64,000 nucleotides of DNA. It comes from an uncultured Candidatus Bathyarchaeia archaeon. Lineage in GTDB: Archaea > Thermoproteota > Bathyarchaeia > Bathyarchaeales > Bathycorpusculaceae. A program made the translations under genes and the position numbers. Under the pieces are notes generated by a model. It saw only the letters and a list, made by a program, of their open reading frames with translations. It was not told where the DNA came from and ran no database searches. Shown here piece by piece: positions 1 to 64,000 of this stretch (positions are counted from its first letter, which is position 1; the number at the start of each line of letters is the position of its first letter). The stretch covers positions 4,853 through 68,852 of the forward strand of contig CAZDNV010000001.1 of assembly GCA_964506875.1 (NCBI GenBank). The letters run 5' to 3'.

Positions 1-245
1 AGAAACACGGAAAAAAGGTAGCCTTCGTCCAAGTCCACGTGAAAAGGCCACCAGACTCAGAGGAAGAATCCTTGAGAAGCAAGGACCTGCTCGGCCACTA
101 CTTCTACCCTACGAACCTGATCCTGTTGAGAACCAGAGACAAAGGCGTGCTAGAGTACTACAGAAGCGTATCACCAAGAATGAGTGAATTGAAGAGAAAC
201 ATTGATGCCGCTGTTGAAATAGCAGCGAGGCTTGAGAAATCATAG
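1..245 (+). CDS. 3' end of an unidentified CDS that begins upstream of the window
   Basis: The frame of ORF 39..245 stays open back to base 3 (..KHGKKVAFVQVHVKRPP..). No family recognised. Confidence 0.4.
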   Translation, partial: KHGKKVAFVQVHVKRPPDSEEESLRSKDLLGHYFYPTNLILLRTRDKGVLEYYRSVSPRMSELKRNIDAAVEIAARLEKS

Positions 246-434
246 CAGCACATGCACTCAGATTCGTCCCTTTGAAGTGACACTCATCGCCGATTTTGCG
301 TAGAATCCTTCAGCAGAATCTTGGATAATTCAGAAACAGGGGGGAAGCTTGCGGATAGTTTCTCAAGTTTCGAGATTAGCTACTAGTCCAAGTAAAGACG
401 CGCGCTAGACTTAAATGTAGATTGCCTGTCAACC

Positions 435-1772
435 ATGATAGTAGAGGGCCTTAGAATGGAAGATCTTCGATTTCTGCTCGATCACGGTCTATCGCGTGGA
501 GCCGATTTTGTGGAAGTGAGATACCAGAAACGATCAAGAACAATGGCAAGTGTCAAGAAGGGCGAGTTGGATAGCGCTACTTCTGGTGTTTTGGAAGGCT
601 TTGGAATCAGAGTGTTGAAAAATGGAAGCTGGGGTTTCGCGGTCACAAGCTCACTTGGTCGAGAAATTCTCCTTAAGAAGGTTGAAGAAGCATTAAGGCT
701 GGCAGCAAGCTCAGCATCATCAAAGACCACAAAGAGCGAACTCGCCTCAGCAAAGACTACAAGAATCAAAGCTATGGCGCACGTTACAGATGATCCAAGA
801 GATCATTCTCTTGAAGAAAAAATTAAACTCACTCTCGACCTCGACAGATTCATAAGAGAATATTCAAGTGAAATAGCCTCCACGTGGGTCAGATACGACG
901 AGAACATAATAGAGAAGCATTATGTAAACTCGGAAGGTTCAGACTGCTACCTTTTTGACGTCAAACCTGATCTGCTTCTGATGGTGATTGCGAAAAGAGG
1001 AGAGGTTATGACTGAGGTTTATGAGGGAGTGTGCAGAACAGGAGGATGGGAAATGTTCAAGGCAAAAAACCCAGAAGTTGTTGCCAAGAAGGCCTGCGAA
1101 AGGGCTGTAAGACTATTGTCAGCGAAAGTCGCACCTTCTGGCACACATGCGGCGATCCTAGACCCTGAGCTTGTAGGACTACTAAGCCACGAAGCCATCG
1201 GCCACACAGTTGAAGCAGATCTTGTCATCTCAGGCACAGCGGCCACAGGAAAAATCGGCAAAAAAGTGGCAAGCGATATAGTAACAATGGTTGATGACGG
1301 CACAATCTCGTCATGCGCAGGTTGGGTCCCATTCGATGATGAAGGAGTAGAAGGCAAGAAAACTGTAATCATTGAAAAGGGCGTTTTGAAGAGCTACCTA
1401 CACAGCCGAGAAACTGCTGCTAAATTCAACGTGGCGCCAACAGGCAACAGCAGAGCATGGAACTACCGTGACGTACCTTTGATTAGAATGAGAGCCACTT
1501 ACATTGAAAGTGGGGACTGGCATAGAGAAGAAATCATCCAAGATACAAAGGATGGGCTGCTTCTACTTGGATCCGGAGGGGGACAAGCCGACAGCAATGC
1601 AGAGTTCATGTTTGGCGTTCAAGAAGCCTACAGGATACATGACGGAGAAATACGAGAACCTTTCAGAGGAGTGAGTATTTCAGGCAGCGCCTATGATGTG
1701 CTGAAAAGCATAGATGCGGTAGGCAACGATTTTAGCCTCGAGTTGGGAACCGGCCATTGCGGGAAGATATAG
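435..1772 (+). CDS. tldD: TldD-type metalloprotease
   Basis: 445 aa. HEAIGH (HExxxH) zinc motif, TldD/PmbA-like C-terminal region (GSGGGQAD..), directly followed by the PmbA paralogue. Confidence 0.9.
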   Translation: MIVEGLRMEDLRFLLDHGLSRGADFVEVRYQKRSRTMASVKKGELDSATSGVLEGFGIRVLKNGSWGFAVTSSLGREILLKKVEEALRLAASSASSKTTKSELASAKTTRIKAMAHVTDDPRDHSLEEKIKLTLDLDRFIREYSSEIASTWVRYDENIIEKHYVNSEGSDCYLFDVKPDLLLMVIAKRGEVMTEVYEGVCRTGGWEMFKAKNPEVVAKKACERAVRLLSAKVAPSGTHAAILDPELVGLLSHEAIGHTVEADLVISGTAATGKIGKKVASDIVTMVDDGTISSCAGWVPFDDEGVEGKKTVIIEKGVLKSYLHSRETAAKFNVAPTGNSRAWNYRDVPLIRMRATYIESGDWHREEIIQDTKDGLLLLGSGGGQADSNAEFMFGVQEAYRIHDGEIREPFRGVSISGSAYDVLKSIDAVGNDFSLELGTGHCGKI

Positions 1773-1840
1773 CCGGCCAAGGTTGACGCTGGCGGTCCGA
1801 CCGTCAGGTGTAAAATGCTGTTTGGCGGAGCGTAAATGGA

Positions 1841-3223
1841 ATGGAAGTCTCATCAATTGCAGAAAAGGCAATTCGATTCGCTCGTGGGCTTGGTGCTGAT
1901 TCCGCAGAGGCATACGTGCTGAAGCAAGAAGGCACCGTTGTCCGAATTGAGCAAGGCGGAATCTCCAGCGAGTCTGTTCAAGAAATCGGCGGCATCGGAA
2001 TCAGAGTACTTAAAGGCAAAGCCTTCGGTTTCTCACACATCGACAAACTGGAAGAAGAGAAAGTTGAGAAGACAGTTGAAACCGCTTTTTGCCTAGCTAA
2101 AGCCAGCGTTCCTGACCCTAACAATTCTCTCCCTCATGCGAAACACCTTCCGAAAGTAGAAGGAATCTACGACAAGAAAATCGTCGACCTCCAAGTTGAG
2201 GATGCTGTCAAGTTGACTAAGGACATGCTTGACGCTGCACTGGGTTATGATCCTCGCGTAAGAGTTGACATGGGGGGAATAGAATCTCGCGTCGAGGAAG
2301 AAGCCCTGGCAAACACCGATGGTATTGATGTAGCCGAAAAAAGAACATTCCTTGGAGCCTTCATATGGGGAATGGCGAAGGAAAATGGCGAGATCACATC
2401 CTCAACAGAGGATTATGGCTACTCACATAAACTCGATTTGAAAGTTGAGGAGATAGGGTCCACTTTCGCTGAAAGAGCAGTGACGCAGTTTGGAGCCAAA
2501 GAAATAGGATCCTTCGAAGGTCCTGCCATATTGGATTTCGTTCCCACAGTAGATCTAGTAGGCAGCTCGTTGGTCTTCGGGGTCAAAAGCGACAATGTCC
2601 AACGGAATGCTAGCCCTCTCAGAGGCAAGATTGGGAGCGAGTTGGCTGTTCCGCAATTGAATGTAATTGATGATGGTCTTCTGAAAGAAGGAATGATGAC
2701 TAAAGCTTTTGATGATGAGGGGAATCCAAGGCAGAAAACGCCCATTCTGGAAAAGGGAATTCTGAAGAGCTTCCTCTTCGACACCTACACTTCGAAGAAG
2801 GAAGGGAGAGAAAGCACTGGCAATGCTTCAAGGAGGCGATCAGGGTTGTTCTCTGCTTCCTCGTTACCTTTTGAGTCTCCTCCACAATTGCTTCCCAGCA
2901 ACCTTCTCATAGAACCGGGCAGTCAAACAAAAGAACAGCTTGTTGAAGAGGTGGACAAAGGCATCTTTGTAGGTCGCTTCGCAGGCAACATCGAATTCAG
3001 TAACGGCAACTTCTCAGGAAGCGTTAAGCAAGGTTTCCTAATAGAAAACGGAGAGACAAAGCACCCTCTCATCGGAGTCATGATTTCGGGCAACTCATAC
3101 ACGTTGATGAAAACCATATCTGGCTTGAGCAAAGAGTTCAAAGCTGTCGAATCTTCAGGGATACCCTTTGCCCGAAGCCCAATGGTAAGGGTCGAAAAGA
3201 TCAAGATAACCGGAAAAACCTAG
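1841..3223 (+). CDS. pmbA: PmbA/TldE partner of TldD
   Basis: 460 aa TldD/PmbA-family paralogue lacking the HExxxH motif. Classic tldD-pmbA tandem. Confidence 0.85.
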   Translation: MEVSSIAEKAIRFARGLGADSAEAYVLKQEGTVVRIEQGGISSESVQEIGGIGIRVLKGKAFGFSHIDKLEEEKVEKTVETAFCLAKASVPDPNNSLPHAKHLPKVEGIYDKKIVDLQVEDAVKLTKDMLDAALGYDPRVRVDMGGIESRVEEEALANTDGIDVAEKRTFLGAFIWGMAKENGEITSSTEDYGYSHKLDLKVEEIGSTFAERAVTQFGAKEIGSFEGPAILDFVPTVDLVGSSLVFGVKSDNVQRNASPLRGKIGSELAVPQLNVIDDGLLKEGMMTKAFDDEGNPRQKTPILEKGILKSFLFDTYTSKKEGRESTGNASRRRSGLFSASSLPFESPPQLLPSNLLIEPGSQTKEQLVEEVDKGIFVGRFAGNIEFSNGNFSGSVKQGFLIENGETKHPLIGVMISGNSYTLMKTISGLSKEFKAVESSGIPFARSPMVRVEKIKITGKT

Positions 3224-3385
3224 TACGACTAATGCGCACGCCGTATTTTTCTGATTCGAGGTAGATCTCCAGCAAGAGAAGCCTAGCAGCAGTTCAAACC
3301 ATCTAGCTTATATTGCTTCAAGCCAGTGATAGGCAAGCGGTGATGTCTCTACTAGAAATGAGCTCGTAGAGATAGGTGAAAATCT

Positions 3386-5290
3386 GTGGTTATATCTTCT
3401 CTCAGCGACTCGTTGAAACGGACCAGCGATGCGCTTAGGCTTGGAGCATCCAGCCAAATCGAAGACTACGAGCGACGGTTCTCTTCGCTCAAAACGCTCT
3501 ATGATTGTCTACTAGTAGATCTCATCAAGATGAACTTCGACTGCCGAGAAGCTTGCGAAACTGCCAAAGAATTCTTCAAAGATTCAACCGCTCGATTTGC
3601 AGGCGTAGACGGCACCATGTACTCGCATCCTTTGTTCGACCTTGTCATCTTCTTCGGCGCTGCCTATGCTTCGACTGGCACGGTAGTATTCTCTGAAAGC
3701 GGGGGCGTGACAGTGAAGTATGATGAGAAAACCCTTAAGCAGGCCGCGGGAATCTCAAGCGTCGTGCCACTTTACGTTAATGACATTCCTGAAATAGATC
3801 AAGCGCTCTCTGAAGCGTCACAGCCGGAGGAGATCAATCCTAACAAGCCTTTGACAGACGAATCAATAGTCAACAACACCACAATAGCGAATTGGATAAT
3901 GACCTTCGCAGAGTACTATCTCGCATACAAGCTCGCCACGGATTCAACACAGAAGATACGCATAATCCTGCTGGATAGGAGCCTCTCGACAGAAAGAGCG
4001 AGCTTAATCTATGATACGGCTAAACGCGATCTGTGGAAGACGAAGAGCAGCATAATCGGATATGAGATAGATGATGAACCCATCGACGTAAATGACGTAA
4101 CGATCGCGAGACAATGTGTATGCAACCAAGCACTGGGCCTGCCTCCTCCAAGATCAGATTATCTGAGCTACGCAATCATTGAATTGGTGAAGCAGAAAGG
4201 AAAGCTGACCAGAGAACAGATGCTCATGGAACTAGGCGCAACTGACGAAGACAGAGCCAAGAGAACAAAGCGTTACTTGGCACGCTCAGTAAGAGAAGGC
4301 ATCCTGATCGAGGAAGACGAGACCTATTCTCTGAATCCGAAATATAGGACAACTTCAGAACGCATCAGGAGACTCGTAACAAGCTTGGGGGATCGTTTTT
4401 TCTTCTCCAAGGCATCAGAAACGAGAGCATCCAGCGTGATGAAGATTGTGAGGGATGGGAAGGAGCAGTGGCTAACCACAGTTGACATTGCCTTCCTGAC
4501 GCTTTTCACGCTACAGATGCTCATGGAAGAATGCTGGAAGAGAAAAATCCTGTTGATAGGCATAACGAAAGACACGGCTGCAAGGGACTTCAAGCGCCAA
4601 CTAGTTCCAATAATGCACAATGAGGGATTACTAACTAAAGCAATTCCTCATGAGGAGTTTGAGAAACTGCCGAACACTGACCGAATGATACTGCAGTCAG
4701 CCAGCGTTCTCAACCCAGCCAACATTAAGCCCCCGTGGAGCCTAGTCGAATACGATTCAGCCTTCAGAACAATGGTTCCAGACAGGCAGAACCGCAAAGG
4801 GCATGTTACAGGTGCCATAAAGAACAGGATAAGCCTCGAGAAAACCTTCCTCAAGACCTACGTGCAGCTTAGTCAGGCCAAGTCCGATCCGATGCTACGC
4901 AGCAACGTTCTACTCACAGACCGATTAGCTTACCCAGAATATGACTGCAAACCAGAAAACATGGTTAACCTTTGGAACGAGTTCGGCGGCGCCAAAGAAC
5001 CTATCCAGGTAATCCTATTCAAGAACAAGGACGTGCCGAACAAACTTCAGAACTTGACCATGACTATGCTGGCAGCCATGGCTCCTACTAGCATACCAGA
5101 AGCCTTCGGCCACAACAAACCTCTGTTCATAGCAGACAAAATCGCAAAATGGAACTACAGCCAATTCAAATGCATAGTAGACACGACGGCTAACTGGATA
5201 GTCAATAATCATAAATTGAGACGGTTCATATTCTACATGAGCACCTTCAGAGAGAGGAGAGCATCAATTGAGGCCGCAAGAAGAGAATAG
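3386..5290 (+). CDS. NurA-like (RNase H-fold) nuclease with a central winged-helix-like insertion
   Basis: 634 aa. GTG start preceded by AGGTGA, 6 nt upstream. NurA-type motif series in order: FAGVDGT (D75), FAEYY (E176), IILLDRSLS (D197), LIGITKDTAARDF, PLFIADKIAKW. 23-nt overlap with the downstream HerA-like gene. Confidence 0.6.
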   Translation: MVISSLSDSLKRTSDALRLGASSQIEDYERRFSSLKTLYDCLLVDLIKMNFDCREACETAKEFFKDSTARFAGVDGTMYSHPLFDLVIFFGAAYASTGTVVFSESGGVTVKYDEKTLKQAAGISSVVPLYVNDIPEIDQALSEASQPEEINPNKPLTDESIVNNTTIANWIMTFAEYYLAYKLATDSTQKIRIILLDRSLSTERASLIYDTAKRDLWKTKSSIIGYEIDDEPIDVNDVTIARQCVCNQALGLPPPRSDYLSYAIIELVKQKGKLTREQMLMELGATDEDRAKRTKRYLARSVREGILIEEDETYSLNPKYRTTSERIRRLVTSLGDRFFFSKASETRASSVMKIVRDGKEQWLTTVDIAFLTLFTLQMLMEECWKRKILLIGITKDTAARDFKRQLVPIMHNEGLLTKAIPHEEFEKLPNTDRMILQSASVLNPANIKPPWSLVEYDSAFRTMVPDRQNRKGHVTGAIKNRISLEKTFLKTYVQLSQAKSDPMLRSNVLLTDRLAYPEYDCKPENMVNLWNEFGGAKEPIQVILFKNKDVPNKLQNLTMTMLAAMAPTSIPEAFGHNKPLFIADKIAKWNYSQFKCIVDTTANWIVNNHKLRRFIFYMSTFRERRASIEAARRE

Positions 5291-7145
5291 ACGACGCGAA
5301 TCCTGCTTCACGGACTTTGAGGACAGATTCAACGCTCGACTAGCCGCCGTCATCCCAAGATTTTTCGCCACAGGCGAAGAATCCAGAGTTGCTGGCACAA
5401 GCGCAAGATACCAATGCCGCGTCAAGGTTGAGTATCAAAAAGACCTCATGGGGCTTCTGGAAGAAGGCATGCTGGTAGCCGTTAGGAACTTTAAGCAGAC
5501 TGACTTGGGCTTAGAGAGATACACGCTTATGGAAGTGACCAGAGTCTGGCCTGAGCATTTCGGGCTGCAAGGCTTGTCAGACCACGGGTACTACCCAATG
5601 CAGTTCGAGATCATCGAGCAGTCGGAAGATGATTGGCAAACAAACGACAAGTCCACGATGCTGATCCAGATAGATGCCATCCCAATAAACTATGACTTGG
5701 TTTTTAGCGAAAAGCGCGAGTTCAGATTTGTGAAAGGCTTCTCTTATCCGATTGTGGGGAGTTCCTGCCACATTCTAAACAGCGAAATGATAAACCGCAT
5801 GTATAACCAGAAAATAGCGGAAAAATATGGCATAGACACGTCAAAGACGGTGGCAGACGCTAGAGTCGACCAGCGGCTCGGCCTGATCAAAATGTTTGAG
5901 GCGAGCAAAACGGCCATTCCCATTTACGTGGATTTCGAGAAACTTGTGCGCTATCACTTCGGAGTTTTTGCCTTTACGGGTGGCGGAAAAAGTAACCTGA
6001 TGTCGAACATCCTGCGAAGACTCATACTGCATAACGGCAATACGAAGGTAGTGGTTTTCGATATAAGCTGCGAGTACATGTTCCTACTTTTGGACATGCT
6101 CGCAGACCCCAACGTTCCAGCAAAGGTCATACTCGAGCACAGGATTGACTCGCTTCAGCAATTCTTTGATTCAGTCGTCAAACCTCGAGAATACGAGAAC
6201 GACGAGCGCACCAAGTCGGGCTTGCAGTGCATAATGGATCAGGGCAAACTCGCTCACTATACGAAACCGAGACAGAAAGTGCCAACGTACGCCCAGTTCA
6301 TAGAAGATCTCAGCGCTCAAAGAAAAGACAATGTTGCCAGGCCGCATTACATGGATGCAATCGACAAAATCCACGACGCTACGCTCGCGTTTGTAGAAGA
6401 GCATAATCTTAGTGAAAGCGAGGAAGTAAACGAGGATTTCGTAGAATACATAGATCCGATAGCAACTGGCGCCGTGGATGAGTTCAAAGTCAGCGACAAA
6501 AGCGGGCTGTTCGCATGGGCCACCACGCGAAAAACGATACTTGACAGGATAAAGAAGAGAGATGGCGCTGAAGGGACAGACACATCTGGATTGACGATTG
6601 AAAAAATACGAGATCTGCTAGAAGACAAAACAACAAGCCTCATCTGCATCTCAATATCAGATCCCTACACGATAAAAGATCTGGCAATAAACCTCACACA
6701 AGATATACTGATGCGTCGAAAACGCAAGTTCGCCGTTAAGCCCTACATCCTTATCGTCTTCGACGAGGCACAGGAGTTCATTCCAAGCAACGCAGCAGGG
6801 ATAGATGCCAAGTGCTCCGTACACGTGGAGACCTTGCTTAGGCAAGGAAGAAAATATGGGCTAGGAGTCTGCTTGGCCACGCAACGCATCGCCTACCTGA
6901 ACACGAACGCCCTGCAGCAGCTGCACACCTATTTTGTTGGCACCCTGCCACGCCCTTACGATAGACAATTAGTCAGCGATACTTTCATTATAGACAAAGG
7001 CATACTGGAAAAGACTCTAGAGTTTGCACCCGGCGAGTGGCTGCTCTCAAGCTACATAGCCACAGGCATGGAAAACGTGCCAATATTCATAAAGGCAGAC
7101 AACGCGGAAGACGAAATCGAAAAATACCTGAAGGAAAATGCCTGA
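5268..7145 (+). CDS. HerA/FtsK-superfamily ATPase (DUF87-like)
   Basis: 625 aa. Walker A FTGGGKSNL, Walker B ILIVFDEAQEF, RQGRKYGLGVCLATQR arginine-finger region, N-terminal barrel-like segment. TTG start with GAGGAGA upstream. Confidence 0.8.
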   Translation: MRPQEENRRRESCFTDFEDRFNARLAAVIPRFFATGEESRVAGTSARYQCRVKVEYQKDLMGLLEEGMLVAVRNFKQTDLGLERYTLMEVTRVWPEHFGLQGLSDHGYYPMQFEIIEQSEDDWQTNDKSTMLIQIDAIPINYDLVFSEKREFRFVKGFSYPIVGSSCHILNSEMINRMYNQKIAEKYGIDTSKTVADARVDQRLGLIKMFEASKTAIPIYVDFEKLVRYHFGVFAFTGGGKSNLMSNILRRLILHNGNTKVVVFDISCEYMFLLLDMLADPNVPAKVILEHRIDSLQQFFDSVVKPREYENDERTKSGLQCIMDQGKLAHYTKPRQKVPTYAQFIEDLSAQRKDNVARPHYMDAIDKIHDATLAFVEEHNLSESEEVNEDFVEYIDPIATGAVDEFKVSDKSGLFAWATTRKTILDRIKKRDGAEGTDTSGLTIEKIRDLLEDKTTSLICISISDPYTIKDLAINLTQDILMRRKRKFAVKPYILIVFDEAQEFIPSNAAGIDAKCSVHVETLLRQGRKYGLGVCLATQRIAYLNTNALQQLHTYFVGTLPRPYDRQLVSDTFIIDKGILEKTLEFAPGEWLLSSYIATGMENVPIFIKADNAEDEIEKYLKENA

Positions 7146-7169
7146 CGGCTAAGCGAACTCCAGAGTCGC

Positions 7170-7175
7170 TTTTTT
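7170..7175 (+). terminator. oligo-T tract downstream of the HerA-like gene
   Basis: A T6 run 25 nt after the stop codon. Archaeal terminators are oligo-T. Confidence 0.35.
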
Positions 7176-7187
7176 CTTATGATCAGA

Positions 7188-7214
7188 TAGGCTTCGCGGG
7201 ATTTGAACCCACGC
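7188..7214 (-). other. tRNA-like 3' fragment (T-arm plus 3' acceptor strand), not a foldable full tRNA
   Basis: Reverse complement reads GC-GTGGG-TTCAAAT-CCCGC-GAAGCCT-A. This is a perfect T stem-loop plus a 7-nt acceptor strand. No matching 5' acceptor, D arm or anticodon arm could be built in the next ~150 nt. Confidence 0.35.
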
Positions 7215-7354
7215 TTCCGAATGTGCACACGCAGCTGACGCAGTGGCGCTCAAGACGCGAATAATGGCCGTGCACGAAGTCTCCGATATCTCTTTGGGTA
7301 GGATGGTGCGCGGTCTGCTGGTTTATGCTGCAAGAAGAAGACTGATTGTTGGTT

Positions 7355-8356
7355 TTATGCAGCCTTTGCTGGTTGAGCAATGGCACACTTTTTGAGTAGA
7401 CGTTGCCATTTCAAGTCTGTCTGTCGTTGGATGTCTTCTAGCATTTTCTCGAATTTCGGCGTAAACAAGTGTCTAAAGCGTCCTTGCACCTGCAGGTATT
7501 CTTTCACAGGCTTCTTCTTCTGTGGAGCCAATGCTATGACCTTGCTGGCCGGAGAAAGCTGATAGTTGCCATTCACTGCCTCCCAAAGCGGAAATATGCA
7601 TGTCTCAACTGCCACTCTTGAAAGCTCGATGGACTTGCTTGCGTCGCTGCGCCAGCCTCTCGGACATGGGGCAAACACGTGCAAGAATGCTGGCCCATTT
7701 ACTTCGATGCCTTTTCTTGTCTTCATAATCAGATCCTTCCAGTAATATGGTGACGCGGTTGCCACATAGGGCATGTCATGAGCTACCATGATGTCAGCTA
7801 TAGGCTTCTTGTTTTCCAGCTTTCCAGGAACGGACGTGCCAGCCTGCGAAGTGGTTGTTGAAGCACCAAATGGTGTTCCCCCACTCCTCTGGATGCCGGT
7901 GTTCATGTAAGCTTCGTTATCGTAGAGGACATAGAGAAAATCGTGCCCTCGCTCAACGGCGCCTGAAAGGGCCTGTATGCCAATATCATATGTGCCTCCA
8001 TCTCCTGCGAGAGCGATAACGTCAACTTGCTCGTCCTTAATCCTTCCCTTCTTTCTCAGTATCTTCAATGCTGATTCGATTCCAGAGGCATTTGCTCCCG
8101 CCGTTTCGAATGCCGTGTGCAGCCATGGTGCTACCCATGATGTATATGGGTAAATGGTCGAGGATACCTCCATACATCCCGTAGCATTCGTGACTATAGT
8201 CGGGCCTCGCGTAGCTTTCATGATAAGTCTCAGCACTGTTGGGGCAGCACATCCTGCACAGGCTCGGTGCCCTGAAAGAAACAGCTCGGGTTTTTCAACG
8301 ATGTCTCTTGCTGTGAACTTTCCTTCTGCAAAAGATTTTTCCTCAGAAATAGCCAT
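7355..8356 (-). CDS. porB: 2-oxoacid (pyruvate-type):ferredoxin oxidoreductase, beta (TPP-binding) subunit
   Basis: 333 aa. GDGG TPP motif, N-terminal Cys cluster (CAGC), last gene of the gamma-delta-alpha-beta cluster. Confidence 0.85.
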   Translation of the reverse strand: MAISEEKSFAEGKFTARDIVEKPELFLSGHRACAGCAAPTVLRLIMKATRGPTIVTNATGCMEVSSTIYPYTSWVAPWLHTAFETAGANASGIESALKILRKKGRIKDEQVDVIALAGDGGTYDIGIQALSGAVERGHDFLYVLYDNEAYMNTGIQRSGGTPFGASTTTSQAGTSVPGKLENKKPIADIMVAHDMPYVATASPYYWKDLIMKTRKGIEVNGPAFLHVFAPCPRGWRSDASKSIELSRVAVETCIFPLWEAVNGNYQLSPASKVIALAPQKKKPVKEYLQVQGRFRHLFTPKFEKMLEDIQRQTDLKWQRLLKKCAIAQPAKAA

Positions 8357-8371
8357 TCACTTATCCTCCTC

Positions 8372-9604
8372 TTACTCTCTCAACCCCACATACTTGATCA
8401 ACTGATCCACCTTCCTAGTCTGAACCATCTTCTGCAGGTCTTCGAAGATTTTTCGGATCTGGCTAGGGCTTGTGTCCCTTCCGCCCAATCCGTAAACGTA
8501 GTTGACGATGAAAGGACGTGCCCCTGCGTCATAAAGTGCGTGCCGCATTTCATGGAAAACTGCTCCTCCGTTTGCGCCGAAGCCTATGCTCTTGTCCATC
8601 ACTGCAACCGCTTTGGCCTTTTCAAGGGCTTTGAGTATTGCCTCAGCCGGGAACGGTCTGAAAGTGCGAATCCTAAGGAGTCCTGCCTTCACACCTTTCT
8701 CTCTGAGATCGTCTACGACTGTTTTAACGGTTCCGCCTGTCGAACCCAGACAGACTACTGCGATTTCGGCATCGTCAAGCTTGTACTTTTCAAGTAGTCC
8801 GTCACCGTAGCGTCTTCCAGTTAGCTTGGCATATTCCTCATTTACTTGTGGGATTACTTTCATCGCGTTCTTCATGGCTTCTTCCTGCTGTCTCTTGAAT
8901 TCGAAGTAGTAGTTCGGCATCGCCACTGGTCCCATCGTGAGTGGATTTTTTGGGTCAAGCTTGTAGGGCACTGTCTTTCCCTCATGGCTGAGCACTGTTG
9001 GCAGCTGGCGTATTCCCACAAACTTGTTTGCCTCATCATCAGCGAGCGTTTGCACGTTTTCCAGAGTATGGCTCAGCGTGAATCCATCCAAGCCTACTAT
9101 GACTGGCAGCTGAACGTCCAGGTGCTCACCTATCCTAAACGCTTGGAATATCGAATCGTAAACTTCCTGTGCATTCTCGGCGTATATCTGTATCCAACCG
9201 CTGTCCCGCTCTGCCATCGTGTCAGAGTGGTCTCCATGAATGTTCAGCGGTGCCGACAATGCTCTGTTGGCTACTGCCATCACGACGGGGGCGCGGCATC
9301 CTGAAGTCACGAAAAGCATTTCATGCATTAGCGCCAAGCCTGCCGAAGCTGAGGCCGTGAAGGCTCTCGCACCTGTAGCTGACGCTGCTAGACATGCGGC
9401 CATGGCGCTGTGTTCGGATTCGGTGCAGACGAATTCCGTGTTGACTTCGCCATTTGCCACGTACTCGCTGAATTTCTCTACAATGATAGTCTGTGGGGTT
9501 ATGGGATAGGCAGCTACGACGTCGATATCGGCTTGCTTCGCAGCCAACGCGACGGCTTCGTCACCGTTCAAACCTTGAACGTGCTGTTTAACGACAGTTT
9601 TCAT
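8372..9604 (-). CDS. porA: 2-oxoacid:ferredoxin oxidoreductase, alpha subunit
   Basis: POR alpha-like sequence. Start moved to the ATG at 9604 (MKTVVKQ..), which has GGAAGTGAGG upstream and avoids overlap with the delta gene. The ORF track extends to 9667. Confidence 0.85.
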   Translation of the reverse strand: MKTVVKQHVQGLNGDEAVALAAKQADIDVVAAYPITPQTIIVEKFSEYVANGEVNTEFVCTESEHSAMAACLAASATGARAFTASASAGLALMHEMLFVTSGCRAPVVMAVANRALSAPLNIHGDHSDTMAERDSGWIQIYAENAQEVYDSIFQAFRIGEHLDVQLPVIVGLDGFTLSHTLENVQTLADDEANKFVGIRQLPTVLSHEGKTVPYKLDPKNPLTMGPVAMPNYYFEFKRQQEEAMKNAMKVIPQVNEEYAKLTGRRYGDGLLEKYKLDDAEIAVVCLGSTGGTVKTVVDDLREKGVKAGLLRIRTFRPFPAEAILKALEKAKAVAVMDKSIGFGANGGAVFHEMRHALYDAGARPFIVNYVYGLGGRDTSPSQIRKIFEDLQKMVQTRKVDQLIKYVGLRE

Positions 9605-9618
9605 CTTTTCCTCACTTC

Positions 9619-9897
9619 CTATTCGATTTTCATCGTTATTGCCTTTGTTGGGCATTCGTTGGCGCATATTCCGCAGCCCTTGCAGAAGCTGATGTCAAAT
9701 TCGATGTCATCTTTCTTAGGATTCCAGTGTATTGCCCCATCTGGGCAGAAAATGGAGCATAGCAGGCATTTTGTGCATTTTTTCTCGTCTCTTAGTGGAG
9801 TGTAGGTTTTCCAGTCTCCCGTAAGGTACGTGATGCTAGATTTCCAGCATACGCCTGCCGGCGATATTTCCTTCCAGTTTTTCTCTTGGGAACTCAT
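9619..9897 (-). CDS. porD: 2-oxoacid:ferredoxin oxidoreductase, delta (2x[4Fe-4S]) subunit
   Basis: 92 aa. CTKCLLCSIFCP and CKGCGICANECP ferredoxin motifs. Confidence 0.85.
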   Translation of the reverse strand: MSSQEKNWKEISPAGVCWKSSITYLTGDWKTYTPLRDEKKCTKCLLCSIFCPDGAIHWNPKKDDIEFDISFCKGCGICANECPTKAITMKIE

Positions 9898-10472
9898 TCA
9901 GATTTTACCTCCTGATAAGCCTCTTTTACGACGGCAAAGTTTTTCTCTGCCACTTCCGCCCTGAACCGTTCTTTGACCATCTCTTGGATGGTTTCCAAAG
10001 CAACCGCCCCCGTGACACGTGCTACTGCCCCAAGCATGGCCGTGTTTGTTATCGGCATGCCCAAAATCTTGATCGAAATCTCTGATGCAGGAACAGTCCA
10101 AAGCTTGCCCTTCCCTGAGCCGAGCAGCTTTCTCACTTCGGCTGGTGCATCCTTCGTGTTAACGATAATGCTTCCTCCTTCTTCGCTCAAGCCATCCGCA
10201 ACTCTGACTGACTTCAGCAGTGTCGGATCCAAAACGGCTACAACATCAGGATTGTAAACTGCACAGTGCAGTTGAATCGGCTCGGTGCTTATTCTCGTGA
10301 AGGCGGTCACTGGAGCCCCCATTCTCTCTGGGCCGAATTCTGGAAATGACTGGATATACTTGCCTTCAGAAATAGCGGCTCTGGCAAGCAGTTCGCTTGC
10401 CGTCCATGCTCCTTGTCCCCCTCTACCATGCCATCTGACTTCCAGAATCTTCTTCAATATTCTTCTCCTCAA
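9894..10472 (-). CDS. porG: 2-oxoacid:ferredoxin oxidoreductase, gamma subunit
   Basis: HGRGGQGA signature. 4-nt overlap with the delta gene. An alternative TTG start at 10457 has GAGGAG upstream. Confidence 0.85.
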   Translation of the reverse strand: MRRRILKKILEVRWHGRGGQGAWTASELLARAAISEGKYIQSFPEFGPERMGAPVTAFTRISTEPIQLHCAVYNPDVVAVLDPTLLKSVRVADGLSEEGGSIIVNTKDAPAEVRKLLGSGKGKLWTVPASEISIKILGMPITNTAMLGAVARVTGAVALETIQEMVKERFRAEVAEKNFAVVKEAYQEVKSE

Positions 10473-10597
10473 TGATCTTTCACCTTAGTTGCAGAAGCCA
10501 GCATATACACTTTTCTAGGAGAACATAGAGAAAGAAACGTCAAGGCTAAGAAGGGTTTTTCAATACGTAAGTCTCGTTTCAGAGGAGAATTGGCGCC

Positions 10598-12100
10598 ATG
10601 AGCGGTAAGATAGTCTTGACCGCTGACAGCACTCTTATGAGCGATTATCGACAAAACGAGTTTCTAGGTTTCGGAACATGCGCGCCGCCAAACTTCATTC
10701 CGAACTGGCTCTACAAATGGCTCTTTTTCCCGCCTATGAAGGCAAGAGAGGGTCTGCCAGTCGCGGCACCGTATGGCCTGAGAAAGATCGAAGCCCAGCT
10801 GCTGGATGATGGCTTTGACGTGACGACTGTTGACCCGAACCATCTTAGAGAATACATTGATGAGGCTAAGGTTTTAGGCATTCATGTCATGGATCCTTTC
10901 GGCTTGGGCCCAGCTTCAACTACTCTTGCATCCATTCTCAAGAAGGAGCCATTCTTGGCTCAGTACTTCCGCGCCTTGATGTGCAGTTCAGATGTTAGGA
11001 AAGCGAAAAGACGAGGGTTGAAAATCATAGTAGGCGGCCCTGGCTCTTGGCAATTTCAATACAGGCCAAGGTTCACTAGAGAGTGCGGAATAGACTGCGT
11101 CGTCACTGGAGAGGCTGAAAACGTAATCGGAAAAATTGTGCAAGCCGCCCTTGACGGCAAAGACCTCCCAGAGTCCTACGAGGTAAGAACTGAAGAAACC
11201 CCAACTTTGGACGAGATCCCAGAAATCGTAAATCCCTCAGTTAACGGTTTAATAGAGATAGGCCGCGGATGCTGCCGTGGCTGTCAGTTCTGCAGCGTTA
11301 CTTTGAGACCGCTCAGATGGTTCCCTTATGAAAAGATAATGCGGGAACTAAATGTTAACCTAGATAGAGGAAACACGAATGGAGCCTGTCTTCACGCCGA
11401 GGATGTTATGCTTTATGGCTCCAAGAACACCATGCCAAATGACGAGAAACTCCTTGGACTTCACAGGATGATCATGAAGAAATGCGGTGGCATAGCGTGG
11501 AGCCACTGTTCACTGGCAGCGGTAGTATCAAGGCCAAAGCTTCTCTTAGAAGTCGCTGAGCTGGTTCAAATGAAACAGCCATGGTGGGGCGTCGAGATTG
11601 GCATAGAAACCGGGTCGCCGGAGCTTGCAAAGAAGATTATGCCTGCAAAGGCACACCCCTTCAAACCTGATGAGTGGCCACATGTTGTGCGTGAAGGTAT
11701 GGGATTGATGCATGACAGTAAGCTAGTACCTGCAAGCACACTGATCGTAGGGTCTCCTGAAGAGACAGAAGATGATTTGATCAAGACAATTGAGCTGATG
11801 GATGACCTTAGAGGATTCAGAAGTCTAATTGTCCCCTTGTTCTTTGTACCTATGGGAAGACTGAAAGACGAAGACTGGTTCAAAGACACGCAGATGACCG
11901 AATTGCATCAACAACTGCTGGCTAAATGCCTGGAACACGATTTTCGCTGGATAGACGACCTGATCGGCTTAGCATTTGCCCGAAGCTACTATGCAAGACT
12001 ATTCAGGCCCTTCTACAGAGCGTTTGTGAGAATAGCGAGATACAAGGCGAGAAAAGCAGGGATAGGAGCCAAAGACAAGGTTCTGTCAAGTCTTCGGTGA
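10598..12100 (+). CDS. B12-binding-domain radical SAM protein
   Basis: 500 aa. CCRGCQFC (CxxxCxxC) cluster motif after an N-terminal Rossmann-like (B12-type) region. Confidence 0.75.
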   Translation: MSGKIVLTADSTLMSDYRQNEFLGFGTCAPPNFIPNWLYKWLFFPPMKAREGLPVAAPYGLRKIEAQLLDDGFDVTTVDPNHLREYIDEAKVLGIHVMDPFGLGPASTTLASILKKEPFLAQYFRALMCSSDVRKAKRRGLKIIVGGPGSWQFQYRPRFTRECGIDCVVTGEAENVIGKIVQAALDGKDLPESYEVRTEETPTLDEIPEIVNPSVNGLIEIGRGCCRGCQFCSVTLRPLRWFPYEKIMRELNVNLDRGNTNGACLHAEDVMLYGSKNTMPNDEKLLGLHRMIMKKCGGIAWSHCSLAAVVSRPKLLLEVAELVQMKQPWWGVEIGIETGSPELAKKIMPAKAHPFKPDEWPHVVREGMGLMHDSKLVPASTLIVGSPEETEDDLIKTIELMDDLRGFRSLIVPLFFVPMGRLKDEDWFKDTQMTELHQQLLAKCLEHDFRWIDDLIGLAFARSYYARLFRPFYRAFVRIARYKARKAGIGAKDKVLSSLR

Positions 12101-12214
12101 AAACGAGCCTGCAAAGACTTCTGTAAAAATTCGGTGATACTCGATCTCTACGATTGATCAGATTGTTTGTAAAGCTGTTACTTTTCAGTTGCCGAGCTAA
12201 ATCTTATATTGAAA

Positions 12215-12379
12215 ATGGGTGATACACCAATCAAGGAGAGGTTATTGGTGACGGAAAAAATCTACGTTAGAAAACATTGTAACTGTCCCCATTGTGGAAA
12301 AAAGGTTGAAGTCGTAATTCGCCATGATACACCTAGTCTGCAAGTCTGGCTTAGGAAGCCAAAAGATAGCTCTCATTGA
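12215..12379 (+). CDS. small hypothetical CxC..CxxC protein (54 aa)
   Basis: ATG-to-TGA ORF found by hand (MGDTPIKE..HCNCPHCGKK..). It is below the ORF-track length cutoff. No RBS or homology support. Confidence 0.2.
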   Translation: MGDTPIKERLLVTEKIYVRKHCNCPHCGKKVEVVIRHDTPSLQVWLRKPKDSSH

Positions 12380-12413
12380 TAGAAATAGGTTCGCTAGTGC
12401 TTACCACTCGATT

Positions 12414-13541
12414 CTATTCTTCATAGCTTGCATTTTGGATTAGAGTTAACCATTTGTTCTTACCTTTTACTGTAATTCCGCAGGCTTCCGCTGGAGTCTT
12501 TCCTTCTAGCCCTTCATGGCCTCTAATGTAATTGTGGAAAAGCTGGTATCCTGCCAAGATTGGAGTGTCATTCCTCTTAAGTCCTCTCATTGTCTTTTCT
12601 CTGTCTCGGATTTCTCCGTTGAAGCGTTCCATCTTGTTGTTGTTCTTGTCCCCTCTAATCGTGATGTGACGGATATGCTCTGTTCTGGGCTTTGTTTTTG
12701 TCCAGAACTCCTTCATGTAGGCAAGGTGATAACTGTGCAATCCGTCAGTAATCAACGTTTTTGGCTGTTTTCCAGCTACCTTCTTGCCCATTTGGAAAAG
12801 CTGTCTGGCATCATGCTTCTGCTTCGACTCTGCAACTTCTTGAGCTATCCAGAAACGAGTTTCATCGTCCATCAAGGCGAAGAGATATTTCATGTCGCCT
12901 TTTATTTTGACGTATAGTTCGTCTGCTCTCCAAGTGTCGCTTACGTTTGGAACTATCTTCTCAACATAATCTTGCATCAACTTAACATACTTGCGAATCC
13001 AATTGTAAACCGTCTGATGTGAGACCTCAACACCTAACAATTTCAGAGATTTCATCGTGTTTCTCAATGATTCACCGCTAAAGTAGAGTTGCATGGCGCT
13101 AGTGATTGCTTGTGGGTTGTGCTTCATCTTTTCAAAGCCAATGTTCACACTGAACGTTTTTCCACAGTCTTCACACAAGAAACGCTGAATATCCGCACTC
13201 TTGTTATGCCTCACTTCAAACTTCTTAATGCGTGGTGAATGGCAGTAGAGACAATTTGAAATGGCTACTTCCTCAATCACAATGTTCGCTCTTACTCGTT
13301 CTCTCATTTTGAGGCTAAACTCTACAGCCCAAATATGCTTGCACTTCACACTACGAAACCGATGATCTGGACACTCACAACGCCATTCATCCTCAGAGAG
13401 ACAAACAGCATACTCGCCGTTTCCACTCTGAGAAAGAACCCTGTAAGTAGAGGCATCAAACCGAATGATTTGACTTTCTTTGGCCCTTGCGATTTCTAAG
13501 CCCCTTGATTCGCGGAGATTCGTTGTTTGTTGCGCGTTCAT
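12414..13541 (-). mobile_element. IS6-family-type DDE transposase gene with N-terminal SWIM and Zn-ribbon modules (IS ends not defined)
   Basis: 375 aa. CECPDHRFRSVKCKHIWAV (SWIM-like). DDE region WRADELYVKIKGDMKYLFALMDDETR, LITDGLHSY, NNKMERFNGEIRDR match the IS6/IS26-type pattern. Confidence 0.8.
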
Positions 13542-13546
13542 TTTTA

Positions 13547-13599
13547 GGCACCTAACAGGTGTTAGGTACCTAATGCTATTTATGCTTTTCGGTACCTAA
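13547..13599. repeat. three copies of GG(C/T)ACCTAA plus a palindrome in the transposase/AbrB-like divergent intergenic region
   Basis: ggcacctaa at 13547-13555, ggtacctaa at 13565-13573 and 13591-13599. cctaaca-gg-tgttagg forms an inverted repeat, and ttaggtacctaa is a perfect palindrome. Confidence 0.5.
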
Positions 13600-13608
13600 A
13601 GTTTTTAT

Positions 13609-13824
13609 ATGGGAACTGTGGATAAGATATTGGGTACTAACTTGAGACTGCAAAAGCAACTATCTAGAAAAGTTGGAGAGAAGGAATACCCTAAATACGT
13701 TATTACCATTTCACCCAAACAGATAGAAAAACTGGGGTGGAGAGAAGGTCAAGATTTAGATGGAAAGATACGACAAGGCAAGCTTATAATCGCGGTATCT
13801 AGAGAAAACGAAGAACACAAGTGA
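13609..13824 (+). CDS. AbrB/SpoVT-like small DNA-binding protein
   Basis: 71 aa. The ITISPKQIEKLGWREGQDL..GKLII pattern is typical of swapped-hairpin AbrB/MazE-type domains. Confidence 0.5.
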   Translation: MGTVDKILGTNLRLQKQLSRKVGEKEYPKYVITISPKQIEKLGWREGQDLDGKIRQGKLIIAVSRENEEHK

Positions 13825-13828
13825 TCTT

Positions 13829-14716
13829 TTATGGAGAAGGATATGCTTTTTTGAACGCATCGCTTGCCAAACCCGATTGAGCTAGACCTTGGCTAAGACC
13901 TTTCGTAATAATGTCTAAGAATTTGTTGTAGTTTCCTGAGACTTCGGTTTCGGATAGTTCTCTAAACCCGCCACTGTTTATGACCGCAACTTTAGTCATG
14001 CCCCCAGTGTATCTGTCTGATGTTTTGACTTCGTTGATGACATATGATGAAAACATTGTCGCGTCTTCTACGCTCAGAGTTGACCAAGTTATATGAAAAG
14101 CATTCATGCTTCGTTTTATTTGTTTCATTAACAAGTCTGCTAACGCTGATCCAGAGCCAAGCGTTTCATATTCATCAATAGGGTTTACCCAACCAGCAGG
14201 TTCAAGCAAATATAGACCGAATGACATTTGACCATTAATATCTTCCAGTTTTGCTCCAAGAATGGACACAGGATGAAAGAACATCCCGACTTCAGCTAAT
14301 CCCAAGAACCTTGACCTTTCAACATTGTGTTTTCGGTGTAGTTCTAACAAAACACTCAAAACGTTTTCCCGCAATTGCCTATCGCTAAACCTTTGATCTC
14401 CGAGACCCTCAGCCAATTCCTCGACACACATTTTAATTTGAGCCGAATCTCCTGATCCAGCAAGGGCTAGGTAAGCTGGTTGTCTTCCCTTTGGTATTGG
14501 AAAAATCTTGTTTTCGTCCAAACTTTTCATGTCTAATCCTTTTTTGTATGATCCTTGGCTGTCACAAGCAAGCACGATTCCATCATTGCATTTTATCCCG
14601 ACTACTGTAGTCAAAGGTTTCACTTCATGTGTTAGGTATCTAAATCTTGGTCTTAAGCCTTCTGAACTATCTTCCTCTTTCAATCTGTCACCCTTATGGG
14701 TCAAACGAAGATTCAA
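13829..14716 (-). CDS. divergent proteasome-beta-like Ntn (Thr) hydrolase with a C-terminal extension
   Basis: 295 aa. TTVVGIKCNDGIVLACD gives Thr1 and Asp17 spacing. NKIFPI is a Lys33-like position, and LAGSGDSAQ and TLGSGSALA are present. The true start may be the in-frame GTG, giving MKPL|TTVVG. Confidence 0.7.
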   Translation of the reverse strand: MNLRLTHKGDRLKEEDSSEGLRPRFRYLTHEVKPLTTVVGIKCNDGIVLACDSQGSYKKGLDMKSLDENKIFPIPKGRQPAYLALAGSGDSAQIKMCVEELAEGLGDQRFSDRQLRENVLSVLLELHRKHNVERSRFLGLAEVGMFFHPVSILGAKLEDINGQMSFGLYLLEPAGWVNPIDEYETLGSGSALADLLMKQIKRSMNAFHITWSTLSVEDATMFSSYVINEVKTSDRYTGGMTKVAVINSGGFRELSETEVSGNYNKFLDIITKGLSQGLAQSGLASDAFKKAYPSP

Positions 14717-14909
14717 AAAAACAGACTACAGTTTACACATCGACCGCTTTGATGGGCTAACCATCAACCGAGAAGTTGAATATGCGTCTCCATCACCGAT
14801 TTTTTACACGGACTCGTAGGGCTCGTTTTCACCGAAGACTTGACAGAACCAAAGACAACTAGGCTTAAATATCACCACAAAACTCAGACAATAAGCACCT
14901 TAACAATGG

Positions 14910-14986
14910 GCCGCCGTAGCTCAGCTAGGTAGAGCGGCTGGCTGTTAACCAGTCGGTCATAGGTTCAAGTCCTATCGGCGGCGCCA
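14910..14986 (+). tRNA. tRNA-Asn (GTT), CCA encoded
   Basis: Hand fold: acceptor GCCGCCG/CGGCGGC, D arm GCTC..GAGC, anticodon arm GCTGG-CTGTTAA-CCAGT, T arm ATAGG-TTCAAGT-CCTAT, discriminator G, CCA. Confidence 0.95.
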
Positions 14987-14987
14987 C
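14963..14987. repeat. attL-like core (25-bp exact direct repeat, inside the tRNA-Asn 3' end)
   Basis: gttcaagtcctatcggcggcgccac is identical to 17409-17433. Confidence 0.85.
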
Positions 14988-15098
14988 TCACAAACCGAGG
15001 ACTGCCAGTCTTTTGCCCTCCAGAATCCCCTTTTTTGCATTCCTCTAACCTGACGCGCGCTAGATACCGTTATTACCAGATCAATAGGATAGTCATAT

Positions 15099-15941
15099 TT
15101 GTGGTTGGTGGGACAATTGACGCTTATCATAACAGAGCTTTCTTCATTGGGAATAGTGATGGTGGGCGACACTGCTCAATCAGTCGAAAGCCTCCTCCCG
15201 AATCGGGCAATAGGAGAAAGAGCATTCTTTGGGTTGATTAAGGTAATACCCATTATGAGACTGCGTGCTGGGGCTTCGTACTGGGGATGGACCAAGATGC
15301 CTCCTGACGAGAATACTGGTGTGTGGCTAGACTGGTGGTTGCAAGATTTCATCGACAGAAGACATGGCGAATACGAAACAGTTGAAGGTCTCGCACGATT
15401 GCTGGAACATGAATTGCGAGGACTTGTTCCTAGGTTAACAGAGGATGAGCTTTCTGCAATGCCCTTCGGTCAAGGAGGAATTCACCTTGCAGGCTTTGCT
15501 GACGACGACGGACGGAGAGTGCCATGTTTTTGGCATATACATAATGGAAGAAGCCAAGCATTCCTAGGAAGAAATCTCGACCCACATATAGTCAATGCCA
15601 ATTATGATTGCCCGCCAACTAGATTCCTGGAATTTGATAGACGGGGTCATACTTATGTGACCAGAAATGGTGATATAGACGCATATGGGCGATTCTTCGA
15701 AAGACATTTGGTGGGCTACGTGGAAGAATTAAATCGTGAACTCGGAATACTAGCCCCTCTCCCGCTGCTATCGACTCGTGCGGAGTTTTGGAGTGCACAG
15801 ATTGAGTTCATATCGGCGTTGTATGAAGCGAGCGGGTTAACTGTTAACGGAGGCATCATACAGATGGTCAAAGGAATAGGGGATCAGGTAACAACTCTGA
15901 CAATTACACCTTCAGATATCCGAAGCTATTTTACTCGTTGA
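15099..15941 (+). CDS. hypothetical protein with a proteasome-beta/Ntn-like N-terminal signature
   Basis: 280 aa. (TTG)-TLIITELSSLGIVMVGDTAQ places Thr directly after a possible TTG start at 15117, with Asp 16 residues later. IKVIPI and GGIHLAGFADDDG..FWHIHNG resemble beta-subunit blocks. Function is inferred only from these motifs. Confidence 0.4.
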   Translation: MWLVGQLTLIITELSSLGIVMVGDTAQSVESLLPNRAIGERAFFGLIKVIPIMRLRAGASYWGWTKMPPDENTGVWLDWWLQDFIDRRHGEYETVEGLARLLEHELRGLVPRLTEDELSAMPFGQGGIHLAGFADDDGRRVPCFWHIHNGRSQAFLGRNLDPHIVNANYDCPPTRFLEFDRRGHTYVTRNGDIDAYGRFFERHLVGYVEELNRELGILAPLPLLSTRAEFWSAQIEFISALYEASGLTVNGGIIQMVKGIGDQVTTLTITPSDIRSYFTR

Positions 15942-16747
15942 GCGCGGGCGCAATGAAAAGAAACTTTTCTGACAAAGAGTTGTGGAACAAAATCTATGCT
16001 AATTTTGATAATGAGATTTGCAGAAAGTGTTGTCAGCAGATATTCTCTTCTTCTCCTGCTAAATACATAAGCAAACCCCAACCCATGCCTTACATCGGTC
16101 CCGATTTCCGTAGAAGTAAACAGCATTTAATGTTTGTAGGAATCGAAACCTACGGCAATTGGCCTCCAAGAAAGTGTCTCCAAAATAGAGGATACTGTGA
16201 ATTTGGTACGGCGGAAGTTGAGAGGTTGTTCTTTGAAAGGCAGAAAGAAAAGAGTAGAATAAAATACAGTCCATTCTGGAGATGGGTCAAGGAAATATCA
16301 ATGGAAGTTACTTCGCCCACAAAGGATCCTCAAGAAGCCTTCAGGCGCATAGCATATTCGAATCTACACAAATGTCAGGTCAGAGATGGACCCACAAGAA
16401 AGGATTTTGATGACCGGAAATACCAATTGGACGAATTGTCCTTCAGAAATTGCATCCAAAGAGCAGGCTGGATATATAAGGAGATTGAGGAAATAGGAGC
16501 AACAAACATTGTTGTCTTTTCTGGGACCAAAAAAAAGAATCTGCTTGCGCGGATATTTCTTGGCAAGGATCAAGAACTTGCCAAGTGGAAGGGTCGTTAT
16601 CTCTTCGTTCATCTGAAAGATGGAAAGAGAAGAATCATTGTAGTGAATCATCCGCACGGAACACTAAAAGCTGTACGCAAGAGAATTGCCAAAACAATAA
16701 GAGAGGATGATTGGAGCACAGCGCGGGCTTGGAAAATGCCGAATTGA
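15938..16747 (+). CDS. hypothetical protein with uracil-DNA-glycosylase-superfamily-like motif order
   Basis: 269 aa. 4-nt overlap with the previous ORF (or an ATG at 15953). LMFVGIETYG sits where UDG family 4 has GEAPG. AYSNLHKC, NIVVFSG and IIVVNHPHG (versus HPS) follow in the expected order. Confidence 0.35.
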   Translation: MSAGAMKRNFSDKELWNKIYANFDNEICRKCCQQIFSSSPAKYISKPQPMPYIGPDFRRSKQHLMFVGIETYGNWPPRKCLQNRGYCEFGTAEVERLFFERQKEKSRIKYSPFWRWVKEISMEVTSPTKDPQEAFRRIAYSNLHKCQVRDGPTRKDFDDRKYQLDELSFRNCIQRAGWIYKEIEEIGATNIVVFSGTKKKNLLARIFLGKDQELAKWKGRYLFVHLKDGKRRIIVVNHPHGTLKAVRKRIAKTIREDDWSTARAWKMPN

Positions 16748-16845
16748 CGCGCGCTTCATGGATTTTGAGAGATACGCTAATCAAGAATAGATAGATTGAA
16801 ATTGCACCGAGGGTTATCTAAATGCTTAGATAAATATTAGCGACA

Positions 16846-17370
16846 ATGGAAGCAGCGATAATACGCGTTCGGATGGATTTGGAGGACCCAAATGAAAGCC
16901 AGGCTCTGCGGATAGCTCCAGAGAAGGGCAGCAACCCTCGCGTCTTCCAGCTCAGCCCGAAGGCGGTACAGATGCTCAACCAACTGCCACGCGACCACGA
17001 GCACATATTTCTCGGCCACTATAGAAACAGTTACAGTCTTCGTCGGACGTTCCAGAAGCAGAGAAAACGAATAGCCATTAAACTCGGAAACCCCCGCATC
17101 AACCAGATACGTTTCCATACACTGCGCCACTGGGTTGGCACGATGACCTACTACAAAACGAAAGACATACTCCCCACGATGCAAGTTTTGGGCCGCAAAC
17201 GCATACAGAATACACTGAAGTATACACAACTCGCAAAGCTTCCAAACAAGGACGACTACGTATGCAAAGTCGCAAAGAGCAAGGAAGAAATTGCTCCGTT
17301 AGTAGAAACAGGATTCGAATACGTCTGCACGGATCAAGAAGGATTGAAATACTATAGGAAACCCAAGTGA
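16846..17370 (+). pseudogene. 5'-truncated tyrosine recombinase (integrase) fragment
   Basis: 174 aa. RFHTLRHWVGT (HxxR) and LGRKRIQNTLKYT (catalytic Tyr) are present. The N-terminal core-binding domain and first catalytic Arg region are missing, and stop codons lie in all upstream frames. Confidence 0.7.
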
Positions 17371-17408
17371 GCGCACACTAATGCGGGTGACTTGACCAGG
17401 AGTCGCCA

Positions 17409-17433
17409 GTTCAAGTCCTATCGGCGGCGCCAC
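17409..17433. repeat. attR-like core (displaced copy of the tRNA-Asn 3' end)
   Basis: Exact 25-mer copy of 14963-14987. The flanks diverge immediately on both sides. Confidence 0.85.
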
Positions 17434-17590
17434 AAGACTATCCCCGACCAAGCTTATACCAAAGGCTTACTCTGGCTTTCTACGAACTTTGGGCCCTTGC
17501 TTTCGCATTGTTCAAAGCCGCGCGTTTTCCAACACGAAGGAATAAGATTAATGCTGTCGAAGGACATACTGCTGCCTGGGGGCTGCGATC

Positions 17591-18418
17591 GTGGATTCAG
17601 GGGAGCCGCGTATCAAGGCAGTGACTTTTGACCTGTGGGAAACGCTGCTTTTTGAAAGGGAGGGTGCTACCAATCGCAGAAGAGTAGCCCGATGCAGCAT
17701 CCTTGTCAGCGCCTTCAATAAGCTTGGAGTGTCTGTCTCCACTGAACAAGTGAGCAAAGCTTTGACGCAGATAATAGAGCGGCTTCTGGCGGTTTGGGAC
17801 AGAAACATCGACATCAGCCACGTGGAGCAGCTTGAGCTCCTTGTTAGATACGTTTCGAATGGCTCGCTTACCTTAGAGAATAAATGGGTTGAGGAGTTGA
17901 GTAGGGCTTATATTTCGCCCTTTTTCGAGATTCCGCCCTATCTTAACCCAGATGCAGAAAACGTATTGAAAAACTTGACCGACATTGGGAAAAAGATTGG
18001 GTTGATATGCAACACGGGTTTGACTCCTGCATTCGCGTTGAGAAAGTTCCTGGATTCAGAGAAAGTGCTGGGCTACTTTGATTTCCTGGCTTTCTCCGAT
18101 GAGATCGGTTTCCGGAAACCAGATGCCAGAATATTCCACCTTGTAGCAAAAAAGTTGAAGGCCTCCCCCTGCAATATTGTCCATGTAGGCGACAACCTGA
18201 GAATAGACGTTTGTGGCGCCAAGAACGCTGAGTTCAAGGCGATACACTTCGCGTGCGATGCCGGACGAGACAAGATAGCAGAGGCAGACCCAACATCACT
18301 CGTGGCCCAATCACGGAACCTCGGAGCATTGAAGAAGGCAAACATGGCGCCTGACAAAACCATATCACGTTTCGATACTCTTGCCGAAGTCATCAAAGAA
18401 ATAGAGGCAGATGCCTAG
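17591..18418 (+). CDS. HAD-superfamily hydrolase (subfamily IA-like)
   Basis: VTFDLWETLL (motif I-like), ICNTGLTP (motif II), FRKPD (Lys), VHVGDNLRIDVCGAKNA (motif IV). Confidence 0.75.
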   Translation: MDSGEPRIKAVTFDLWETLLFEREGATNRRRVARCSILVSAFNKLGVSVSTEQVSKALTQIIERLLAVWDRNIDISHVEQLELLVRYVSNGSLTLENKWVEELSRAYISPFFEIPPYLNPDAENVLKNLTDIGKKIGLICNTGLTPAFALRKFLDSEKVLGYFDFLAFSDEIGFRKPDARIFHLVAKKLKASPCNIVHVGDNLRIDVCGAKNAEFKAIHFACDAGRDKIAEADPTSLVAQSRNLGALKKANMAPDKTISRFDTLAEVIKEIEADA

Positions 18419-18500
18419 TCGCACGCTTATCTGGCTTCGCAAATGGATGAATTAGTCAGGAAAGAGAAGAACAATGGAGTGAGAAACGTCTATCTGAAAG

Positions 18501-18869
18501 CTATGAAGGCTTCGAGTAAGTGGCTTCGCAATGAATAACGCGCCGCGCTTCTCCCGCTGTCCAGGCAAGTGAAAAAAGATGGAGTGTTGTTGTTTGTGGT
18601 GTTTCTCGTGGTTTCCAGACGCGTACACGAACGTAGTTCCAGTACATGTCAGCTAGTCCCCTGTGAAGAGTTATCGAGTTGGCGTCAGAGTCAACCCAAC
18701 CAAGCCCATTCTCAACATCTGTTTCGACCAACCAAAGATCACCGCTACCAACACCATAAGAGTGTGTATTTCCTGCTAGCGCATATCCGCCGTCAGCCGT
18801 CCGAACCAGAGTGAAAGCTTCGTCGCTTTTCGTTCCTTCGTGCGCGCTAATTGCCTTGTGGAAACATCC
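18501..18869 (-). pseudogene. fragment of a repeat (beta-propeller-type?) surface protein
   Basis: The open frame reads ..EGTKSDEAFTLVRTADGGYALAGNTHSYGVGSGDLWLVETDVENGLGW.. but has no plausible start. The adjacent minus-strand ORF 18776..19006 is in another frame. Confidence 0.3.
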
Positions 18870-19112
18870 TCAACTACGTCAGATCTGCACACGCGGCTTG
18901 GAAGATCATGAGTGTCTACCAAGAATCCGAGGATTCCTGATGCGAACAAAGGCTTTTCTCTTTCAGAGTGGGAGACGACGCACGCAGATAGATCTTCAAC
19001 GATCATTGTACATCATAACACTAGAGAAAGCAGTCTGAAGCAGCTCTTTCCCTAGTTAAGGCAGCAAAAGAGCGCACGTTAGGGAGACACCCCAATCTGA
19101 AGACGGTGCAAC

Positions 19113-20168
19113 CTATTCACTTAGTCCTCTATTGTGTAGACGGTCGTGCTCCCATGCCTCAAAGTCCACTGGAGGATTGACAATTTCGTTGTCAGGCTTT
19201 CTTTCAAGTTTCGCCGCCTCGCTTGGACATCCTGTCGCGCACAAACCGCAACCAATACACCTTTCGCGATCCACGACCGAAACCCCGTCTTTCTCCGAGA
19301 TGGCATGAACTTGGCATCTTTTCCTACATGTTCCACAGTTCACACACTCGTTTGGATCAATGGCTGCGTAGTAGTTGGCGTGGGCAACCGACTTCTCTAT
19401 GCCCCACTCTGTAATGCCCCTGAGTATACCGCAACAACATCCGCAGCAGTTGCAGACGTATCCGATTCCTCTCATCACGTTGCTAACCGTGTGAACCAGC
19501 CCTATCTCCTCAGCCTTGTCAAGAAACGCCAGCGCTTCTTCCTGCGAAACAGTGTATCTGTGCGGAGGGGTTTCGAGTGACGAGAAGAAGAGGCAAGTTC
19601 TAAGCGGAAACGTACATTCGTGACCAATCTGCTTCTGCTGCACTCGACAAATACAGTCACGCAAACCGAATGACTTGGAGCTTAGCAGTATAGCCTTTAC
19701 GTCATCATAGGGAAGAATCCATTCGGACTTGACTGCCTTCTGAGCAGGAATGACACGGTGAAGTGCCGGCTGAGGCTTCATAATTCCAGCAGCTCCACCA
19801 TTCCCCAAGTACTCCTCAACTAGATGAGCCAGCTCGTGATCCATGACTTCCAATTGAGCCTCATATATGCCCACGACAAAAGGCGCTAGTCTGAAAAGTT
19901 GCGTATTGCCTTCTTTCCAGCGCCACAGGAGCCCACGCTTAGCCATCTTCAGCAACTTCGCTTCTATCTCTTCAGGCGAGAGCCCAATGCGCTTGGCGAT
20001 GACTTCAGCTGACTCCATTGAACCGCTCAATTGGCTCGCCAGTGAAGCCTCCTCAAGCGAGAATATCTTCTTCAGGACACGTATTTCGACATTAGAAGCG
20101 GTCCGAGGGAATCCATTTGGAAGCTTGTCCAAGGCCTCGGCAAGACGCTCATAAACACAATCGTTCAA
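19113..20168 (-). CDS. Fe-S protein: N-terminal winged-helix-like region, Cys-rich NCCGCCCG motif and 2x[4Fe-4S] ferredoxin domain
   Basis: 351 aa. CVNCGTCRKRC and CIGCGLCATGCP motifs, plus YVCNCCGCCCGILRG. Confidence 0.7.
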   Translation of the reverse strand: MNDCVYERLAEALDKLPNGFPRTASNVEIRVLKKIFSLEEASLASQLSGSMESAEVIAKRIGLSPEEIEAKLLKMAKRGLLWRWKEGNTQLFRLAPFVVGIYEAQLEVMDHELAHLVEEYLGNGGAAGIMKPQPALHRVIPAQKAVKSEWILPYDDVKAILLSSKSFGLRDCICRVQQKQIGHECTFPLRTCLFFSSLETPPHRYTVSQEEALAFLDKAEEIGLVHTVSNVMRGIGYVCNCCGCCCGILRGITEWGIEKSVAHANYYAAIDPNECVNCGTCRKRCQVHAISEKDGVSVVDRERCIGCGLCATGCPSEAAKLERKPDNEIVNPPVDFEAWEHDRLHNRGLSE

Positions 20169-20462
20169 TGCCTGCTCTCCCTCTATCGAGTCACATGCAA
20201 CATACTTATTTAATGCTAACCTGAAGCCCTAGCTTTCAATGTCCACGTTCTTTGCATAACAATCGCTTAGGCACACAACCTTGTCCCTCAACGTTTCAAG
20301 TATGACGCGCGCACCCGCCAACGAGTCATGTGCGGCACGCCTTACGTTTCGAATGCGTACCATCGCCCAAGCGCGCAATATGTTTCTGACGTGGGTCTAG
20401 GAGACATGGGCACTGGAAGAAGAACCAATCAGAAAAAGTTGGGAGTGAGAGAGGAAGTGGGA

Positions 20463-21062
20463 TCATCTACTCATGATGAATGATTTTCCGTTGGTTGACA
20501 CGATGACCTGTTCAGGGCTCTTCAGGACTGTTTTACTGTCATTTGAAACGAAAACCATATCCATCGCCTTGTAGACAACCTCAGATCCGCGAACCACTAG
20601 AATGTCAAACCTGTTGACCGTATTAGGAAACGCGAAGATCGAGCTGCGGTCTTCTGCGTGGCTTTGATGCATTCTGCCTCTCTCGAGAAACTGGCGGAGC
20701 GTTGTCTCTGCTCTAGCTATGAATTCCTCTTGGCTTTTGTAGTCGATTTTCTCCAGATCCTCGTTGCTGGCTGCAGTGAGTGTTCGTTCTATTTCCTCGG
20801 AGTCGCCCAGCATTAGGAATGGTTCATTGATCTCTCTTTCGATTGATCTACCTACTGCACCTTCGTTGGTTTCAACTATCGTGTCTAGAATCAGCCCGCC
20901 ATGCCCATGAAAGATCAAGCCCTTCCGCTGATCTCCAGATCGAACTGCAATAGCCAGTCCGTTGCTGCTTATCTTAACCAAACCTCTTTCGGATTGCCAC
21001 AGAACAGTGTCTTCGGACACTTTCGAGATCGCATCAGCTAACTCGTATCTTTGCCACAGCAT
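20463..21062 (-). CDS. hypothetical protein (199 aa), translationally coupled to the upstream ArsR-like gene
   Basis: ATG preceded by GAGGGGA. 25-nt overlap with the upstream gene. No family recognised. Confidence 0.55.
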   Translation of the reverse strand: MLWQRYELADAISKVSEDTVLWQSERGLVKISSNGLAIAVRSGDQRKGLIFHGHGGLILDTIVETNEGAVGRSIEREINEPFLMLGDSEEIERTLTAASNEDLEKIDYKSQEEFIARAETTLRQFLERGRMHQSHAEDRSSIFAFPNTVNRFDILVVRGSEVVYKAMDMVFVSNDSKTVLKSPEQVIVSTNGKSFIMSR

Positions 21063-21616
21063 TTTTCGTCCCCTCTTCCAAGGAATTGCGTGATCCTTCG
21101 AGCCATCTTGTAGGCAGTTCGACCAGGCATTGTGATGAGATATCGTCCTCGGACCTTTTCTTGGACAACCAAGCCTGCTTCTTCCAGCACGTTGAGGTGA
21201 CTGGAAAGAGTGCTAGTTGTAATCTCAGGAAGCTCCTGCTGCAACTCGTTGATGTACTTTCCCCCCGTCATCAGTTGATTAAGTATTTTCAGCCTATGCT
21301 CTTGACCAAGAGCACTCATGGTTGCTGCCACTTTGGCAAGATCGACATTGTCTTCGCTTTCAACCCTATTAGGTTCGCCTCTTAGGATTCTGACGCCTCT
21401 AGGACCTATGAATATTGATTTTTGGAGTTCGCCTTGTATGCCTTCAGTGACTCCCTGCATCATTTCTTCAACATAATCTTGAACAGAGTTGCCGACATCA
21501 ATGTACAACCCACGGCTTTTTCTGCGTTCCACTTCTGTTATCTCTCGAAGTCGATCTTTCAAGCTGGCCATTTCTTCCTTGAGTTTCTTCATTTCCTCTT
21601 TCAGATCTTCAGACAT
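21038..21616 (-). CDS. ArsR-family wHTH regulator with an N-terminal coiled coil
   Basis: LGQEHRLKILNQLMTGGKYINELQQELPEITTSTLSSHLNVLEEAGLV. Likely start at MSEDLKEEMKKLKEEM (ATG at 21616). The ORF track extends to 21724. Confidence 0.7.
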   Translation of the reverse strand: MSEDLKEEMKKLKEEMASLKDRLREITEVERRKSRGLYIDVGNSVQDYVEEMMQGVTEGIQGELQKSIFIGPRGVRILRGEPNRVESEDNVDLAKVAATMSALGQEHRLKILNQLMTGGKYINELQQELPEITTSTLSSHLNVLEEAGLVVQEKVRGRYLITMPGRTAYKMARRITQFLGRGDEKCCGKDTS

Positions 21617-21924
21617 TAGATTGTCATCCCCATGTATTTCACGCTCACCTATTTCAATTCGACAGAAACCTAATAGAAAACGATGCCTATAAGCTTTACT
21701 CCATAAACCAAGGCATAATCTCATGATGCCTTAGGAAGTATTCCTCCATTTAGTGGAATTGAACCCGAAAACCCTCAACACTGTCGATTGTTCATGCTTC
21801 CTTTTCCAAGAAGCGATAGAGTCAGGATTCCTTAACGCTCTTAGACACTTCAGCCAAGAAAGGAAAGGTAATCAGACCGACCCAAATGCTAGATCGATTC
21901 CCCCGTCTATTTCCGCTTGATTCG

Positions 21925-22236
21925 TTATCTCTGGGTATTGCTAAGTCCTTCAGGCATGCAGGCCTGAGATCCCGTTTGAACGGAAGGTGAACTTGCCACT
22001 AATGGTCTTTTCTGAATATGCTTGAATCCGCATTCACATTCAAAGCCCACTATCTGGTCCTTGCTTTTCACCTCTCTCCATCTTCTCGCGTTGCAGTTTT
22101 GATCTTGCTTGTGAATCATCCAAAGCACTCTTGCTTCACCAAGGGATATTGGTACATTGTGTTTTGCGGAAGTAAAATACCACGTAACATAGGCTACAAA
22201 GGAAGTCCACATTACAAACGCAAGTATTTCGAGCAT
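21925..22236 (-). CDS. small membrane-anchored protein with Cys-rich C-terminal part
   Basis: 103 aa. N-terminal TM helix, then CNARRW..FECECGFKH. Confidence 0.4.
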   Translation of the reverse strand: MLEILAFVMWTSFVAYVTWYFTSAKHNVPISLGEARVLWMIHKQDQNCNARRWREVKSKDQIVGFECECGFKHIQKRPLVASSPSVQTGSQACMPEGLSNTQR

Positions 22237-22360
22237 TCTTCCACCAATCTCTCCTTTTCAAAACAGTCGATACTGTTTTCTGTCTTGGGATATATCCAGC
22301 TTAGGAATATTATGTCTTAAGATATAAGTGTTGTTTCAGATTCCGAATAAACCCAACACC

Positions 22361-22843
22361 CTAGAACTGCTGAAGCACGTCCTTCCTCTCCATAATATAC
22401 CCGCAGTAGTGACACTTCAACAGGAGGGGTTCCTCACTATCAACGTAAAACTTGGCCTGCACAGGCTCATTGCTATTGCTTATGCAGGCAGGGTTGGCGC
22501 ACCTGATTATGTTCTCAATAGCCTTCGGCAACTTCACCTCTTGCTTCTTCACAACCCTGTAATCACGAATAATGTTGATAGTGGCATGAGGCGCCAACAA
22601 AGCTATCTTGTGAACCTCCTGCGGATTCAGTTCGCGCCCTTCGATTTTCACAATATCTTTGCACCTAAGCCGTTTGCTCGGCACGTTAATCGCAATAGTG
22701 ATGGTTCCTTTCTCTCGTCCTGTTATTCCCAAAATCTTGGCCACATCCAAGGCATACGCAGCAGTGATATGATCAATGACTGTACCGTCCTTGATCTTAG
22801 AAACGTACAATTCCGTTTCGCTCATACGTACTGTCTCCGCCAA
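22361..22843 (-). CDS. pyrI: aspartate carbamoyltransferase regulatory subunit
   Basis: 160 aa. VSKIKDGTVIDHI N-domain and the Zn domain CANPACISN..CHYCG. Confidence 0.9.
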   Translation of the reverse strand: MAETVRMSETELYVSKIKDGTVIDHITAAYALDVAKILGITGREKGTITIAINVPSKRLRCKDIVKIEGRELNPQEVHKIALLAPHATINIIRDYRVVKKQEVKLPKAIENIIRCANPACISNSNEPVQAKFYVDSEEPLLLKCHYCGYIMERKDVLQQF

Positions 22844-23120
22844 GAGGAGCCTATACCCTAACAGAGATAAAAAGACTTTTAGCTCATGATGTCCCTTGAA
22901 TCCAGATAATTCACTCTGCTCCTGAGCAGCCGCTCAAACATAAGCTTAGAGTCATCCAAGAAGGATCACGTAAAGAACCGCTCAATTCATGAACAGCCAA
23001 GGTGAAACTGAAACAGGTATGGCACGCCATCTTCCAGAGCGTATGGCCCGAGCAAGGTTCGGGCAAACTTATTAATGCGAAGCATGCGTTAGGTTTGCAC
23101 TTGCCAAAGAAGGTACAAAA

Positions 23121-24770
23121 TTGAACGCAAACCCATCCAGTTCGCCTTTGCCCTCACCATCCCCACTGCCTACGCCATCACCCAAGACAGGCAGAAAAAG
23201 AAAAACAGCCATAATCGTTTTGGCTCTCATCACGATTATCGTGGTTGCGACGGTCGCCTTGTTCTATTTCAACATCTTGCCATGGCCTTTCAAAAAAGGA
23301 GGAGGAAAAGAAAACTACGGCTTAGTAGTAGGCATAGTCACCAACACTTACGGTCTTCCTCTCCTCAATGTTAATTCCAGCATCAGTAACCAGACCACCC
23401 AGACTAATGATCAAGGATGGTTCTGCATACCCAACTTGGCGGCTGGCAACAGAACAGTAGTCAAGTTCAGCAAGAGCGGCTATGCAACGACCTATCAGTT
23501 GGCCAACGTCCAGGTCGGCAAGAGCAGCTTTGTCGAAGTCTCTATGGGTGAGGTTGACGAGAACGACTCTTTCAACGCCTCAAACGGTGCCAGTATAACG
23601 ACTCTTGAAGGTGGGACAGTGACGATCCCTGCAGGCTCTCTGGTTGACACTTCAAATATCTCTTACATGGGCACGGCGCAGGTCTCTATAACCATGTTTG
23701 ATCCCACTGACGAGACAGAGATAGATGCTTTCCCGGGAGAATACATCGGACTTACGGCGCAGAATGAAACGGTTCCCCTGACATCTTTCGGATTCATGGA
23801 CATCTCTGTAACCGATCAAGGCGGAGGAACGCTTCAACTGGCACAGGGCGAAAACGCGACGATCAGGATTCCAGTGCCGCCTACACTGTGGCAGAACGCC
23901 ACAGAGTTAAGCAGATGCTCACTCTGGTATTTCGACTCGGCAAAAGGCATCTGGCGCGAAGAAGGCTACGGGATCTATGACCCAGGCCGAGTCTGCTTTA
24001 CGGGAAGTGTGACCCACTTTTCCATGTACAGCTTTGACATCATAACCAGAACACTGGAGACTTACATCGAGGGCAATGTAGTTGACTCAAACTCCACAGC
24101 AGTTCAAAACGCTCAAGTTGCATGCTGGACCCGTGGCTGGAGAACAGTTGGACCATCAACAGGCTCGACGGGTTACTTCAAGATACCTGTTGAGCCAGGA
24201 GTCGCCGTTAGGTATCAAGCCTCTAAAGGCGGTCACAAGAGCACCATCGGAGAAACAGGCCCTCTAAACGCAGGCGAAGCAAAAAACATCGGAAACATAA
24301 CCCTCGATTCGCCACTTGCCCAGATCATATTGACTTGGGGGGCAAGTCCGCAGGACTTAGATGCTCATCTGGCAGCCAAGCCTGCAAATGTCATGGAGGC
24401 AACTTTCCACGTGTACTATGGCCAAAAAGGAACTCTTCCGTCTGAACCATATGCAGACTTGGACACTGATGAAAGGGAAGGGTACGGTCCAGAAGTAATA
24501 TCCATTTCAAGACTACGTCCCGGAACCTACCGATACTCAGTAAGACATTATTATGGCGATGGCAACATTTCAACCTCTGGAGCAGTAGTCAACGCGGCAA
24601 TAGAAAACGTAGGACTGTATAGGTTCACACCGCCTGGTAGTCAACCTGCAGAAGCAGACATCTGGCAGGTCTTCGATTTGGTCGTGAATTCAAACGGCAA
24701 GGTTACAGCCGTCAACCAAATAAGCGACTACAAACAGGGTGGCGACGACTCTCGATTCCTTTACCCATAG
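23121..24770 (+). CDS. membrane-anchored extracellular protein (CarboxypepD_reg-like domains plus a DUF2135/YfaP-like C-terminal domain)
   Basis: 549 aa. Pro/Ser-rich N-terminus, one TM helix, beta-sandwich-like repeats (GIVTNTYGLPL..SKSGYAT), then ILTWGASPQDLDAHL..DLDTDEREGYGPEVISI..GTYRYSV. Confidence 0.65.
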   Translation: MNANPSSSPLPSPSPLPTPSPKTGRKRKTAIIVLALITIIVVATVALFYFNILPWPFKKGGGKENYGLVVGIVTNTYGLPLLNVNSSISNQTTQTNDQGWFCIPNLAAGNRTVVKFSKSGYATTYQLANVQVGKSSFVEVSMGEVDENDSFNASNGASITTLEGGTVTIPAGSLVDTSNISYMGTAQVSITMFDPTDETEIDAFPGEYIGLTAQNETVPLTSFGFMDISVTDQGGGTLQLAQGENATIRIPVPPTLWQNATELSRCSLWYFDSAKGIWREEGYGIYDPGRVCFTGSVTHFSMYSFDIITRTLETYIEGNVVDSNSTAVQNAQVACWTRGWRTVGPSTGSTGYFKIPVEPGVAVRYQASKGGHKSTIGETGPLNAGEAKNIGNITLDSPLAQIILTWGASPQDLDAHLAAKPANVMEATFHVYYGQKGTLPSEPYADLDTDEREGYGPEVISISRLRPGTYRYSVRHYYGDGNISTSGAVVNAAIENVGLYRFTPPGSQPAEADIWQVFDLVVNSNGKVTAVNQISDYKQGGDDSRFLYP

Positions 24771-24910
24771 AAAACTGCATACCGAAGAACAACTTAATTC
24801 GCCATATTTCTTACTTTCGCGCGCCAGCATAGACCCCGGGCAATGGTCAATCGCTATCGTTGGACCAGCAGCATCCGTCAAAAGGACGTTCGTAAAGAGT
24901 TATTTATTAG

Positions 24911-25861
<951 letters not shown>

Positions 25862-25881
25862 ATTCTTGGCTTAAGGCCTCT

Positions 25882-28095
25882 TCACGACGTTGCGTATTGA
25901 TCATAGATTGATAGCGCCCCTATTGAATTGCATGATGGACACTTGTGCAGCAGGCCAAACCAGCTTCTTTTGCAGCTGAGGCAGTAGGTTAATCTACGCC
26001 TAAATGTGAGAAACTCCAGACTGCAGTTTTCGACAGCTTGCTTTGTCACAGACAGAAGCTCATCTGGTTTGTATTCGAGGTCGCCAAGCTCTATAACCGC
26101 TAGGCTACCGCCTATGCTCAGCCCTCGTAGCTGCCTCTCAACGTCTGAAGCCTCTGGTGGAATCTGGCCACCTTTAAGAGCCAGCCTACTGACCGTAGAG
26201 TAGAATGGTTTTTCCCTTATGCCTGAAAACTTGGCCGTTCCAAGACCATACTTGTCGACGTCCAATTGCGCGAGTCTCTCAGAGGCTTCAGTTTCATACA
26301 AGACAGCCGGAAGCAAGCGTTTTCCGCTTTTCCTGCCGATCTTGTGAGTGTAGTCTAAGATGATTTGGATTACGTCCTGCATCCATTTTCGGGCCTTCTC
26401 GTCCTCATAAACGCTCTTCCCACTAAGCAGCTCCACGGTCTCCTTTAGCCCGACCAAGTTAATCAAACGCGAAGATACTCCAGGCTTGAAATACTGATCT
26501 CCGTTAATGCTTTGCGCGAGAAACGGAAGCAACTCTTTTCCATGTCGCTTTAGCGATCCATATTTGACGTCAAATGCGCGAGCCGCTATCTCAAGTCTTT
26601 CTTTCAGCAACTCAGAGAACTTCGTTTTGTCTTTCTCACATTCATATGCGATTCTAGGCAGATTGACCGTTACAGTTCCCAAACAACCCACGCGCAATGT
26701 GTCTATTTCCCAATCACCACTCGACTCTGTCATAAATCTGCGACCAGAACCCGAGAAGACAGTTTGTCCTTGGCTGCCATTTGATAGGCAAGCAAAGCAG
26801 ATAGTCCCTCTCTCTCCTGCTAGACCGTGAGCCTTCAGAAGTAGCGCATTTGCCCTGTTATCGCTAAATGCTTCCTGCCGTGTCTTGACAACAATCTTTG
26901 GATTAAGCAGTGGCTTGAGCCTGTTCTCCTCAATGCAGATGTCTAGGATAACAGACGCCAAGAGCTGAGCCTCTTCAAGGAAGCCTCCGTATTCTCCGGC
27001 CGTTTTCCCCGCAAGGCCTACAGCAGTTTTCTTAGCTATGAAGTCAGGGATAGTTAGTTCCAGGCCTATTGAAATGTTCAAGTGGTGAGTTATGCTGGAA
27101 ATGAATAGGCTCAGCAACTCCTTGATCCTTGCCGGCTCTACTCCTCGTGCGAAGGGAGCCAGAAAAACGTTGAAGTAGTCAAGATGCTGTGCACTGTCCA
27201 CTTCTTTCGCTGAGCTTAGAAGAACGTCGAGAGTTAAGGATAAGGCTGACTCAAAGCTATGTGGAGGCAACGAAGAAGATTGGTGGCCGTTTGATTCTTC
27301 GAGAGTTGCGCCATTCTGATAGAAGAACCTCAAGTCATGCATTATCTCACTTGGCTTTAGGGTCCATGAGCCTAGGTCTTTGATGTGGATTGCACCAGAC
27401 AAGTGTGCGTCAGAGATGTCTCTGGGCAATGCTTTTAGTAGCATGTATTCTCTGAGAACTGCCTCTCCAGCTGTTTCGCAGACAGAAGAGGAACTGTGGG
27501 TGGTTTTGCTTCTTCCTTCGACAAGCATGGCAACTTCGTGAACGGGAAGCCCTAAGCGAGTAAGCTCGTGACGATAATCCTCTAATCCCTTCTCTATCAA
27601 GATGGCATTTACGATTTCTCTTACAAGAGGTGCTGTCAAGTATCTTGTTTTCGATTTGATCAGCCGCTTTTCGGCTTCTTTGGCTACTTTCTGAGCCAGT
27701 TCAGCAGGCACTTTCGCCTCTCTTATTAGAGAGTTTGCAATCCTGTTGGCATCAAACTCTTCTAGAGCAAACCTAGAAGCGCGGATGATAATTCCCTTCT
27801 GCTTAGAAGCCTTCTTCTCAACGCGGTCAGCAACCTCCAATATCATTTTGCCTAGGTCAGTTAAGCAGTACTTTCTTGTTTCAACGTCGGCCTCAAGCAG
27901 ATCTGCCTTCAAAAGGAATTTAAGGTGATAAGCGAACCTGCCAGCATCCCTGCTGGGGTTCATCTTCAGGGAACTCATCAGCTCCGTGTAGGAAAGGGGT
28001 CCTTTGTCAAGGAGCAAGTTAAGGATCTGCAGTCTGAGTGGTGACGATACTGCTTTGAGCACTTTGACTCCGCGCACCCGATGTGGAGCAGACAA
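25882..28095 (-). CDS. wHTH + ATP-cone + class III ribonucleotide reductase (NrdD)-like protein, probably non-catalytic
   Basis: 737 aa. ArsR-like N-terminus (LRLQILNLLLDKGPLSYTEL), ATP-cone (IIIRASRFALEEFDANRIANSLI..), NrdD core (..GTVTVNLPRIAYE), C-terminal CLSC..CPSC ribbon. See the finding for the missing Cys and Gly. Confidence 0.75.
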   Translation of the reverse strand: MSAPHRVRGVKVLKAVSSPLRLQILNLLLDKGPLSYTELMSSLKMNPSRDAGRFAYHLKFLLKADLLEADVETRKYCLTDLGKMILEVADRVEKKASKQKGIIIRASRFALEEFDANRIANSLIREAKVPAELAQKVAKEAEKRLIKSKTRYLTAPLVREIVNAILIEKGLEDYRHELTRLGLPVHEVAMLVEGRSKTTHSSSSVCETAGEAVLREYMLLKALPRDISDAHLSGAIHIKDLGSWTLKPSEIMHDLRFFYQNGATLEESNGHQSSSLPPHSFESALSLTLDVLLSSAKEVDSAQHLDYFNVFLAPFARGVEPARIKELLSLFISSITHHLNISIGLELTIPDFIAKKTAVGLAGKTAGEYGGFLEEAQLLASVILDICIEENRLKPLLNPKIVVKTRQEAFSDNRANALLLKAHGLAGERGTICFACLSNGSQGQTVFSGSGRRFMTESSGDWEIDTLRVGCLGTVTVNLPRIAYECEKDKTKFSELLKERLEIAARAFDVKYGSLKRHGKELLPFLAQSINGDQYFKPGVSSRLINLVGLKETVELLSGKSVYEDEKARKWMQDVIQIILDYTHKIGRKSGKRLLPAVLYETEASERLAQLDVDKYGLGTAKFSGIREKPFYSTVSRLALKGGQIPPEASDVERQLRGLSIGGSLAVIELGDLEYKPDELLSVTKQAVENCSLEFLTFRRRLTYCLSCKRSWFGLLHKCPSCNSIGALSIYDQYATS

Positions 28096-28190
28096 GCTTG
28101 CTCAGACCTCTGAAGCACAGCAATTTCAGTGAGTAAGAGCTTAAAGGTTTAGGAGCACTTATTCTTATGGCTTTAGAAGAAGCATAGGAA

Positions 28191-28268
28191 GGGGCTGTCG
28201 GCTAGTTTGGTCTAGGCTTGGAGCCTCGGGCGCTCTAGACCCCGGTTCAAATCCGGGCAGCCCCACCA
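28191..28268 (+). tRNA. tRNA-Pro (CGG), CCA encoded
   Basis: Hand fold: acceptor GGGGCTG/CAGCCCC, anticodon arm GGAGC-CTCGGGC-GCTCT, T arm CCCGG-TTCAAAT-CCGGG, discriminator A, CCA. Confidence 0.9.
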
Positions 28269-28471
28269 CTCTAGAACTGAATGTGTACTGTTTCCTCAAA
28301 CATTTCCCCCCTTTTTGTAATTTGGCCAAAGCAGGTGAATGTTTTCGTTTTCTAGTCTCGCTCGGCGTGAGGCGCGAAAATTGTTGGTTGCAGACTAAAC
28401 CTAAAATTCAAGAAAAAGTCAGGCTGCACAGTTAACGCGACGTGCACGTGAGTACCCTAAACAGCACGGGT

Positions 28472-29596
28472 TCAGCTAGCTTTTCCAACCATGTCAACGA
28501 TGCGATTGACTTGATCGCTTAGAGGTTCTGGCAGTCCCATTATGCCGACGTCCATGAAACCACGGATAATCAGCGAAACCGCCTGTTCTCGAGTGAGTCT
28601 CCGTGTCATGAGGTATGTGATCTCCTTTTCTGAAATCTTGCCCACAGCTGCTTCATGGGTTATCTCAGCGCCTTTTCTTCTTGCAATGAGCTCGGGAATT
28701 GACTGTATCAGAGATTCGTCATCGATAAGCAGACCTTTGCATTCCAAGTGGCCTTTACATTCTTCACTGTTTCCCTCAACTAAGCCTCTGACAATCAGCT
28801 TTGAGCCCTCCCTTGCGATGGCCCGACTGATCATCTCAGCTTTACTGCCCTTTCCCGTAAGAACTGCCTTTGAGCCAATGTCCAGAAGCGAATTTCTGTT
28901 GCCGTAAAGGATAGTGTTGAAGCTGACTTTCGAGTTCTCGCCGTTACAGAAGGCTGCAGGATACATCTGAACATCCTTCACAGGTCTGAGACAGATGTAG
29001 TTTGACACAAACGTTCCATTGTCATCAATCATCGCACCGCTTCTGGGTCGAACAAGTGTTTGCTCGCTCCAGCTGTGAACCATCGTAAAGCTCAGTATTG
29101 CATCTTTCTTTACGTAAAACTCCGAAATCCCGATGTGCGAAGCCTTGTTAGCTGAAAGATGCTGGACGCAGCTGCTTATGATGTGAGCTTTTGATCCCTC
29201 CTCAGCAATGATGACGTTGTGTATCCGCTGCTCCAGGTTGTCTTCCGTTATCATCAAGCAAGATTGTAGTGGAAACGTAACCTCCGCGTGCGGCAATATT
29301 CGCATGAAGTATCCCCCGTTGAAGTCATCTGCAACTCTCTTCGTGAACTCATCTTTCTCCTTGGCAACGGCTTTCCACATGTAATCCTCAAGCCAAGGAT
29401 ACTTGTTAAGCGCCACTTTCGTGTCCATAAGCTCCACTTTGCCCTTGAACGCTTCGTTGACCTTGGAGTATATTGTAGATTGGTCAACGAGGTAGAACGT
29501 GCCTGAGCGGCTCTTTTCGTCGGAGGACATGCCGGCCTTCATTGCTTGTTCAAGAATCTTGTGAGGGACGCTCGTCAACTCGTTCTTCTGTGCCAA
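28472..29596 (-). CDS. sufB: Fe-S cluster assembly scaffold protein, SufB/SufD family
   Basis: 374 aa SufBD-like beta-helix protein immediately downstream of sufC (1-nt gap). Confidence 0.8.
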   Translation of the reverse strand: MAQKNELTSVPHKILEQAMKAGMSSDEKSRSGTFYLVDQSTIYSKVNEAFKGKVELMDTKVALNKYPWLEDYMWKAVAKEKDEFTKRVADDFNGGYFMRILPHAEVTFPLQSCLMITEDNLEQRIHNVIIAEEGSKAHIISSCVQHLSANKASHIGISEFYVKKDAILSFTMVHSWSEQTLVRPRSGAMIDDNGTFVSNYICLRPVKDVQMYPAAFCNGENSKVSFNTILYGNRNSLLDIGSKAVLTGKGSKAEMISRAIAREGSKLIVRGLVEGNSEECKGHLECKGLLIDDESLIQSIPELIARRKGAEITHEAAVGKISEKEITYLMTRRLTREQAVSLIIRGFMDVGIMGLPEPLSDQVNRIVDMVGKAS

Positions 29597-29597
29597 G

Positions 29598-30353
29598 TTA
29601 CCACTCTTCTGTTACTTTTTCTCGGCATCTCACGCATTCTTCGTACCCGGCTCTCTTTATGTCCTCGTAGATCCTCTCAGGATCAACAAAGCAGTGCAGT
29701 CTGCCTTCAAGCAGAACGCAGGCGTGCTTCGCTTTTATGTACTCCAGAATGTCGCCTTTATGCGTGATCATCAGAGCTGAACTTCCAGTGTCTGTGATAT
29801 ACTGTTGGATTTCACCTGCGACCAGCTTCAAGCTTTCTATGTCAACGCCTGAGTCGGGTTCATCTAGAAGGATGAGTTGGGGTTTGAGGAATATCATCTG
29901 AAGAACCTCGGCTCTCTTACGCTCTCCTCCTGAGAAACCAACATTAATGTCCCTGTTCAGAAAATCAGTCAGCTTGAAGGCTTGAATTAGCTTTGTCTCG
30001 CTTTCGCTGAATTTGTCCTTCACGTTTTTGCCAAGACACAGCTTCAAAACATCTGCTAGTTTGACCCCAGCAATGTCCGGCGGGTTCTGAAAACCGATGA
30101 ACATCCCTAGTTTTGACCGCTCATCCACTCCTTTTCCGGTGATGTCTTCGCCTCGAAAGATGATTCTTCCGGACGCCATTTCCTGAGGAGGAGACAGCGT
30201 TCCCATCATAGCGTTGATTAGTGTTGTCTTGCCGGAACCGTTCGGCCCGAAAAGGATGTGGCTTTCCTGACTTTTCACCCTCAAGCTGACGTTATCGAGA
30301 ACAATTTTGCTTCCGACTCTAACAGTGAGATTTTTAACTTCCAAAATGTTCAT
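29598..30353 (-). CDS. sufC: Fe-S cluster assembly ATPase SufC
   Basis: GPNGSGKTT, FSGGERKR and LILLDEPDSGVD. Start set to the ATG at 30353 (MNILEVKNL) with GAGGG upstream. The ORF track extends to 30371. Confidence 0.9.
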   Translation of the reverse strand: MNILEVKNLTVRVGSKIVLDNVSLRVKSQESHILFGPNGSGKTTLINAMMGTLSPPQEMASGRIIFRGEDITGKGVDERSKLGMFIGFQNPPDIAGVKLADVLKLCLGKNVKDKFSESETKLIQAFKLTDFLNRDINVGFSGGERKRAEVLQMIFLKPQLILLDEPDSGVDIESLKLVAGEIQQYITDTGSSALMITHKGDILEYIKAKHACVLLEGRLHCFVDPERIYEDIKRAGYEECVRCREKVTEEW

Positions 30354-30722
30354 TGCGCTGCCCTCATGCAACGCTAGAGTCTAGTGCAAATAAACTTTCT
30401 TTTACTAGGAAGCCAGTCGATCAACAATGCCTCATGTAATCGTCAGTGTAGAGTATTGATAAGACTCCAGTAATAGCGAATCCTAGAGTAAAGCCGTAAG
30501 CCATAATAAAAATGCCTCCAAGGGCTTAGCCGACTACGTTAGCCAGTAGGCGGAGAGAAGCGCCCGCAAGTCAAACAGAAATAGACTTCTTACATGGACA
30601 TGCAAACTCAAGCGTGTTTACAAGAAACTGCTCTAACCCCGTATGGATCAGCGATTTGAAAAACAGAACATTACAAGCGCGCGCGATTTCGAAAGTCAGC
30701 CTGAAAAAAAATCGTCCATGCC

Positions 30723-31424
30723 TTAACTCATAGGCTGTTTGAGGTGTAGAACTTTCCGCAACGCCAAAAGAAGAGGAACACCAACTGCTAAAGTCGCTAT
30801 TACCACGAGTACATCTTCTATGTAGGAGTCAATCGCTCCAACAACAAAAATGCCGTAAACAACGTCAGGAGAAGAAGTGATAATGTTGTACAATCCTACT
30901 GGAATCAACAGAAACACTCGCGCCAAAGCGTCAGTTGCCACGGCAACAAAAGAGACTAGGACAAGCGACGCCGGAAGGAGTTTCACCCCTTCGTTGAAGA
31001 GGTTTCTGCTTAATCTTGCAGCCGGATAAACCAAAATGAATGCTAGAAGAAGGTCCAGAATAGTCCAAAGCGGAAGCCACCTTCCAAAAGGGTGAACAAA
31101 GTAGGGGACAAGCATGACCGCATAAACAACTATCACTGGTTTCCATTGCCGCTTCGCCAGGAAACCAGCGGCCAAAGCACTCAATGGCTCTGCAGCTATG
31201 CCGAACATCCAAACGTCACTGGGCTTAATGGCTCTGGCTAAGGTGCTCCCGATCAGCGCGGCCGAAAGACCTGCCCAAGGACCCAGTACAATTCCCACGA
31301 TTGGCGTTAGATAAATGGAACAGTTGCGCCACAAGCCGAAAGACATGAAGTATAGAATCACATGCAATGATGCGAAAACTCCGATGAAGGCGATGATCTT
31401 AGTAGAAAAATGCTTCATTTTCAA
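30723..31424 (-). CDS. polytopic membrane protein (about 6 TM), function unknown
   Basis: 233 aa, hydrophobic throughout. Possibly an ECF S-component-like protein, but not verifiable here. Confidence 0.55.
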   Translation of the reverse strand: MKMKHFSTKIIAFIGVFASLHVILYFMSFGLWRNCSIYLTPIVGIVLGPWAGLSAALIGSTLARAIKPSDVWMFGIAAEPLSALAAGFLAKRQWKPVIVVYAVMLVPYFVHPFGRWLPLWTILDLLLAFILVYPAARLSRNLFNEGVKLLPASLVLVSFVAVATDALARVFLLIPVGLYNIITSSPDVVYGIFVVGAIDSYIEDVLVVIATLAVGVPLLLALRKVLHLKQPMS

Positions 31425-31868
31425 TCGAATGTAACTTTTTACACAGAGTTAAAAATATTTTGCTTTCAGAATATGCGTTCTCAAACCTGAAAAGTGGAGT
31501 TTGAAGGCTTGTTTAAACATTATGAGGGTAGAGTTTCGCCCAAGATTGTGAGGTAAAGTTTCGGGTACGATGCCGACTATTTCGATCGATAATAGAGAAA
31601 TTTGTTTGAAAAAATCTTTTGTGAGTGCATACCTCTTTGTTGGGGTGCGCTTAATTGGTTTTAAGCAAGGCAAAAAGACCATTCAGAGCCCGGGCGGGGG
31701 ATTTTCTGGTAGCGCGCGCACTTCCACTTCATTGTCATTCAAAGTGTTTAACAATTGAGAGGTGACATCTACTCTTGTACAAAGTCTCCCATTATTCGCT
31801 GACGCCCGCATTATCTATTTATGTGCGTATGTACATTGCAGCGCACGTGGAGTGAGATGATTGTACGA

Positions 31869-32018
31869 ATGAAAGTCTTTCTTGTTGCACCATTGTTCAG
31901 CGAGGCTGAGCGAGAGTTCAATTCCAAAATAGCCAAGAGACTGAGAGAAAACGGGTTTGAGGTCTGGCTTGCCCAAGAAGCTCCTTTCATTCAGCAGCCT
32001 ACAACGCAACCTATCTAG
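31869..32018 (+). pseudogene. N-terminal remnant of a nucleoside 2-deoxyribosyltransferase-like gene
   Basis: MKVFLVAPLFSEAEREFNSKIAKRLRENGFEVWLAQE matches the conserved N-terminus of NDT-like proteins. The ORF stops after about 50 aa and no continuation is found in any frame. Confidence 0.5.
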
Positions 32019-32176
32019 TCTCAGAATTCACAATCAGTGCGATCGTGATATTCATACTGCTCAAGAGAAACATACTCTACATCTACACATAGGTGTCTTG
32101 CAGAATAGTCTTAGAAATAAACCTGGTGCATTTGAATGCACATTCAAAAAACTAATAACAAGCGAAAAAGAAGGGA

Positions 32177-32392
32177 ATGAACGGGATGGCAAGCTCAGGA
32201 GCGATCGCGGGTTTTACTCTTTTTCTGACAGGGCTCGTTATCAGTGTTATCACCGGCATGAGTTTTGTGACAGGATTGTTGTCTGGACCTGTCATAACTG
32301 TGTTGCAGTCTTATTACCTAGGGTTTCTCCTAGCCGTCTTCCTGATGCTCATCGGTTTGTTGTTTTCGCCCTTTTCAAATAGCATGCACTGA
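32177..32392 (+). CDS. small two-TM hypothetical membrane protein
   Basis: 71 aa with two clear hydrophobic helices. No other support. Confidence 0.3.
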   Translation: MNGMASSGAIAGFTLFLTGLVISVITGMSFVTGLLSGPVITVLQSYYLGFLLAVFLMLIGLLFSPFSNSMH

Positions 32393-32440
32393 AGTATCGT
32401 GCAACGTCACTCAAACTGTCAATCTAACCTGTCGATGGCC

Positions 32441-32779
32441 TCAGTCCTCATCATAAACGGTTCCAGCAGAATAGCCGAATGGACTGAACATGTCAGCAGC
32501 TGACGCGTAAAGAAGAAGCAGATACTTCTTTACGTCCGAGTTTGTGTTTTTCTCTACCAGCTCTTCTGCTGTAACCCTTCTCTCGTACCGTTTGTTCTCG
32601 GCGCTGGTGAAAAGGAACTTCACATTCTTTCCAGCCCCACTCCCATTTGGGTTCGGGGAGGGGCAACCCATCTTCAACGATTCCAGACAAAGGGCTCTAG
32701 GGTCTAACGCATTCAGCTTTTGGTCTATAAGGTCTCTTTCTTGTTCGCCTTTGTTTGTGATAAGAGCATTCATGGACAC
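32441..32779 (-). CDS. hypothetical protein (112 aa)
   Basis: ORF only. No recognisable family. Confidence 0.35.
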   Translation of the reverse strand: MSMNALITNKGEQERDLIDQKLNALDPRALCLESLKMGCPSPNPNGSGAGKNVKFLFTSAENKRYERRVTAEELVEKNTNSDVKKYLLLLYASAADMFSPFGYSAGTVYDED

Positions 32780-32978
32780 GAACTACTAGAAAACCATTAT
32801 CCACATATTTGCAGCCACAAGGTAGAGTAACCGTTTCAGTCGTCAGCCAACCCTCTTGGTTATGATAAGGTAATAGTCGGATTATAAGTCAATCTTCTTG
32901 TTGCTATTGTGGTGAGATGACTTGAGAATCTTCTTACATCAAGACTCTATGGGAATATGATTTTATCCTAGAACGTAC

Positions 32979-33692
32979 TTGTCAAACGTTCACAGGCTCA
33001 GATGGGGCATCTGCCGCTGGGTCATGCCTATAGCCTTATTAAATCCCCGGGTCTCTTCTGGCTGTAAAAAGGAGGAAAACGAATCGTTCGCTGTCGGTCA
33101 CCTCGCTCTGGGCTATCTTTCAGGCAGGCTTTCAGCCAAAGCCTTGAGCACGAGAATCAACGTTCCCATGTGCTTTACTCTGTCAGTCTTGGCAGATGTT
33201 GACATCCTTTTTGAGCAGTTCATTGAGCATCGTGGACCGACGCACTCCCTTGTGACGGCATTTGTAGTGTTCGCCCCATTTTTCGTCCTCTTCCGCAAAA
33301 GGGCGGTGCCATACTTCCTGGCTTTTGTCCAGCATTCTTTCATAGGCGATTACTTGACTGGTGGACGTATCCAACTGCTATGGCCGCTGTCAACACAGTA
33401 TTACGGGTTCAGCATGAGCATAATGAGCTCTACGAGCGTAGCACTGGAATGGTTATTGTTCATCGTGTCGCTTCTTGTTATGCTAAGAGCTGGCGACGTT
33501 AATGGATTCTTCAAAGCTCATGATTCCAGCTTGATACTTTCCATTCCAACGTTTGCGGTTCTGATGCCAACGATTCTAAGCTTCCCTTTGAGTGTTCCCG
33601 TTTGGCTCATACCGCCACATCTAATCTATACATTCATGTTCTTGGTCGCTGTGATCCTCGCCGTTTTAGGCCTTGCTCGGCGCTACTCCTAG
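32979..33692 (+). CDS. membrane-bound metal-dependent hydrolase (DUF457/YdjM-like)
   Basis: GHLALGYL, ADVDIL and HRGPTHSL motifs with 5-6 TM segments. The start is probably downstream of 32979. Confidence 0.6.
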   Translation: MSNVHRLRWGICRWVMPIALLNPRVSSGCKKEENESFAVGHLALGYLSGRLSAKALSTRINVPMCFTLSVLADVDILFEQFIEHRGPTHSLVTAFVVFAPFFVLFRKRAVPYFLAFVQHSFIGDYLTGGRIQLLWPLSTQYYGFSMSIMSSTSVALEWLLFIVSLLVMLRAGDVNGFFKAHDSSLILSIPTFAVLMPTILSFPLSVPVWLIPPHLIYTFMFLVAVILAVLGLARRYS

Positions 33693-34675
33693 GTTAGAAA
33701 CTGCTTGTAGACGGGATGCACATCGAACTTCAGTGTGGTCTCAGACATCTCAACGGTGCCGCTTGGGAGTCTTACGCAGATTGAGCTCACGATTGCTCCA
33801 CTGGGAATAAAGCGCACACCATCCAGAAGCTCACCTTTGGTCACGCCTGAGGCTGCAAAAACGAGCTCCTTGCCCTTTGCCAGATCATTCTCGCTATAAA
33901 TTCTGTTCGCATCCACTCCTTCCGTTTTCAGCCTGCCTAGCCTTCCTTGATCATTCTTCCTGTCTTGCCAAACCTTGACGAGCATTGTTCCACCTAGGCA
34001 CTTCACAGCAGTCGCTGCAATAGTTGCTTCAGGACCTGCTCCAGCGCCTATCAAGAGGTCAACGCCCGTACCTGGGGTGCACGTGGCCACTGCAGCGGCG
34101 ATGTCCCCATCAGGAATCAGAATAATTCTCACGCCTAGGTTTCTGAGGGCCTTCAGGATGTCCAAGTGCCTGTCACGTTCTAACATTATGACAGTGAAGT
34201 TGCCAATAGGAAGACCCTTTTCACGCGCTACTGTCCGTACGATTTCTTCAATTGACATATCCAAAGATATCTTGCCAATCGAATGGCAATCCGTTGCAAC
34301 CTTGAAATAATATCCGTCATCAGGAAGGACTTGGAAGCAGCCGGGAGGCGCACAGGAAAGCGCGGAAATAGCGTCTTTTCTGCCCTTAGAAGCAGCTGCG
34401 GTTCCGTCAACAGGGTCCACGACAAACTCAACTTTTGGACCTTTGCCGGTTCCGACCCTTTCTCTACGCATGAAAGCGGGTGCATTGTCCTTGGGCCCTT
34501 CGCATGCGATGACTTCGCCCTCAACATCCGTTTGAGCCAGTACAGCTCTTGAAAACTCAACTGCTTTTGCGTCTATCAGGTCAGGATCGCCTTGACCGAT
34601 ATGTCGCGCTGCCCCAATCGCTGCGGCAACGGTGATTCGCGTGAGTGAAGGTGCCAATGCCCTCAGCGAGACCAA
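33689..34675 (-). CDS. glpX: class II (GlpX-type) fructose-1,6-bisphosphatase
   Basis: LTRITVAAAIGAARHIGQGD, EGPKDNAP and VVDPVDGT are characteristic GlpX blocks. Confidence 0.75.
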   Translation of the reverse strand: MVSLRALAPSLTRITVAAAIGAARHIGQGDPDLIDAKAVEFSRAVLAQTDVEGEVIACEGPKDNAPAFMRRERVGTGKGPKVEFVVDPVDGTAAASKGRKDAISALSCAPPGCFQVLPDDGYYFKVATDCHSIGKISLDMSIEEIVRTVAREKGLPIGNFTVIMLERDRHLDILKALRNLGVRIILIPDGDIAAAVATCTPGTGVDLLIGAGAGPEATIAATAVKCLGGTMLVKVWQDRKNDQGRLGRLKTEGVDANRIYSENDLAKGKELVFAASGVTKGELLDGVRFIPSGAIVSSICVRLPSGTVEMSETTLKFDVHPVYKQFLT

Positions 34676-34813
34676 ACCTACACCAGCAAGGCTAGTCTTC
34701 TTCGTCTGCTCTAAAAGGATTTTCTGTTGCTTGTGCAGAAATCTGCATCGAAGTCGATACTCAACCCCAGTGCACTCAATGGCCTGGACACTTTTGCGAT
34801 TCTATGAGCCTTC

Positions 34814-35917
34814 TCATTTGTAGACTCTAAGCGGCTTGCCCATCAGCCCTTGATTCAATCTTCCCAATCCCAAACCCTGCCGTCTTGTGAAGACGCGCAT
34901 TGAGCCCTTGATTCCTGCACCAGCTTCATCGGTGAGGTTGTCTTTCAGCAGGAGGTCAGAGTCAAGGTCTGCATATCGTATGTTCTTAGCTGAAGCAGCA
35001 AGGTGAGCGCCTGCTGCAATGCCTACCTCCGATTCGGCCATGCACCCAATCATGCATGGGAGCCCTCCGGCTTCAGCTATCGCGACGATTCTTCTGGCCT
35101 TCAGTATTCCACCGCATTTCATCAGCTTGATGTTGACCAAATCCATCGCCTCAGCTTGCACCAAACGTAACATGTCTTCTGGGGAATGAACGCTTTCATC
35201 AGCCATAATTGGAATAGGAGAGCTCTTTCTGATTTCCCTCATGCCCTTGATGTCATCTGCAGCTACTGGTTGTTCAGCGAACTGGATCTCAAACTTCTCC
35301 ATCCTGCCGAGGGCTTCTATGGCCTGCTTGAGTGTCCAACCTTGATTTGCATCGACTCTTATCTGAACTTGATCACCAACAACCTTGCGGATCGTCTCAA
35401 CTCGCTCCAGATCTTCGGTTGGGTCAGTTCCGACCTTGACTTTCAGGGCTGTAAACCCGTTCTGCACAGCCACTAAAGCATCATTCGCCATGTCCTTTGG
35501 CGGTTTTATGCTCAGCGTAATGTCTGTCTGAACCTCGGTGCGGTAGCCACCCATAACCATAAAAAGCGGCTTGTGAGCTGTTTTCCCTAGAATGTCGTGC
35601 AGAGCGATATCAACAGCTGCTTTTGCGGAGTAGTTTCCCATGACGAGAGAATCCATGACTTCAACGTTAAGCTCGATTCTCAGAGGACACGACCCGATCA
35701 GCTTAGGTCCGATTCGATCAAGTGCGCTAACCACAGTATCAGCCGTTTCGCCAGTTACTCTTCTTGAAGGCGAAGCCTCTCCCCAGCCTACCGAATCATA
35801 GTCTGTGGATACTTTCACGATAATATTGTGAGTCTCAGTGCTTCTTCCTTTGGCAATCACAAAAGGTTCCCTATAAGCTAGAGTGACTTCGTAGACCTCG
35901 ATTTGCTGAATGCCCAT
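34814..35917 (-). CDS. enolase-superfamily dipeptide (L-Ala-D/L-Glu-type) epimerase / muconate cycloisomerase-like enzyme
   Basis: KVKVG, RVDANQGW, FAEQP, MADESV and KLMKCGG blocks. Confidence 0.75.
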   Translation of the reverse strand: MGIQQIEVYEVTLAYREPFVIAKGRSTETHNIIVKVSTDYDSVGWGEASPSRRVTGETADTVVSALDRIGPKLIGSCPLRIELNVEVMDSLVMGNYSAKAAVDIALHDILGKTAHKPLFMVMGGYRTEVQTDITLSIKPPKDMANDALVAVQNGFTALKVKVGTDPTEDLERVETIRKVVGDQVQIRVDANQGWTLKQAIEALGRMEKFEIQFAEQPVAADDIKGMREIRKSSPIPIMADESVHSPEDMLRLVQAEAMDLVNIKLMKCGGILKARRIVAIAEAGGLPCMIGCMAESEVGIAAGAHLAASAKNIRYADLDSDLLLKDNLTDEAGAGIKGSMRVFTRRQGLGLGRLNQGLMGKPLRVYK

Positions 35918-35960
35918 TATGGAACTCCAAAGAGCAGATCTGGTTCTCTATGATAAAGCT

Positions 35961-37253
35961 TTACCAAGATCCTTCGTCCTGCGTTCCTTTTCTTCTTTTC
36001 AGACCTCTAAGCTTCAACTTAGCGGTTAGGATCTTCTCAGTTGCGAACAGCCTTGAAGCGGCATACATGACGACGACCGTGAAAGCTGCAACATAGACAA
36101 TGCCGAAGGCAACCGTCCAGTAGTCGCCCATCGTAACCGCCTTGGAAGCTATTATAGGATGACTGTAAGGTATCGCCCAAACAATCGCTTTGACTGCAAG
36201 TGGCAAGCTGTTGACGTCTACGTACATCAAGAGAAGTGAAGGAAGGAAGATGAACGGGTAGATGTATCCAACCACGGATTGCGCACTCCTCACATCTTCT
36301 GCGAAGGAAGATATAATCACTGCTAAGGACAAAGCCGAAAGTAGAGAAACGAAAAGCGAGACTCCTAGAAGCAAATACCCAGGAAGCGTGGGAACGAGTC
36401 CAAGTGACACTAGATCCAGGTTCGCTACCGCTGGAATCACGGAGGCAAGAGACCCAATGTAGTAGTTGAAACCTATCATATAGGCTACTGCTGCTATGGC
36501 TGCCACGATAATTGAGCCTGACAGCTTCCCCAATAATATTGCAAAACGATCCATCGGCAAGGTCAACAGTGTCTCCAGTGTTTTCTCCTCCTTTTCCATT
36601 GCCACTGAAGTGGCGGCTATCTGCATCGAATAGGTGAGCAAGATCATCATTGTAATCGGCATCGCGATCGCCTGTAACATCATCAGCCTAGAAATAGCAC
36701 TTGGGTCAGCGCCACTAGCAATATTGCCCTTTATGATTGCTGATTTCTCAGCACGCACAGCATCCGGTGCGACTCTTCTGTTGAACTCCATAACCAGCTT
36801 ATCAACAACTGAGGAGCCAATATCCTCAAGCATGCCTCCGCCCGAGAAGACACCATAAAAGCTTATCGAAGAAGTGACGGTCAGGTTGCCTGCCAAGTAT
36901 TGAGTCATATTTGCGCTGAAGCCTTTTGGAATCTCTATGAACTGCGTCGTATCATACTTTTGAAGCAGATTGCCGCTCAGAGCTTCCTGCGGAGTCGTGT
37001 CATTCACAACAGCTCTCACGAAAGAGGAGATATCTTCTATGAAGCTGTGCGAGTATGCGCCTCCATCATTATTAAGCACAAGGATAGCTGTCTTCCCAAC
37101 CTTTTCTTGGGCAGACTGGAATGAAAAGCTCATTATTGCACCTAACGCGGGAAACATTATTAATGGCATGATAATCATCCCAAGCAAGATTTTAGGATCT
37201 CTAATCAGCTCCTTGAGCTCCTTTATCAGGAAATTCACAAAACCCTTAAGCAA
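35961..37253 (-). CDS. ABC-2-type transporter permease
   Basis: 430 aa. N-terminal TM, large extracytoplasmic loop, 5 C-terminal TM segments. 8-nt overlap with the ATPase gene. Confidence 0.75.
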   Translation of the reverse strand: MLKGFVNFLIKELKELIRDPKILLGMIIMPLIMFPALGAIMSFSFQSAQEKVGKTAILVLNNDGGAYSHSFIEDISSFVRAVVNDTTPQEALSGNLLQKYDTTQFIEIPKGFSANMTQYLAGNLTVTSSISFYGVFSGGGMLEDIGSSVVDKLVMEFNRRVAPDAVRAEKSAIIKGNIASGADPSAISRLMMLQAIAMPITMMILLTYSMQIAATSVAMEKEEKTLETLLTLPMDRFAILLGKLSGSIIVAAIAAVAYMIGFNYYIGSLASVIPAVANLDLVSLGLVPTLPGYLLLGVSLFVSLLSALSLAVIISSFAEDVRSAQSVVGYIYPFIFLPSLLLMYVDVNSLPLAVKAIVWAIPYSHPIIASKAVTMGDYWTVAFGIVYVAAFTVVVMYAASRLFATEKILTAKLKLRGLKRRKGTQDEGSW

Positions 37254-37977
37254 GTCCTACCACCTTTGCGAAAACTTCCTCCAAGTTTTGGCTTTCGAAT
37301 TTCTCTTTCAGCTCCTGCGGTTTTCCTTCCGCCACGATTTTGCCTTTGTTGACCAGAGCCACTCTCCCGCAGAGATGCTCAACCTCAAGCATGTTGTGAC
37401 TTGAAAGCAGAACCGTCACCCCATGCTCTCTTACATATCCTTTGATGATTCCTCTCACATGAAAGGAATGTAGGACATCAAGTCCACTTGTGGGTTCATC
37501 TAGTACTGCAAGCCTAGGTCTTGTCATCAATGCTCTGGCCAAGAGGAGCCGACGCTTCATTCCTTTGCTGTAGGTTTTGGCCCTGCTCTTCAAACGATCA
37601 CCGAGGCCGCAAATCTCAGCAGCTTCATCGATTATTTTGCGAACTTGATCCTTGTCTTTAGCGTTGAATCTGGCCATGAATTCCAGATACTCCTTACCTG
37701 AAAGGTTGCGATAAGCTCCAGCTTCCTCCGGAAGGTAAGCTATGATCTTACGTACTTCAGCAGCTTGGTGGACCACGTCCAACCCAAACACTTTGATAGA
37801 TCCTGAAGTTGGCAACAGCAAGGTCGAAGCAATTCGCAGAGCGGTCGTTTTCCCAGCGCCATTAGGACCGATGAGACCGAAGATCTCCCCAACACTAACA
37901 TGAAGGTTCATGTGGTCCAGCGCTCGAATGCTGCCAAAGCCCTTAGATAGATCCATCATCTCGATTGCAGGATCCAT
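37246..37977 (-). CDS. ABC transporter ATP-binding protein
   Basis: GPNGAGKTT, YSKGMKRRL (signature variant) and LAVLDEPTSGLD. Confidence 0.9.
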   Translation of the reverse strand: MDPAIEMMDLSKGFGSIRALDHMNLHVSVGEIFGLIGPNGAGKTTALRIASTLLLPTSGSIKVFGLDVVHQAAEVRKIIAYLPEEAGAYRNLSGKEYLEFMARFNAKDKDQVRKIIDEAAEICGLGDRLKSRAKTYSKGMKRRLLLARALMTRPRLAVLDEPTSGLDVLHSFHVRGIIKGYVREHGVTVLLSSHNMLEVEHLCGRVALVNKGKIVAEGKPQELKEKFESQNLEEVFAKVVGLA

Positions 37978-38193
37978 GCGTAGTTACACCAACACGTGCT
38001 CAATTGCTAAGGCCAAAGCGAGGCTCTCAGATTTAACGCTTTTCCATGATGGCAACTAAACGAGATCGGTTTGAGTAGGGAATTGATGCAGCGATTCCCG
38101 CGCGCTACTAACTCAAGGGAGTAGCAAACTCCTTCAGAAGCCAAGTTTCTTGTCCATTTTTGGCAACATACTTGCTTTAGAGTTGCCTGTTTT

Positions 38194-38363
38194 TGGTGGG
38201 GCCGGCCGGATTTGAACCGACGACCTTTACCCGGAAACAGTGCATAGGCGCTGCTCCTACGGGTTTCTCTAACTGCTCCAGAACTTCTTCATCCCGTTCT
38301 GGTCCGCAAACCCGTTCGCTGCTTTCTGGAGCCCGTCGTCATACCTGCCTAGACTACAGCCCC
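38194..38363 (-). tRNA. tRNA-Trp (CCA) precursor gene with about 93 nt of intervening sequence; CCA encoded
   Basis: Hand fold with exons 38363-38326, 38264-38259 and 38226-38194. Acceptor GGGGCTG/CGGCCCC, anticodon arm ACGGG-CTCCAGA-CCCGT, variable loop AGGTC, T arm GTCGG-TTCAAAT-CCGGC. Confidence 0.8.
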
Positions 38364-38389
38364 CAACCGTACTGAGAATAACTTGCCAG

Positions 38390-38402
38390 ATTTTAAATAT
38401 AT
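38390..38402 (-). promoter_or_regulatory. TATA-like box upstream of tRNA-Trp
   Basis: The AT-only tract tttaaatatat is centred about 30 nt upstream of the tRNA-Trp 5' end (minus strand). Confidence 0.35.
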
Positions 38403-38495
38403 GCATTGTTCCCTTGGCCGATCCGACTTGCAGTAAGGCCCAGCGATCGTGAAGCGAAAAGTTAATGAGTGAAGAGTTCACGTGGTATTTGGGGT

Positions 38496-38612
38496 TTGCC
38501 GGCCATGGGGCGCGGGACCCACCCGATCCCATACCGAACTCGGAAGTTAAACTGCGCTCCGTTCTCGGCTGTAGTGTGGTCTTAGGCCACGTGAACCCGG
38601 GAAAGCTGGCAG
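38496..38612 (+). rRNA. rrf: 5S ribosomal RNA
   Basis: Contains CCCGATCCCATACCGAACTCGGAAGTTAAAC (universal loop B/helix III region). Terminal helix TTGCCGGC/GCTGGCAG. Confidence 0.85.
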
Positions 38613-38693
38613 CTCCACTCAAAATAGACATTTCTAAGATGCGGCTTAGTTAGCCAAAACTTATAACCAAGAGCTTGATAGTCTTTTCGAAAG

Positions 38694-39848
38694 GTGAACC
38701 CTTTCGTGAACATATTTGCATCAATGGTGACGATGCTTCAAAGCCAGATTGCTGCTGATCCGCTGGGAGACTACTCTTGGATACTCAATCTGCTTTTCTA
38801 TGCCGTTTTCGTGGTTTTCATATTCTATGGTCAACGGGTTCAATTGTATGTTATGCTAAGAGAAGTCGAAGGCTCTCTGCACAAGCTGAGATACATCAAG
38901 GATGAAGGCCGGAAGACTGCGATAGAAACAATAAAGGAAATTGGAAAACCACAAACAGATCCTGCCGACAGAATCGATAGATTCCTTGAGTATTTCACGA
39001 TATTCCCGCAGAGCCTTGACCCGGCGGGTATAATGTGGAAGCTTGAACACATCCTAGACGTGAGGGATACTCGCCTCAAGGATGAAGTGAAGATTATGGC
39101 GCCTGCTGCAGACGAGGCACAGACAAACAATTTGGAGAGCACGCTTGAGGTTGCAATGGCGCTTAATTACATCTACAAGGTAATAAGGCACTTCTATTTG
39201 CTCGGTAAGAAAACACTCAGCCTTTATGTTGTCATGCAGATTCAGATGCTGTTACCCCTTATCATGAAGGAGGCAGAAGCATACGCAAGTGGGTTGAAAG
39301 CATTTGCTTATGGCCAACCCATAGGTGATGGCGCCGGAGCGTTGGTGGCAGGAAAGCTCATGCACGGTTATGAACATAGGAAAGTTGCCAAAGACTGCGT
39401 AGTAGCAACTGTGCCAATGGAAGGGCGCACTGCATACGTGATAAAAGCTGAAGGACCAGGAGGAAACGTGGGAAAACCTGGAGACGCCATAGTATCAGTG
39501 ATCGAAGAGAATGAAGGAAAGATCTCTATGATAGTCATGATTGATGCTGCCGCGAAATTTGAAGGTGAAGAGGTTGGAGAAGTGGCGGATGGTGTTGGCG
39601 CAGCCATTGGTGGACCTGGCGTCGACCAGTTCAAGATTGAGGAGTCCGTTCTAAAGTACCACATCCCGATAAACGCGATAGCGATAAAAGAGGATATTGG
39701 GGACACAATTTCGCCTATGCGCAAAGAGATCTTTGATTCAATAGACAAGACCATTGAGAGAGTCAAGCAAGTCATTCAGGAAAGAACGAAGGAAGGAGAT
39801 AGAGTGATAATCGCCGGAATCGGCAATTCAATCGGCATAGGCCAATAG
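38694..39848 (+). CDS. conserved archaeal membrane-associated protein (DUF1512-like)
   Basis: 384 aa. N-terminal TM, helical middle region, Gly-rich C-terminal domain (GDGAGALVAGKL..GPGGNVGKPGD..GGPGVD). The family assignment is from memory. Confidence 0.55.
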   Translation: MNPFVNIFASMVTMLQSQIAADPLGDYSWILNLLFYAVFVVFIFYGQRVQLYVMLREVEGSLHKLRYIKDEGRKTAIETIKEIGKPQTDPADRIDRFLEYFTIFPQSLDPAGIMWKLEHILDVRDTRLKDEVKIMAPAADEAQTNNLESTLEVAMALNYIYKVIRHFYLLGKKTLSLYVVMQIQMLLPLIMKEAEAYASGLKAFAYGQPIGDGAGALVAGKLMHGYEHRKVAKDCVVATVPMEGRTAYVIKAEGPGGNVGKPGDAIVSVIEENEGKISMIVMIDAAAKFEGEEVGEVADGVGAAIGGPGVDQFKIEESVLKYHIPINAIAIKEDIGDTISPMRKEIFDSIDKTIERVKQVIQERTKEGDRVIIAGIGNSIGIGQ

Positions 39849-39852
39849 GAGA

Positions 39853-40296
39853 TTGAAGGAAATGAGTGAAGGCAACGCGTCTGCAACGCCGAAGGTTTCT
39901 TCTTTCTTGCGGATGATAATATTCATAGCTTTTGCTCTGTCTCTGACGGCGCTCATATTGGCTGTGAGCTTTCTCGGTGACAACCAATCTATAGCCAGCA
40001 TACTTGGGGACAACCAAGACATAGCAGTCTACTTACTGTTGATAGGTCTCATTGGAGTGGCAGTGTCCACCTACGTTTTACTCCAGGTGAGAAGACAAGG
40101 TAAGCGTCTGAGCATTGCGGTTGCTCCCATAACTACCACTATTGAGTGCAAGAAATGCGGCTTCAAAAACGTGAGAGAATTCCAGCGCAGCGATTACGTC
40201 TTCAAGGAAGTTGAACCCTGCCAAAAATGCAATGACAAGATGCTGATAACGGCGATTTACAGAGAGGTCAAGGAGAAGGAGAAATTCCGCTACTAG
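39853..40296 (+). CDS. membrane protein with a C-terminal zinc ribbon
   Basis: 147 aa. Two TM helices, then CKKCGFKN..CQKCNDKM. 4 nt after the DUF1512-like gene. Confidence 0.55.
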   Translation: MKEMSEGNASATPKVSSFLRMIIFIAFALSLTALILAVSFLGDNQSIASILGDNQDIAVYLLLIGLIGVAVSTYVLLQVRRQGKRLSIAVAPITTTIECKKCGFKNVREFQRSDYVFKEVEPCQKCNDKMLITAIYREVKEKEKFRY

Positions 40297-41219
40297 GTCA
40301 AGACAATACAGCCGTCTTTCACTATTAGCACAGTATGCTCTGCTTGGGCAACAGGTTTCCGGCTTACCTCAACAAAAGTGGGGTAGGCCATAAGCGTCTT
40401 CGACGACAGAAGCTCTGTGAAGGCTGCTTGATAATGTTCTTTCGGCACGATGTTCTGTAGCCAGCGTTCAGCGAAGGGTAAGGTTCTGTAGCTTTTCTCG
40501 ATATGCCTCGAGAGTTGCTTTGCATAAGGGTTCTTGAGCGGTTTGGTTCTGAGAAATCGGAAAATCGTGATCTCGTCGCCATCTTCAACTTTTCCTGCTG
40601 CATTGGGAAGAGTGACGAAGGGCTCAATGGCATATACTCCGCCTAGCTTGATTTTTGAAGATAACACATGTGAGACGTTAGGCAATGAAGTGCCCGCGTG
40701 GACGGTGTAACGCCCAACTTGGTGGCCAGTCAGGTTGGCTATAGGTTTGTAACCTCGCGACTTTATCGTAGTTTCAATGATTGCCCCAAGCTTGGAAGTA
40801 GATGTATCTGGGCCTATGCTTTCCACGGCCTTTTCAAGTGCAGTCTCAGCTGCTGTCACAAGACTCTCATACTCAGGATTGAAACAAATAGTAGTTGCCG
40901 TGTCAGTGACGTAGCCATCTACGTGAGCCCCAATGTCCACTTTGACAATCGATTTCTCGGGGACCCTTCTCTCATCGTTTGGCGGGGACGTGAAATGGGC
41001 CGCTGTTTCATCTATTGAAACATTACATGGAAATGCAGGCTGTCCGCCCTTTTCACGTATAAGTCCTTCGGCTTTTTCGCATATTTCTATGATAAGCTGA
41101 TTTTCACGGACAAACCTTCTCATTTCCTCTCTCGTTTCGCGCAGGATTCTTCCGGAGAGTCGAAACTTCTCAAGCACCTGTTTGTCCTCATAGCTCATTG
41201 AACCTACGCTCATTTCCAC
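40293..41219 (-). CDS. map: methionine aminopeptidase, type 2 (archaeal)
   Basis: KVDIGAHVDGYVTD, GHQVGRYTVHAG, YAIEPF and AQAEHTV metal-ligand blocks. Confidence 0.9.
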   Translation of the reverse strand: MEMSVGSMSYEDKQVLEKFRLSGRILRETREEMRRFVRENQLIIEICEKAEGLIREKGGQPAFPCNVSIDETAAHFTSPPNDERRVPEKSIVKVDIGAHVDGYVTDTATTICFNPEYESLVTAAETALEKAVESIGPDTSTSKLGAIIETTIKSRGYKPIANLTGHQVGRYTVHAGTSLPNVSHVLSSKIKLGGVYAIEPFVTLPNAAGKVEDGDEITIFRFLRTKPLKNPYAKQLSRHIEKSYRTLPFAERWLQNIVPKEHYQAAFTELLSSKTLMAYPTFVEVSRKPVAQAEHTVLIVKDGCIVLT

Positions 41220-41437
41220 TAACGCATCAAGCTTGATTTAAAAGGTTTAGCAACGAGCCCAATTCGAAACATGCTAGCCCAAAACCAAACTGGTAAGTCC
41301 ACAAGAGATCTTGCTCACGTTGTCAAATCAATACGTTCATCACATGTAACTTGAACAATGCTGAGGCAGCATAGGTTCGTATGTAGCTTAGCACGCGTGA
41401 AATGCGATGACGGATGGTTTCTTTTTCCTACCTGCTT

Positions 41438-41989
41438 CAGGTTTCTGGTGTGAAGATTCGACTGCCAAGTGTTGCGAAGTCATTCCAACCTAGATTGAAG
41501 ATCATCTTGGCCTTTCTTGAGTTGCATTCCTCTTCAAAAGCCGCTTTGTTAGCGTAAGCATCAACCATTCCCCCAATGAAGATTGTGTGATCCCCAGTGT
41601 TGTAATTGGCTGAATGGTCTGCATTCCATGTGGGCTACGCATCTCTTATAATAGGCCGTTTCACTTTCTTGGCGCTTAGGAGCGTCAGGCCTGTCTACGA
41701 GAATTCCTCATGTTTTTCCGCTGATTCTGCCGCAGATCAGAGTATCTCTCCGCAAGCCCATCGTTGGCATGTTCACTACAAATTCCTTTGTCTCTTCGAT
41801 AAGATGGTGAGAATGTCTCCTGTGTGAGATGCTTACTGCCAATAGAGGCGGGCCAATCGATGTCGGCATTGCCCATGCGAGAGTGATTATGTTTGCGCCT
41901 TCTAGGCTACCTATGCACGTAACTAGTACCGTGTGCATCGAATGAATGAGTCTGTAGGCTAATCGCAGGCTGACATTTACTTTCTCCAT
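41438..41989 (-). pseudogene. disrupted flavin reductase/flavoredoxin-like gene
   Basis: The N-terminal 93 aa are intact (..NIITLAWAMP..PPLLAVSI..CGRISGK). The remainder is recognisable only across frames (HEEFS*TGLT.., VAHMECRP, GDHTIFIGGMV), with at least one in-frame TAG and frameshifts. Confidence 0.7.
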
Positions 41990-42007
41990 ACAAGGAAACT
42001 CTGTTTC

Positions 42008-43138
42008 TCAACGTTTCACGTGAAACTTTCCGATTATGTTCCTTGCTTTTTCTCTTTTCTTTTGATGCTCAGACAGAAATCTATTTAACCTTTCAGTTAG
42101 GACGGTCTTGCAGTCCCCGCACATTGTCTCGCCATTTTTGCACTGTCTCTTTCTTTCCGCAAGCTTCTTGTCGTCCTCCTCGAACAAGTAAAGGAAATAC
42201 TGGAAAACTGTGCAGATATCAGTGTCGCCACCTTCTTTCTTCTGCTCTGCAAGAGTTCCTTTACCGCCAGTAAACGCGTTCCAAACCTTGCGCTTGACTA
42301 TCTCTGGCGAATCAGTGGTAAATATTGACGTTTCAGGTTCTGAAGCGCTCATTTTTCCGCCTATCCCTAGGCCCGGTAGAAATCGACAATGGATTTGAGC
42401 AGGCTTGTAGAAGCTCAGTCTCTGAGCGACATCTCGTGTGATCCTCCAATAGGGGTCTTGATCGATGGCTGCTGGGATAAGCGCAGGAGCATTTTCACCT
42501 GTCAACTTCCTATGTATGAAACAGGGCACTGCTTGAACAGCCGGCCAAAATATCCAACCCAAGTTCGTGTTATCTTGGAAGCCGAAAGTGGCCTTCGCAG
42601 TCGAATAAGTAATGCGCTTTGCAACCTCTAGGGCGATATCGTATAGGAGGTCGATGTCTTCTACGTCATATATGATGTAAGTGTTCTCAGGTTCGAAGCC
42701 TAAGGCAACGAGATCCAATGCATTTTCATGTCCGAATCTGCTCGTATTCTCTAGTTTCTGTTCATCGTCTACCAAGAACTTCTCGTCATCGGTCATTTGA
42801 AAGTAGAGCCGTACGCCAAATTTGTCTTGTAGATGCTTCGTGAAAATCCATGGCACGAGGTGCCCAATGTGAACTGGACCAGAAGGCCCACGACCAGTAT
42901 ACAAAACGAACTTCACTCCTTTCTCATACAAGTCGAGCACAACGTCCAAGTCTCGATGCGAAAAGAATAGCCCTCTTCTCGCTTGCATATGAAGCTCGCC
43001 TGTATATCCTGCCAGCCTCTGCAAAAGTTGCTTGGTCAACGGTTGCGTGCCAAACTCCCGTATTAGCCGCTCGTAGTCAATCTTACCTTGGACTTCCCAT
43101 GGAGTTACGACCATCTCATTCTTCTCTTCATCTGCCAA
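42008..43138 (-). CDS. trpS: tryptophanyl-tRNA synthetase (archaeal/eukaryotic type)
   Basis: GRGPSGPVHIGHLVPW (HIGH) and KMSAS (KMSKS variant). Confidence 0.9.
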   Translation of the reverse strand: MADEEKNEMVVTPWEVQGKIDYERLIREFGTQPLTKQLLQRLAGYTGELHMQARRGLFFSHRDLDVVLDLYEKGVKFVLYTGRGPSGPVHIGHLVPWIFTKHLQDKFGVRLYFQMTDDEKFLVDDEQKLENTSRFGHENALDLVALGFEPENTYIIYDVEDIDLLYDIALEVAKRITYSTAKATFGFQDNTNLGWIFWPAVQAVPCFIHRKLTGENAPALIPAAIDQDPYWRITRDVAQRLSFYKPAQIHCRFLPGLGIGGKMSASEPETSIFTTDSPEIVKRKVWNAFTGGKGTLAEQKKEGGDTDICTVFQYFLYLFEEDDKKLAERKRQCKNGETMCGDCKTVLTERLNRFLSEHQKKREKARNIIGKFHVKR

Positions 43139-43449
43139 GCATCTGCCACCTTCGAATCATAGGTCCTTATAGAGTCTAGAGAAAAGTATTAAGTCTTATG
43201 TGAACGCGGGGTTCATGTGTCCCCTCTATTCAAAAAAACCCTGGTGTTCGCGGAGATTGAGCACGTCTCAGCAGCAAGCCAGGCTTTAAGTCAAATGAGT
43301 AGATAGACTGCTAAGCGCATTTAGGCTGTTTTGTGTCAGGCAAAGGCAAAGAGGAGTGCGCTTCGGTGAGACGTGTTATCGATTCATGGGAAGCCAAGCA
43401 TACTTTTATTAAAACTATGAGAGTTAAAGTCTAGCTTGATCTGTATATA

Positions 43450-44970
43450 ATGGGAAACATGATGGTCGAACTCAGAGAGCATGAACGCAAAACACTCTCG
43501 ACCTTGAGCAGGCTAGGTGGAAAGGCATCAGTGGAGCAATTGACGGAGTCTACTGGACTGACAAGTGCAGCCGTGATGCGCGGGGCCATGGTGCTGCAAG
43601 AGAGAAAACTGGTGAAAGCAAGCGAGAGCAAACAGGCTGTCGCACGGCTCACCGAAGAAGGGAGAATGCACGCGAGAAACGGGTTGCCAGAACGTCGCTT
43701 GATAATCGCTCTGAGTAAACTCGGCGGAAAGGCCCCTTTGAAAGAAACGGTTGAGACGGCCAACTTGGAACACCAGTTCATACCAATAGCGCTGGGTTGG
43801 ATTCAACGGAAGAACTGGGCCACATTCGACAACAAGACCAAAACATTACAGATTGCTGAAAAGCTGGAGGAAGGAATTGACGAGAAGCTTCTGAAATCAC
43901 TGGCAGAACGGCCGCTTCCCGTTGAAGAGCTGAGCCCCAGATGTCAGGAATCGGTTCAAATTCTCAAAGGAAGGAAACTCTTGGAAACCGAAGAGAAGAA
44001 GGATCGATACATCGAGATAACTGACGACGGAAAGACAATGGCCAAGAAGGGATGGAAAACCTCACCTGAAGTAACGCAGCTTACGCCGGAATTGATCATC
44101 AGCGGAAAATGGCGCAAGGCCAGGTTACAAAGATATGACGTAGAGGCCCCAGTATCAAGCACTTGGCCAGGCAAGAGACACCCGTACTTAGCCTTTCTTG
44201 ATGAAGTAAAGGAGAAACTTGTCAATTTAGGATTCAAGGAAATGGTTGGTACCCAGGTTGAAACATCATTTTACAACTTTGATGCGCTTTACACTCCTCA
44301 AGATCATCCAGCACGAGAGATATTTGACGTATATTTCGTAAAGAGACCCAAGTATGGTAGGTTGAATGCTGAGAAGAAGGTTCTCCAACGCGTCAAGAAA
44401 ACACATGAAGACGGGTGGAAAACAGGTTCGGCAGGATGGAGATACAAATACTCCATGCAAGAGGCGAAACGCTTGATCCTACGGGGACACGGAACCTGCC
44501 TGAGTGCAAGGACACTACTGAGTAAGGATTTAGAGATTCCTGGCAAATACTTCTCTATCGCACGTTGTTATCGGCCTGAGGTCTCGGACAAAACACATCT
44601 CACAGAATTCAACCAAGTAGAAGGCATAGTCATTGACGAAGGACTGAACCTAAGCGATCTTCTAGGGGTCTTGGAAAAGTTCGCGAAGGAAATAGCTAGT
44701 GCGGAAAAGATCAGACTTAGACCCGACTACTATCCATTTACCGAACCAAGCGTTGAGTTGAGCGCCTACAAGAAAGAGCATGGTTGGGTCGAGTTCGGAG
44801 GCTCAGGAATTTTCAGACCTGAGGTAACTATGCCACTAGGCATTAGAGTCCCAGTAATTGCATGGGGCCTAGGCATAGACCGCCTTTTCATGATGAAGGC
44901 TGGTGTGGATGACATACGATACCTTTTCGCGCAAGATTTGGCTTGGATAAGGAGGAAAAAGGCGTTTTAG
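43450..44970 (+). CDS. pheS: phenylalanyl-tRNA synthetase alpha subunit
   Basis: 506 aa. N-terminal wHTH repeats, class II motifs (..FNQVEG.., YPFTEPS, GSGIFRPEV, GLGIDR). Confidence 0.9.
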   Translation: MGNMMVELREHERKTLSTLSRLGGKASVEQLTESTGLTSAAVMRGAMVLQERKLVKASESKQAVARLTEEGRMHARNGLPERRLIIALSKLGGKAPLKETVETANLEHQFIPIALGWIQRKNWATFDNKTKTLQIAEKLEEGIDEKLLKSLAERPLPVEELSPRCQESVQILKGRKLLETEEKKDRYIEITDDGKTMAKKGWKTSPEVTQLTPELIISGKWRKARLQRYDVEAPVSSTWPGKRHPYLAFLDEVKEKLVNLGFKEMVGTQVETSFYNFDALYTPQDHPAREIFDVYFVKRPKYGRLNAEKKVLQRVKKTHEDGWKTGSAGWRYKYSMQEAKRLILRGHGTCLSARTLLSKDLEIPGKYFSIARCYRPEVSDKTHLTEFNQVEGIVIDEGLNLSDLLGVLEKFAKEIASAEKIRLRPDYYPFTEPSVELSAYKKEHGWVEFGGSGIFRPEVTMPLGIRVPVIAWGLGIDRLFMMKAGVDDIRYLFAQDLAWIRRKKAF

Positions 44971-46656
44971 ATGCCGACGATTGACATTGACTATCCGGAA
45001 TTCGTAAGAATGCTTGGAGCTGACCTGCACCAGGACATGGACAAGCTGAACGATATCTTAGCCTTTGTCAAGGGCGAGCTGAAGCTTTTCGATCAACAGA
45101 ATGGCATTATGAGCATTGAGATAAAGGATACAAATCGGCCAGACCTCTGGAACATTGAGGGCTTAGTCAGGGCCCTACGAGGCTTCATGGGACTAGAGAT
45201 GGGCCTAAGGCAGTACACAGTAGGCAAACCACAGGCAGAAGTCATCGTGGATTCTCAACTAGGTGACATTCGCCCCTACATAGGCTGCTCCGTGGTCAGA
45301 AACGTCAAGCTGACAGACACGGTGATCCGTGGCCTAATGCACTTACAGGAAAAGCTTGACCAGTCATATGGCAGAAACAGGCAACGAACCTCCATAGGCC
45401 TGTACAATTTCGACCTCATAAAATCACCCCTTCAATACACTGTTGCTCACTCAGACGAAATCCGATTCGCACCGCTAGGATTCGAAAAGAAAATGAGTTT
45501 AAAAGAGATCCTGCAAACGCATCCGAAGGGTCTGGAGTATGGTCACATCGTAAGCAAACATCATGTCTACCCAATATTGCTTGACGCAGAGAAAAAGGTG
45601 CTTTCTTTCCCGCCTATCATAAACTCCAACGACCTCGGAAGAATAACTGATGCAACAAGAAGCGTTCTAGTCGAAGTGACCGGAACCAGGCTAGAGACAG
45701 TTCTGGCAACGCTGAGAATAGTGACCTTGTCATTGATTGATCGTGGCGGAAAAGCCTACTCATCAGTTGTCGACTACCCAGGGAAGAAAGGAAAAATCGT
45801 GACGCCGGACTTCTCTGCAAGAACCATGGATCTAGAAGTGCAGTACGTGAACAAGATCTCTGGCTTACAGCTAACCGCGAGGCAAATCATCAAATTGCTT
45901 GCGAAGGCAGGCTATGGAAGTCAAATCGTCTCTCATGAAAAAGTGACTGTGAGTATCCCCTGTTACAGAGTTGACGTTATGCACCCAATAGACCTAGTTG
46001 AGGACGTAACCATAGCATACGGGTATCAGAACATGAAACCACGATGGAGAAAACTACCGACGACAGGAAGCATGAGGCCAGAGCAAGACTTCCTCAATGT
46101 AGCACGGGAACTGATGATTGGTCTTGGATTCCAGGAGGTCTTGACTTACACAATGACCAACAAGGAGAACCTATTCACGAAAATGAACTGCAATAAAGAA
46201 AAAACTGTGGATCTAGCCAACCCAAAAGCTCAGACTTTAACGTGCTTGAGAAACTGGCTCTTGCCAAGCCTTATGGAATTCTTAAGCAACAATGTCTCAG
46301 TTGAATATCCGCAAAGAATATTCGAGCTAGGCAAGGTGACGCTTCCGAATGCGAAGAGCGAAACCAGAACAAAAGATGAAGAACGGATTGCCGCGGTCGT
46401 TTCCCATGCGAACGCAGGTTTTAGCGAAATAAAGTCATGTCTAGACGCCTTCTTCGTAAATCTGGGACTAAGGTGGCAGATAAAAGAAGCAAGGCATTCA
46501 AGTTTTATCGAGGGACGAGTTGGAAGAATAGTAATTGAGAAAGCAGTGGTCGGAGTCATAGGTGAGATATGCCCAAAAGTCCTGTCAGCGTGGAAACTCG
46601 AGAACCCGACAGCAGGCTTCGAGCTGGATATGGAGAGAATCGATGGATTTCTGTGA
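44971..46656 (+). CDS. pheT: phenylalanyl-tRNA synthetase beta subunit
   Basis: 561 aa archaeal PheT-like protein. The start codon directly follows the pheS stop. Confidence 0.9.
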   Translation: MPTIDIDYPEFVRMLGADLHQDMDKLNDILAFVKGELKLFDQQNGIMSIEIKDTNRPDLWNIEGLVRALRGFMGLEMGLRQYTVGKPQAEVIVDSQLGDIRPYIGCSVVRNVKLTDTVIRGLMHLQEKLDQSYGRNRQRTSIGLYNFDLIKSPLQYTVAHSDEIRFAPLGFEKKMSLKEILQTHPKGLEYGHIVSKHHVYPILLDAEKKVLSFPPIINSNDLGRITDATRSVLVEVTGTRLETVLATLRIVTLSLIDRGGKAYSSVVDYPGKKGKIVTPDFSARTMDLEVQYVNKISGLQLTARQIIKLLAKAGYGSQIVSHEKVTVSIPCYRVDVMHPIDLVEDVTIAYGYQNMKPRWRKLPTTGSMRPEQDFLNVARELMIGLGFQEVLTYTMTNKENLFTKMNCNKEKTVDLANPKAQTLTCLRNWLLPSLMEFLSNNVSVEYPQRIFELGKVTLPNAKSETRTKDEERIAAVVSHANAGFSEIKSCLDAFFVNLGLRWQIKEARHSSFIEGRVGRIVIEKAVVGVIGEICPKVLSAWKLENPTAGFELDMERIDGFL

Positions 46657-46915
46657 ATTCGCTGGGCACATGACGCGAGGGTGCTTGTCCAAGGACTTAA
46701 GATCATGGAAGTAACGCGGGCTAACTTCTGGATGGATTTTGCCGTGGACAACGCCTATGGATTCTTGTAGTTGCGGGTGTAGTTTCCATGTTGCTCCATT
46801 GTCGGCGGTCTCAGAAGGCGTCATATTCTCCTCGAAGGTTACAGAGAAAAGATAGTCGAGAGTGACCCACCACCAGAAGTCTTATATTCAGTTTTGACAC
46901 AAGAAGCGAAAAAAC

Positions 46916-47677
46916 GTGTTCTGCGCAAAGGAAAGCGAGACTTGGAACATACGAAGGTTGTTAAGAGCGATTCGCGGCGACCGAATCGGGCAAGTCAAGC
47001 TGGCAGCAGTCATATTGAAAAAGAAAGCAAACAAGTGCAAGAGCATAAATGACGTTGTCGAGCTTAGCTTTGACGTATTTGGCAATTTTCCCTTCAGATA
47101 TTTCGGATGGAGAATTCGACCAGGGCAGGTGAAGGAAGAAATCACTGAGCTTCTGAAGATCCTTGCGAACCGTAGACCTAAGGCCATTCTCGAAATCGGA
47201 ACTGCAAGCGGTGGAACCCTCTTCTTGTTTGCAAGAACTTCAAGTCCAGATGGAGTGATAATAAGTATAGATCTTCCAAGTGGTCGATTTGGTGGAGGCT
47301 ATCCTGAATGGAGGATTCCGTTATATGAATCATTTGCAGCGTATGGACAGAAGATTTTCTTACTCCGTGAAGATTCGCATGCGCTTTCTACGTTTGATAC
47401 GGTCAAGGCAATCCTGAAAAAGCGTAGGCTGGACTTTCTTTTCATAGATGGAGATCACACGTATGACGGCGTAAAGATGGATTTCGAAATGTATAGCAAG
47501 TTGGTTGGCAAAGGTGGAATAGTAGCTTTTCACGACATTTGCCCTCACCCTCCCGAGACTGGGTGCGAGGTCAACAAGCTCTGGCGTGAGACAAAAGAGC
47601 GGTATGCGCATGATGAAATAATAGGTGATCGCAAACAAAACTGGGCCGGAATAGGTGTTGTGTACTACACCGAATAA
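46916..47677 (+). CDS. class I SAM-dependent methyltransferase (CmcI/cephalosporin-hydroxylase-like)
   Basis: ILEIGTASGGTLFLFA (motif I) and FLFIDGDHTYDGVKMDFE. Confidence 0.7.
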   Translation: MFCAKESETWNIRRLLRAIRGDRIGQVKLAAVILKKKANKCKSINDVVELSFDVFGNFPFRYFGWRIRPGQVKEEITELLKILANRRPKAILEIGTASGGTLFLFARTSSPDGVIISIDLPSGRFGGGYPEWRIPLYESFAAYGQKIFLLREDSHALSTFDTVKAILKKRRLDFLFIDGDHTYDGVKMDFEMYSKLVGKGGIVAFHDICPHPPETGCEVNKLWRETKERYAHDEIIGDRKQNWAGIGVVYYTE

Positions 47678-48141
47678 AGCTGAACTCCGTTCGGCGCGCG
47701 CTTAGCAGATAAAATGCCAAAGAAAGAGCCGCCATTAGCGGCTATAAGAAGGATGGCATAACCAGAACCTTTGCCACAGCTATTGGAAGAGAAATGCATA
47801 AAACCATATGCGCGCCAGTCTTCCATTGCCTTCTATTCCGAAGTCCGATACTATGATGTGTTCATTCAGCCCTGTAGTAACACATCTGAGCACATTCTTG
47901 ATAAGCGCCTGGTACGTGATTCACTCCAGACTCTTCTTCTGGGCACAAGACTTTATCAACCGACCGATGAAGCTGGCGGTTCTTCAGAATGGATGCCATA
48001 CAGCGGAGATAACGAGTTTTTGATGGAGCATCAACTCTCAGCACTCCAAGTGGGAGAGTCTGTGTATTCACTATCGGTGTGTATCCAGGCAACTATCGGA
48101 TGAATTTAGTGCTCAGAAATATGTCTATCCAGGTCCGTGTT

Positions 48142-49746
48142 TCACTCTTGTTCGTAGCTCTTGCCGTGAACGCGCTTTGATAGGTATACCGTGATTATAA
48201 GGAGAAGCCCTGTGGTAGCTGCAAAGATGTACACGAGGCTCCTTAGGTTCTGGGAGTCTTGAAACAGATCAGATCGATGCTCCTGCACAGAAGCATTCAG
48301 TGTCTGATAGCTCTGTTGGAGTTGGTCATAATTGTTGTGGAGAGCAACGTAGCTGTTGAGCAAGTCATTGTAAGTAATGTTCAGATCGTAAAGATTCGCC
48401 AGCAAGCTGCTAGTGAAGTTGCGTAGCAGGTCTGTGAATGTGCTGTTCAGGCTGTAGAGCTCCCCTTGCAGACTACTAGTATAGTTGCTCAGCAAGTTAT
48501 TGTAAGTAATGTTCAAACTGTCAAGGTCTGCTTGCAGCATCTGGCACTTGTCAAGCAGCTCATAGTAAAGACGCAGTATCGTGGAAGATATCACAGTGAT
48601 GGTTCGACATTCCAGTACATAGGTGAAGTACAGGTAGGTTTTCGATTCGTCTGAAGCACTAAGATAAGTTGGTGTAATCTCCTCCTCACCTGTAACGACG
48701 ATAAATGGTGGTGCCATCAGTCGATTAGGAATGATGATCCTGCTGAAGCCAACATTGTCGACCTCGCCGGAAACGTTGAAGTGGATCATTTTGTTTCCCG
48801 TTTCTCTGCCCACTTCAAATTCTAGTGCTGAAAGTGACGAATTGCAGATCATTGTCACATGATATGTTTCGTCTTTCGTGGAGACACTGAAATCATAGAA
48901 AGCTCCCATCAAGGGGTAGCTGTCGTGATCATTGGCGCCTACCGGGTACAACGTGTCTCCTATTCCGTTGTCATCCAAGTCTTTCCCTGAGTAGTCAGGC
49001 CAGCGATTGCCTTCGCCTCCATAGCTCCAGTAGTTTGTTGAGTCGCTGGACTCTTCAACTGAATCCATGAAATTGTTGTGATAAAAGATATTATCTTTGC
49101 TGGAGAAGGTGAGACTAAGCCCTTTCTTATTGTTGGAGACTGTGTTTCCTGAGAACACGTTGTCGCTGGAGAAATACAGGCTTAATCCTCCTTCGTTGTT
49201 GGAAACGGTGTTGGATGAAAAGGTGTTGTCACTCGAGAAATAGAGGTTCAGACCTACGTCATTGCCCAAGATGACATTGTCCGAGATTACGTTCTTGCCA
49301 GATGAATAGAGTAGAATCCCGTTATAGTTATTTATGACTTTGTTGTCGCTTATTGCGTTGCCGCTTGAAGCTATGAGAATCCCACTGACGATGGGGTTTG
49401 TGCTGTTACTTTTTATCGAAAAGCCTTTTACAGTCACGTTGTCAGCTACTATGCTGATCATGTAGATTCCGCCATGGCCGTATATGGCTGTGGCTTCCAT
49501 GCCATCTCCAATAAGGGCTACGCTCTTGTTGACGACAATGTCTTCGTAATAGGTCCCATTATGAACGTATATAGTGCCGCCTGGAAGAGCAATGTCTATG
49601 GCAGCCTGAATCGTACGTGCAGACTCGCTCGGAACGTGAATCACATTTTGGTCTGCCTGCACAGATATCTTCTGTATGAGCAAGTACTGCGCAATCGGCA
49701 AAAGCAGGATCATGAGTAATGTTGAGATTTTTCTCAATTCGATCAC
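48142..49746 (-). CDS. secreted right-handed parallel beta-helix (PbH1/NosD-like) protein with a coiled-coil stalk and C-terminal TM anchor
   Basis: 534 aa. Signal/anchor at the N-terminus. Repeated ..N.I..N..GI.L..S..N.. beta-helix turns. Three 22-aa repeats rich in N-x-T/S. Terminal TM. Confidence 0.7.
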   Translation of the reverse strand: MIELRKISTLLMILLLPIAQYLLIQKISVQADQNVIHVPSESARTIQAAIDIALPGGTIYVHNGTYYEDIVVNKSVALIGDGMEATAIYGHGGIYMISIVADNVTVKGFSIKSNSTNPIVSGILIASSGNAISDNKVINNYNGILLYSSGKNVISDNVILGNDVGLNLYFSSDNTFSSNTVSNNEGGLSLYFSSDNVFSGNTVSNNKKGLSLTFSSKDNIFYHNNFMDSVEESSDSTNYWSYGGEGNRWPDYSGKDLDDNGIGDTLYPVGANDHDSYPLMGAFYDFSVSTKDETYHVTMICNSSLSALEFEVGRETGNKMIHFNVSGEVDNVGFSRIIIPNRLMAPPFIVVTGEEEITPTYLSASDESKTYLYFTYVLECRTITVISSTILRLYYELLDKCQMLQADLDSLNITYNNLLSNYTSSLQGELYSLNSTFTDLLRNFTSSLLANLYDLNITYNDLLNSYVALHNNYDQLQQSYQTLNASVQEHRSDLFQDSQNLRSLVYIFAATTGLLLIITVYLSKRVHGKSYEQE

Positions 49747-49794
49747 ACTTTCTTTTTCATGCTTGGAGCTTTTAAGCGTTGATGTGGCACCTTT

Positions 49795-50361
49795 TCAGTG
49801 TTGCTGGGAAAGCACTTTCCCCAGCATTATGGCGCATAGAATGGAAACTGAAAGTGCGGGGACAAAAACGACTGAGTTTATGACAGGTTGCACAAGCGAC
49901 CATACTATGACAGCATAAGATGCCGCAATGATGATTATCAGAGTGGAGAATCTGGCTAGGTTCATTCGGGCAACTTCCTGCTGGGTCAACGTGGATTGCA
50001 AAAGACTCTGTGCTTGCGCTATCTGCTGGTCCGTTGCGAAACTCGCAAGATTCTTGTCACTGTCCTGAAATTTGAAGCTCGTAAGCGCATATCTTTGTAG
50101 TTCCCAAGGCTTCTTTTTTGGCAAAATCCTTAGGATATTGCTCTTTTCCATCTTCTTTAGTATGGTCTGGATCTTGCGGACAAACTGGAGGTCAATAGCT
50201 TTCTCTTCTCCATACTGCCTTCTGATTATGTCCCTAACGTCAGGAAAATGCAGCTCCAATTGGAAGGATGCGACGGCTTTTGCAAGGCCATATTGGTATT
50301 CGCCATCTCGAAGACGTATGTTAGTCGTCCTAGAGTTTGCACTCATTATCTCTTCAAGCAT
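49795..50361 (-). CDS. hypothetical protein with two C-terminal TM helices
   Basis: 188 aa ORF. No family recognised. Confidence 0.45.
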   Translation of the reverse strand: MLEEIMSANSRTTNIRLRDGEYQYGLAKAVASFQLELHFPDVRDIIRRQYGEEKAIDLQFVRKIQTILKKMEKSNILRILPKKKPWELQRYALTSFKFQDSDKNLASFATDQQIAQAQSLLQSTLTQQEVARMNLARFSTLIIIIAASYAVIVWSLVQPVINSVVFVPALSVSILCAIMLGKVLSQQH

Positions 50362-50566
50362 TTCCTTTTCACTAATGAGCAGCCTACGTTGGGCCAGACT
50401 CTAGTCCCTCTTTCAATAGTTTAAATTGAAAGCAAGATAAAAAAGCTTCGTGCCGCCTACATAGCTTTTCAATTCTTTCAACTCACTGGAACAATGTTTC
50501 AACTGGTTCTATGGAAGAAATCTGTAAGTGTTTAAACGGCCATGAATAAGCTTGAAGGAGTGTCAC

Positions 50567-50938
50567 ATGGCAAACTACGCGTTAGAACGTAGCATGTTCC
50601 AAGTGCCTTTAAGGAAAAAATATTGTTTATGCGATCTACCCTTACACAAGAAATATAGGAGTCACTTCGAGATCATGGCCCTCATACTAGAAGCAACCAA
50701 GGACGATGGGGAAGCCCGGTTTTCGATTATGACGCATGCCAGCATAAATTTCAAACAGCTGAAGGAGTTTTTGAACTGTCTTATAGAAATGGGGTTTATC
50801 GACATGGACATGAAGGAAGGCAGGGTTCTTTATAGGGCAAACGAGAGAGGGCTTTCTTTCCTCAGACAGTATCATGTGCTGTTGGAGATGCTACTAAACA
50901 GGCGAGCGCAAGGGAACCCTCATAACATCAGCGCATGA
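50567..50938 (+). CDS. archaeal winged-helix (HTH_45-like) protein
   Basis: RSHFEIMALILEATKDDGEARFSIMTHASINFKQLKEFLNCLIEMGFI.. ATG at 50567 with GAAGGAG 6 nt upstream. Confidence 0.6.
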   Translation: MANYALERSMFQVPLRKKYCLCDLPLHKKYRSHFEIMALILEATKDDGEARFSIMTHASINFKQLKEFLNCLIEMGFIDMDMKEGRVLYRANERGLSFLRQYHVLLEMLLNRRAQGNPHNISA

Positions 50939-51741
50939 TGTAATAAGCCACCGTGTAACACGCTTCCAGTGGTAATCATTTTACTCGTGATGTTGGCTGA
51001 AGCAAGCCTAGAGAGCTTCCTCGTGGGACTTATTGAGGTGCTCGCGGCAGGAGTTTGTGTTTCTTGGGGCCTTTCGTTTTTCTCCTTGGTCTTTGTGCCC
51101 TTGAACGTTGGGATCGCGAGTTCGATAATCACCAACAGGATTATGAATGTAACCACTATGTAAATGCCTGAGGAATCATGCATAAGAAGCGACAATTGGC
51201 CGACCCATGGTACGCGCATGATGACCTTGCCGACCAAAAGTCTCTCCGAAATCATTCCTCGGTAGGTATAGTTTTCGGTGTCGTAGCTTTCTCGGTAATC
51301 TGTCCAAGTATCCCAAGAACCTGGGTTGCCATCGCCTTTAGTTCTGAAGTATATTATTCCGGACCTAGTGACGTTTGCTATGGCCCTATGGACTATCAGA
51401 TCGTCTGGCGACTCTGGACTCGGTTTTGGTTGATGGAAGATTATTATATCTCCTTCAGGATCAGAACCAGTAACAACATCCTTTGGGTTCACTACTCTGA
51501 TAATGATCAAATCTCCCTTATGTAAGGTGGGCTCAAATGGGTGTGACCAGCCGTCACAAGGGTGTTGAACTTTGCACATACTACCAGAAGCTACAGTCAG
51601 AATGGGATAGGGGGTTCCAAGCACCGATTGCGCGCCGAGCCATACGCCCCAAACTACCGCGATAATCACAATGATCATTATCGTTGTCTGGAAATACTCG
51701 TTTTTCCATAGTCTTCTGAGAGTCCCTATTTCCATTCTCAT
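50920..51741 (-). CDS. signal peptidase I (archaeal Sec11/S26B type)
   Basis: TM anchor, then VASGSM (Ser nucleophile), LHKGDLIII and LIVHRAI (His). Start taken at the ATG at 51741 or 51735. The ORF track extends to 51870. Confidence 0.75.
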   Translation of the reverse strand: MRMEIGTLRRLWKNEYFQTTIMIIVIIAVVWGVWLGAQSVLGTPYPILTVASGSMCKVQHPCDGWSHPFEPTLHKGDLIIIRVVNPKDVVTGSDPEGDIIIFHQPKPSPESPDDLIVHRAIANVTRSGIIYFRTKGDGNPGSWDTWTDYRESYDTENYTYRGMISERLLVGKVIMRVPWVGQLSLLMHDSSGIYIVVTFIILLVIIELAIPTFKGTKTKEKNERPQETQTPAASTSISPTRKLSRLASANITSKMITTGSVLHGGLLHHALML

Positions 51742-51880
51742 CAGCCCTCTATCATCTGAAATGCTCTCGTTGACGTAGGGCTTCTTTACTCTAAAACTTA
51801 ACGCTTTTGAAAAACCGAAAAATAGGGGGAAGGAGGGGGTTAAGCGCGAACGGCTACGCTTTTCGGCCAAGCTTAGACGT

Positions 51881-52114
51881 TTAGATCTTCTTCTTGCTTA
51901 GTACTTCTCGGAAGGGCTTCTTGCACTTTGGACAGTCGAACAATCCGATTTCTAGCTGAGTCCTTTTTCCAGCCTTGTCTGGGCGACCTGCCATTGTCCA
52001 TTTCTTCTTTGGCGCCGAGACCATTGTTCCACATTTTGGACATTTTCCCACTTGATTTCCTCCAATATCTTGATAACCATGGTTTCTTATGATGATAGAT
52101 AAAAGACTTTCCAT
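51881..52114 (-). CDS. small zinc-ribbon protein
   Basis: 77 aa. CPKCG..CPKCKKPF. Confidence 0.45.
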   Translation of the reverse strand: MESLLSIIIRNHGYQDIGGNQVGKCPKCGTMVSAPKKKWTMAGRPDKAGKRTQLEIGLFDCPKCKKPFREVLSKKKI

Positions 52115-52583
52115 TGTTTCAGAATAGAAAACGTTTTTCTATACATCGGGTCTAGTCAATTTCAAGGTGAAGAATCATGGCGATTCATCTATGGCTTTTA
52201 TGCCAACTTTGGGAAACACTGCATAGATCTCGGAGCAACGACTGAATATGTGATTTATTGTTTCTAGTTCAGTTCACGTGCACGCGGAGCGATGGTGGCA
52301 TATCCTACGTAGCCGACGTCATCGTGAATCGGGCGCAAGAACTGCAGTATCTTCGTTGCCGCATTGTCATTGTTCATATTGATAGCACTTCCAGACAAAA
52401 ATGATGTATGGCAAGACGCTGGAATCCCGGGATGTCAGAAGATCCGAGCAGTTGCTTCAGGTGCCATACTCGTTCTTTAGCTCTTGCACATGAAGAAGCA
52501 CTTGGCCCGTTTGTGGCTTTTCCAAAACGCTTTTACTTCTGCTCTTGCGCATATTTCTTATCACTATTGAGGTTTAGTAGGAT

Positions 52584-55463
52584 TTGCACAAATCAAGTAA
52601 AGATGCTTTTGAACTACTTGTCAAACCAATTCGTCGGCTCATTCACGAGAAGGGCTTCCAGAAGCCAACGGAGCCGCAGGAGAAAGCAACACCTCTTATT
52701 CTTGACGGAAAAAACGTTCTTCTCATCTCTCCGACTGCCACGGGCAAGACCGAGGCAGCCTTTCTCCCTATCTTGAGCCTGCTTCTGCAAGGGCAACGGG
52801 GCATACCAGGAATCAAAGTCTTGTACATCACGCCTTTACGGGCTCTAAATCGCGATATGCTTGACAGACTCGAGTGGTGGTGCAACAACCTTGACGTCAA
52901 ACTGGCCGTTAGGCATGGAGACACCGAAACCAAAGAACGGACAAGACAGGCCAGAAGTCCACCAGATGTGCTGATCACGACTCCTGAAACTCTGCAGGCG
53001 ATTTTGTCTGGGTGGATCATGCGTCAGCATTTGCAGAGTGTCCGTTGGGTGGTTATTGATGAAGTGCATGAAATGGCTGACAGTAAACGTGGAAGCCAAC
53101 TTTCGCTGGCTTTAGAAAGGCTCAGAGCGATGATAGGAAGGGACTTTCAGGCTATTGGGCTATCTGCGACAATAGGTAGTCCCGAAAAGGTTGCCCAGTT
53201 CCTCGTTGGAAGCAATAGGAGCGTCGAAATCGTCCGAGTCCCTGTTGGCCGATTGATGAGATTGAAAGTTGTCTTGCCAAAACCTACGGATGAGGATGCC
53301 CAGCTTGCATCCAAACTTTACACACATCCTGAAGTTGCAGCTAGACTTCGAATCATTCGAGATTATATCAGTACGCATAAGTCAGTACTTCTGTTCACAA
53401 ACACTCGAGCAGAATCAGAGGTTCTGACAAGCAGATTCAAAGTATGGGACATTGATTATCCCGTTTCAATTCATCATGGCTCACTTGCCAAGCCTTCCAG
53501 GATCGCTGCAGAGAAAGGATTGAAGACTGGCGAGTTGAAAGGACTCATCTGCACAAGTTCACTCGAGCTAGGCATAGACGTTGGCAGAATAGACCTGGTC
53601 ATTCAGTACATGAGCCCGCGACAAGCTACGAGACTTATTCAACGTGTCGGCAGAAGCGGCCACAGCATCGGAAGAACGGCTGAAGGGATAATCATAGCGT
53701 TAGATTCTGACGATGCACTTGAGGCCCTAGCCATTGCAAAGAAAGCTTTGAATGAGGATTTAGAACCTGTTGAAATTCCACCCAAGCCCTATGATGTCTT
53801 GACGCATCAAATAGCAGGGTTGCTGCTAAAGCAGAGGAGACTTGGTTTTGAGGAAATATTGGAATTGTTCAAGGAAGCATATCCTTATGCAAATCTGAAT
53901 GTAGAAGACATTGAGAAGAACCTAAGGTACATGCATCAGCGTTTTCCACGGCTAGCTTGGGTTTCGGTAGAGGATAAGACGGTTCTTAAGCCCAGACAAG
54001 CAAAGGCACTGTTTGAATACTATTTTGACAATTTGTCCATGATCCCAGAACAGAAGCAGTTTCTCGTCGTTGACGACTCGGACAACTCTGCCGTTGGCGT
54101 ATTGGATGAAGCTTTTGTGGCAGAATATGGCAAGCCGGGAACAAAATTCATCATAAGAGGTAGTCCTTGGTTGATTATGCACTTGTCTGAGGACAAAGTG
54201 CACGTGAAACCCGTTGATGATCCTACAGGAGCTATTCCAAGCTGGATAGGAGAGGAGATTCCAGTTCCGTTTGGAGTTGCACAAGAAGTAGGTCACATCA
54301 GGCGCGTTGTTGAAGAGCAGATGACGAAAGGAGCGACACCCAGAGAAATCGCTGCTAAGCTAAGTGAGCAATACCCGGCTGATCAGGACACGATTCTAGA
54401 CGCTATGGCTGAGACCATCGAGCATGTGATGGCCAATTTTCAGGTCCCCACAGAAAGTCGGGTGATAGTTGAGGATTGGGAAGGGTTTGTCCTAGTTCAC
54501 CTGAATTTTGGCCTACTTACGAATAGGGCTCTGGCTCAACTGCTGGGGGAATTGCTCTCAGAAAAGCTTGGGTTCACTATAGTGGTTCAACATGATGCAT
54601 ATCGCATCTTCATCCAGACGATGGATGCAGCAGACTCTGATCAGGTGCTGGCTGCCTTCACGGAGATTAAGATGTTGTCTGAAGACGCTATCAGAGAGAC
54701 GCTGAAGAGAGCAACGGTTAAGACAGGGATATTCAAGAGGCGGATGATTCACGTCGCGCGTCGCTTCGGGGCCATAAAAAAGTGGGCAGACTTCAGCAGT
54801 GTAAGCCTTCAGAAGTTGACCACAAGCTTCGAGGGAACTCCCATCTATGAAGAAGCACTTAAGGAAGTGTTCACTAAGGATTTGGATCTGGAAAGACTCA
54901 TTTATGTGCTTGGTAAGATCCGTACCGGTGAAATCGTTGTTCATAAAATCATTAACGATGGAAACGCGACTCCTATTGCTCGAGTAGGCATCGAACGAAT
55001 AAGCATGAAAACTGATTTGATTCCACCTGAACGCATGCGTGCCGTACTCATAGAATCTGCGAAAGCGAGATTGCTGAATGAAGCTGGGAGCTATGTTTGC
55101 ACTAACTGCTGGAACTACGTGGAGGTGATGAGAGCAAAAGATCTGCCTGACAACCTGAAATGCCCAAGATGCGGGTCGACCACTATAGGCCTGATCAAGG
55201 TTGAAGAAGAGAGAGCTCTCGAGATGATCGAGAAGAAGAACGCCAAGCTCACGCAAAGCGAGCAAAGAATGCATGAGCAAGCACTGCAGTCAGCCAAGCT
55301 GATCTCCAAATATGGAAAGGCAGCTGCAATCGCTTTGGGAGCCAGAAAGATTCAGAACTCTGATGCAGTCGAAATCCTTAAGGAAGAGCCTCGTGTGACT
55401 GATAGGTTCTATGAGCTAGTTCTTGGGGCTGAACGCAAGATTATAAGCAGGAGATTTCACTAG
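52584..55463 (+). CDS. lhr: Lhr-type DEAD/DEAH (DEVH) box helicase
   Basis: SPTATGKTEAAFLP (motif I), VIDEVHE (motif II), QRVGRSGH (motif VI), long Lhr-like C-terminal region with CTNC..CPRCG. Confidence 0.85.
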   Translation: MHKSSKDAFELLVKPIRRLIHEKGFQKPTEPQEKATPLILDGKNVLLISPTATGKTEAAFLPILSLLLQGQRGIPGIKVLYITPLRALNRDMLDRLEWWCNNLDVKLAVRHGDTETKERTRQARSPPDVLITTPETLQAILSGWIMRQHLQSVRWVVIDEVHEMADSKRGSQLSLALERLRAMIGRDFQAIGLSATIGSPEKVAQFLVGSNRSVEIVRVPVGRLMRLKVVLPKPTDEDAQLASKLYTHPEVAARLRIIRDYISTHKSVLLFTNTRAESEVLTSRFKVWDIDYPVSIHHGSLAKPSRIAAEKGLKTGELKGLICTSSLELGIDVGRIDLVIQYMSPRQATRLIQRVGRSGHSIGRTAEGIIIALDSDDALEALAIAKKALNEDLEPVEIPPKPYDVLTHQIAGLLLKQRRLGFEEILELFKEAYPYANLNVEDIEKNLRYMHQRFPRLAWVSVEDKTVLKPRQAKALFEYYFDNLSMIPEQKQFLVVDDSDNSAVGVLDEAFVAEYGKPGTKFIIRGSPWLIMHLSEDKVHVKPVDDPTGAIPSWIGEEIPVPFGVAQEVGHIRRVVEEQMTKGATPREIAAKLSEQYPADQDTILDAMAETIEHVMANFQVPTESRVIVEDWEGFVLVHLNFGLLTNRALAQLLGELLSEKLGFTIVVQHDAYRIFIQTMDAADSDQVLAAFTEIKMLSEDAIRETLKRATVKTGIFKRRMIHVARRFGAIKKWADFSSVSLQKLTTSFEGTPIYEEALKEVFTKDLDLERLIYVLGKIRTGEIVVHKIINDGNATPIARVGIERISMKTDLIPPERMRAVLIESAKARLLNEAGSYVCTNCWNYVEVMRAKDLPDNLKCPRCGSTTIGLIKVEEERALEMIEKKNAKLTQSEQRMHEQALQSAKLISKYGKAAAIALGARKIQNSDAVEILKEEPRVTDRFYELVLGAERKIISRRFH

Positions 55464-55643
55464 AGACCGCATATTTTGAAGCTTATCTAATGAGAGGGTG
55501 TCCCCTGTCTCATGCAGTCATCGGTCGAATCATATAAACACTAGGAGACTCACTGTCAAAGGCTGATCTTATTAGCTGTTCGGGCAATAGAAAAACGAGA
55601 GTCAAACCATTCTATGACAGCATAGAATTGAGGCAACTCTTAA

Positions 55644-56033
55644 ATGAATGATTATCTAATTCTGCCTGAGCATCTGCTTGCGTGCCATATGGAGGCTAAA
55701 GATTTGGAGATGAGTCGAAAGAAGCTTCATGACGAAATCCTGGAAAGAATCAAATATGTCCGAACATGTGTTTTGGCTCGGGAAATCTGCCTTCTCGTTC
55801 GAACAAATAGAGCCGTCCTTGATCCGAAAGATGTGCAAGAGATCTGTTCTTCGGTCTCCAAGCTCTGCAAAGAAGAAGATTGCCAGGAACCTAGTGAGAT
55901 GTGTCGCAAAGCCGCTGAGTCTGTCGGTTCTGTAGATGAGGCGAAATATCTTGAATTATGTGCTCAGAGCTGCATGAAGTGTGGGGAAGCAAAAAAGCCT
56001 ACACAAAAGGATAAGTCTGCTTACGTGACTTGA
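55644..56033 (+). CDS. Cys-rich helical protein (possibly a DUF326-like four-helix-bundle metal-binding protein)
   Basis: 129 aa with regularly spaced Cys (CSSVSKLCKEEDC, CRKAAES, CAQSCMKCGEA). Confidence 0.4.
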   Translation: MNDYLILPEHLLACHMEAKDLEMSRKKLHDEILERIKYVRTCVLAREICLLVRTNRAVLDPKDVQEICSSVSKLCKEEDCQEPSEMCRKAAESVGSVDEAKYLELCAQSCMKCGEAKKPTQKDKSAYVT

Positions 56034-56144
56034 AACCATGGAAGCCTTAAAGGAATGGCACATTGGATAAGCCGGAATAGAAGAGATATTTGATCGGAGG
56101 CCAGCATCCTGTATATTGCCCCCTTTGTCCCAAGTCCTCCACAG

Positions 56145-56585
56145 GTGGTCCAGCGAATGCTGGCTTTGGCAGAATTGAGGGCTGGAGAAGTGTTCTTCGA
56201 CCTAGGTTCAGGGGACGGCAGAACTGTAATCATGGCCACAAGGGAATTCGGGGCAAGATCTGTTGGCGTCGAGTTAAGGGAAGATCTGGTGAAAAAGGCG
56301 CTAAGCACAATCTATGAACAGAGCCTCCAAGACAGAATAACAATAGTCAATGGAGACATCTTCAACGTAGATCTGACATCTGCAGACGTAATCTTTCTTT
56401 ACTTGACAACAAGCGCGAATGAAAAGATAAGACCCAAACTGGAGTCGGAGCTAAGGCCAGGTGTCCGAATAGTCTCCCACGATTACGAAATCGTTGGCTG
56501 GAAACCCCTCAAGACAGAGAACTACTGCGAAAACCAAGCCTTGGGGTACCCCTCCCACACACTGTATTTGTATAAAAAGGACTAG
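56145..56585 (+). CDS. small class I SAM-dependent methyltransferase (N-terminus possibly lost or frameshifted)
   Basis: VFFDLGSGDGRTVIMA (motif I) and DVIFLYL. Conserved-looking residues (IAPFVPSPPQVV) lie in frame upstream of the first canonical start. Confidence 0.65.
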   Translation: MVQRMLALAELRAGEVFFDLGSGDGRTVIMATREFGARSVGVELREDLVKKALSTIYEQSLQDRITIVNGDIFNVDLTSADVIFLYLTTSANEKIRPKLESELRPGVRIVSHDYEIVGWKPLKTENYCENQALGYPSHTLYLYKKD

Positions 56586-56598
56586 GTCGGCATGTATT

Positions 56599-57011
56599 TT
56601 GTCTTCCCATGTTTTCAGAAACTCCTTCAGAGTGACGTGGACGGATACCGATGCCGCTCAAGTGGTGCATTACTCGAGTTACTTCAGGTTTTTCGAAAGG
56701 ACTGAGGAAGAGTTCTACAGGCAACTTGGGTTCAGTTTCACAGATATGGTGGATGAAGGAGTATGGTTTCCTAGAGTTGAAGCTTTCTGCCAGTATAGGC
56801 AGCCAGCAAGGTTCAACGACCTCATCGAGGTTGAGCTAACGAAGCATTGAAAGAGAAATCGGTGAGATTCGGGTTCAAGGTCTTCAACAAGGAAACATCA
56901 ATGTTTCTGGCCAACGGCTACGTTGTGATTGTGACTGCTAATAGAAAAACTGGGAGAGCTACGCAGATCCCATCGAGTATTATGAGTGAGTTGAAGTCTT
57001 TCCTCAAGTAG
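56599..57011 (+). pseudogene. 4HBT/YbgC-type acyl-CoA thioesterase interrupted by a frameshift
   Basis: The first part (FRVTWTDTDAAQVVHYSSYFRFFE..IEVELTKH*) ends at 56850. The hot-dog fold continues in another frame from 56847 (LKEKSVRFGFKVFNKET..VIVTANRKTGRATQIP..). Confidence 0.6.
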
Positions 57012-57060
57012 GTTAATAAAGCGAAAGACTGATTCTTGCATTTCTAACAGTGATTAGGAA

Positions 57061-57600
57061 ATGCAGTTTGTTCCTTGGGGGCAAGTTGCAGACTGGAAAT
57101 GTATAGCATGTGGCCAGTGTTGCAGACTCTACCGTGTAGTCCTGAATTTTCATGAGTGGCTTAGGATAGTAAAATACTATGGGGTTGAACAGACTGCTTC
57201 TAGCTTGAACGAGTTATTCATAAGAAGAAAAACCGACGGCTCGTGCGTCTTTCTGAACAGCTTTCCTAACACGTGTGCATGCAGCCTTCAGAACATGAAG
57301 CCAAAAGCGTGCCAGCTCTGGCCTTTCAAGATCCTGCAGTATCCCAAGTTTGGCCGCTCAAGACATGCAGCTTACCAAGTGGGGGATAGTGTGTTTTTCG
57401 TTTATGTTGACCCAATGTGTTGCGGCTTAAAGTACGGAACGCCAACTTGGGAATTTGCTTATCAGACAGTAGGCGAGTTTGTGGAGCTTGCTTTAGGGCT
57501 TCGCAGCAGCCAGTTGAAAACCACTGCAAGCATGAGCTTACCAAGACCGGATATGCTTGGAAGTTACGGAGTAGGACGACTCAGACACGAGCACCTGTGA
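57061..57600 (+). CDS. YkgJ/UPF0153-type CxxCxxCC Fe-S/Zn-binding protein
   Basis: CIACGQCCRLY motif near the N-terminus, with further conserved Cys. Confidence 0.6.
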   Translation: MQFVPWGQVADWKCIACGQCCRLYRVVLNFHEWLRIVKYYGVEQTASSLNELFIRRKTDGSCVFLNSFPNTCACSLQNMKPKACQLWPFKILQYPKFGRSRHAAYQVGDSVFFVYVDPMCCGLKYGTPTWEFAYQTVGEFVELALGLRSSQLKTTASMSLPRPDMLGSYGVGRLRHEHL

Positions 57601-57911
57601 AATCAAAATCATTGCGAGTACACTGTGAACAATCGGCAATGGGTATCGTGTGAAGGATCTGGAGCTTCACAGCAATATGGTTACAGCCTGGAGCAATAGT
57701 TGCTTATTTGTCGATAGCGTGCGCTGATTCCAGTTCTAACGACAGTAGTCTTCATCATCACAATTGTACTCCAGACAAAATGACGTGAAGACTAAGAAAG
57801 CGTGGCTACCATTTGGCGGTGCTTCTTGAGAGGTCGTGTCTATGGGCAATTCCTTCTTTCTCTGAGTTTGCTGGCCAAGAGAACCTTATCTTGCAGAAAA
57901 GAGAGAGGATT

Positions 57912-58382
57912 CTAGTTTCTCTGGCGCGATGTTACGTGGTCCTCTTCTAGCTCTTTGACGCGTGTCTCTATGAACTCGGTGACTTTCTCCTGACTGAACT
58001 TCCTCTCGGTTTCTTGTTTTGTCAATTGGTCTCGTATTGTTTTCAGGACTTTCTCTACATCGAACGGTTTCAATATGTAGGCGTTTGCACCTTTGTTCAC
58101 AGCATCAACTGCGTTCTGCAATGACGGATAGCCCGTGACTATTACCTTTCGCATCTTAGGAGTAGTATCTCTTATCTTTGTAAGCAGTTCCGTCCCTTCC
58201 ATGTCGGGAAGCTTTATGTCTATCAAAGCCAGGTTGTAGAATTCAGTTTGAGTCTTCTTGATGGCTTCCTTCCCGTTCTGAGCCATGTCGACGGTGTACC
58301 CTTCCTCCTTCAGTATCATTGAGAGAGTTTTTCTTATACTTTCATCATCGTCGACAATAAGGATTCGGGCATTCTCACCCAT
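57912..58382 (-). CDS. response regulator receiver protein (CheY-like, no output domain recognised)
   Basis: ILIVDDDESIRKTL, LALIDIKLPDMEG and VIVTGY. ATG with GGAGGTGA upstream. Confidence 0.9.
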   Translation of the reverse strand: MGENARILIVDDDESIRKTLSMILKEEGYTVDMAQNGKEAIKKTQTEFYNLALIDIKLPDMEGTELLTKIRDTTPKMRKVIVTGYPSLQNAVDAVNKGANAYILKPFDVEKVLKTIRDQLTKQETERKFSQEKVTEFIETRVKELEEDHVTSRQRN

Positions 58383-61300
58383 GTTTTCTCACCTCCTTCT
58401 GTTTTTGGTTCAATGGGCAGGGTTACCGTGAAGGTCGAACCCTTGCCGAGAATGCTTTTGGCAGAGATCTTGCCTCCATGGGCCTCTACGATGCGTTTGC
58501 AGATCGAAAGACCAAATCCCATTCCCTTAGCTTTTGTAGTGCACAGTGGCGTGAAGATCTTTCTAACCATGCTTTTCTTTATGCCTATCCCAGTATCGGC
58601 GAAGGAGAACTCCACTTTTCCTTCTATTTCCTTGCTCCTGATAGTAAGCGTTCCGCCATCGGGCATAGCGTCGACTGCATTCTTGATGATATTGACAAAC
58701 GCTCTCTTAGTCTTCTCAATATCGACTTTGATTCTCGGTTTGCATCTTGCTAAATTCGCTACCGTAATGCTATCTGAAATATTGGCGAGTGACAAAGCCT
58801 CTTTCAATGTCGCCTTCGGAGTTGTTTCTGCTAGCTCTAGCCTGATTTCTCCCGAGTACTCCAACAGATCATTTACTATCTTATTTGAGTATGTAATGGC
58901 CTTCTTGATGAGCTCAAGCATTTCTTTTGCTTTGCTGTCCATTTTGGGGCCATATTTGGTTTTCAAGTAGTATGCGGCGCCCGCTATGCCTGTCAAGGGA
59001 TTGCGTAGGTCGTGTCCAACCATTCCAGCCAACTCGCCGATTGCTGCAAGTCTTTCCGATCTGAGAAGTCTCTCTTGGGCCTTCCTCAGTGCCAATGTTC
59101 TCTCTTCCACTTTTACTTCGAGTCGCTGGGCGTATTCCAGGACTTGATTCTTGGCCTTGTTCAATTGCTCTATCAATCGAGCGTTCTCAATGGCAACCGC
59201 GGCCTGATGCAAAAAGAGCTCTAATGGAGCCAGTGACTCTTTCTTAGGTCGTTTTCCGTCCATTGGGTCATCCATGCTAACCACCCCTACGATTCGCCCA
59301 TCTGCCAGCTTCAATGGGGCATATAGCAAGTCCTGTGGGTCCCAGTCTACCATCTGTTTTGGAGAAAGCTTGCTTGGCACTGTTCCTTCGCTGAACCTTT
59401 TTCTAACCCAGGCATCGCTCCAAGGCAGATGGTAAAACTCGCCTAGCTTGAAGCGTTGGTACTCCAGTCCGAAGCGTTCGGCCCATGTATTGCCCGGTTG
59501 CCTGTGGGTCCACAGATACTCTCTCTCTTTGGCGTTCAGTCCAGATGCCACTATATCCTCAGGCTTGGCTATGTCCAAGTTTCCGTCTCTGACTGAGAGC
59601 ACGACTCGACGCCATCCGAGCAAGCGAACGGCATCTACGATAGCTTGAAGTCGAGGTTGCAGGTCTGCGGAACGGATCATTTCGGCCGAGCTTTTCATTA
59701 GCGAAGATAGCTGGCTGGATTGGATTTCAAGTTCTCGTCTTCTTTCTAGGTTGTTGATTGCAGTTGCAGCGTGAGAAGCCAGAATCTGGAGCAATACGCT
59801 TTCTTTGTCACTGAATGCGTTCGAATCCTTGCTTTCTACGTTCAATATTCCAAGAAATCTTTCCTCTCCGATGATAGGGACCGCAAGCTCCGATCTAATG
59901 TCTGAAGCGCCTTCTACATAACCTTCGTCTTTATCAACGTCACAGACAAGTACGGGCTTACCTGAAGTTGCTGCTCTGATTGTTATGCCTTTTCTTGTTC
60001 CATCTAAAGGCAATTTGATGGATAGGTTTTCTGGGTATCCTCTTTGGCATGAAATCTTGAGGATCTGCCCCTCCACAGTCATGAATGATGCACGTTCAAA
60101 ACCTAGTGTCTGTTGCATTGCATCCATAGTTAATTCATAGACTTCGTTAAGGCTGTTGGCTGCATTCAGCTTTCCTCCATATAGGTTAAGTGCGGAGAGT
60201 CTGTCTTCTGTTCTCTTCACCTCTGTAACGTCGCGGTCAGAGCCTCGATATCCGAGAAGATTGTTCTTTGAGTTGAGTATTGGAACTCCATTCGTCTCCA
60301 GGACAACGACGTGCCCATTCTTGTGTATGTTGCGGTTGATCAGGTTGTTGAATGGTTCTCTCCTATTGAATGTTGTTAGAGCCGCCTTTTTCAATTTCTC
60401 TCGTTCATCAGGATGGAAAAAGCTGTAAAGGGTCTTTCCTAGCACTTCCTCGGGCTTGTAGCCCAGCAGTCGCTTGACTGCGGGACTGGAATAGGTGTAA
60501 TGGCCTTTTGAGTTTACTTCCCATATCCATTCACCTGTGTTGGCTGCGATATCTTGGAATCGTTCTTCACTTTCACGGAGTGCTTCAGTGGCTTTCTTGC
60601 GCTCGGTGATATCTCGCATGATTCCTGTGAAGAAGGTTGCTTTTGCGGTTTTCCAAGTAGAGAAAGAGAACTCTAATGGAAATTCCCTGCCATCTTTTCG
60701 AAGCCCTGTATACTCGATCGGTGTCTTGATAGTGTCCGGTTTCCCTGCAAGCATCAAACGTCTCATTCCATCTGAGTGGCTCTTCCTTGACCATATGGGT
60801 ATTACTAGGGTAATCGGTTTTCCGAGTGCTTCCTTTGAAGAATGTCCGAACATGGTTCTTGCAGCTTGGTTCCAAAAGACTATTGTGCCGTCAGCGCTAG
60901 TGGTGACGATGGCTTCGGAAGCATAGTCTGCTACTGAGCGGAAGCGTTCTTCGCTTTCGCGCAACTTTATAGTCCTTTCTTCGACAAGTCTTTTCAAGCT
61001 CTGTGAGTATCGCTTGAGCCTCTTTGCCATTTGCGTGCGCTCAGTGATGTCATCGACCATCTCTATAGCCGCAGTTGTTCTTCCATTCTTGGCGTCAACA
61101 ATCGGGGTTGAGACTATTCTATAGTTAAGGGTTCTGTTTCCTCCAGGAGTATTCGTTACAGACTCATGAGTTCGGCCATCTTTCAAGGTCTTGCACGTTG
61201 GGCAGTACGAGCATACATTTTTTCTTGGTGGCTTGTTGAAAGCTTCATAGCATATTGGTTTCCTTGAAACATCAATTTCTGGGAACCAATCCTGCATTTG

Positions 61301-61912
61301 TTTGTTAAGGGCCAGTATTTCCATGCTTGGACTTATTAAAGCGACGCCGATGCCGAGGTTATCTATGACGCTTCTGTACCTCTTTTCAGATTCAGTTAGT
61401 GCTTCCTCAAACTTTTTCCGTTCTGTGATGTCTTTGGTTACTGCAACGAAAGCGACTGGATTGCCTGATGCGTCTTTCACTACGCTCGCAGAGAGTTCGG
61501 CCGCGAATTTCCTGCCATCCTTACTTAAGAGGGTATACTCAACGTTTCTTACTGCTCCCTGTCTCAAGGTCCGTTTCAGGTTGTCCCTTGCCCTTTGCTG
61601 ATCCATTTTTGCAATGAAATCTAGTGCATTTCTACCGATCATCTCGTCCTTAGAGGGGCACCCGCGCATATCGACTGCGGCCTGATTGCACTCGACTATT
61701 TTTCCATCTAGATCAGTGACTGTGATGGCGTCTGGTGATGCAGAGAATATGCTCCTGAGTTTTTCTTCGTCCTTTCTCAGTTTTTCTGATGCTTCTTTGG
61801 TAGTTCCTTCGAGTCGACCACGGCTGGGTGTGTTTGTGGAGTCAGCATTTTGGCTTAGATCCATTTTTCCGGAGCTAGGAGGGATCATGATTCTACTTGT
61901 GCCTTTTCCCAT
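58334..61912 (-). CDS. multi-PAS/GAF sensor histidine kinase
   Basis: About 1190 aa. At least 4 PAS-like and 2 GAF-like segments, H-box GMVGHDLRNPL, N/G boxes IIKNAVDAMPDGG, DTGIGI and GFGLSICKRIVEAHGG. The start is probably internal (MDLSQ at 61864). Confidence 0.9.
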   Translation of the reverse strand: MGKGTSRIMIPPSSGKMDLSQNADSTNTPSRGRLEGTTKEASEKLRKDEEKLRSIFSASPDAITVTDLDGKIVECNQAAVDMRGCPSKDEMIGRNALDFIAKMDQQRARDNLKRTLRQGAVRNVEYTLLSKDGRKFAAELSASVVKDASGNPVAFVAVTKDITERKKFEEALTESEKRYRSVIDNLGIGVALISPSMEILALNKQMQDWFPEIDVSRKPICYEAFNKPPRKNVCSYCPTCKTLKDGRTHESVTNTPGGNRTLNYRIVSTPIVDAKNGRTTAAIEMVDDITERTQMAKRLKRYSQSLKRLVEERTIKLRESEERFRSVADYASEAIVTTSADGTIVFWNQAARTMFGHSSKEALGKPITLVIPIWSRKSHSDGMRRLMLAGKPDTIKTPIEYTGLRKDGREFPLEFSFSTWKTAKATFFTGIMRDITERKKATEALRESEERFQDIAANTGEWIWEVNSKGHYTYSSPAVKRLLGYKPEEVLGKTLYSFFHPDEREKLKKAALTTFNRREPFNNLINRNIHKNGHVVVLETNGVPILNSKNNLLGYRGSDRDVTEVKRTEDRLSALNLYGGKLNAANSLNEVYELTMDAMQQTLGFERASFMTVEGQILKISCQRGYPENLSIKLPLDGTRKGITIRAATSGKPVLVCDVDKDEGYVEGASDIRSELAVPIIGEERFLGILNVESKDSNAFSDKESVLLQILASHAATAINNLERRRELEIQSSQLSSLMKSSAEMIRSADLQPRLQAIVDAVRLLGWRRVVLSVRDGNLDIAKPEDIVASGLNAKEREYLWTHRQPGNTWAERFGLEYQRFKLGEFYHLPWSDAWVRKRFSEGTVPSKLSPKQMVDWDPQDLLYAPLKLADGRIVGVVSMDDPMDGKRPKKESLAPLELFLHQAAVAIENARLIEQLNKAKNQVLEYAQRLEVKVEERTLALRKAQERLLRSERLAAIGELAGMVGHDLRNPLTGIAGAAYYLKTKYGPKMDSKAKEMLELIKKAITYSNKIVNDLLEYSGEIRLELAETTPKATLKEALSLANISDSITVANLARCKPRIKVDIEKTKRAFVNIIKNAVDAMPDGGTLTIRSKEIEGKVEFSFADTGIGIKKSMVRKIFTPLCTTKAKGMGFGLSICKRIVEAHGGKISAKSILGKGSTFTVTLPIEPKTEGGEKTWVRMPESLLSTMMKV

Positions 61913-62262
61913 ACTGCTAATTCCTCTGTCATACCTGAATTCTCTTTTTCTTGGAAAGCCCGTCTGGCTACTGCCACGTATTCGACAAAAGCAAGATCAG
62001 TTGATTCACGCCACTCAAAAACTCCTCCAATCTTCTCATATAACGCCTTCATAATCAGAATCTCCAGGAAGTTTGCTCCTAACCCGAAGATTTTTTGAAT
62101 GGATTCTTTGAAAGCCTTAATATTATATGGGATGTCCGATTTCCTGATGTTGAAGGTTTTTTCCAGGTGAAAATAGATTGCCTGCTTCGAGGATTCACCC
62201 AAGGAAGACAATCCTGCATCTACAGCTTCAAGCAAGATCTCGTTGAAAAGACTTTTTGGCAA
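61885..62262 (-). CDS. hypothetical protein (125 aa) immediately upstream of the kinase
   Basis: ORF only. Co-directional and abutting or overlapping the kinase gene. Confidence 0.45.
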   Translation of the reverse strand: MPKSLFNEILLEAVDAGLSSLGESSKQAIYFHLEKTFNIRKSDIPYNIKAFKESIQKIFGLGANFLEILIMKALYEKIGGVFEWRESTDLAFVEYVAVARRAFQEKENSGMTEELAVWEKAQVES

Positions 62263-62372
62263 CGCCTATTCTCCTGAGTGAAGATGCACCTTGGACATAG
62301 GACCTTCTTAGGGAGAAAGAGATAAATCCCTTATGAATCCACGATTTAGATTTCGGTTCAGCTTGGAAATAC

Positions 62373-63284
62373 ATGTGCGGCACAGAAAGGGCCCAAGCGC
62401 TCAAAAGGGCGAAGCCGTGTGGCAATCTTCGCAGACAAGAACAAGCCATCAGGATTAGATTTAAGGATGGAATTCCCATTATTCATGGACGGGTTGAATC
62501 TGTGATCAAGCCAAAAATTGGACTGTCAATGCTGTACTGTCTTGGCAAGCCCTTTGAAGATATGATTGAACAGCTTGCCTCAGTTCAAACTGAATACATT
62601 GAGATCGTTGATGACGGCTATCACGCTTTGAACAAGCAGAGGGTCACGACGCTAAGAAGCGTTGGGGCGTCTTATGATTTCAAGTATTCCGTGCACGCTC
62701 CTTTTGCGGATATAAACATCGCTTCTCCATCAAGGCCGATTCTCAAAGGCATGGTTAGGCGACTGAGACAGTCCATTGCTTGCGCAAATGCTTTGGGTGC
62801 GTACTTATGGGTCTTTCATCCGGGCCTAAGAACAGGAATCAGTTCATTCTATCCCGGGTCAGACTGGTATCAAAATCTGGCAACTGTAAGACTCTTGAGC
62901 GAGGCTGGTAGAGAATATGGCGTAAAAGTGGCAATAGAAAATGTGCCTGAGCCATTTCCTTTCTTGCTCAAGAACGTTGAAGACTTCCTACGATTCTATT
63001 CTGAAGCCAACGAAGAAATAGGCCTAGTTCTAGACGTTGGTCATTCAAACATCCGTGGGCTGACAGAAGTCTTCTTCAAAACTTTCCGCGATAAGATTGT
63101 TCATATGCATATTAGTGATAACGATGGAACAAGCGACCAACATGTGGGGATAGGCTTAGGCAATATTGACTGGAGTAGCTTCGTGGATTTCACGAAGAAA
63201 GCAGGTTGGAACAAGACCATGATCGTTGAATCTATAGATCACGCTCAAGACAGCCTACGAAGATTGCAGCAGTTGTTCGCCTAG
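62373..63284 (+). CDS. sugar phosphate isomerase/epimerase (xylose-isomerase-like TIM barrel)
   Basis: VHAPF, WVFHPG, IENV, DVGH and HISDNDG blocks. A likely shorter start is the GTG at 62502. Confidence 0.7.
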   Translation: MCGTERAQALKRAKPCGNLRRQEQAIRIRFKDGIPIIHGRVESVIKPKIGLSMLYCLGKPFEDMIEQLASVQTEYIEIVDDGYHALNKQRVTTLRSVGASYDFKYSVHAPFADINIASPSRPILKGMVRRLRQSIACANALGAYLWVFHPGLRTGISSFYPGSDWYQNLATVRLLSEAGREYGVKVAIENVPEPFPFLLKNVEDFLRFYSEANEEIGLVLDVGHSNIRGLTEVFFKTFRDKIVHMHISDNDGTSDQHVGIGLGNIDWSSFVDFTKKAGWNKTMIVESIDHAQDSLRRLQQLFA

Positions 63285-64000
63285 CTGTCTCTGAATGGGA
63301 TTTCTATTTCCATGAAATCCTCGGCCACACGTGTTCTCTTAAAGACTTTTTTGGCTTGACTCAGTAGCTTATTAGGGTTATCGTATCTGGCGCTGATGTG
63401 ATTCAGGATTAGCTGTCTCACTTTAGCTTCTTTCGCGTTCTTTGCTGCTTGGCTAGGAGTTGAATGGCCATCCCGTGAAGCTCTTCTTGCTAGATCATCA
63501 CTCAGTGTAGCATCATGGATAAGCAAGTCAGCGTCAGATGAGAATTCCACGAGTTTCTTGAATGGCTTCGTATCGCCGGTGTAGACAACTTTTCTTCCAG
63601 CCCTAGGGGAACCAACTACTTGCTCAGGCTTAACGACGCGACCGTAGGGCAGTCTTACCTCCCGTCCTTGTTGAAGCTCGGACCACAAGTATCCTTTGGG
63701 GATGCCTAGAGAAGTCGCTTTATCTGGGAAGAAGACTCCAGGTCTAGGTTTCTCAACAAGCGCGTAAGCTAAGCTTGGAATCACATGATTGGCCCAAGTC
63801 GCATGTACACTGTATTCTTTTTCTTTGCAGACCACTCCTGTCCTTCTTATTTCATGAGTCTCAACAGCGAAGGATAGGGTAAACTTCACTGTCTTGGTGA
63901 TGCACTTGAGGAAATTCTCTATTCCTGGCGGCCCATAGATTTCCAGTTTTCTTTCTCGGCCAAGCAGGGCCATTGTTTGCATAAGTCCAGGCAAGCCCAA
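63281..64000 (-). CDS. rnz: ribonuclease Z (tRNA 3' endonuclease), C-terminal two thirds; the gene runs off the window
   Basis: Metallo-beta-lactamase/ELAC pattern: YTGDTKP, LIHDATL and NHISARY. The N-terminal HxHxDH part lies outside the window. Confidence 0.8.
   Translation of the reverse strand: MGLPGLMQTMALLGRERKLEIYGPPGIENFLKCITKTVKFTLSFAVETHEIRRTGVVCKEKEYSVHATWANHVIPSLAYALVEKPRPGVFFPDKATSLGIPKGYLWSELQQGREVRLPYGRVVKPEQVVGSPRAGRKVVYTGDTKPFKKLVEFSSDADLLIHDATLSDDLARRASRDGHSTPSQAAKNAKEAKVRQLILNHISARYDNPNKLLSQAKKVFKRTRVAEDFMEIEIPFRDS

Follow-up and report, generated by a model that had tools for sequence, protein, structure and literature searches.

A conserved gene pair of Bathyarchaeia encodes a long, divergent NurA-family protein and a HerA-family ATPase

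Two overlapping genes in the window (the whole stretch of 64,000 nt analysed here, from an uncultured Candidatus Bathyarchaeia archaeon) raise the question of what a NurA-like nuclease and a HerA-like ATPase do together when mre11 and rad50 are not beside them. The earlier note proposed a paralogous, possibly horizontally acquired DNA-degrading module. We found the two long ORFs as described there, with a 23-nt overlap (5268-5290), GTG and TTG starts and AGGTGA and GAGGAGA upstream, and every quoted motif was located in the translations (Table 1). The internal GAGGAGA ahead of the herA TTG is consistent with translational coupling. The overlap is kept in 71 of 75 related loci (29 nt in 64, 23 nt in 7), herA lies immediately 3' of the nurA-like gene in about 76 of the 80 Bathyarchaeia loci, and both proteins diverged in parallel between the clades of their subfamily (25-27% identity for NurA, 28-30% for HerA).

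Table 1. Coordinates of the features of the nurA-herA locus in the window
Feature	Residues	Position	Strand	Remark
Shine-Dalgarno-like AGGTGA		3374..3379	+	Ends 6 nt before the GTG of X634; read from the sequence
NurA-like gene X634	634 aa	3386..5290	+	ORF, GTG start
NurA motif I FAGVDGT	71-77	3596..3616	+	D75, predicted metal-binding Asp, counterpart of PfNurA D51
NurA motifs II-III FAEYYLAY and IILLDRSLS		3905..3988	+	E176 and D197; D197, counterpart of PfNurA D126
Winged-helix-turn-helix-like insert	~214-345	4025..4420	+	Between core NurA strands; putative, approximate boundaries
GITKDTAARDF	392-402	4559..4591	+	K395 and D396 invariant family-wide
C-terminal NurA motif PLFIADKIAKW	579-589	5120..5152	+	D584 at the PfNurA H411 position (second metal site)
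Shine-Dalgarno-like GAGGAGA		5254..5260	+	Inside the NurA coding sequence near its 3' end; 7-nt spacing to the herA TTG; read from the sequence
herA gene	625 aa	5268..7145	+	ORF, TTG start
Walker A FTGGGKSNL	236-244	5973..5999	+	K241; inside the DUF87 match
Walker B ILIVFDEAQEF	494-504	6747..6779	+	D499/E500; in the region aligned to PDB HerA chains (residues 483-570)
RQGRKYGLGVCLATQR block	525-540	6840..6887	+	In stretches aligned to HerA; putative arginine-finger/sensor region
T-arm-like string GCGTGGGTTCAAATCCCGC		7190..7215	-	~20 nt; not a tRNA gene

The 634-aa protein (X634) alone gave no direct match in Pfam, NCBIfam, PADLOC or the PDB sequences. Among its divergent relatives, 37 of 63 matched the Pfam NurA family (PF09376, best E 2.8e-11), and the X634 family profile found P. 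furiosus NurA (PfNurA, 3TAI) as its top match in the PDB (E 0.0045), with three collinear motifs aligned. The AF2 model of X634 (pLDDT 85.4, pTM 0.87) answered the question of an RNase H/NurA fold, which the earlier note had left to be checked: NurA structures took the first ten places among its Foldseek matches in the PDB (E 5.5e-8 to 4.3e-6, probability 1.00), one of them being NurA from the T. kodakarensis HerA-NurA complex. Several members from sister Thermoproteota clades also carry the NCBI name NurA. X634 is a long, divergent NurA-family protein of the RNase H-like/PIWI fold, with predicted nuclease activity, and the proposed NurA-HerA pairing is borne out by profile, Foldseek and Pfam evidence. 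Since global TM-scores to NurA structures are modest (0.29-0.65 on the target) and the rmsd is large, its architecture is strongly remodelled.

We observed that D75, E176, D197, D396 and D584 are invariant or nearly so in a family alignment of 63 sequences with 25% mean identity, which argues that the motifs did not arise by chance. D75, invariant in alignments A2 and A4, pairs with residue 71 of 3TAI_A, which is D51 if a 20-residue N-terminal tag is subtracted (the tag length is assumed); Asp51 of PfNurA coordinates Mn2+ (PMC3300031). FAEYY spans residues 174-178 and IILLDRSLS residues 193-201. E176 and D197 are both invariant; D197 pairs with 3TAI_A residue 146 (D126), while E176 is probably the counterpart of PfNurA E105, with the alignment register off by about 2 residues. 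PLFIADKIAKW pairs with GYLRPLQLAHHGVK of 3TAI, whose chain residue H431 corresponds to H411, and an acidic residue at this position is also found in Thermotoga NurA (E280) and TtAgo (D660) (PMC3300031). Reading these motifs as the NurA acidic-residue series was therefore justified, as the PfNurA partners of D75, D197 and D584 in the alignment are its catalytic D51, D126 and H411. K395 and D396 may add to the active site or lie close to it. In the model, the insert consists of an alpha-helical region and a beta-hairpin. The Foldseek matches ranking after NurA were the winged-helix regulators IclR, MarR and PrfA, and positions 240-330 of the family profile weakly matched the winged helices of Z-alpha, Lrp and SelB.

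By its sequence, the 625-aa protein is clearly a HerA-family ATPase/translocase of the FtsK-HerA superfamily. It matched Pfam DUF87 over residues 213-393 (E 1.1e-16, 62.1 bits against a cut-off of 23.2) and HerA chains among the PDB sequences (9x1l_A, 8wiv_A, 8j4u_M, 8xau_A, 4d2i_A); its best PADLOC match was the HerA model PDLC01055 ('Type III coevolved', E 2.6e-42, 143 bits). The NCBIfam HerA equivalog models ('DNA double-strand break repair helicase HerA') gave 36-52 bits against cut-offs of 800-970, the anti-phage HerA models 44-45 bits against 800-850, and the DNA-transfer ATPases CedD, CedB and TraC matched weakly, far under their cut-offs. The RQGRKYGLGVCLATQR block presumably supplies the arginine finger, as we assign it from family knowledge. 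A helical insertion of about 230 residues had been placed between the Walker motifs. The spacing from K241 to D499 is in fact 258 residues, and since some 200 residues separate these positions in canonical HerA as well, only part of it is insertion. Likewise, the statement that both proteins are much larger than the canonical ones holds for NurA (634 aa against 319-433 aa for the Foldseek NurA targets) but not for HerA (625 aa against the 592-residue T. kodakarensis chain 9x1l_A).

At least 155 Bathyarchaeia species have the X634 gene. All of the 80 best loci come from Bathyarchaeia (62-76% identity), and across Bathyarchaeia loci the pair is usually syntenic with the downstream POR operon (porBADG). 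Pfam matches in the window confirmed its siting between tldD/pmbA on the upstream side and the POR operon on the other. X634 has a median identity of 69% and HerA of 76%, next to 75% for PorA and 82% for PorB, and the divergence of the pair and that of the POR genes are correlated (rho 0.46-0.74). GC content and synonymous codon usage of 3386-7145 are typical of the window, and the plasmid, phage, IMG/VR and BFVD collections held no matches to the family. All this speaks against horizontal acquisition: composition and phylogeny are core-like and we saw no association with variable regions. We read it as a core chromosomal gene pair across Bathyarchaeia that was inherited vertically and did not arrive on a mobile defence island.

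The pair falls into a deep subfamily, 'long NurA + HerA', that had not been characterised before. Because its HerA scores so low on the equivalog models and X634 misses Pfam NurA, the sequences support a lineage separate from that of the canonical resection genes, as had been suspected. The Thermoproteota clades of this subfamily have stand-alone pairs, and in the sister clades the two-gene nurA-herA unit lies among replication and housekeeping genes; at one locus (L081) it is near RFC and Topo VI genes. MazE/PIN toxin-antitoxin genes lie directly upstream of clade-4 pairs. Clade 5 is taxonomically promiscuous, found in bacteria and archaea, and flanked by DNA-modification genes, DpdA-like TGT and DUF6884; its neighbours also include DarT-Macro, HepT/Pol-beta, AbiEii and BrxC/D-like genes, SIR2-ORC and integrases. 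This sister clade has clearly moved by horizontal transfer, and its pairs lie within defence islands. Here the idea of a defence module has some substance; the Bathyarchaeia pair itself is class-wide, syntenic and compositionally native.

Pfam scanning of 16 ORFs of the window revealed no Mre11 or Rad50, and tblastn with one bacterial SbcD/SbcC-like pair returned no relative in the window or in related loci L001-L089, which agrees with the initial description of the pair. Since the D. radiodurans nurA-herA genes are likewise unclustered with Mre11/Rad50 homologues (PMC8708640), the missing linkage is by itself nothing exceptional. The tRNA-like 3' fragment said to follow the pair came down to the short minus-strand string in Table 1. 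ARAGORN and Rfam at its gathering threshold found no tRNA there; the Rfam tRNA model gave 14.1 bits (E 3.6) against a gathering score of 29, the acceptor stem is mismatched, and about 20 nt alone match tRNA-Ser(GCU) of relatives. The string is probably outside the NurA-HerA module.

The canonical archaeal HerA-NurA complex (S. solfataricus 2YGK/4D2I, P. furiosus 3TAI, T. kodakarensis 9x1l-9x1p), whose NurA structures are the best structural matches of X634, shares with the pair the NurA fold, the metal-binding Asp/Glu/Asp positions, an ATPase of the same superfamily and adjacent co-oriented genes. The pair differs from it in the longer NurA with its winged-helix insert, in Asp replacing the His of PfNurA (H411) at the second metal site, in the extra invariant acidic residues D396, D432 and D457, in the profile scores of both proteins and in lacking linked mre11/rad50. 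D. radiodurans NurA-HerA (7F6D) also stands alone, but the structural similarity of its NurA to X634 is weak (7f6d_G, E 0.12) and this bacterial NurA is short (332 aa), with no insert.

The pair could also be a chromosomally fixed immune module, a stand-alone 'capture and shred' system for foreign, linear or unmodified DNA, perhaps sensed by the winged-helix insert and kin to the defence-island clade and to CRISPR type III HerA/NurA. We consider this unlikely, although several observations point to it. The best PADLOC match of HerA traces to the type III CRISPR-'co-evolved' HerA/NurA of Shah et al. 2018 (clusters 57/58, PMC6546367), a similar helicase-nuclease pair; however, the surroundings of the pair, both in the window and at the 80 Bathyarchaeia loci, showed neither cas genes nor a CRISPR array, and none of the PADLOC defence-system nuclease models was matched by X634 or the 63 family members, which hit only four unrelated models at E<=0.01. 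Anti-phage HerA systems (SIR2-HerA 8wiv/8j4u, DUF4297-HerA 8xau, NCBIfam HerA_antiphage) likewise combine HerA with an effector enzyme, and their HerAs are about as similar in sequence to ours as canonical HerA is, but the effector here is NurA and the pair lies outside a defence island. Winged-helix inserts are typical sensors in HerA-anchored defence systems (PMC12839542). Clade 5, in which NurA-HerA shares a gene cluster with a TGT-family gene and DUF6884 (YaaA/DpdC-like fold), recalls the Dpd 7-deazaguanine restriction-modification system (DpdA, a TGT homologue; DpdC, DUF328) and is alone in resembling this and the HerA-anchored BREX-related capture systems (PMC11701544; PMC12839542). Dpd and BRC systems as described have effectors other than NurA, our literature search found no paper tying NurA to TGT or 7-deazaguanine, and neither TGT nor DUF6884 genes turned up beside the pair in the window or at any of the 80 Bathyarchaeia loci. 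The 5' flank varies among relatives, with tRNA-Ser at varying distance, and the toxin-antitoxin genes of clade 4 would also suit an immune module. Against it stand the native composition, the absence from mobile-element collections and a class-wide, syntenic conservation like that of central-metabolism enzymes, unlike patchy, fast-evolving defence genes.

It is quite improbable that the pair is a specialised paralogue acting beside a canonical herA-nurA-mre11-rad50 set, for example at stalled or reversed forks, in chromosome resolution or in DNA uptake/export. Its strong divergence from canonical HerA and NurA, the RFC and Topo VI neighbours at L081 and the paralogous HerA/NurA pairs known in Crenarchaeota (PMC6546367) would fit, as would the CedD, CedB and TraC matches had they come anywhere near the cut-offs. 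However, no second NurA-like or HerA gene turned up in the 1.5 Mb sampled from these lineages, which covers a small part of each genome, and genome papers on related Nitrososphaerota place a HerA-NurA pair, which may or may not be of this subfamily, in the homologous-recombination set (PMC5797428). A catalytically dead NurA-like protein, serving HerA as a structural or regulatory partner such as a winged-helix DNA-binding adaptor, might account for the missed Pfam HMM, the His-to-Asp change at the fourth catalytic position and the large remodelled insert, but is hardly credible given acidic positions conserved at such low family identity and the normal occurrence of an acidic residue at the H411 position in Thermotoga NurA and Argonaute (PMC3300031).

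Housekeeping DNA-end processing is the most likely function for a pair that is found class-wide, keeps its synteny, evolves slowly and has a native composition. We favour, as probable though well short of certain, a co-translated NurA-HerA nuclease-translocase complex of the 'long' subfamily, the vertically inherited Bathyarchaeia orthologue. Its stoichiometry, substrate and mechanism are modelled by homology on solved HerA-NurA complexes (PMC8708640, PMC3300031); in the canonical complex HerA drives DNA into the NurA dimer, which is expected here too (PMC8708640). A HerA hexamer, powered by ATP (K241, D499/E500), would feed duplex DNA, starting at a free end, into the channel formed by a NurA dimer. 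There the strands would be parted, and a two-metal RNase H-like site (D75, E176, D197, D584) would cut them. The winged-helix insert would probably provide extra DNA or partner binding. If a canonical herA-nurA-mre11-rad50 set is also present in these genomes, the pair would be a paralogue and its role may be different. As the housekeeping complex that we favour, it would serve Bathyarchaeia in double-strand-break resection and linear DNA degradation, and may incidentally degrade invading linear DNA in a RecBCD-like way.

The 634-aa protein X634 had no useful match in Pfam (E<=0.1), NCBIfam, PADLOC or the PDB sequences when it was searched alone. Bathyarchaeia supply over 1,200 close homologues, all of them unannotated ('hypothetical') and without a Pfam domain. 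Its NurA homology is visible only through divergent relatives. A profile search over 1.8 billion cluster representatives returned 440 clusters (50% identity) at E<=1e-3, many of them with full-length proteins of about 600 aa and 21-30% identity. The Pfam NurA family PF09376 was matched by 37 of 63 homologues of the X634 family, with a best E-value of 2.8e-11. None of the 63 matched a nuclease or defence model in PADLOC or NCBIfam.

In the alignment of the 63 proteins (25% mean identity) D75, E176, D197, K395, D396, D432, D457 and R513 never vary, and D584 hardly does. The best PDB match of the family profile is P. furiosus NurA (PfNurA, 3TAI), which aligns in three collinear segments. D75 corresponds to D51, D197 to D126 and D584 to H411, in a numbering which assumes that the 20 extra residues of the 3TAI chain (471 residues against construct residues 1-451) are all N-terminal tag. 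E176 is probably the equivalent of PfNurA E105. In PfNurA, Asp51 and Asp126 bind Mn2+, Glu105 is positioned near the metal and its mutation abolishes nuclease activity, and His411 holds the second metal; Thermotoga NurA and Argonaute have an acidic residue at the last position (PMC3300031). Judged from the alignment, X634 carries the NurA metal-binding positions, D/E/D plus an acidic H411 equivalent.

The first AlphaFold model of X634, built with 30 close homologues, was poor (pLDDT 52) and was kept out of the fold search. The second (AF2) model was built with 150 sequences of two clades and reached a pLDDT of 85.4 and a pTM of 0.87. When it was searched in the PDB with Foldseek, the ten best matches were all NurA (9x1m_G, 3taz, 3tai, 3tal, 2ygk; E 5.5e-8 to 4.3e-6, probability 1.00, TM on target 0.29-0.65), including NurA within the T. 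kodakarensis HerA-NurA-DNA complex. The earlier note had read the protein as NurA-like, and the fold search bears this out. The winged-helix regulators IclR, MarR and PrfA ranked below NurA. Taken with weak matches of the family profile to the winged helices of Z-alpha, Lrp and SelB (residues ~250-340), they point to a winged-helix insert between the core NurA strands. X634 is a NurA by its RNase H-like/PIWI fold and its catalytic residues, but it fails the Pfam NurA HMM.

The partner, a HerA ATPase, matched Pfam DUF87 (PF01935, 'Helicase HerA, central domain') at residues 213-393 with 62.1 bits (cut-off 23.2, E 1.1e-16). It also matched thirteen PADLOC HerA models (best E 2.6e-42) and the solved HerA chains of T. 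kodakarensis, S. solfataricus and several anti-phage systems. The PADLOC models cover residues 115-283, ahead of the ATPase core, where an N-terminal HAS-barrel domain may lie. Walker A (FTGGGKSNL, 236-244), Walker B (ILIVFDEAQEF, 494-504) and RQGRKYG (525-531), probably the arginine-finger motif, all lie inside the stretches aligned to solved HerA chains. The HerA/FtsK (DUF87) assignment made from the sequence alone is thus confirmed, with its motifs at residues 236-244, 494-504 and 525-540. The gap of about 230 residues given there between the Walker motifs has to be corrected, as K241 and D499 are 258 residues apart. HerA scores above the DUF87 cut-off but below all curated HerA equivalog definitions, both those of DSB-repair HerA (52.2 bits against 970 and 36.2 against 800; NCBIfam NF040819, NF040937) and those of anti-phage HerA (43.6 and 45.2 bits against 800 and 850; NF042943, NF042944). 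The HerA gene is broken into two consecutive ORFs by frameshifts in four other Bathyarchaeia loci, which reflects either assembly errors or pseudogenisation.

Both ORFs were found exactly where the earlier note had placed them, and their overlap of 23 nt was read in the window sequence. The start codons and the motifs ahead of them also agree, with AGGTGA 6 nt 5' of the X634 GTG and GAGGAGA 7 nt 5' of the herA TTG, and every reported peptide motif is present in X634 (residues 71-77, 174-178, 193-201, 392-402 and 579-589). The flanks are the ones described: tldD/pmbA lies upstream, and the beta, alpha, delta and gamma subunit genes of 2-oxoacid:ferredoxin oxidoreductase (POR) lie downstream on the opposite strand, followed by a radical SAM gene. 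The reported tRNA-like 3' fragment did not survive, since it amounts to some 20 nt resembling a T-arm, in which ARAGORN and Rfam call no tRNA; a permissive Rfam scan gave 14 bits against a threshold of 29. We rejected this string as an integration scar because the match is limited to the 20-nt T-arm and the acceptor stem is mismatched to the relatives' tRNA-Ser(GCU).

Several other features of the window are listed in the table. The radical SAM gene and tRNA-Asn, which are close neighbours in most relatives, are separated here by a transposase ORF and a stretch of low GC (0.41-0.43). This region (12414-14716) has the look of a local IS insertion particular to this genome. Beside a stand-alone 5S rRNA gene, Rfam detected a tRNA across 167 nt which ARAGORN missed and which probably contains an intron. 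The large Lhr-type DEAD-box helicase is associated with DNA repair but has no link to the NurA-HerA pair. A 55-nt unit repeated inside a NosD/beta-helix ORF was rejected as a CRISPR array, since the repeat is coding.

Coordinates of features in the window and in loci of related pairs from other genomes (L numbers)
Feature	Sequence and position	Strand	Remark
X634 ORF	window 3386-5290	+	GTG start, 634 aa
HerA ORF	window 5268-7145	+	TTG start, 625 aa
T-arm-like string GCGTGGGTTCAAATCCCGC	window 7190-7215	-	17 nt identical to relatives' tRNA-Ser(GCU) T-arm; no matching acceptor stem
Transposase ORF	window 12414-13541	-	DDE (IS240-type)
tRNA-Asn	window 14910-14986		
tRNA	window 38197-38363	-	Rfam match
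5S rRNA gene	window 38495-38614	+	
NosD/beta-helix ORF	window 48142-49746	-	
55-nt repeat	window 48350-48536		three units at 66-nt spacing
Lhr-type helicase	window 52584-55463	+	DEAD, Helicase_C, WH_Lhr, DEAD_assoc
tRNA-Ser(GCU)	L003 90-178; L019 9808-9896; L028 8449-8538; L032 8057-8145; L041 5899-5987; L016 3724-3812; others	-	upstream of NurA-like gene
~260-aa gene	L002 13790-14590; 19 other loci	- (L002)	between herA and porB
~170-aa gene	L041 9410-9928; 9 other loci		just upstream of pair
HerA gene in two ORFs	L010 3593-5504; L034 8143-10061; L064 11835-13732; L080 5433-7564		frameshifts
MazE/PIN pair	L082 8995-9667; L084 5150-5801; L085 7785-8436		upstream of clade-4 NurA-HerA
Clade-5 clusters	L086 9541-15284; L087 1672-13555; L088 3326-11828; L089 6475-15939; L090 972-12005; L091 7569-15399; L092 7540-17338		

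The pair had been suspected of being horizontally acquired. A search covering one genome per GTDB species found at least 155 relatives, and the best 80 of these are all Bathyarchaeia with 62-76% identity. HerA lies directly downstream of NurA in about 76 of these 80 loci, the exceptions being mostly short contigs, and the two genes overlap by 29 nt in 64 loci and by 23 nt in 7. Where the contig extends far enough, the POR operon usually comes next, with the radical SAM gene and tRNA-Asn behind it. The upstream flank varies. Compared with the window proteins, X634 has a median identity of 69% and HerA of 76%; the values are 75% for PorA, 82% for PorB and 70% for the radical SAM enzyme. X634 and HerA diverge in step with the POR subunits (Spearman rho 0.46-0.74). 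The GC content of the pair (0.476 and 0.483) and its synonymous codon usage are within the range of the other 30 window genes. No relative turned up among 72,556 plasmids and 50,697 phage genomes (tblastn), nor in BFVD (Foldseek) or in a scan of IMG/VR, where the query alignment reaches only close relatives. Taken together, distribution, synteny, co-divergence with POR, native composition and absence from these mobile-element collections led us to reject horizontal transfer or a mobile island. The pattern is the one expected of a vertically inherited core gene pair and not of an acquired island. Composition and phylogeny like those of the core genome and no tie to variable regions, which the earlier note had named as grounds against acquisition, are what the analysis found.

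Upstream of the NurA-like gene, several Bathyarchaeia have a tRNA-Ser(GCU) on the minus strand at a distance of about 100 nt to more than 8 kb, and each locus has its own, unrelated set of intervening genes. In the window, tldD/pmbA occupies the upstream position without a tRNA-Ser. The tRNA-Ser(GCU) site could be an integration or rearrangement hot spot which accounts for the variable upstream flank. We also noted a gene of ~260 aa between herA and porB in 20 loci and one of ~170 aa immediately 5' of the pair in 10 loci. Both resemble GNAT acetyltransferases on visual inspection. GNATs accompany HerA and TGT in BREX-related capture systems; the genes here are convergent or ordinary-looking.

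The divergent relatives allowed us to define a 'long NurA + HerA' subfamily (clades 1, 3, 4 and 5), in which a NurA of ~570-680 aa with the motif series [AG][IV]DG[ST] / M.[LF][AS]E / LLD / G[IL].KD / D[RK]..L / [EY]D / DR / G[HY]..[PL]L..AD is directly followed by a HerA of ~580-630 aa. The window pair has these features in the motif table of 63 members, and HerA adjoins the long NurA in every neighbourhood examined. Across 1.5 Mb of sampled DNA, each locus had a single NurA-like gene and a single HerA gene. The family falls into several deep clades, with the window pair in the Bathyarchaeia clade 1. Clade 3 includes Nitrososphaeraceae proteins named 'DNA double-strand break repair nuclease NurA' by NCBI, and clade 4 contains other Bathyarchaeia, Nitrososphaerota, Brockarchaeota and Methanomethylicaceae, several of its members being NCBI-named NurA as well. 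In five clade-4 loci a NurA of ~600 aa is directly followed by a DUF87 protein of 576-596 aa. The Pfam lists of these five loci hold no Metallophos, and their sole SMC_N mark is faint and lies on an ABC transporter (L081); one clade-4 locus has RFC, Topo VI, RIO kinase and eIF-1A genes as neighbours. A MazE-antitoxin/PIN (VapBC-like) pair lies 0.3-1.6 kb upstream of clade-4 pairs in one Brockarchaeota and two Methanomethylicaceae genomes. From clade to clade, the full-length proteins have drifted apart to a similar degree, to 25-27% identity for NurA and 28-30% for HerA, so the pair evolves as a unit. A midpoint-rooted NJ tree separates clades 1, 3 and 4 from clade 5, with short and weakly resolved internal branches.

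Clade 5 has a promiscuous taxonomic range (among others Nitrosotenuis, Thermoplasmataceae, Euryarchaeota, Fimbriimonadales, Anaerolineae, Terriglobales, cyanobacteria and Thermodesulfovibrio), with 40-55% identity among its members. A DUF6884 gene accompanies the pair in all seven neighbourhoods that we inspected and is adjacent in six of them, and a TGT-family (DpdA-like) gene is present in 6/7. Other neighbours are QueD/PTPS, DEAD and UvrD helicases, a PD-(D/E)xK protein, SbcCD-like genes, DarT-Macro, HepT/Pol-beta, AbiEii, BrxC/D-like genes, SIR2-ORC, HNH, Dam methylase and integrases. DUF6884 is a distant relative of YaaA/DUF328 (PMC11701544), and DpdC of the Dpd 7-deazaguanine restriction-modification system belongs to DUF328 (PMC12839542). 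Because of the linkage to DUF6884 and TGT and the defence-island-like neighbours, clade 5 in these seven neighbourhoods looks like a mobile, Dpd-like defence cassette of four genes with NurA-HerA as the effector. Our literature search found no paper linking NurA with TGT or 7-deazaguanine. When clade-5 TGT and DUF6884 proteins were used as tblastn queries, neither was found in the window, the 80 Bathyarchaeia loci or the clade-4 loci. We therefore rejected this association for the clade of the window, which differs from the clade-5 cluster in having neither gene.

The pair would work like a HerA-NurA complex. By homology with the solved complexes, a HerA hexamer would load at a DNA end and drive the duplex into a dimer of NurA, where the strands would separate and be cleaved at a two-metal site formed by D75, E176, D197 and D584 (the complexes are reviewed in PMC8708640, the active site is described in PMC3300031). 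The winged-helix insert could add DNA binding or partner recognition. The analysis itself establishes the folds, the conservation of the active site, the coupling of the genes and their mode of inheritance, while we infer stoichiometry, substrate and cellular role of the pair. The genomic setting differs from the canonical herA-mre11-rad50-nurA operon, where mre11 and rad50 are clustered with the pair; here the conserved neighbours are the POR genes. As the earlier note had stated, there is no mre11 or rad50 beside the pair: no Metallophos or SMC/Rad50 family was found among the 16 Pfam-scanned ORFs, a minority of those in the window, and tblastn with one bacterial SbcD/SbcC-like pair (L088), a weak probe for distant archaeal Mre11/Rad50, found no relative in the window or 89 loci. 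Literature searches for Bathyarchaeota with Mre11/Rad50 or HerA/NurA returned nothing informative.

The best-supported reading, and in our view the probable one, is an end-dependent housekeeping role in DSB resection and removal of linear DNA, since the pair is class-wide, syntenic, slowly evolving and without a self-marking partner. A fixed role in innate immunity is unlikely. The best PADLOC match of the window HerA is a model from HerA co-evolving with type III CRISPR-Cas (Shah et al. 2018), but there is no CRISPR-like repeat array in the window and no cas gene among the neighbours of the pair (tldD/pmbA, POR, radical SAM), so we rejected a CRISPR association for this locus. The pair also differs from the SIR2-HerA and DUF4297-HerA anti-phage systems, in which SIR2 or DUF4297 takes the place of the NurA-fold partner. 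A specialised role as a paralogue is quite improbable.

A wider scenario, to which we give little credence, would join the clades. The window pair would represent the archaeal, stand-alone side of a HerA-NurA lineage not described before, and the mobile side, clade 5, would act as restriction effector in a compact DUF6884-NurA-HerA-TGT 7-deazaguanine defence system. Bathyarchaeia and other Thermoproteota would have kept the effector without the modification genes, as a winged-helix-guided, end-dependent shredder for maintenance and innate immunity which may replace canonical HerA-NurA.

The HerA-NurA kind of machine is known, as NCBI or UniRef already gives the name NurA to several proteins in the sister archaeal clades. 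New are the recognition of the Bathyarchaeia clade as NurA, the definition of the long subfamily with a winged-helix insert and its split into stand-alone chromosomal and TGT/DUF6884-linked mobile clades. Bathyarchaeia are among the most abundant uncultured archaeal groups in sediments. A gap in the annotation of their DNA-repair inventory is filled, as more than 1,200 'hypothetical' proteins become NurA coupled to HerA. With its all-acidic active site and its stable chromosomal and mobile forms, the long subfamily offers a natural system for studying the use of one engine in repair and in defence. Should the clade-5 cluster prove to be a genuine defence system, it would be the first link of HerA-NurA to 7-deazaguanine DNA modification.

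Follow-up and report, generated by a model that had tools for sequence, protein, structure and literature searches.

Two proteasome-fold genes, probably encoding N-terminal threonine hydrolases, on separate mobile elements beside an archaeal tRNA-Asn gene

Introduction

Dozens of prokaryotic proteasome-like families are known, almost none of them with a known function (PMC8665760). Fuchs, Alva and Lupas described 22 in 2021 (WPH, PHI, ACC, PMI-1 to PMI-6, PHD, PPH, AAH and others) and reported no informative genomic or functional context for the new homologues; for Bathyarchaeia, they list only WPH, PHI, ACC and beta subunits (PMC8665760). A 64-kb stretch of Bathyarchaeia DNA (hereafter, the window) harbors two divergently oriented genes, A and B, on either side of a tRNA-Asn gene, which an initial annotation took to be proteasome-type Ntn hydrolases in a mobile patch. 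What do these genes encode, and what are they doing on mobile DNA? Our overall explanation, to which we assign a probability of roughly 70%, is that both genes are intact and under selection, that they encode hydrolases of the proteasome fold with an N-terminal Thr, and that each resides on a different mobile element beside the tRNA.

Results

The open reading frame of gene A (13829-14716, minus strand) bears LTTVVGIKCNDGIVLACD, in which T36 and D52 display the Thr1/Asp17 spacing, followed by K70 in NKIFPI, GSG at 187-189 and D234-x-x-T237-G-G. Within the family alignment, K70, G89, G187, G189, G238 and G239 are invariant, and S188 and D234 nearly so. Pfam Proteasome (PF00227) matches the protein above its curated cut-off (E 2.3e-7), and T36, D52, K70 and G89 supply Thr1, Asp17, Lys33 and the oxyanion Gly, while the second-shell residues Ser129, Asp166 and Ser169 align with S188, D234 and T/S237. 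Profile comparison with canonical beta subunits (hhalign; probability 99.8%, E 2.8e-28) and Foldseek searches with the A model against archaeal 20S beta subunits (TM 0.74-0.76; E 4e-12 for the Thermoplasma subunit) concur. A is a divergent proteasome-beta homologue with all canonical catalytic residues, which bears out the full catalytic signature initially proposed. The length given then, 295 aa of which about 80 were counted as a C-terminal extra, is wrong: some 34 N-terminal residues are probably untranslated (see below), the C-terminal extension amounts to ~30 residues, and the remaining extra length lies in internal insertions. With a dN/dS of 0.14 relative to the related locus L072, the gene appears to be under selection. 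PHROGs returned a weak match to an HslV family, PADLOC nothing, and IMG/VR viral contigs contained no relatives of A.

Could A simply be the archaeon's housekeeping proteasome beta subunit, psmB? The PF00227 match would suit this, as would the JGI annotation of its relatives as '20S proteasome alpha/beta subunit' and the lack of a canonical psmA or psmB in the 64-kb window, although psmB is not to be expected in a window as small as this. Against the archaeal beta equivalog of NCBIfam (TIGR03634), however, A scores 38.3 bits where the cut-off is 224; its family is rare and forms a clade set apart from canonical beta (E <1e-25 versus ~1e-8); and the gene sits between transposon inverted repeats with a fresh target duplication. 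Because of the low equivalog score and the location inside a transposon, A is not an orthologous psmB, in agreement with the initial annotation, and a housekeeping role is extremely improbable.

Translation of A most likely starts at TTG 14614, directly before the Thr, yielding 261 aa and no propeptide, and from the sequence comparisons the stretch upstream is most likely conserved promoter or operator DNA rather than protein. Across the ten loci having the motif (the window and nine others), the codon before Thr-Thr is invariably a start codon—seven TTG, one ATG and one GTG besides the window's TTG—and never encodes Gly. Given that TTG accounts for only 20-23% of Leu codons, finding it there in six independent lineages by chance has p ~1.5e-4. 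The competing view is that A is made as a 295-aa (or 284-aa) precursor and matures like classical beta subunits, cutting itself at Leu-1/Thr1 to shed a propeptide of ~35 residues. The frame is indeed open up to 14716, in L072 as well as in the window; several members share a weak 'FRYL' motif; alpha subunits have a pre-S1 segment similar to the extension; and change across it is biased towards synonymous sites, with five synonymous and three non-synonymous differences from L072 over the 34 codons 5' of the TTG. While this 5:3 ratio fits a translated extension, dS over the same codons is half of core dS, which fits constraint at the DNA level. Moreover, 'FRYL' coincides with a conserved palindrome and a TATA-like box (Table 1), which explain the apparent motif; in-frame stops directly precede the ATG of L076, and the extension of L077 comprises only nine codons; and propeptides are reported by Fuchs et al. 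only in beta subunits and HslV (PMC8665760). In view of these points and the start codon always found at position -1, we consider a propeptide unlikely.

Table 1 Annotated features around tRNA-Asn in the 64-kb window
Feature	Position	Strand	Description
Target-site duplication, left copy	12071..12078		8 bp, AAAGACAA
IS6-family transposon with gene A	12079..14850		2,772 bp; ends are perfect inverted copies of GGTTCTGTCAAGT..., extended to 31 nt
Left terminal inverted repeat	12079..12109	+	GGTTCTGTCAAGTCTTCGGTGAAAACGAGCC
Cys-rich ORF	12209..12379	+	56 aa; variable end of the IS; not conserved, doubtful reality
IS6-family DDE transposase	12414..13541	minus	375 aa; N-terminal SWIM and zinc-ribbon domains
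12-bp palindrome, three copies	13544..13599		TTAGGTACCTAA at 13544, 13562 and 13588; putative operator array between the divergent transposase and p71 starts
p71	13609..13824	+	71 aa; AbrB/MazE-like putative DNA-binding regulator, inside the IS
Gene A, proteasome-beta homologue	13829..14614	minus	261 aa from TTG 14614 (MTTVVGIK...); ORF open up to 14716
Palindrome, fourth copy	14632..14643		TTAGGTATCTAA; ~18 nt upstream of the TTG of A; overlaps TATA-like TTTAGATA
Right terminal inverted repeat	14820..14850	minus	31 nt, perfect match to the left repeat
Target-site duplication, right copy	14851..14858		8 bp, AAAGACAA
tRNA-Asn (GTT)	14910..14986	+	Integration target
attL	14963..14987	+	25 nt, 3' end of tRNA-Asn
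Gene B, predicted proteasome-fold Ntn hydrolase	15117..15941	+	274 aa from TTG 15117 (MTLIITELS...); GGTGG ribosome-binding site 7 nt upstream; unannotated
Orphan ORF	15938..16747	+	269 aa; overlaps the B stop by 4 nt
Truncated tyrosine integrase	16846..17370	+	C-terminal 174 aa only; Pfam Phage_integrase
attR	17409..17433	+	25 nt, perfect copy of the tRNA-Asn 3' end

That both genes belong to mobile DNA, as initially annotated, holds, yet the transposon around A, with its inverted repeats and target duplication, had been missed. Excising this element in silico together with one duplication copy restores the ...AKDN* terminus of a radical-SAM gene, and the related locus L016 possesses the uninterrupted junction, GATAACTAG, followed by tRNA-Asn. 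The transposase matches Pfam DDE_Tnp_IS240 (E 6e-19), has transpos_IS6 as its best NCBIfam match (123.1 bits against a cut-off of 125; 138.5 bits in L086) and shows a dN/dS of 0.06 versus L072. No homologue of the 56-aa ORF was found among related elements. The IS block recurs with 81% identity over 2.3 kb in L072/L073, where the flanks differ, and independent elements with inverted repeats and 8-bp duplications of their own are present in L072 (TATCTCCT) and L074 (GGCGGCGA); intact ends thus delimit three A-transposase elements, with A and p71 aboard.

An 8-bp target duplication is typical of the IS6 family, whose members usually measure ~0.8 kb (about 0.7-0.9 kb, at most 1.7 kb) and encode the transposase alone, and for which a review knows a single passenger-bearing member, ISDsp3 (PMC7986276). 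What the elements described here have in common with IS6/IS26 is an IS6-type DDE transposase, GG at the start of the inverted repeats and the 8-bp duplication. They differ in size (2.4-3.6 kb; 3,561 bp in L072 and 2,429 bp in L074), all three falling outside the compact one-gene format, in the length of their inverted repeats (22-31 bp versus 14 bp), and in carrying a conserved proteasome-type passenger plus a regulator. Of 12 distinct A loci, 7 have an adjoining IS6 transposase, even one whose A is only 29% identical; at the other five none was seen, some of these being short contigs. A is therefore a recurrent passenger of IS6-family transposons.

Between A and the transposase gene lies p71, whose homologues occupy the same position in L072, L074, L078 and L079. 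Three of five p71 members match PF04014 (MazE_antitoxin; best E 2.9e-4), and its dN/dS versus L072 is 0.19. The palindromes listed in Table 1 occur five times in 64 kb, where 0.99 would be expected, with four of the five inside the IS, and their layout is kept in L072, L074 and L078. Judging by the fold hint and the position of its gene, p71 is a putative binder of these sites.

A might nonetheless be a mere hitch-hiker on the IS, namely a general protease of stress response or quality control, useful to the host and uninvolved in transposition or its control. IS6 elements can carry a passenger gene, as is reported for the single member ISDsp3 (PMC7986276), and Fuchs et al. give no functional context for the new proteasome homologues (PMC8665760). 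Some A-family genes reside outside any detectable IS; the P0120 locus, for instance, has no transposase within its 5-kb flanks. In addition, the divergences of A and transposase are incongruent (in L078, the transposase is 86% but A only 50% identical), pointing to module exchange. On the other hand, the association of A with IS6 holds over an identity range of 84% to 29% and through three different gene arrangements, and in several lineages one and the same palindrome occurs in the promoter region of A as well as in that of the divergent tnp/p71 pair, which argues that A is integrated into the element's own regulation. We regard the hitch-hiker as a serious alternative, albeit one that falls well short of an even chance.

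Downstream of the tRNA, the proposed att-bounded element is real: its boundaries are a perfect 25-nt repeat of the tRNA 3' end (Table 1). The integrase fragment has lost its N-terminal half, along with the first catalytic Arg box, and this truncation identifies the element (14963-17433) as a remnant. With 66% identity, the fragment matches the C-terminal part of the integrase ORF in L016 (595 aa as a mechanical ORF rather than from a mapped start), which likewise lies beside tRNA-Asn and a B homologue. B is the solitary cargo gene of a decayed tRNA-Asn integrative element. Homologous integrases adjoin B in L027 and L058 as well as at the tRNA-Asn of L016, and L061 retains an integrase fragment. 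Ten B-family loci contain tRNAs (L020-L022 among them being the same region); a search for att repeats in the other tRNA-bearing loci, mostly on contigs too short for it, found one in L021 only.

The commonest neighbor families of B are integrases, transposases, AbiEii-like AAA_21 ATPases, HEPN_AbiV and TIR proteins. When every ORF of the window region and of 71 related loci was clustered, no conserved partner emerged; the integrase alone came up repeatedly, in 7 of 72 regions (window included). The initial annotation regarded B as translationally coupled to the 269-aa ORF, and the 4-nt overlap is there; none of the other loci fetched, the 71 of the B family among them, encodes the 269-aa protein, however, and the two do not form a conserved pair. 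Its similarities, to UDG family 4 or lambda integrase, are at noise level.

In the frame of B (15099-15941, plus strand), a Thr follows TTG 15117, an Asp lies 16 residues past it, and a Lys is found in IKVIPI, as read from the sequence at the outset. T2, D18 and K42, along with the oxyanion Gly (G57), are invariant or nearly so across sequences 21-52% identical, and across at least 552 clusters the family, found in Bathyarchaeia and some bacteria, retains Met-Thr1, Asp17, Lys and the oxyanion Gly. A start codon precedes the Thr in 53 of 54 loci (ATG 25, TTG 22, GTG 3, CTG 3; ACG in the remaining one, and never Gly), many loci have in-frame stops a few codons upstream of the start, and DNA similarity to several relatives begins exactly at 15117, all of which upholds a Thr directly after the start codon.

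One point raised by the initial annotation was whether the 280-aa ORF would be predicted to adopt an Ntn fold. An AlphaFold (AF2) model of B (pLDDT 93.7) folds as a proteasome beta subunit, and all 50 of the PDB matches listed by Foldseek are 20S proteasome subunits or Anbu, with probability 1.0; among viral models (BFVD), the closest in structure (TM 0.73) is a phage protein that carries a proteasome beta subunit annotation. Aligned to canonical beta by hhalign (94.2%, E 1e-7), B pairs at the T1, D17, K33, GSG and SGG positions. Model and sequence together thus characterize B as a predicted proteasome-fold Ntn-type protein with a Thr/Asp/Lys triad, and with the PF00227, hhalign and Foldseek results for A, the proteasome-type assignment extends to both proteins. 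Pfam, NCBIfam (including TIGR03634), PADLOC and PHROGs gave no match for B, IMG/VR viral contigs no relatives, and phmmer and a 60-sequence profile found nothing among solved structures (PDB), where only profile-profile and structure comparison work. The B family is large and carries no annotation in the libraries searched.

The absence of a sequence-level PDB match and of equivalents of Ser129, Asp166 and Ser169 (N184-G185 and I-G-G stand at the aligned positions) might suggest B to be a catalytically dead relic of the fold. Yet Thr1, Asp17, Lys, the oxyanion Gly and the start codon immediately 5' of the Thr are conserved throughout this divergent family, and inactive alpha-type subunits do not keep such features, which makes a dead protein very improbable.

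For both genes, the initial annotation raised self-compartmentalising proteases and Connectase-like ligases as possibilities. B in particular might be a sequence-specific ligase or transpeptidase akin to Connectase (DUF2121), or might form a system with the product of the overlapping 269-aa ORF. Connectase shares the proteasome fold and the N-terminal Thr, and its signature insertion lies between S3 and S4 (PMC8665760), precisely where the B model has a short beta insertion (residues 32-38; ~8 residues). That insertion, however, is not the two-helix one of Connectase, and B retains H1 (71-81) and H2 (89-103), which Connectase lacks (PMC8665760). Nor does B match Connectase in Pfam, or Connectase figure among the 50 Foldseek matches listed. 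As for the gene pair, its case consists in the 4-nt overlap of stop and start and is largely refuted by the 71 loci without the 269-aa protein. We hold out little hope for either version.

Discussion

How do A and B relate to known systems? Like 20S beta (PsmB), A keeps the alpha-beta-beta-alpha Ntn fold, Thr1/Asp17/Lys33, the oxyanion Gly, Ser129, Asp166 and Ser169, but it falls far below the equivalog cut-off, shows neither Gly-1 nor a propeptide and travels on a mobile element. B would share the fold, the triad and the oxyanion Gly, and differs by the missing equivalog match, replaced second-shell residues, extra insertions, the same lack of Gly-1 and propeptide, and its mobility. HslV, Anbu and BPH, homo-oligomeric proteasome homologues with little or no propeptide, resemble both in their Met-Thr start, from which methionine removal bares Thr1, and in being single genes without an alpha partner, and Anbu chains are among the structural matches of B. 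In contrast to these families, A and B are archaeal, lie on mobile elements and have sequences outside them; no NCBIfam HslV match is listed for either, and neither element contains an HslU-type or AAA+ gene.

The families of Fuchs et al. are likewise divergent prokaryotic homologues, with insertions, C-terminal helices and no propeptide. By published descriptions, A recalls ACC and WPH in being archaeal, alpha- and beta-like and equipped with a C-terminal helix, and B is set apart from PMI-2 to PMI-6 by lacking their H3/H4 insertion. That mobile elements can spread proteasome homologues has a precedent in PPH and AAH, where the elements are phages (PMC8665760). What distinguishes A from the surveyed families is its conserved context, made up of an IS6 transposase, an AbrB-like regulator and an operator; B, in turn, occurs in Bathyarchaeia, with their four listed groups.

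We propose the following mechanism. With the start codon directly before the Thr in both genes, methionine aminopeptidase, and not propeptide autolysis, would expose the nucleophile, and both proteins would be active hydrolases. On the transposon, p71 may bind the palindromes and repress A, the transposase gene and itself. A would then serve the element's own circuit, most plausibly by degrading a labile repressor or the transposase/strand-transfer complex. B would act alone as an accessory, possibly defence-island, enzyme.

Proteolytic control of mobile elements, by the element or by its host, has precedents. ICEBs1 encodes the repressor ImmR along with a dedicated protease, ImmA; ClpX remodels the Mu transpososome, and Lon controls transposases. 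Proteolysis governs a repressor or transposase in these cases, and here a DNA-binding protein, putative operators and a protease travel together, and in its function A may parallel ImmA/ImmR or the action of ClpX on Mu. A could be an anti-repressor or a remodeller of transposase or transpososome. The parallel is one of hypothetical function, as the known systems employ a metalloprotease or AAA+ machines rather than a Thr-Ntn protease. The fullest version of this proposal—that an IS6 lineage recruited a Thr protease, an AbrB-like repressor and operators for transposition control, with the B family as a new single-gene accessory or defence branch—is speculative, and we would put the odds clearly against it.

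The A family now has a conserved, compact context, consisting of an IS6 transposase, a DNA-binding protein, shared palindromic sites and clean boundaries, which makes its function accessible to targeted experiments, with proteolysis of the repressor or transposase and transposition itself as readouts. The IS6 family, known mainly for minimal elements, gains a group with a conserved enzymatic passenger. B represents a large proteasome-fold branch unannotated in the searched libraries and missed by simple sequence-profile searches against solved structures, which recurs amid the integrase, transposase and defence genes of Bathyarchaeia and some bacteria. If the proposal is true, A would be the first case of a transposon encoding a proteasome homologue that takes part in transposition, and the B family, acting from mobile islands as a single-gene accessory or defence enzyme, would form a new branch within the proteasome superfamily.

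Two proteasome-type genes on separate mobile elements

Two neighbouring genes in this archaeal-looking window, whose named protein relatives come from Candidatus Bathyarchaeota/Bathyarchaeia MAGs, are genuine predicted proteasome-type Ntn hydrolases carried by two separate mobile elements. The initial annotation had recognized both ORFs, here called A and B, and its reading of them was largely right but incomplete: it put both on mobile DNA but missed that A has an IS6-family transposon of its own.

Features of the locus and of a second tRNA region
Feature	Position	Strand
Radical-SAM gene, B12-binding	10598-12100	
DDE transposase	12414-13541	minus
p71, 71-aa ORF	13609-13824	plus
ORF A	13829-14716	minus
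tRNA-Asn	14910-14986	
ORF B	15099/15117-15941	plus
269-aa ORF	15938-16747	plus
Integrase fragment	16846-17370	
HAD hydrolase	17591-18418	
tRNA match, 167 nt	38197-38363	minus
5S rRNA gene	38495-38614	plus

The 167-nt tRNA match (Rfam, 37.7 bits; no ARAGORN call) is probably an intron-containing archaeal tRNA, and the solitary 5S rRNA gene adjoins it.

A is a true proteasome-beta homologue. Its score against Pfam PF00227 exceeds the curated threshold, it aligns with the canonical beta profile at an hhalign probability of 99.8% (E 2.8e-28), and its AlphaFold model (pLDDT 80.5, low at the termini only) matches archaeal beta subunits in Foldseek (E 4e-12, TM 0.74-0.76). As T36 (Thr1), D52 (Asp17), K70 (Lys33), G89 (Gly47), G187-S188-G189 (Ser129) and D234-x-x-T/S237-G-G (Asp166/Ser169) are all kept in the family alignment, no catalytic residue is missing from A. 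As the initial annotation had suspected, A is not PsmB itself or its orthologue: its TIGR03634 score is 38 bits, where the cut-off stands at 224. The A family comprises about 37 clusters at E < 1e-25, with canonical beta subunits far off at about 1e-8.

A resides in an IS6-family transposon

The window contains just two exact copies of GGTTCTGTCAAGT, inverted relative to each other, at 12079 and at 14850. These inverted repeats, perfect over 31 nt, are bordered by an 8-bp direct repeat, AAAGACAA (12071-12078 and 14851-14858). Removing the element in silico restores the radical-SAM C-terminus ...AKDN*, and the related locus L016 has an uninterrupted junction, GATAACTAG, followed by tRNA-Asn. 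The transposase matches Pfam DDE_Tnp_IS240 (E 6e-19), with transpos_IS6 as its best NCBIfam match; an 8-bp duplication and inverted repeats that start with GG are hallmarks of IS6 elements (PMC7986276). A lies inside this transposon, together with p71, an AbrB/MazE-like ORF.

Insertion took place one codon before the radical-SAM stop, so that the protein (gene end at 12071-12100) now finishes in ...AKDKVLSSLR*, the new residues being encoded by the inverted repeat. The insertion lies 52 bp 5' of tRNA-Asn and leaves a TTAAATAT box between the two. At the other end, the stretch that separates the left inverted repeat from the stop codon of the transposase gene (12109-12414) is variable: in the window its 335 bp contain a Cys-rich ORF of 56 aa, whereas in another genome's locus, L072 (8121-9226), 1.1 kb hold a 49-aa and a 146-aa ORF. 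This end may be a second cargo slot.

The association recurs. L072/L073 carry A, p71 and transposase together with 81% identity across 2.3 kb, amid different flanking genes, with inverted repeats of their own and a duplication, TATCTCCT. A third element is that of L074, whose A is 46% identical; its inverted repeats differ again, and its duplication reads GGCGGCGA. An IS6 transposase also flanks A in L077, L078, L081 and L086/87, and in total stands beside A at 7 of 12 distinct loci; A of L086/87 is only 29% identical to the window copy, and gene arrangements there differ. Compared with L072, dN/dS is 0.14 in A and 0.19 in p71, and 0.06 in the transposase gene, pointing to purifying selection on all three. 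The review of the IS6 family lists a passenger gene of any kind for one member only (PMC7986276).

L086/L087 hold the most distant A-carrying element, in which (region 1024-2198) a 291-aa IS6 transposase, convergent with A, is followed by a 100-aa ORF; neither a p71 homologue nor the palindrome described below was detected there. Between L078 and the window, the transposases are 86% identical but the A proteins only 50%, a mismatch in sequence divergence that points to recombination between related IS copies, or to modules being swapped among them.

A most likely starts at an internal TTG

In the window, a TTG codon (14614-14612) directly precedes the Thr-Thr of A. The same codon is found there in L072, L074, L077, L078, L079 and L080, replaced by ATG in L076, immediately preceded by stops, and by GTG in L081. 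No other Leu codon occupies this position in the A loci, although TTG makes up only 20-23% of Leu codons; the chance of finding TTG in six independent lineages is about 1.5e-4. The 'FRYL' motif, which looks conserved in the N-terminal extension, falls on a conserved DNA palindrome of 12 bp and on a TATA-like TTTAGATA whose centre lies about 26 nt 5' of the TTG, a spacing that we take to be that of a leaderless promoter in archaea. Given the start codons across loci and this promoter-like geometry, A most likely starts at 14614, predicting a 261-aa protein with the N-terminus MTTVVG, from which methionine removal would expose Thr1. The 34 codons upstream of the TTG differ from those of L072 by five synonymous and three non-synonymous changes, and we therefore keep translation of a longer precursor as an alternative, albeit an unlikely one. 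The long N-terminus of the 295-aa protein originally proposed is probably not protein.

B belongs to a large family absent from the annotation libraries searched

B had no match in Pfam, NCBIfam, PADLOC or PHROG and no sequence match in the PDB, and ten distant family members likewise lacked a significant Pfam match. Its AlphaFold model, built on an 89-sequence alignment (pLDDT 93.7, pTM 0.91), contains all four core helices plus a small beta insertion between S3 and S4. Each of the 50 PDB matches listed for this model is a 20S proteasome subunit or Anbu; the probability is 1.0 throughout, with a best E of 2.3e-6 and a highest TM of 0.60. The broad family profile aligns with canonical beta (hhalign probability 94.2%, E 1.1e-7), pairing Thr1, Asp17 and Lys33 and placing N184-G185 on Ser129-Gly130 and I-G-G on Ser169-Gly-Gly. 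Among 60 sequences, 21-52% identical, G12, K42, G57, G121 and G185 are invariant and M1, T2, D18, W56, H123 and N184 nearly so. By model and profile alignment, B is a predicted proteasome-fold enzyme without annotation in the libraries searched. An exhaustive profile search returned 552 clusters at E <= 1e-3 and 260 at <= 1e-10, nearly all matching from profile position 1.

That Thr directly follows the start codon, as initially proposed, was borne out: the preceding codon is ATG in 25, TTG in 22, GTG in 3 and CTG in 3 of 54 loci (ACG in the remaining one), frequently with a stop a few codons upstream. In the window, GGTGG precedes the TTG at 15117, precisely where DNA similarity to several relatives sets in, to end at the stop codon.

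A perfect repeat of the tRNA-Asn 3' end, 25 nt long, lies at 17409-17433. The integrase ORF of the window retains the C-terminal 174 aa only; these share 66% identity with the terminal part of the L016 integrase ORF (a 595-aa mechanical ORF), which adjoins tRNA-Asn and a B homologue. L016 (1-4472), from a related genome, represents this tRNA-Asn locus free of the IS. A larger element occupies it there, with the B homologue and an uninterrupted integrase ORF that has a zinc-ribbon N-terminus and lies directly against the tRNA, on the other strand, a topology unlike that of the window's remnant.

B has related integrases beside it in L027 and L058 and an integrase fragment in L061, and tRNAs occur in 10 B-family loci (L020-L022 being the same region). 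In the loci compared, B has no further conserved neighbour. Among 150 neighbouring ORFs from 46 loci searched with Pfam and PADLOC, the commonest Pfam families were Phage_integrase, DDE_Tnp_1, AAA_21, DegV, HEPN_AbiV, DUF772 transposase, helicase domains and TIR_2; PADLOC flagged OLD/GajA/AriA-like ATPases, MADS components and Cas1. B is thus a solitary cargo gene in surroundings that are variable, mobile and in part defence-like. Several B loci (e.g., L001 4036-4749) adjoin HEPN_AbiV, TIR and other defence-type genes. The supposed pairing of B with the 269-aa ORF is not supported, the latter having no relative in any other locus fetched. The TTG start of this orphan overlaps B's stop; its similarities to family-4 uracil-DNA glycosylases (residues 178-257, E about 0.1) and to the lambda integrase N-domain are at noise level.

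Relation to known proteasome-like families

Fuchs, Alva and Lupas described 22 additional proteasome-like families, which lack propeptides and carry insertions and C-terminal helices; two of them, PPH and AAH, are spread by phages, and the authors found no genomic context informative (PMC8665760). Compared by description only, A fits the general account of the archaeal, alpha- and beta-like ACC/WPH, while B, lacking an H3/H4 insertion, does not fit PMI-2 to PMI-6. B-family hosts include Bathyarchaeia as well as Pirellulales and deltaproteobacterial MAGs; for Bathyarchaeia the survey lists WPH, PHI, ACC and beta subunits only (PMC8665760). As far as literature searches show, what is new is the conserved context of family A, comprising IS6, AbrB and a putative operator, the evidence for a Met-Thr start in both families, and the size and missing annotation of family B.

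A putative proteolytic circuit within the transposon

Allowing at most one mismatch, all four copies of the palindrome TTAGGTACCTAA in the window fall inside the transposon; at two mismatches, the 64-kb window holds five, where chance would give 0.99. The transposase gene and p71 diverge from a 67-bp gap that contains three of the copies, and another stands about 18 nt in front of the start of A, a layout shared by L072 and L078. In L079, the copy preceding A and a single downstream one are kept, and in L074 only the three beyond p71, with none upstream of A within two mismatches. p71 homologues take the same position in these loci, three of five matching the MazE/AbrB family (best E 2.9e-4). 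From this arrangement we infer that p71 is the element's putative repressor, with A, the transposase gene and p71 itself as its targets.

A plain passenger role of A remains a live alternative. The most economical model would have A act by proteolysis within the transposon's own circuit, analogous to ImmA/ImmR and to the control of transposition by ClpX/Lon: A would degrade the repressor, or else the transposase or strand-transfer complex.

Follow-up and report, generated by a model that had tools for sequence, protein, structure and literature searches.

The gene considered here, which we call W, occupies positions 25882..28095 (minus strand) of the window, that is, of the whole 64,000-nucleotide stretch of Bathyarchaeia DNA that was analysed. 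According to the list of open reading frames with translations and to Pfam and NCBIfam scans, it encodes a protein of 737 amino acids composed of a winged helix-turn-helix, a cone domain and a dead NrdD barrel. The start codon is TTG, as supported by the GAGGT Shine-Dalgarno motif at 28106-28110, 8 nt 5' of it, and by the conservation of residues 2-11 among homologues.

A probable BRE/TATA element (CCTAAACC TTTAAG) is located at 28140..28153 (minus strand). The same element is conserved in the promoters of the family: (C/G)CTAAC(C) TTTAAA CTCTTA is kept in 24 of 26 W promoters within the family of the source genome. The promoter of W and that of the divergent tRNA-Pro(CGG) gene (28191..28268, plus strand, identified by ARAGORN) share an intergenic region of 95 bp. 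In relatives, the same tRNA-Pro and the AATAAGTGTTCC element recur upstream of W.

Downstream, the open reading frame of pyrB (24911..25861, plus strand) is convergent with W, and pyrI lies at 22361..22843 (minus strand). The first-pass annotation had placed W beside both genes, with its stop 20 nt from that of pyrB. Indeed, pyrB ends at 25861 and exactly 20 nt separate the two stops. The synteny table shows that pyrI belongs to a neighbourhood, W / (nrdD) / pyrB / pyrI, that is also conserved in relatives.

Domain composition and loss of the catalytic elements

Residues 12-95 (27811..28062, minus strand) form an ArsR-type winged helix-turn-helix. Over residues 12-86 it matches HTH_5 with 26.8 bits (cut-off 22) and DUF7347 with 30.1 bits (cut-off 27.6), and in the AlphaFold model it has a pLDDT of 86-92. 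The predicted recognition helix within it, DAGRFAYHLKFL, is encoded at 27913-27948 (minus strand); G52, F54, A55, Y56, H57, L58, L61 and L62 show no variation from Bathyarchaeia to ammonia oxidisers. The N-terminal 90 residues thus resemble the ArsR/SmtB regulators, with the recognition helix xxFAYHLKxL where that family has SHHLxxL. However, the score against the metalloregulator subfamily NF033788, 30.1 bits, is below the cut-off of 55, and the sensory part of W is a ribonucleotide reductase (RNR) scaffold with no metal site.

The next domain, residues 101-175 (27571..27795, minus strand), is a divergent ATP-cone-like domain. The PF03477 match covers residues 111-174 with 25.3 bits, just under the cut-off of 25.8; a precomputed PF03477 match is present in many relatives. 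Comparison with canonical cones by hhalign gives a probability of 87.5% and an E-value of 3.6e-6 over 73 columns. The cone sequence alone had no significant match in PDB. The VRTSR-type motif IRASR replaces VxKRDG, and the phosphate-binding K-R pair of canonical ATP-cones aligns to T-S in the W family (VRTSR; IRASR in W). The same T-S variant occurs in the neighbouring archaeal-type catalytic NrdDs. We infer that this cone senses nucleotides. It is joined to the barrel by the linker YRHELTRLG (27550..27576, minus strand), which is conserved in the family: Y174, R175, L178, R180, L181 and G182 are invariant or almost so, and TRLG is common to W and archaeal-type catalytic NrdD.

The remainder of the protein, residues 199-724 (25924..27501, minus strand), is a non-catalytic NrdD-like alpha/beta barrel, as identified with PF13597, TIGR02487 and Foldseek. 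The PF13597 match (192 bits) extends over profile positions 6-529 of 562, and the final ~33 positions (530-562), containing the Gly loop, are without counterpart. The score for the equivalog family TIGR02487 is 222.2 bits, below the cut-off of 326.35. The AlphaFold model has a mean pLDDT of 80.6, with a low-confidence linker at 175-206; its top 36 Foldseek matches are all class III RNRs, and TM-scores to 9d3x, 8p2s, 4coj and 1h7a are 0.6-0.73. The three-part 737-residue architecture that had been read from the open reading frame was recovered by Pfam, AlphaFold and Foldseek, with the Pfam match of the cone just under its cut-off.

All four catalytic elements are absent from W: the NxN flap, the first-strand cysteine, the thiyl cysteine and the glycyl-radical domain. 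The NxN substrate flap (KENANLQH in catalytic archaeal NrdDs) has no counterpart in the aligned protein. In PSEIMHDL (27331..27354, minus strand), aligned with catalytic TRPFCQEHDL, the active-site cysteine of the first strand (Cys171 in PcNrdD, C79 in T4) is replaced by E250. The finger-loop remnant FSGSGRRFM (26731..26757, minus strand) has SGSGRR where archaeal catalytic NrdDs have NSQCCR: R452 aligns with the thiyl radical cysteine at the tip of the loop (PcNrdD Cys416, T4 C290), and G451 with the preceding cysteine. The first-pass annotation had noted the loss of the thiyl cysteine, which stands, and had aligned a glycine to it, which does not: its register was off by one. Neither register contains a cysteine. 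In 78 close relatives the thiyl position is variable (V, F, I, L, T), with C in about one fifth.

The Cys4 zinc ribbon (25930..25983, minus strand) is kept, and its cysteines C705, C708, C719 and C722 are invariant. In the C-terminal alignment, the ribbon of catalytic neighbours is followed by WWSRITGYYQ..GWNxGK, whereas W ends 15 residues past the last ribbon cysteine and has no glycyl-radical domain (R-x-x-G-Y), in agreement with the earlier claim that the radical glycine is missing. The Gly motif was found in none of the 78 close relatives. Some distant members retain a glycine in a degenerate tail, e.g. TRVYGKY. No member examined has kept both the thiyl cysteine and the Gly motif, and of the 103 columns that do not vary among catalytic NrdDs, 46 are lost.

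Distribution, conservation and origin of the family

The W family is large and old. Relatives were found in at least 588 species genomes, and of 301 genomes from the phylum, 235 contain a match; the family occurs in Bathyarchaeia, ammonia-oxidising Nitrososphaeria, Methanomethylicia and Terraquivivens. The spread of the winged-helix fusion, which had been left as a check, thus covers several archaeal classes, and the earlier reading, a DNA-binding domain joined to an NrdD scaffold that has been inactivated, is supported, the protein being conserved in this form across whole classes. No HTH-fused or inactive NrdD was described in the full-text literature searched, RNR-wide phylogeny papers included.

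The phylogenetic tree groups the catalytic NrdDs in a single clade (support 99), opposite the W proteins, whose topology follows taxonomy. The cone, linker, barrel and zinc ribbon of W are all homologous to those of archaeal-type class III NrdD with its VRTS-type N-terminal cone; W derives from that lineage and adjoins its gene in several families. On the other hand, it has an extra N-terminal winged helix, lacks the flap, the active-site cysteines and the glycyl-radical domain, falls under the equivalog cut-off and is present in aerobes without an activase. In five complete genomes of ammonia oxidisers, W is the sole PF13597 match, and no NrdG scores above the cut-off.

Conservation is uneven along the protein. 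The mean majority frequency in 52 W proteins is 0.70 for the cone, 0.55 for the winged helix and 0.44-0.45 for the core, and in the core of 15 catalytic NrdDs it is 0.6. Between W and the adjacent catalytic NrdD, identity is 38% in the cone and linker and 28% in the core. In Terraquivivens-type proteins (about 590-620 aa) the barrel is shortened; the N-terminus is still 37-46% identical. By these sequence comparisons, selection has shifted to the N-terminus, the winged helix and cone being best conserved and the barrel least.

Gene order was compared in a sample of 57 genomes with W. W is located directly upstream of catalytic nrdD in 11 of them and of a class II RNR in eight. In Methanomethylicia its neighbours are unrelated housekeeping genes.

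Ribonucleotide reductases, NrdR and candidate operators

Two working RNRs coexist with W in the source genome, a class II enzyme (nrdJ) and the class III enzyme of an nrdR-nrdD-nrdG operon. The first-pass annotation had asked for a bona fide RNR and nrdG elsewhere in the genome, and had noted that no nrdG adjoins W; indeed, a single NrdG exceeds the cut-off, and its gene is on contig C47, beside a catalytic nrdD. W is thus not the sole RNR of this genome; had it been the only one, this would have counted against the earlier reading. W itself adjoins no RNR gene here, and this family has lost the nrdD next to W.

The only TIGR00244 match is a separate NrdR gene of 152 aa on contig C32 (155 bits, cut-off 124.65). 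A whole-genome scan with the NrdR-box position weight matrix yielded a single outstanding hit (21.4 bits), located upstream of nrdR, and no boxes of at least 11 bits at the W, nrdJ or pyr promoters. Thus W does not look like a member of the NrdR regulon. NrdR is reported to be rare in archaea (PMC9110341). Alongside W it was found only in the family of the source genome, with NrdR boxes at nrdR-nrdDG. Coexistence with NrdR, loss of the adjacent nrdD and the tightly convergent pyrB are the new features of this locus.

W had been called functionally analogous to NrdR. NrdR (the bacterial RNR repressor, a zinc ribbon with an ATP-cone, TIGR00244) likewise consists of a DNA-binding part and a cone-type part for nucleotide sensing, and its gene frequently stands immediately upstream of those for RNRs of whatever class. 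The analogy gains from the fact that W adjoins RNR genes of two classes in other lineages, and loses from the situation in this genome, where a bona fide NrdR with boxes already serves nrdR-nrdD-nrdG and W is beside no RNR gene. By this analogy W, like NrdR in its proposed role, may tie RNR transcription to nucleotide pools. However, W does not belong to the NrdR family, as the architectures differ: DNA is bound by the zinc ribbon in NrdR and would be bound by an unrelated winged helix in W, the W cone is without the K-R pair, and W is five times larger than NrdR (about 150 aa), with a whole fossil NrdD barrel.

No operator motif shared by the regions upstream of W, nrdD, nrdJ, pyrB and pyrI was observed, only BRE/TATA-like elements being enriched. 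Similarly, k-mer enrichment in the regions upstream of 52 W and 14 RNR genes, with 687 other upstream regions as controls, yielded only TATA words of the GTTTAAA type. The only features in common to the W promoters from 26 genomes of the source family are the BRE/TATA, AT-rich DNA around the expected start site, and the tRNA-Pro promoter in back-to-back arrangement; the nrdJ promoters of this family contain a BRE/TATA and no palindrome in common with W. The inverted repeat TGATC..GATCA, which flanks W and nrdJ in ammonia oxidisers, was considered as a candidate operator and rejected because it is too common genome-wide (24-67 copies per genome), only about twice control. For nrdD, upstream repeats (among them TACAG-N7-TACAG and TGTATA-like palindromes) were seen in one order only.

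Proposed function and alternatives

It is probable that W is a non-catalytic descendant of archaeal-type NrdD that now functions as a DNA-binding regulator, most likely of genes for DNA precursors and of a kind hitherto undescribed. It would bind a ligand and DNA, and would repress or activate a regulon. The barrel, probably still an NrdD-like dimer, would be a scaffold and possibly a ligand-binding body. The conserved cone and linker would sense a small-molecule signal, adenine or deoxy-nucleotides being the likeliest, and this signal would set whether the two N-terminal winged helices bind the promoters of nucleotide-metabolism genes. The ancestral target may have been the RNR gene immediately downstream, nrdD in anaerobes and the class II gene in ammonia oxidisers. 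In the family of the source genome, a bacterial-type nrdR-nrdD-nrdG operon would have assumed control of class III and relocated nrdD; thus W probably keeps other targets there, namely class II nrdJ, its own promoter and/or pyrB-pyrI.

A tentative extension, which we regard as possible, is that W was the ancestral archaeal master sensor of DNA-precursor supply, a fossil RNR with its entire allosteric equipment, cone and specificity site of the dimer interface, put to use for reading the ligand in a transcription factor, and that horizontally acquired NrdR split the regulon, NrdR taking nrdDG and W nrdJ and/or pyrBI. If so, this family would be a natural regulator-swap experiment. With W and NrdR together and the neighbouring nrdD lost, it can help to separate the targets of W.

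The gene order also raises an unlikely alternative, that W is a transcription factor of pyrimidine biosynthesis (pyrB/pyrI) or of a broader regulon rather than of RNR, the adjacency to RNR genes being ancestral baggage. Indeed, a convergent pyrB is found 7-109 nt downstream of W in 72 of the 76 nearest species genomes, and pyrB or pyrI is nearby in 25 of the 57 sampled genomes, from several classes. Moreover, NrdR took over nrdDG in the source family, yet W has remained intact there with normal branch lengths. However, W and pyrB are convergent and therefore have no promoter in common, and no motif common to the W and pyrB/pyrI upstream regions was found. In ammonia oxidisers and two families of Bathyarchaeia, W adjoins nrdJ, with no pyr genes within 8 kb.

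We consider it quite improbable that W instead serves, as a pseudoenzyme, to modulate its partners (working RNRs or other proteins), e.g. as a heterodimer with NrdD, and uses the winged helix for protein contacts or unspecific nucleic-acid binding. The retention of the barrel and zinc ribbon over very long times and the closeness of the cone and linker to those of the adjacent catalytic NrdD are consistent with such a role. However, ammonia oxidisers have W yet offer it no NrdD as partner, the predicted recognition helix is what stays invariant in the winged helix, and it is the barrel that is least conserved or, in the Terraquivivens-type proteins, shortened. Finally, an intact fold with its zinc ribbon, the occasional cysteine at the thiyl position and the glycine in some distant tails could point to a ribonucleotide reductase or other radical enzyme still working through unrecognised residues or a separate radical-bearing partner, but the lack of any examined member with both motifs, the loss of the flap, the first-strand cysteine and nearly half of the catalytic-invariant columns, the occurrence in aerobic ammonia oxidisers without activase and the two other RNRs of the source genome make this scarcely credible.

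The proposed regulator follows the principle of trigger enzymes and pseudoenzyme transcription factors (BirA, PutA and NadR are examples): a pathway is controlled by a DNA-binding domain attached to an enzyme fold that has a metabolite of the same pathway as its ligand. These examples mostly keep catalysis, whereas the enzyme is dead in W. We know of no RNR catalytic subunit recruited as such a regulator. If the proposal is true, W would clearly exemplify the change of a radical enzyme into a pseudoenzyme sensor. As a conserved single-copy candidate regulator in Bathyarchaeia, ammonia oxidisers and Methanomethylicia, it makes archaeal RNR regulation directly testable with purified protein from a cultured ammonia oxidiser.

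Annotation pipelines name W genes "anaerobic ribonucleoside-triphosphate reductase", including those of aerobic ammonia oxidisers. Metabolic reconstructions can be led astray by this name, for example to infer anaerobic dNTP synthesis.

Loss of catalytic elements in the NrdD core

The gene encoding W (window positions 25882-28095, minus strand) is an intact open reading frame of 737 codons with a TTG start preceded by GAGGT. Pfam scans assign the N-terminus to the ArsR-type winged helices (HTH_5, 26.8 bits, and DUF7347, 30.1 bits, each above its cut-off). Next come an ATP-cone of borderline score (25.3 bits, cut-off 25.8) and an NrdD core (192 bits) that aligns to profile positions 6-529 of 562; the final 33 positions, corresponding to the glycyl-radical loop, were unmatched. 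The score with the NrdD equivalog model, 222 bits, is under the cut-off of 326. The AlphaFold2 model, with 38 family members as input, has a mean pLDDT of 80.6 and disordered linkers at residues 93-111 and 175-206. Its top 36 Foldseek matches are all class III ribonucleotide reductase (RNR) structures, with target-normalised TM-scores of 0.6-0.73.

Catalytic residues were compared in an alignment of 20 W proteins and seven catalytic NrdDs encoded beside them in related genomes, then in a larger set of 52 W proteins and 15 catalytic NrdDs. The finger loop, NSQCCR in catalytic NrdDs, is SGSGRR in W. The first barrel strand TRPFCQEHDL is replaced by PSEIMHDL (E250). The NxN flap KENANLQH, a substrate-contacting element and one of the best-conserved motifs of NrdD (PMC11226230), has no counterpart, and in place of the C-terminus WWSRITGYYQ..GWNxGK the protein stops 15 residues beyond the last zinc-ribbon cysteine. 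Of the 103 alignment columns that do not vary in the catalytic NrdDs, W retains 33 (mostly proline, glycine and the four zinc cysteines) and has lost 46. The profile and the alignments thus agree with the first-pass annotation that the thiyl cysteine and the glycyl residue are both absent. However, its register, with glycine in place of the cysteine, was one residue early: the thiyl cysteine aligns to R452, and the preceding cysteine to G451. In either register the finger loop lacks a cysteine.

The glycyl motif was found in none of the 78 full-length W-type proteins from the nearest species genomes. In these proteins the thiyl position is free to vary (V, F, I, L, T, with Cys in about one fifth), the hallmark of a site released from catalytic constraint. 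Decayed tails persist in some distant members, e.g. TRVYGKY in Methanosuratincola; no distant member examined combined such a tail with the thiyl cysteine. W is outside the catalytic NrdD family.

Ribonucleotide reductases and NrdR of the same genome

W is not the sole RNR of its genome (2.05 Mb in 191 contigs, 100% complete by markers), the case in which the first-pass annotation would have taken it to be catalytic. Contig C5 encodes a class II-type RNR of 697 aa (nrdJ). The end of contig C47 (locus L002, 769-1743) contains a catalytic NrdD C-terminus (..CPTCGAKCEVYSRVVGYLRPV..) followed by the activase NrdG (177 bits, cut-off 131). The end of contig C32 (C32:17791-18643; locus L148, 1489-2351) encodes a 152-aa NrdR (155 bits, cut-off 124.65), and nrdR overlaps the start of an nrdD whose product has a textbook cone, MKLVRKRDG. 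Since the start of nrdD and its end lie at these two contig ends, this is an nrdR-nrdD-nrdG operon broken by an assembly gap.

NrdR, said to be rare in archaea (PMC9110341), was found in all 16 genomes of the Bathycorpusculaceae, the family of the window genome, and in none of the 285 others of the phylum sample. The catalytic nrdD of this family differs in type: it is bacterial-like, encodes a canonical cone, occupies a long separate tree branch and is located behind nrdR, away from W; the archaeal-type nrdD once beside W is missing. The nrdR-nrdD-nrdG set has the look of a bacterial-type module gained by horizontal transfer. Paired NrdR boxes lie immediately 3' of the nrdR TATA box. A genome-wide matrix scan produced a single outstanding box, ACACTAGATACAGCGT (21.4 bits), at the nrdR promoter, and none at the W, nrdJ or pyr promoters.

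In the same family a rubredoxin gene (..DWVCPVCGA..DQF..; loci L003 and L098) precedes nrdJ, which on C5 is followed by a gene for a 214-aa protein-disulfide-oxidoreductase-like protein. These flanking genes could form a dedicated reductant system.

Spread, descent and gene neighbourhood

With the window protein alone as the query, 1,823 clusters were scored; the best 120 have the same architecture and 60-67% identity. The fused form is widespread: matches occur in 235 of 301 genomes of the phylum sample, full-length ones in more than 25 families, and at least 588 species genomes have a relative. The members come from four archaeal groups, namely Bathyarchaeia (including Bathycorpusculum), Nitrososphaerales (including the ammonia oxidiser Nitrosotenuis), Methanosuratincola (Methanomethylicia) and Terraquivivens. 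The catalytic NrdDs group as a single clade (support 99) in a maximum-likelihood tree built from 74 proteins, and every W is on the opposite side, in a branching order that tracks taxonomy. This tree, whose root is not established, is consistent with a single old origin and vertical descent. Five complete ammonia-oxidiser genomes contain no PF13597 match besides W and no NrdG over the cut-off, and thus W cannot be a glycyl-radical enzyme there. Literature searches found no description of an HTH-fused or inactive NrdD. A catalytic-type nrdD match with three in-frame stops (G304:C51:68219-69793) and a W-type match with one (G310:C130:1882-3753) may be pseudogenes or reflect errors in assembly.

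In a phylum-wide sample of 57 genomes, catalytic nrdD is directly downstream of W on the same strand in 11, a class II RNR gene is downstream in eight (including six of six ammonia oxidisers), and pyrB or pyrI is beside W or just past nrdD in 25. Ancestrally the genes were probably arranged as W > nrdD > (nrdG) < pyrB, pyrI >. Methanomethylicia had no nrdD, class II RNR or pyr neighbours in this survey. W and pyrB are tail to tail, separated in the window by 20 nt, as first annotated, and by 7-109 nt in 72 of the 76 nearest genomes. In the sister-family genome G258 (locus L064, 5699-10304) the gene directly downstream of W, in the position of the archaeal-type gene of relatives, is an nrdD of the bacterial type, with a canonical cone. 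NrdR is absent from that family, and the enzyme gene looks to have been replaced in place.

In the window (22361-25861) pyrI and pyrB are divergent, with a gene for a 549-aa secreted or surface protein (23121-24770) between them; most relatives have the two genes next to each other, also divergent, with about 100 bp between them. The gene beside Terraquivivens-type W (loci L049, L052, L094) is just 31% identical to PyrB and may encode another carbamoyltransferase. The ammonia oxidiser G012 (locus L096, 1452-1945) has, about 6.5 kb from an intact W-nrdJ pair, two small ORFs: the first encodes 93 aa of the NrdJ cone, the second 71 aa of the W winged helix. A past rearrangement or duplication probably left these remnants, and the duplication of an intergenic sequence in G287, a genome of that genus, is consistent with such an origin.

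Conservation pattern and candidate regulatory role

Conservation was measured as the mean majority-residue frequency by region in 52 W proteins. It is 0.70 in the cone (36% of its columns reach 90% conservation or more), against 0.53 in catalytic NrdDs; 0.55 in the winged helix, a region not applicable to the latter; and 0.44-0.45 in the barrel, against about 0.6. Between the window protein and an ammonia-oxidiser W, identity is highest in the cone (46%), lower in the winged helix (38%) and lowest in the barrel (24%), and Bathyarchaeia and ammonia oxidisers do not differ in the predicted recognition helix, DAGRFAYHLKFL. Terraquivivens-type proteins have shrunk to 587-620 aa: much of their barrel has decayed, but the N-terminus is retained (37-46% identity); the 587-aa protein of L049 has also lost the zinc ribbon. 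This pattern points to the N-terminal 190 residues as the functional heart of W.

The W-cone profile matches the canonical ATP-cone profile (NrdD, NrdJ, NrdR) with 87.5% probability. The hallmark VxKRDG is replaced by VRTSR (IRASR in the window protein), the phosphate-binding K-R being T-S with flanking arginines. The same variant occurs in the neighbouring archaeal-type catalytic NrdDs, and thus the T-S cone is probably a working one. The cone is proposed to sense nucleotides. In the best-supported model W would be a non-catalytic dimer that acts as a scaffold: its cone and linker would sense a nucleotide-type ligand and so gate DNA binding through the two winged helices. DNA binding, ligand and regulon are proposals, and W may repress or activate its targets. 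Of the initial suggestion, an inactivated RNR scaffold fused to a DNA-binding domain and acting as an NrdR-like regulator, the catalytic loss and the architecture hold, and the interpretation as a whole is supported in part. W does not belong to the NrdR family, but plausibly works like NrdR, as a cone-bearing regulator derived from an enzyme. In the Bathycorpusculaceae it is intact and has ordinary branch lengths despite the loss of nrdD. The simplest interpretation is that NrdR took over the control of class III and W was retained for other targets, nrdJ and pyrBI being the obvious candidates.

Promoter searches at W, RNR and pyr genes found no operator motif. A BRE/TATA-like sequence, CCTAAACC-TTTAAG, is located about 45 nt upstream of the W start. 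The gene of tRNA-Pro(CGG) is divergent from W (window 28096-28268, tRNA gene and spacer together), and the 95-bp spacer contains two back-to-back promoters. The conserved element AATAAGTGTTCC upstream of the W TATA box is probably the tRNA promoter seen from the opposite strand.
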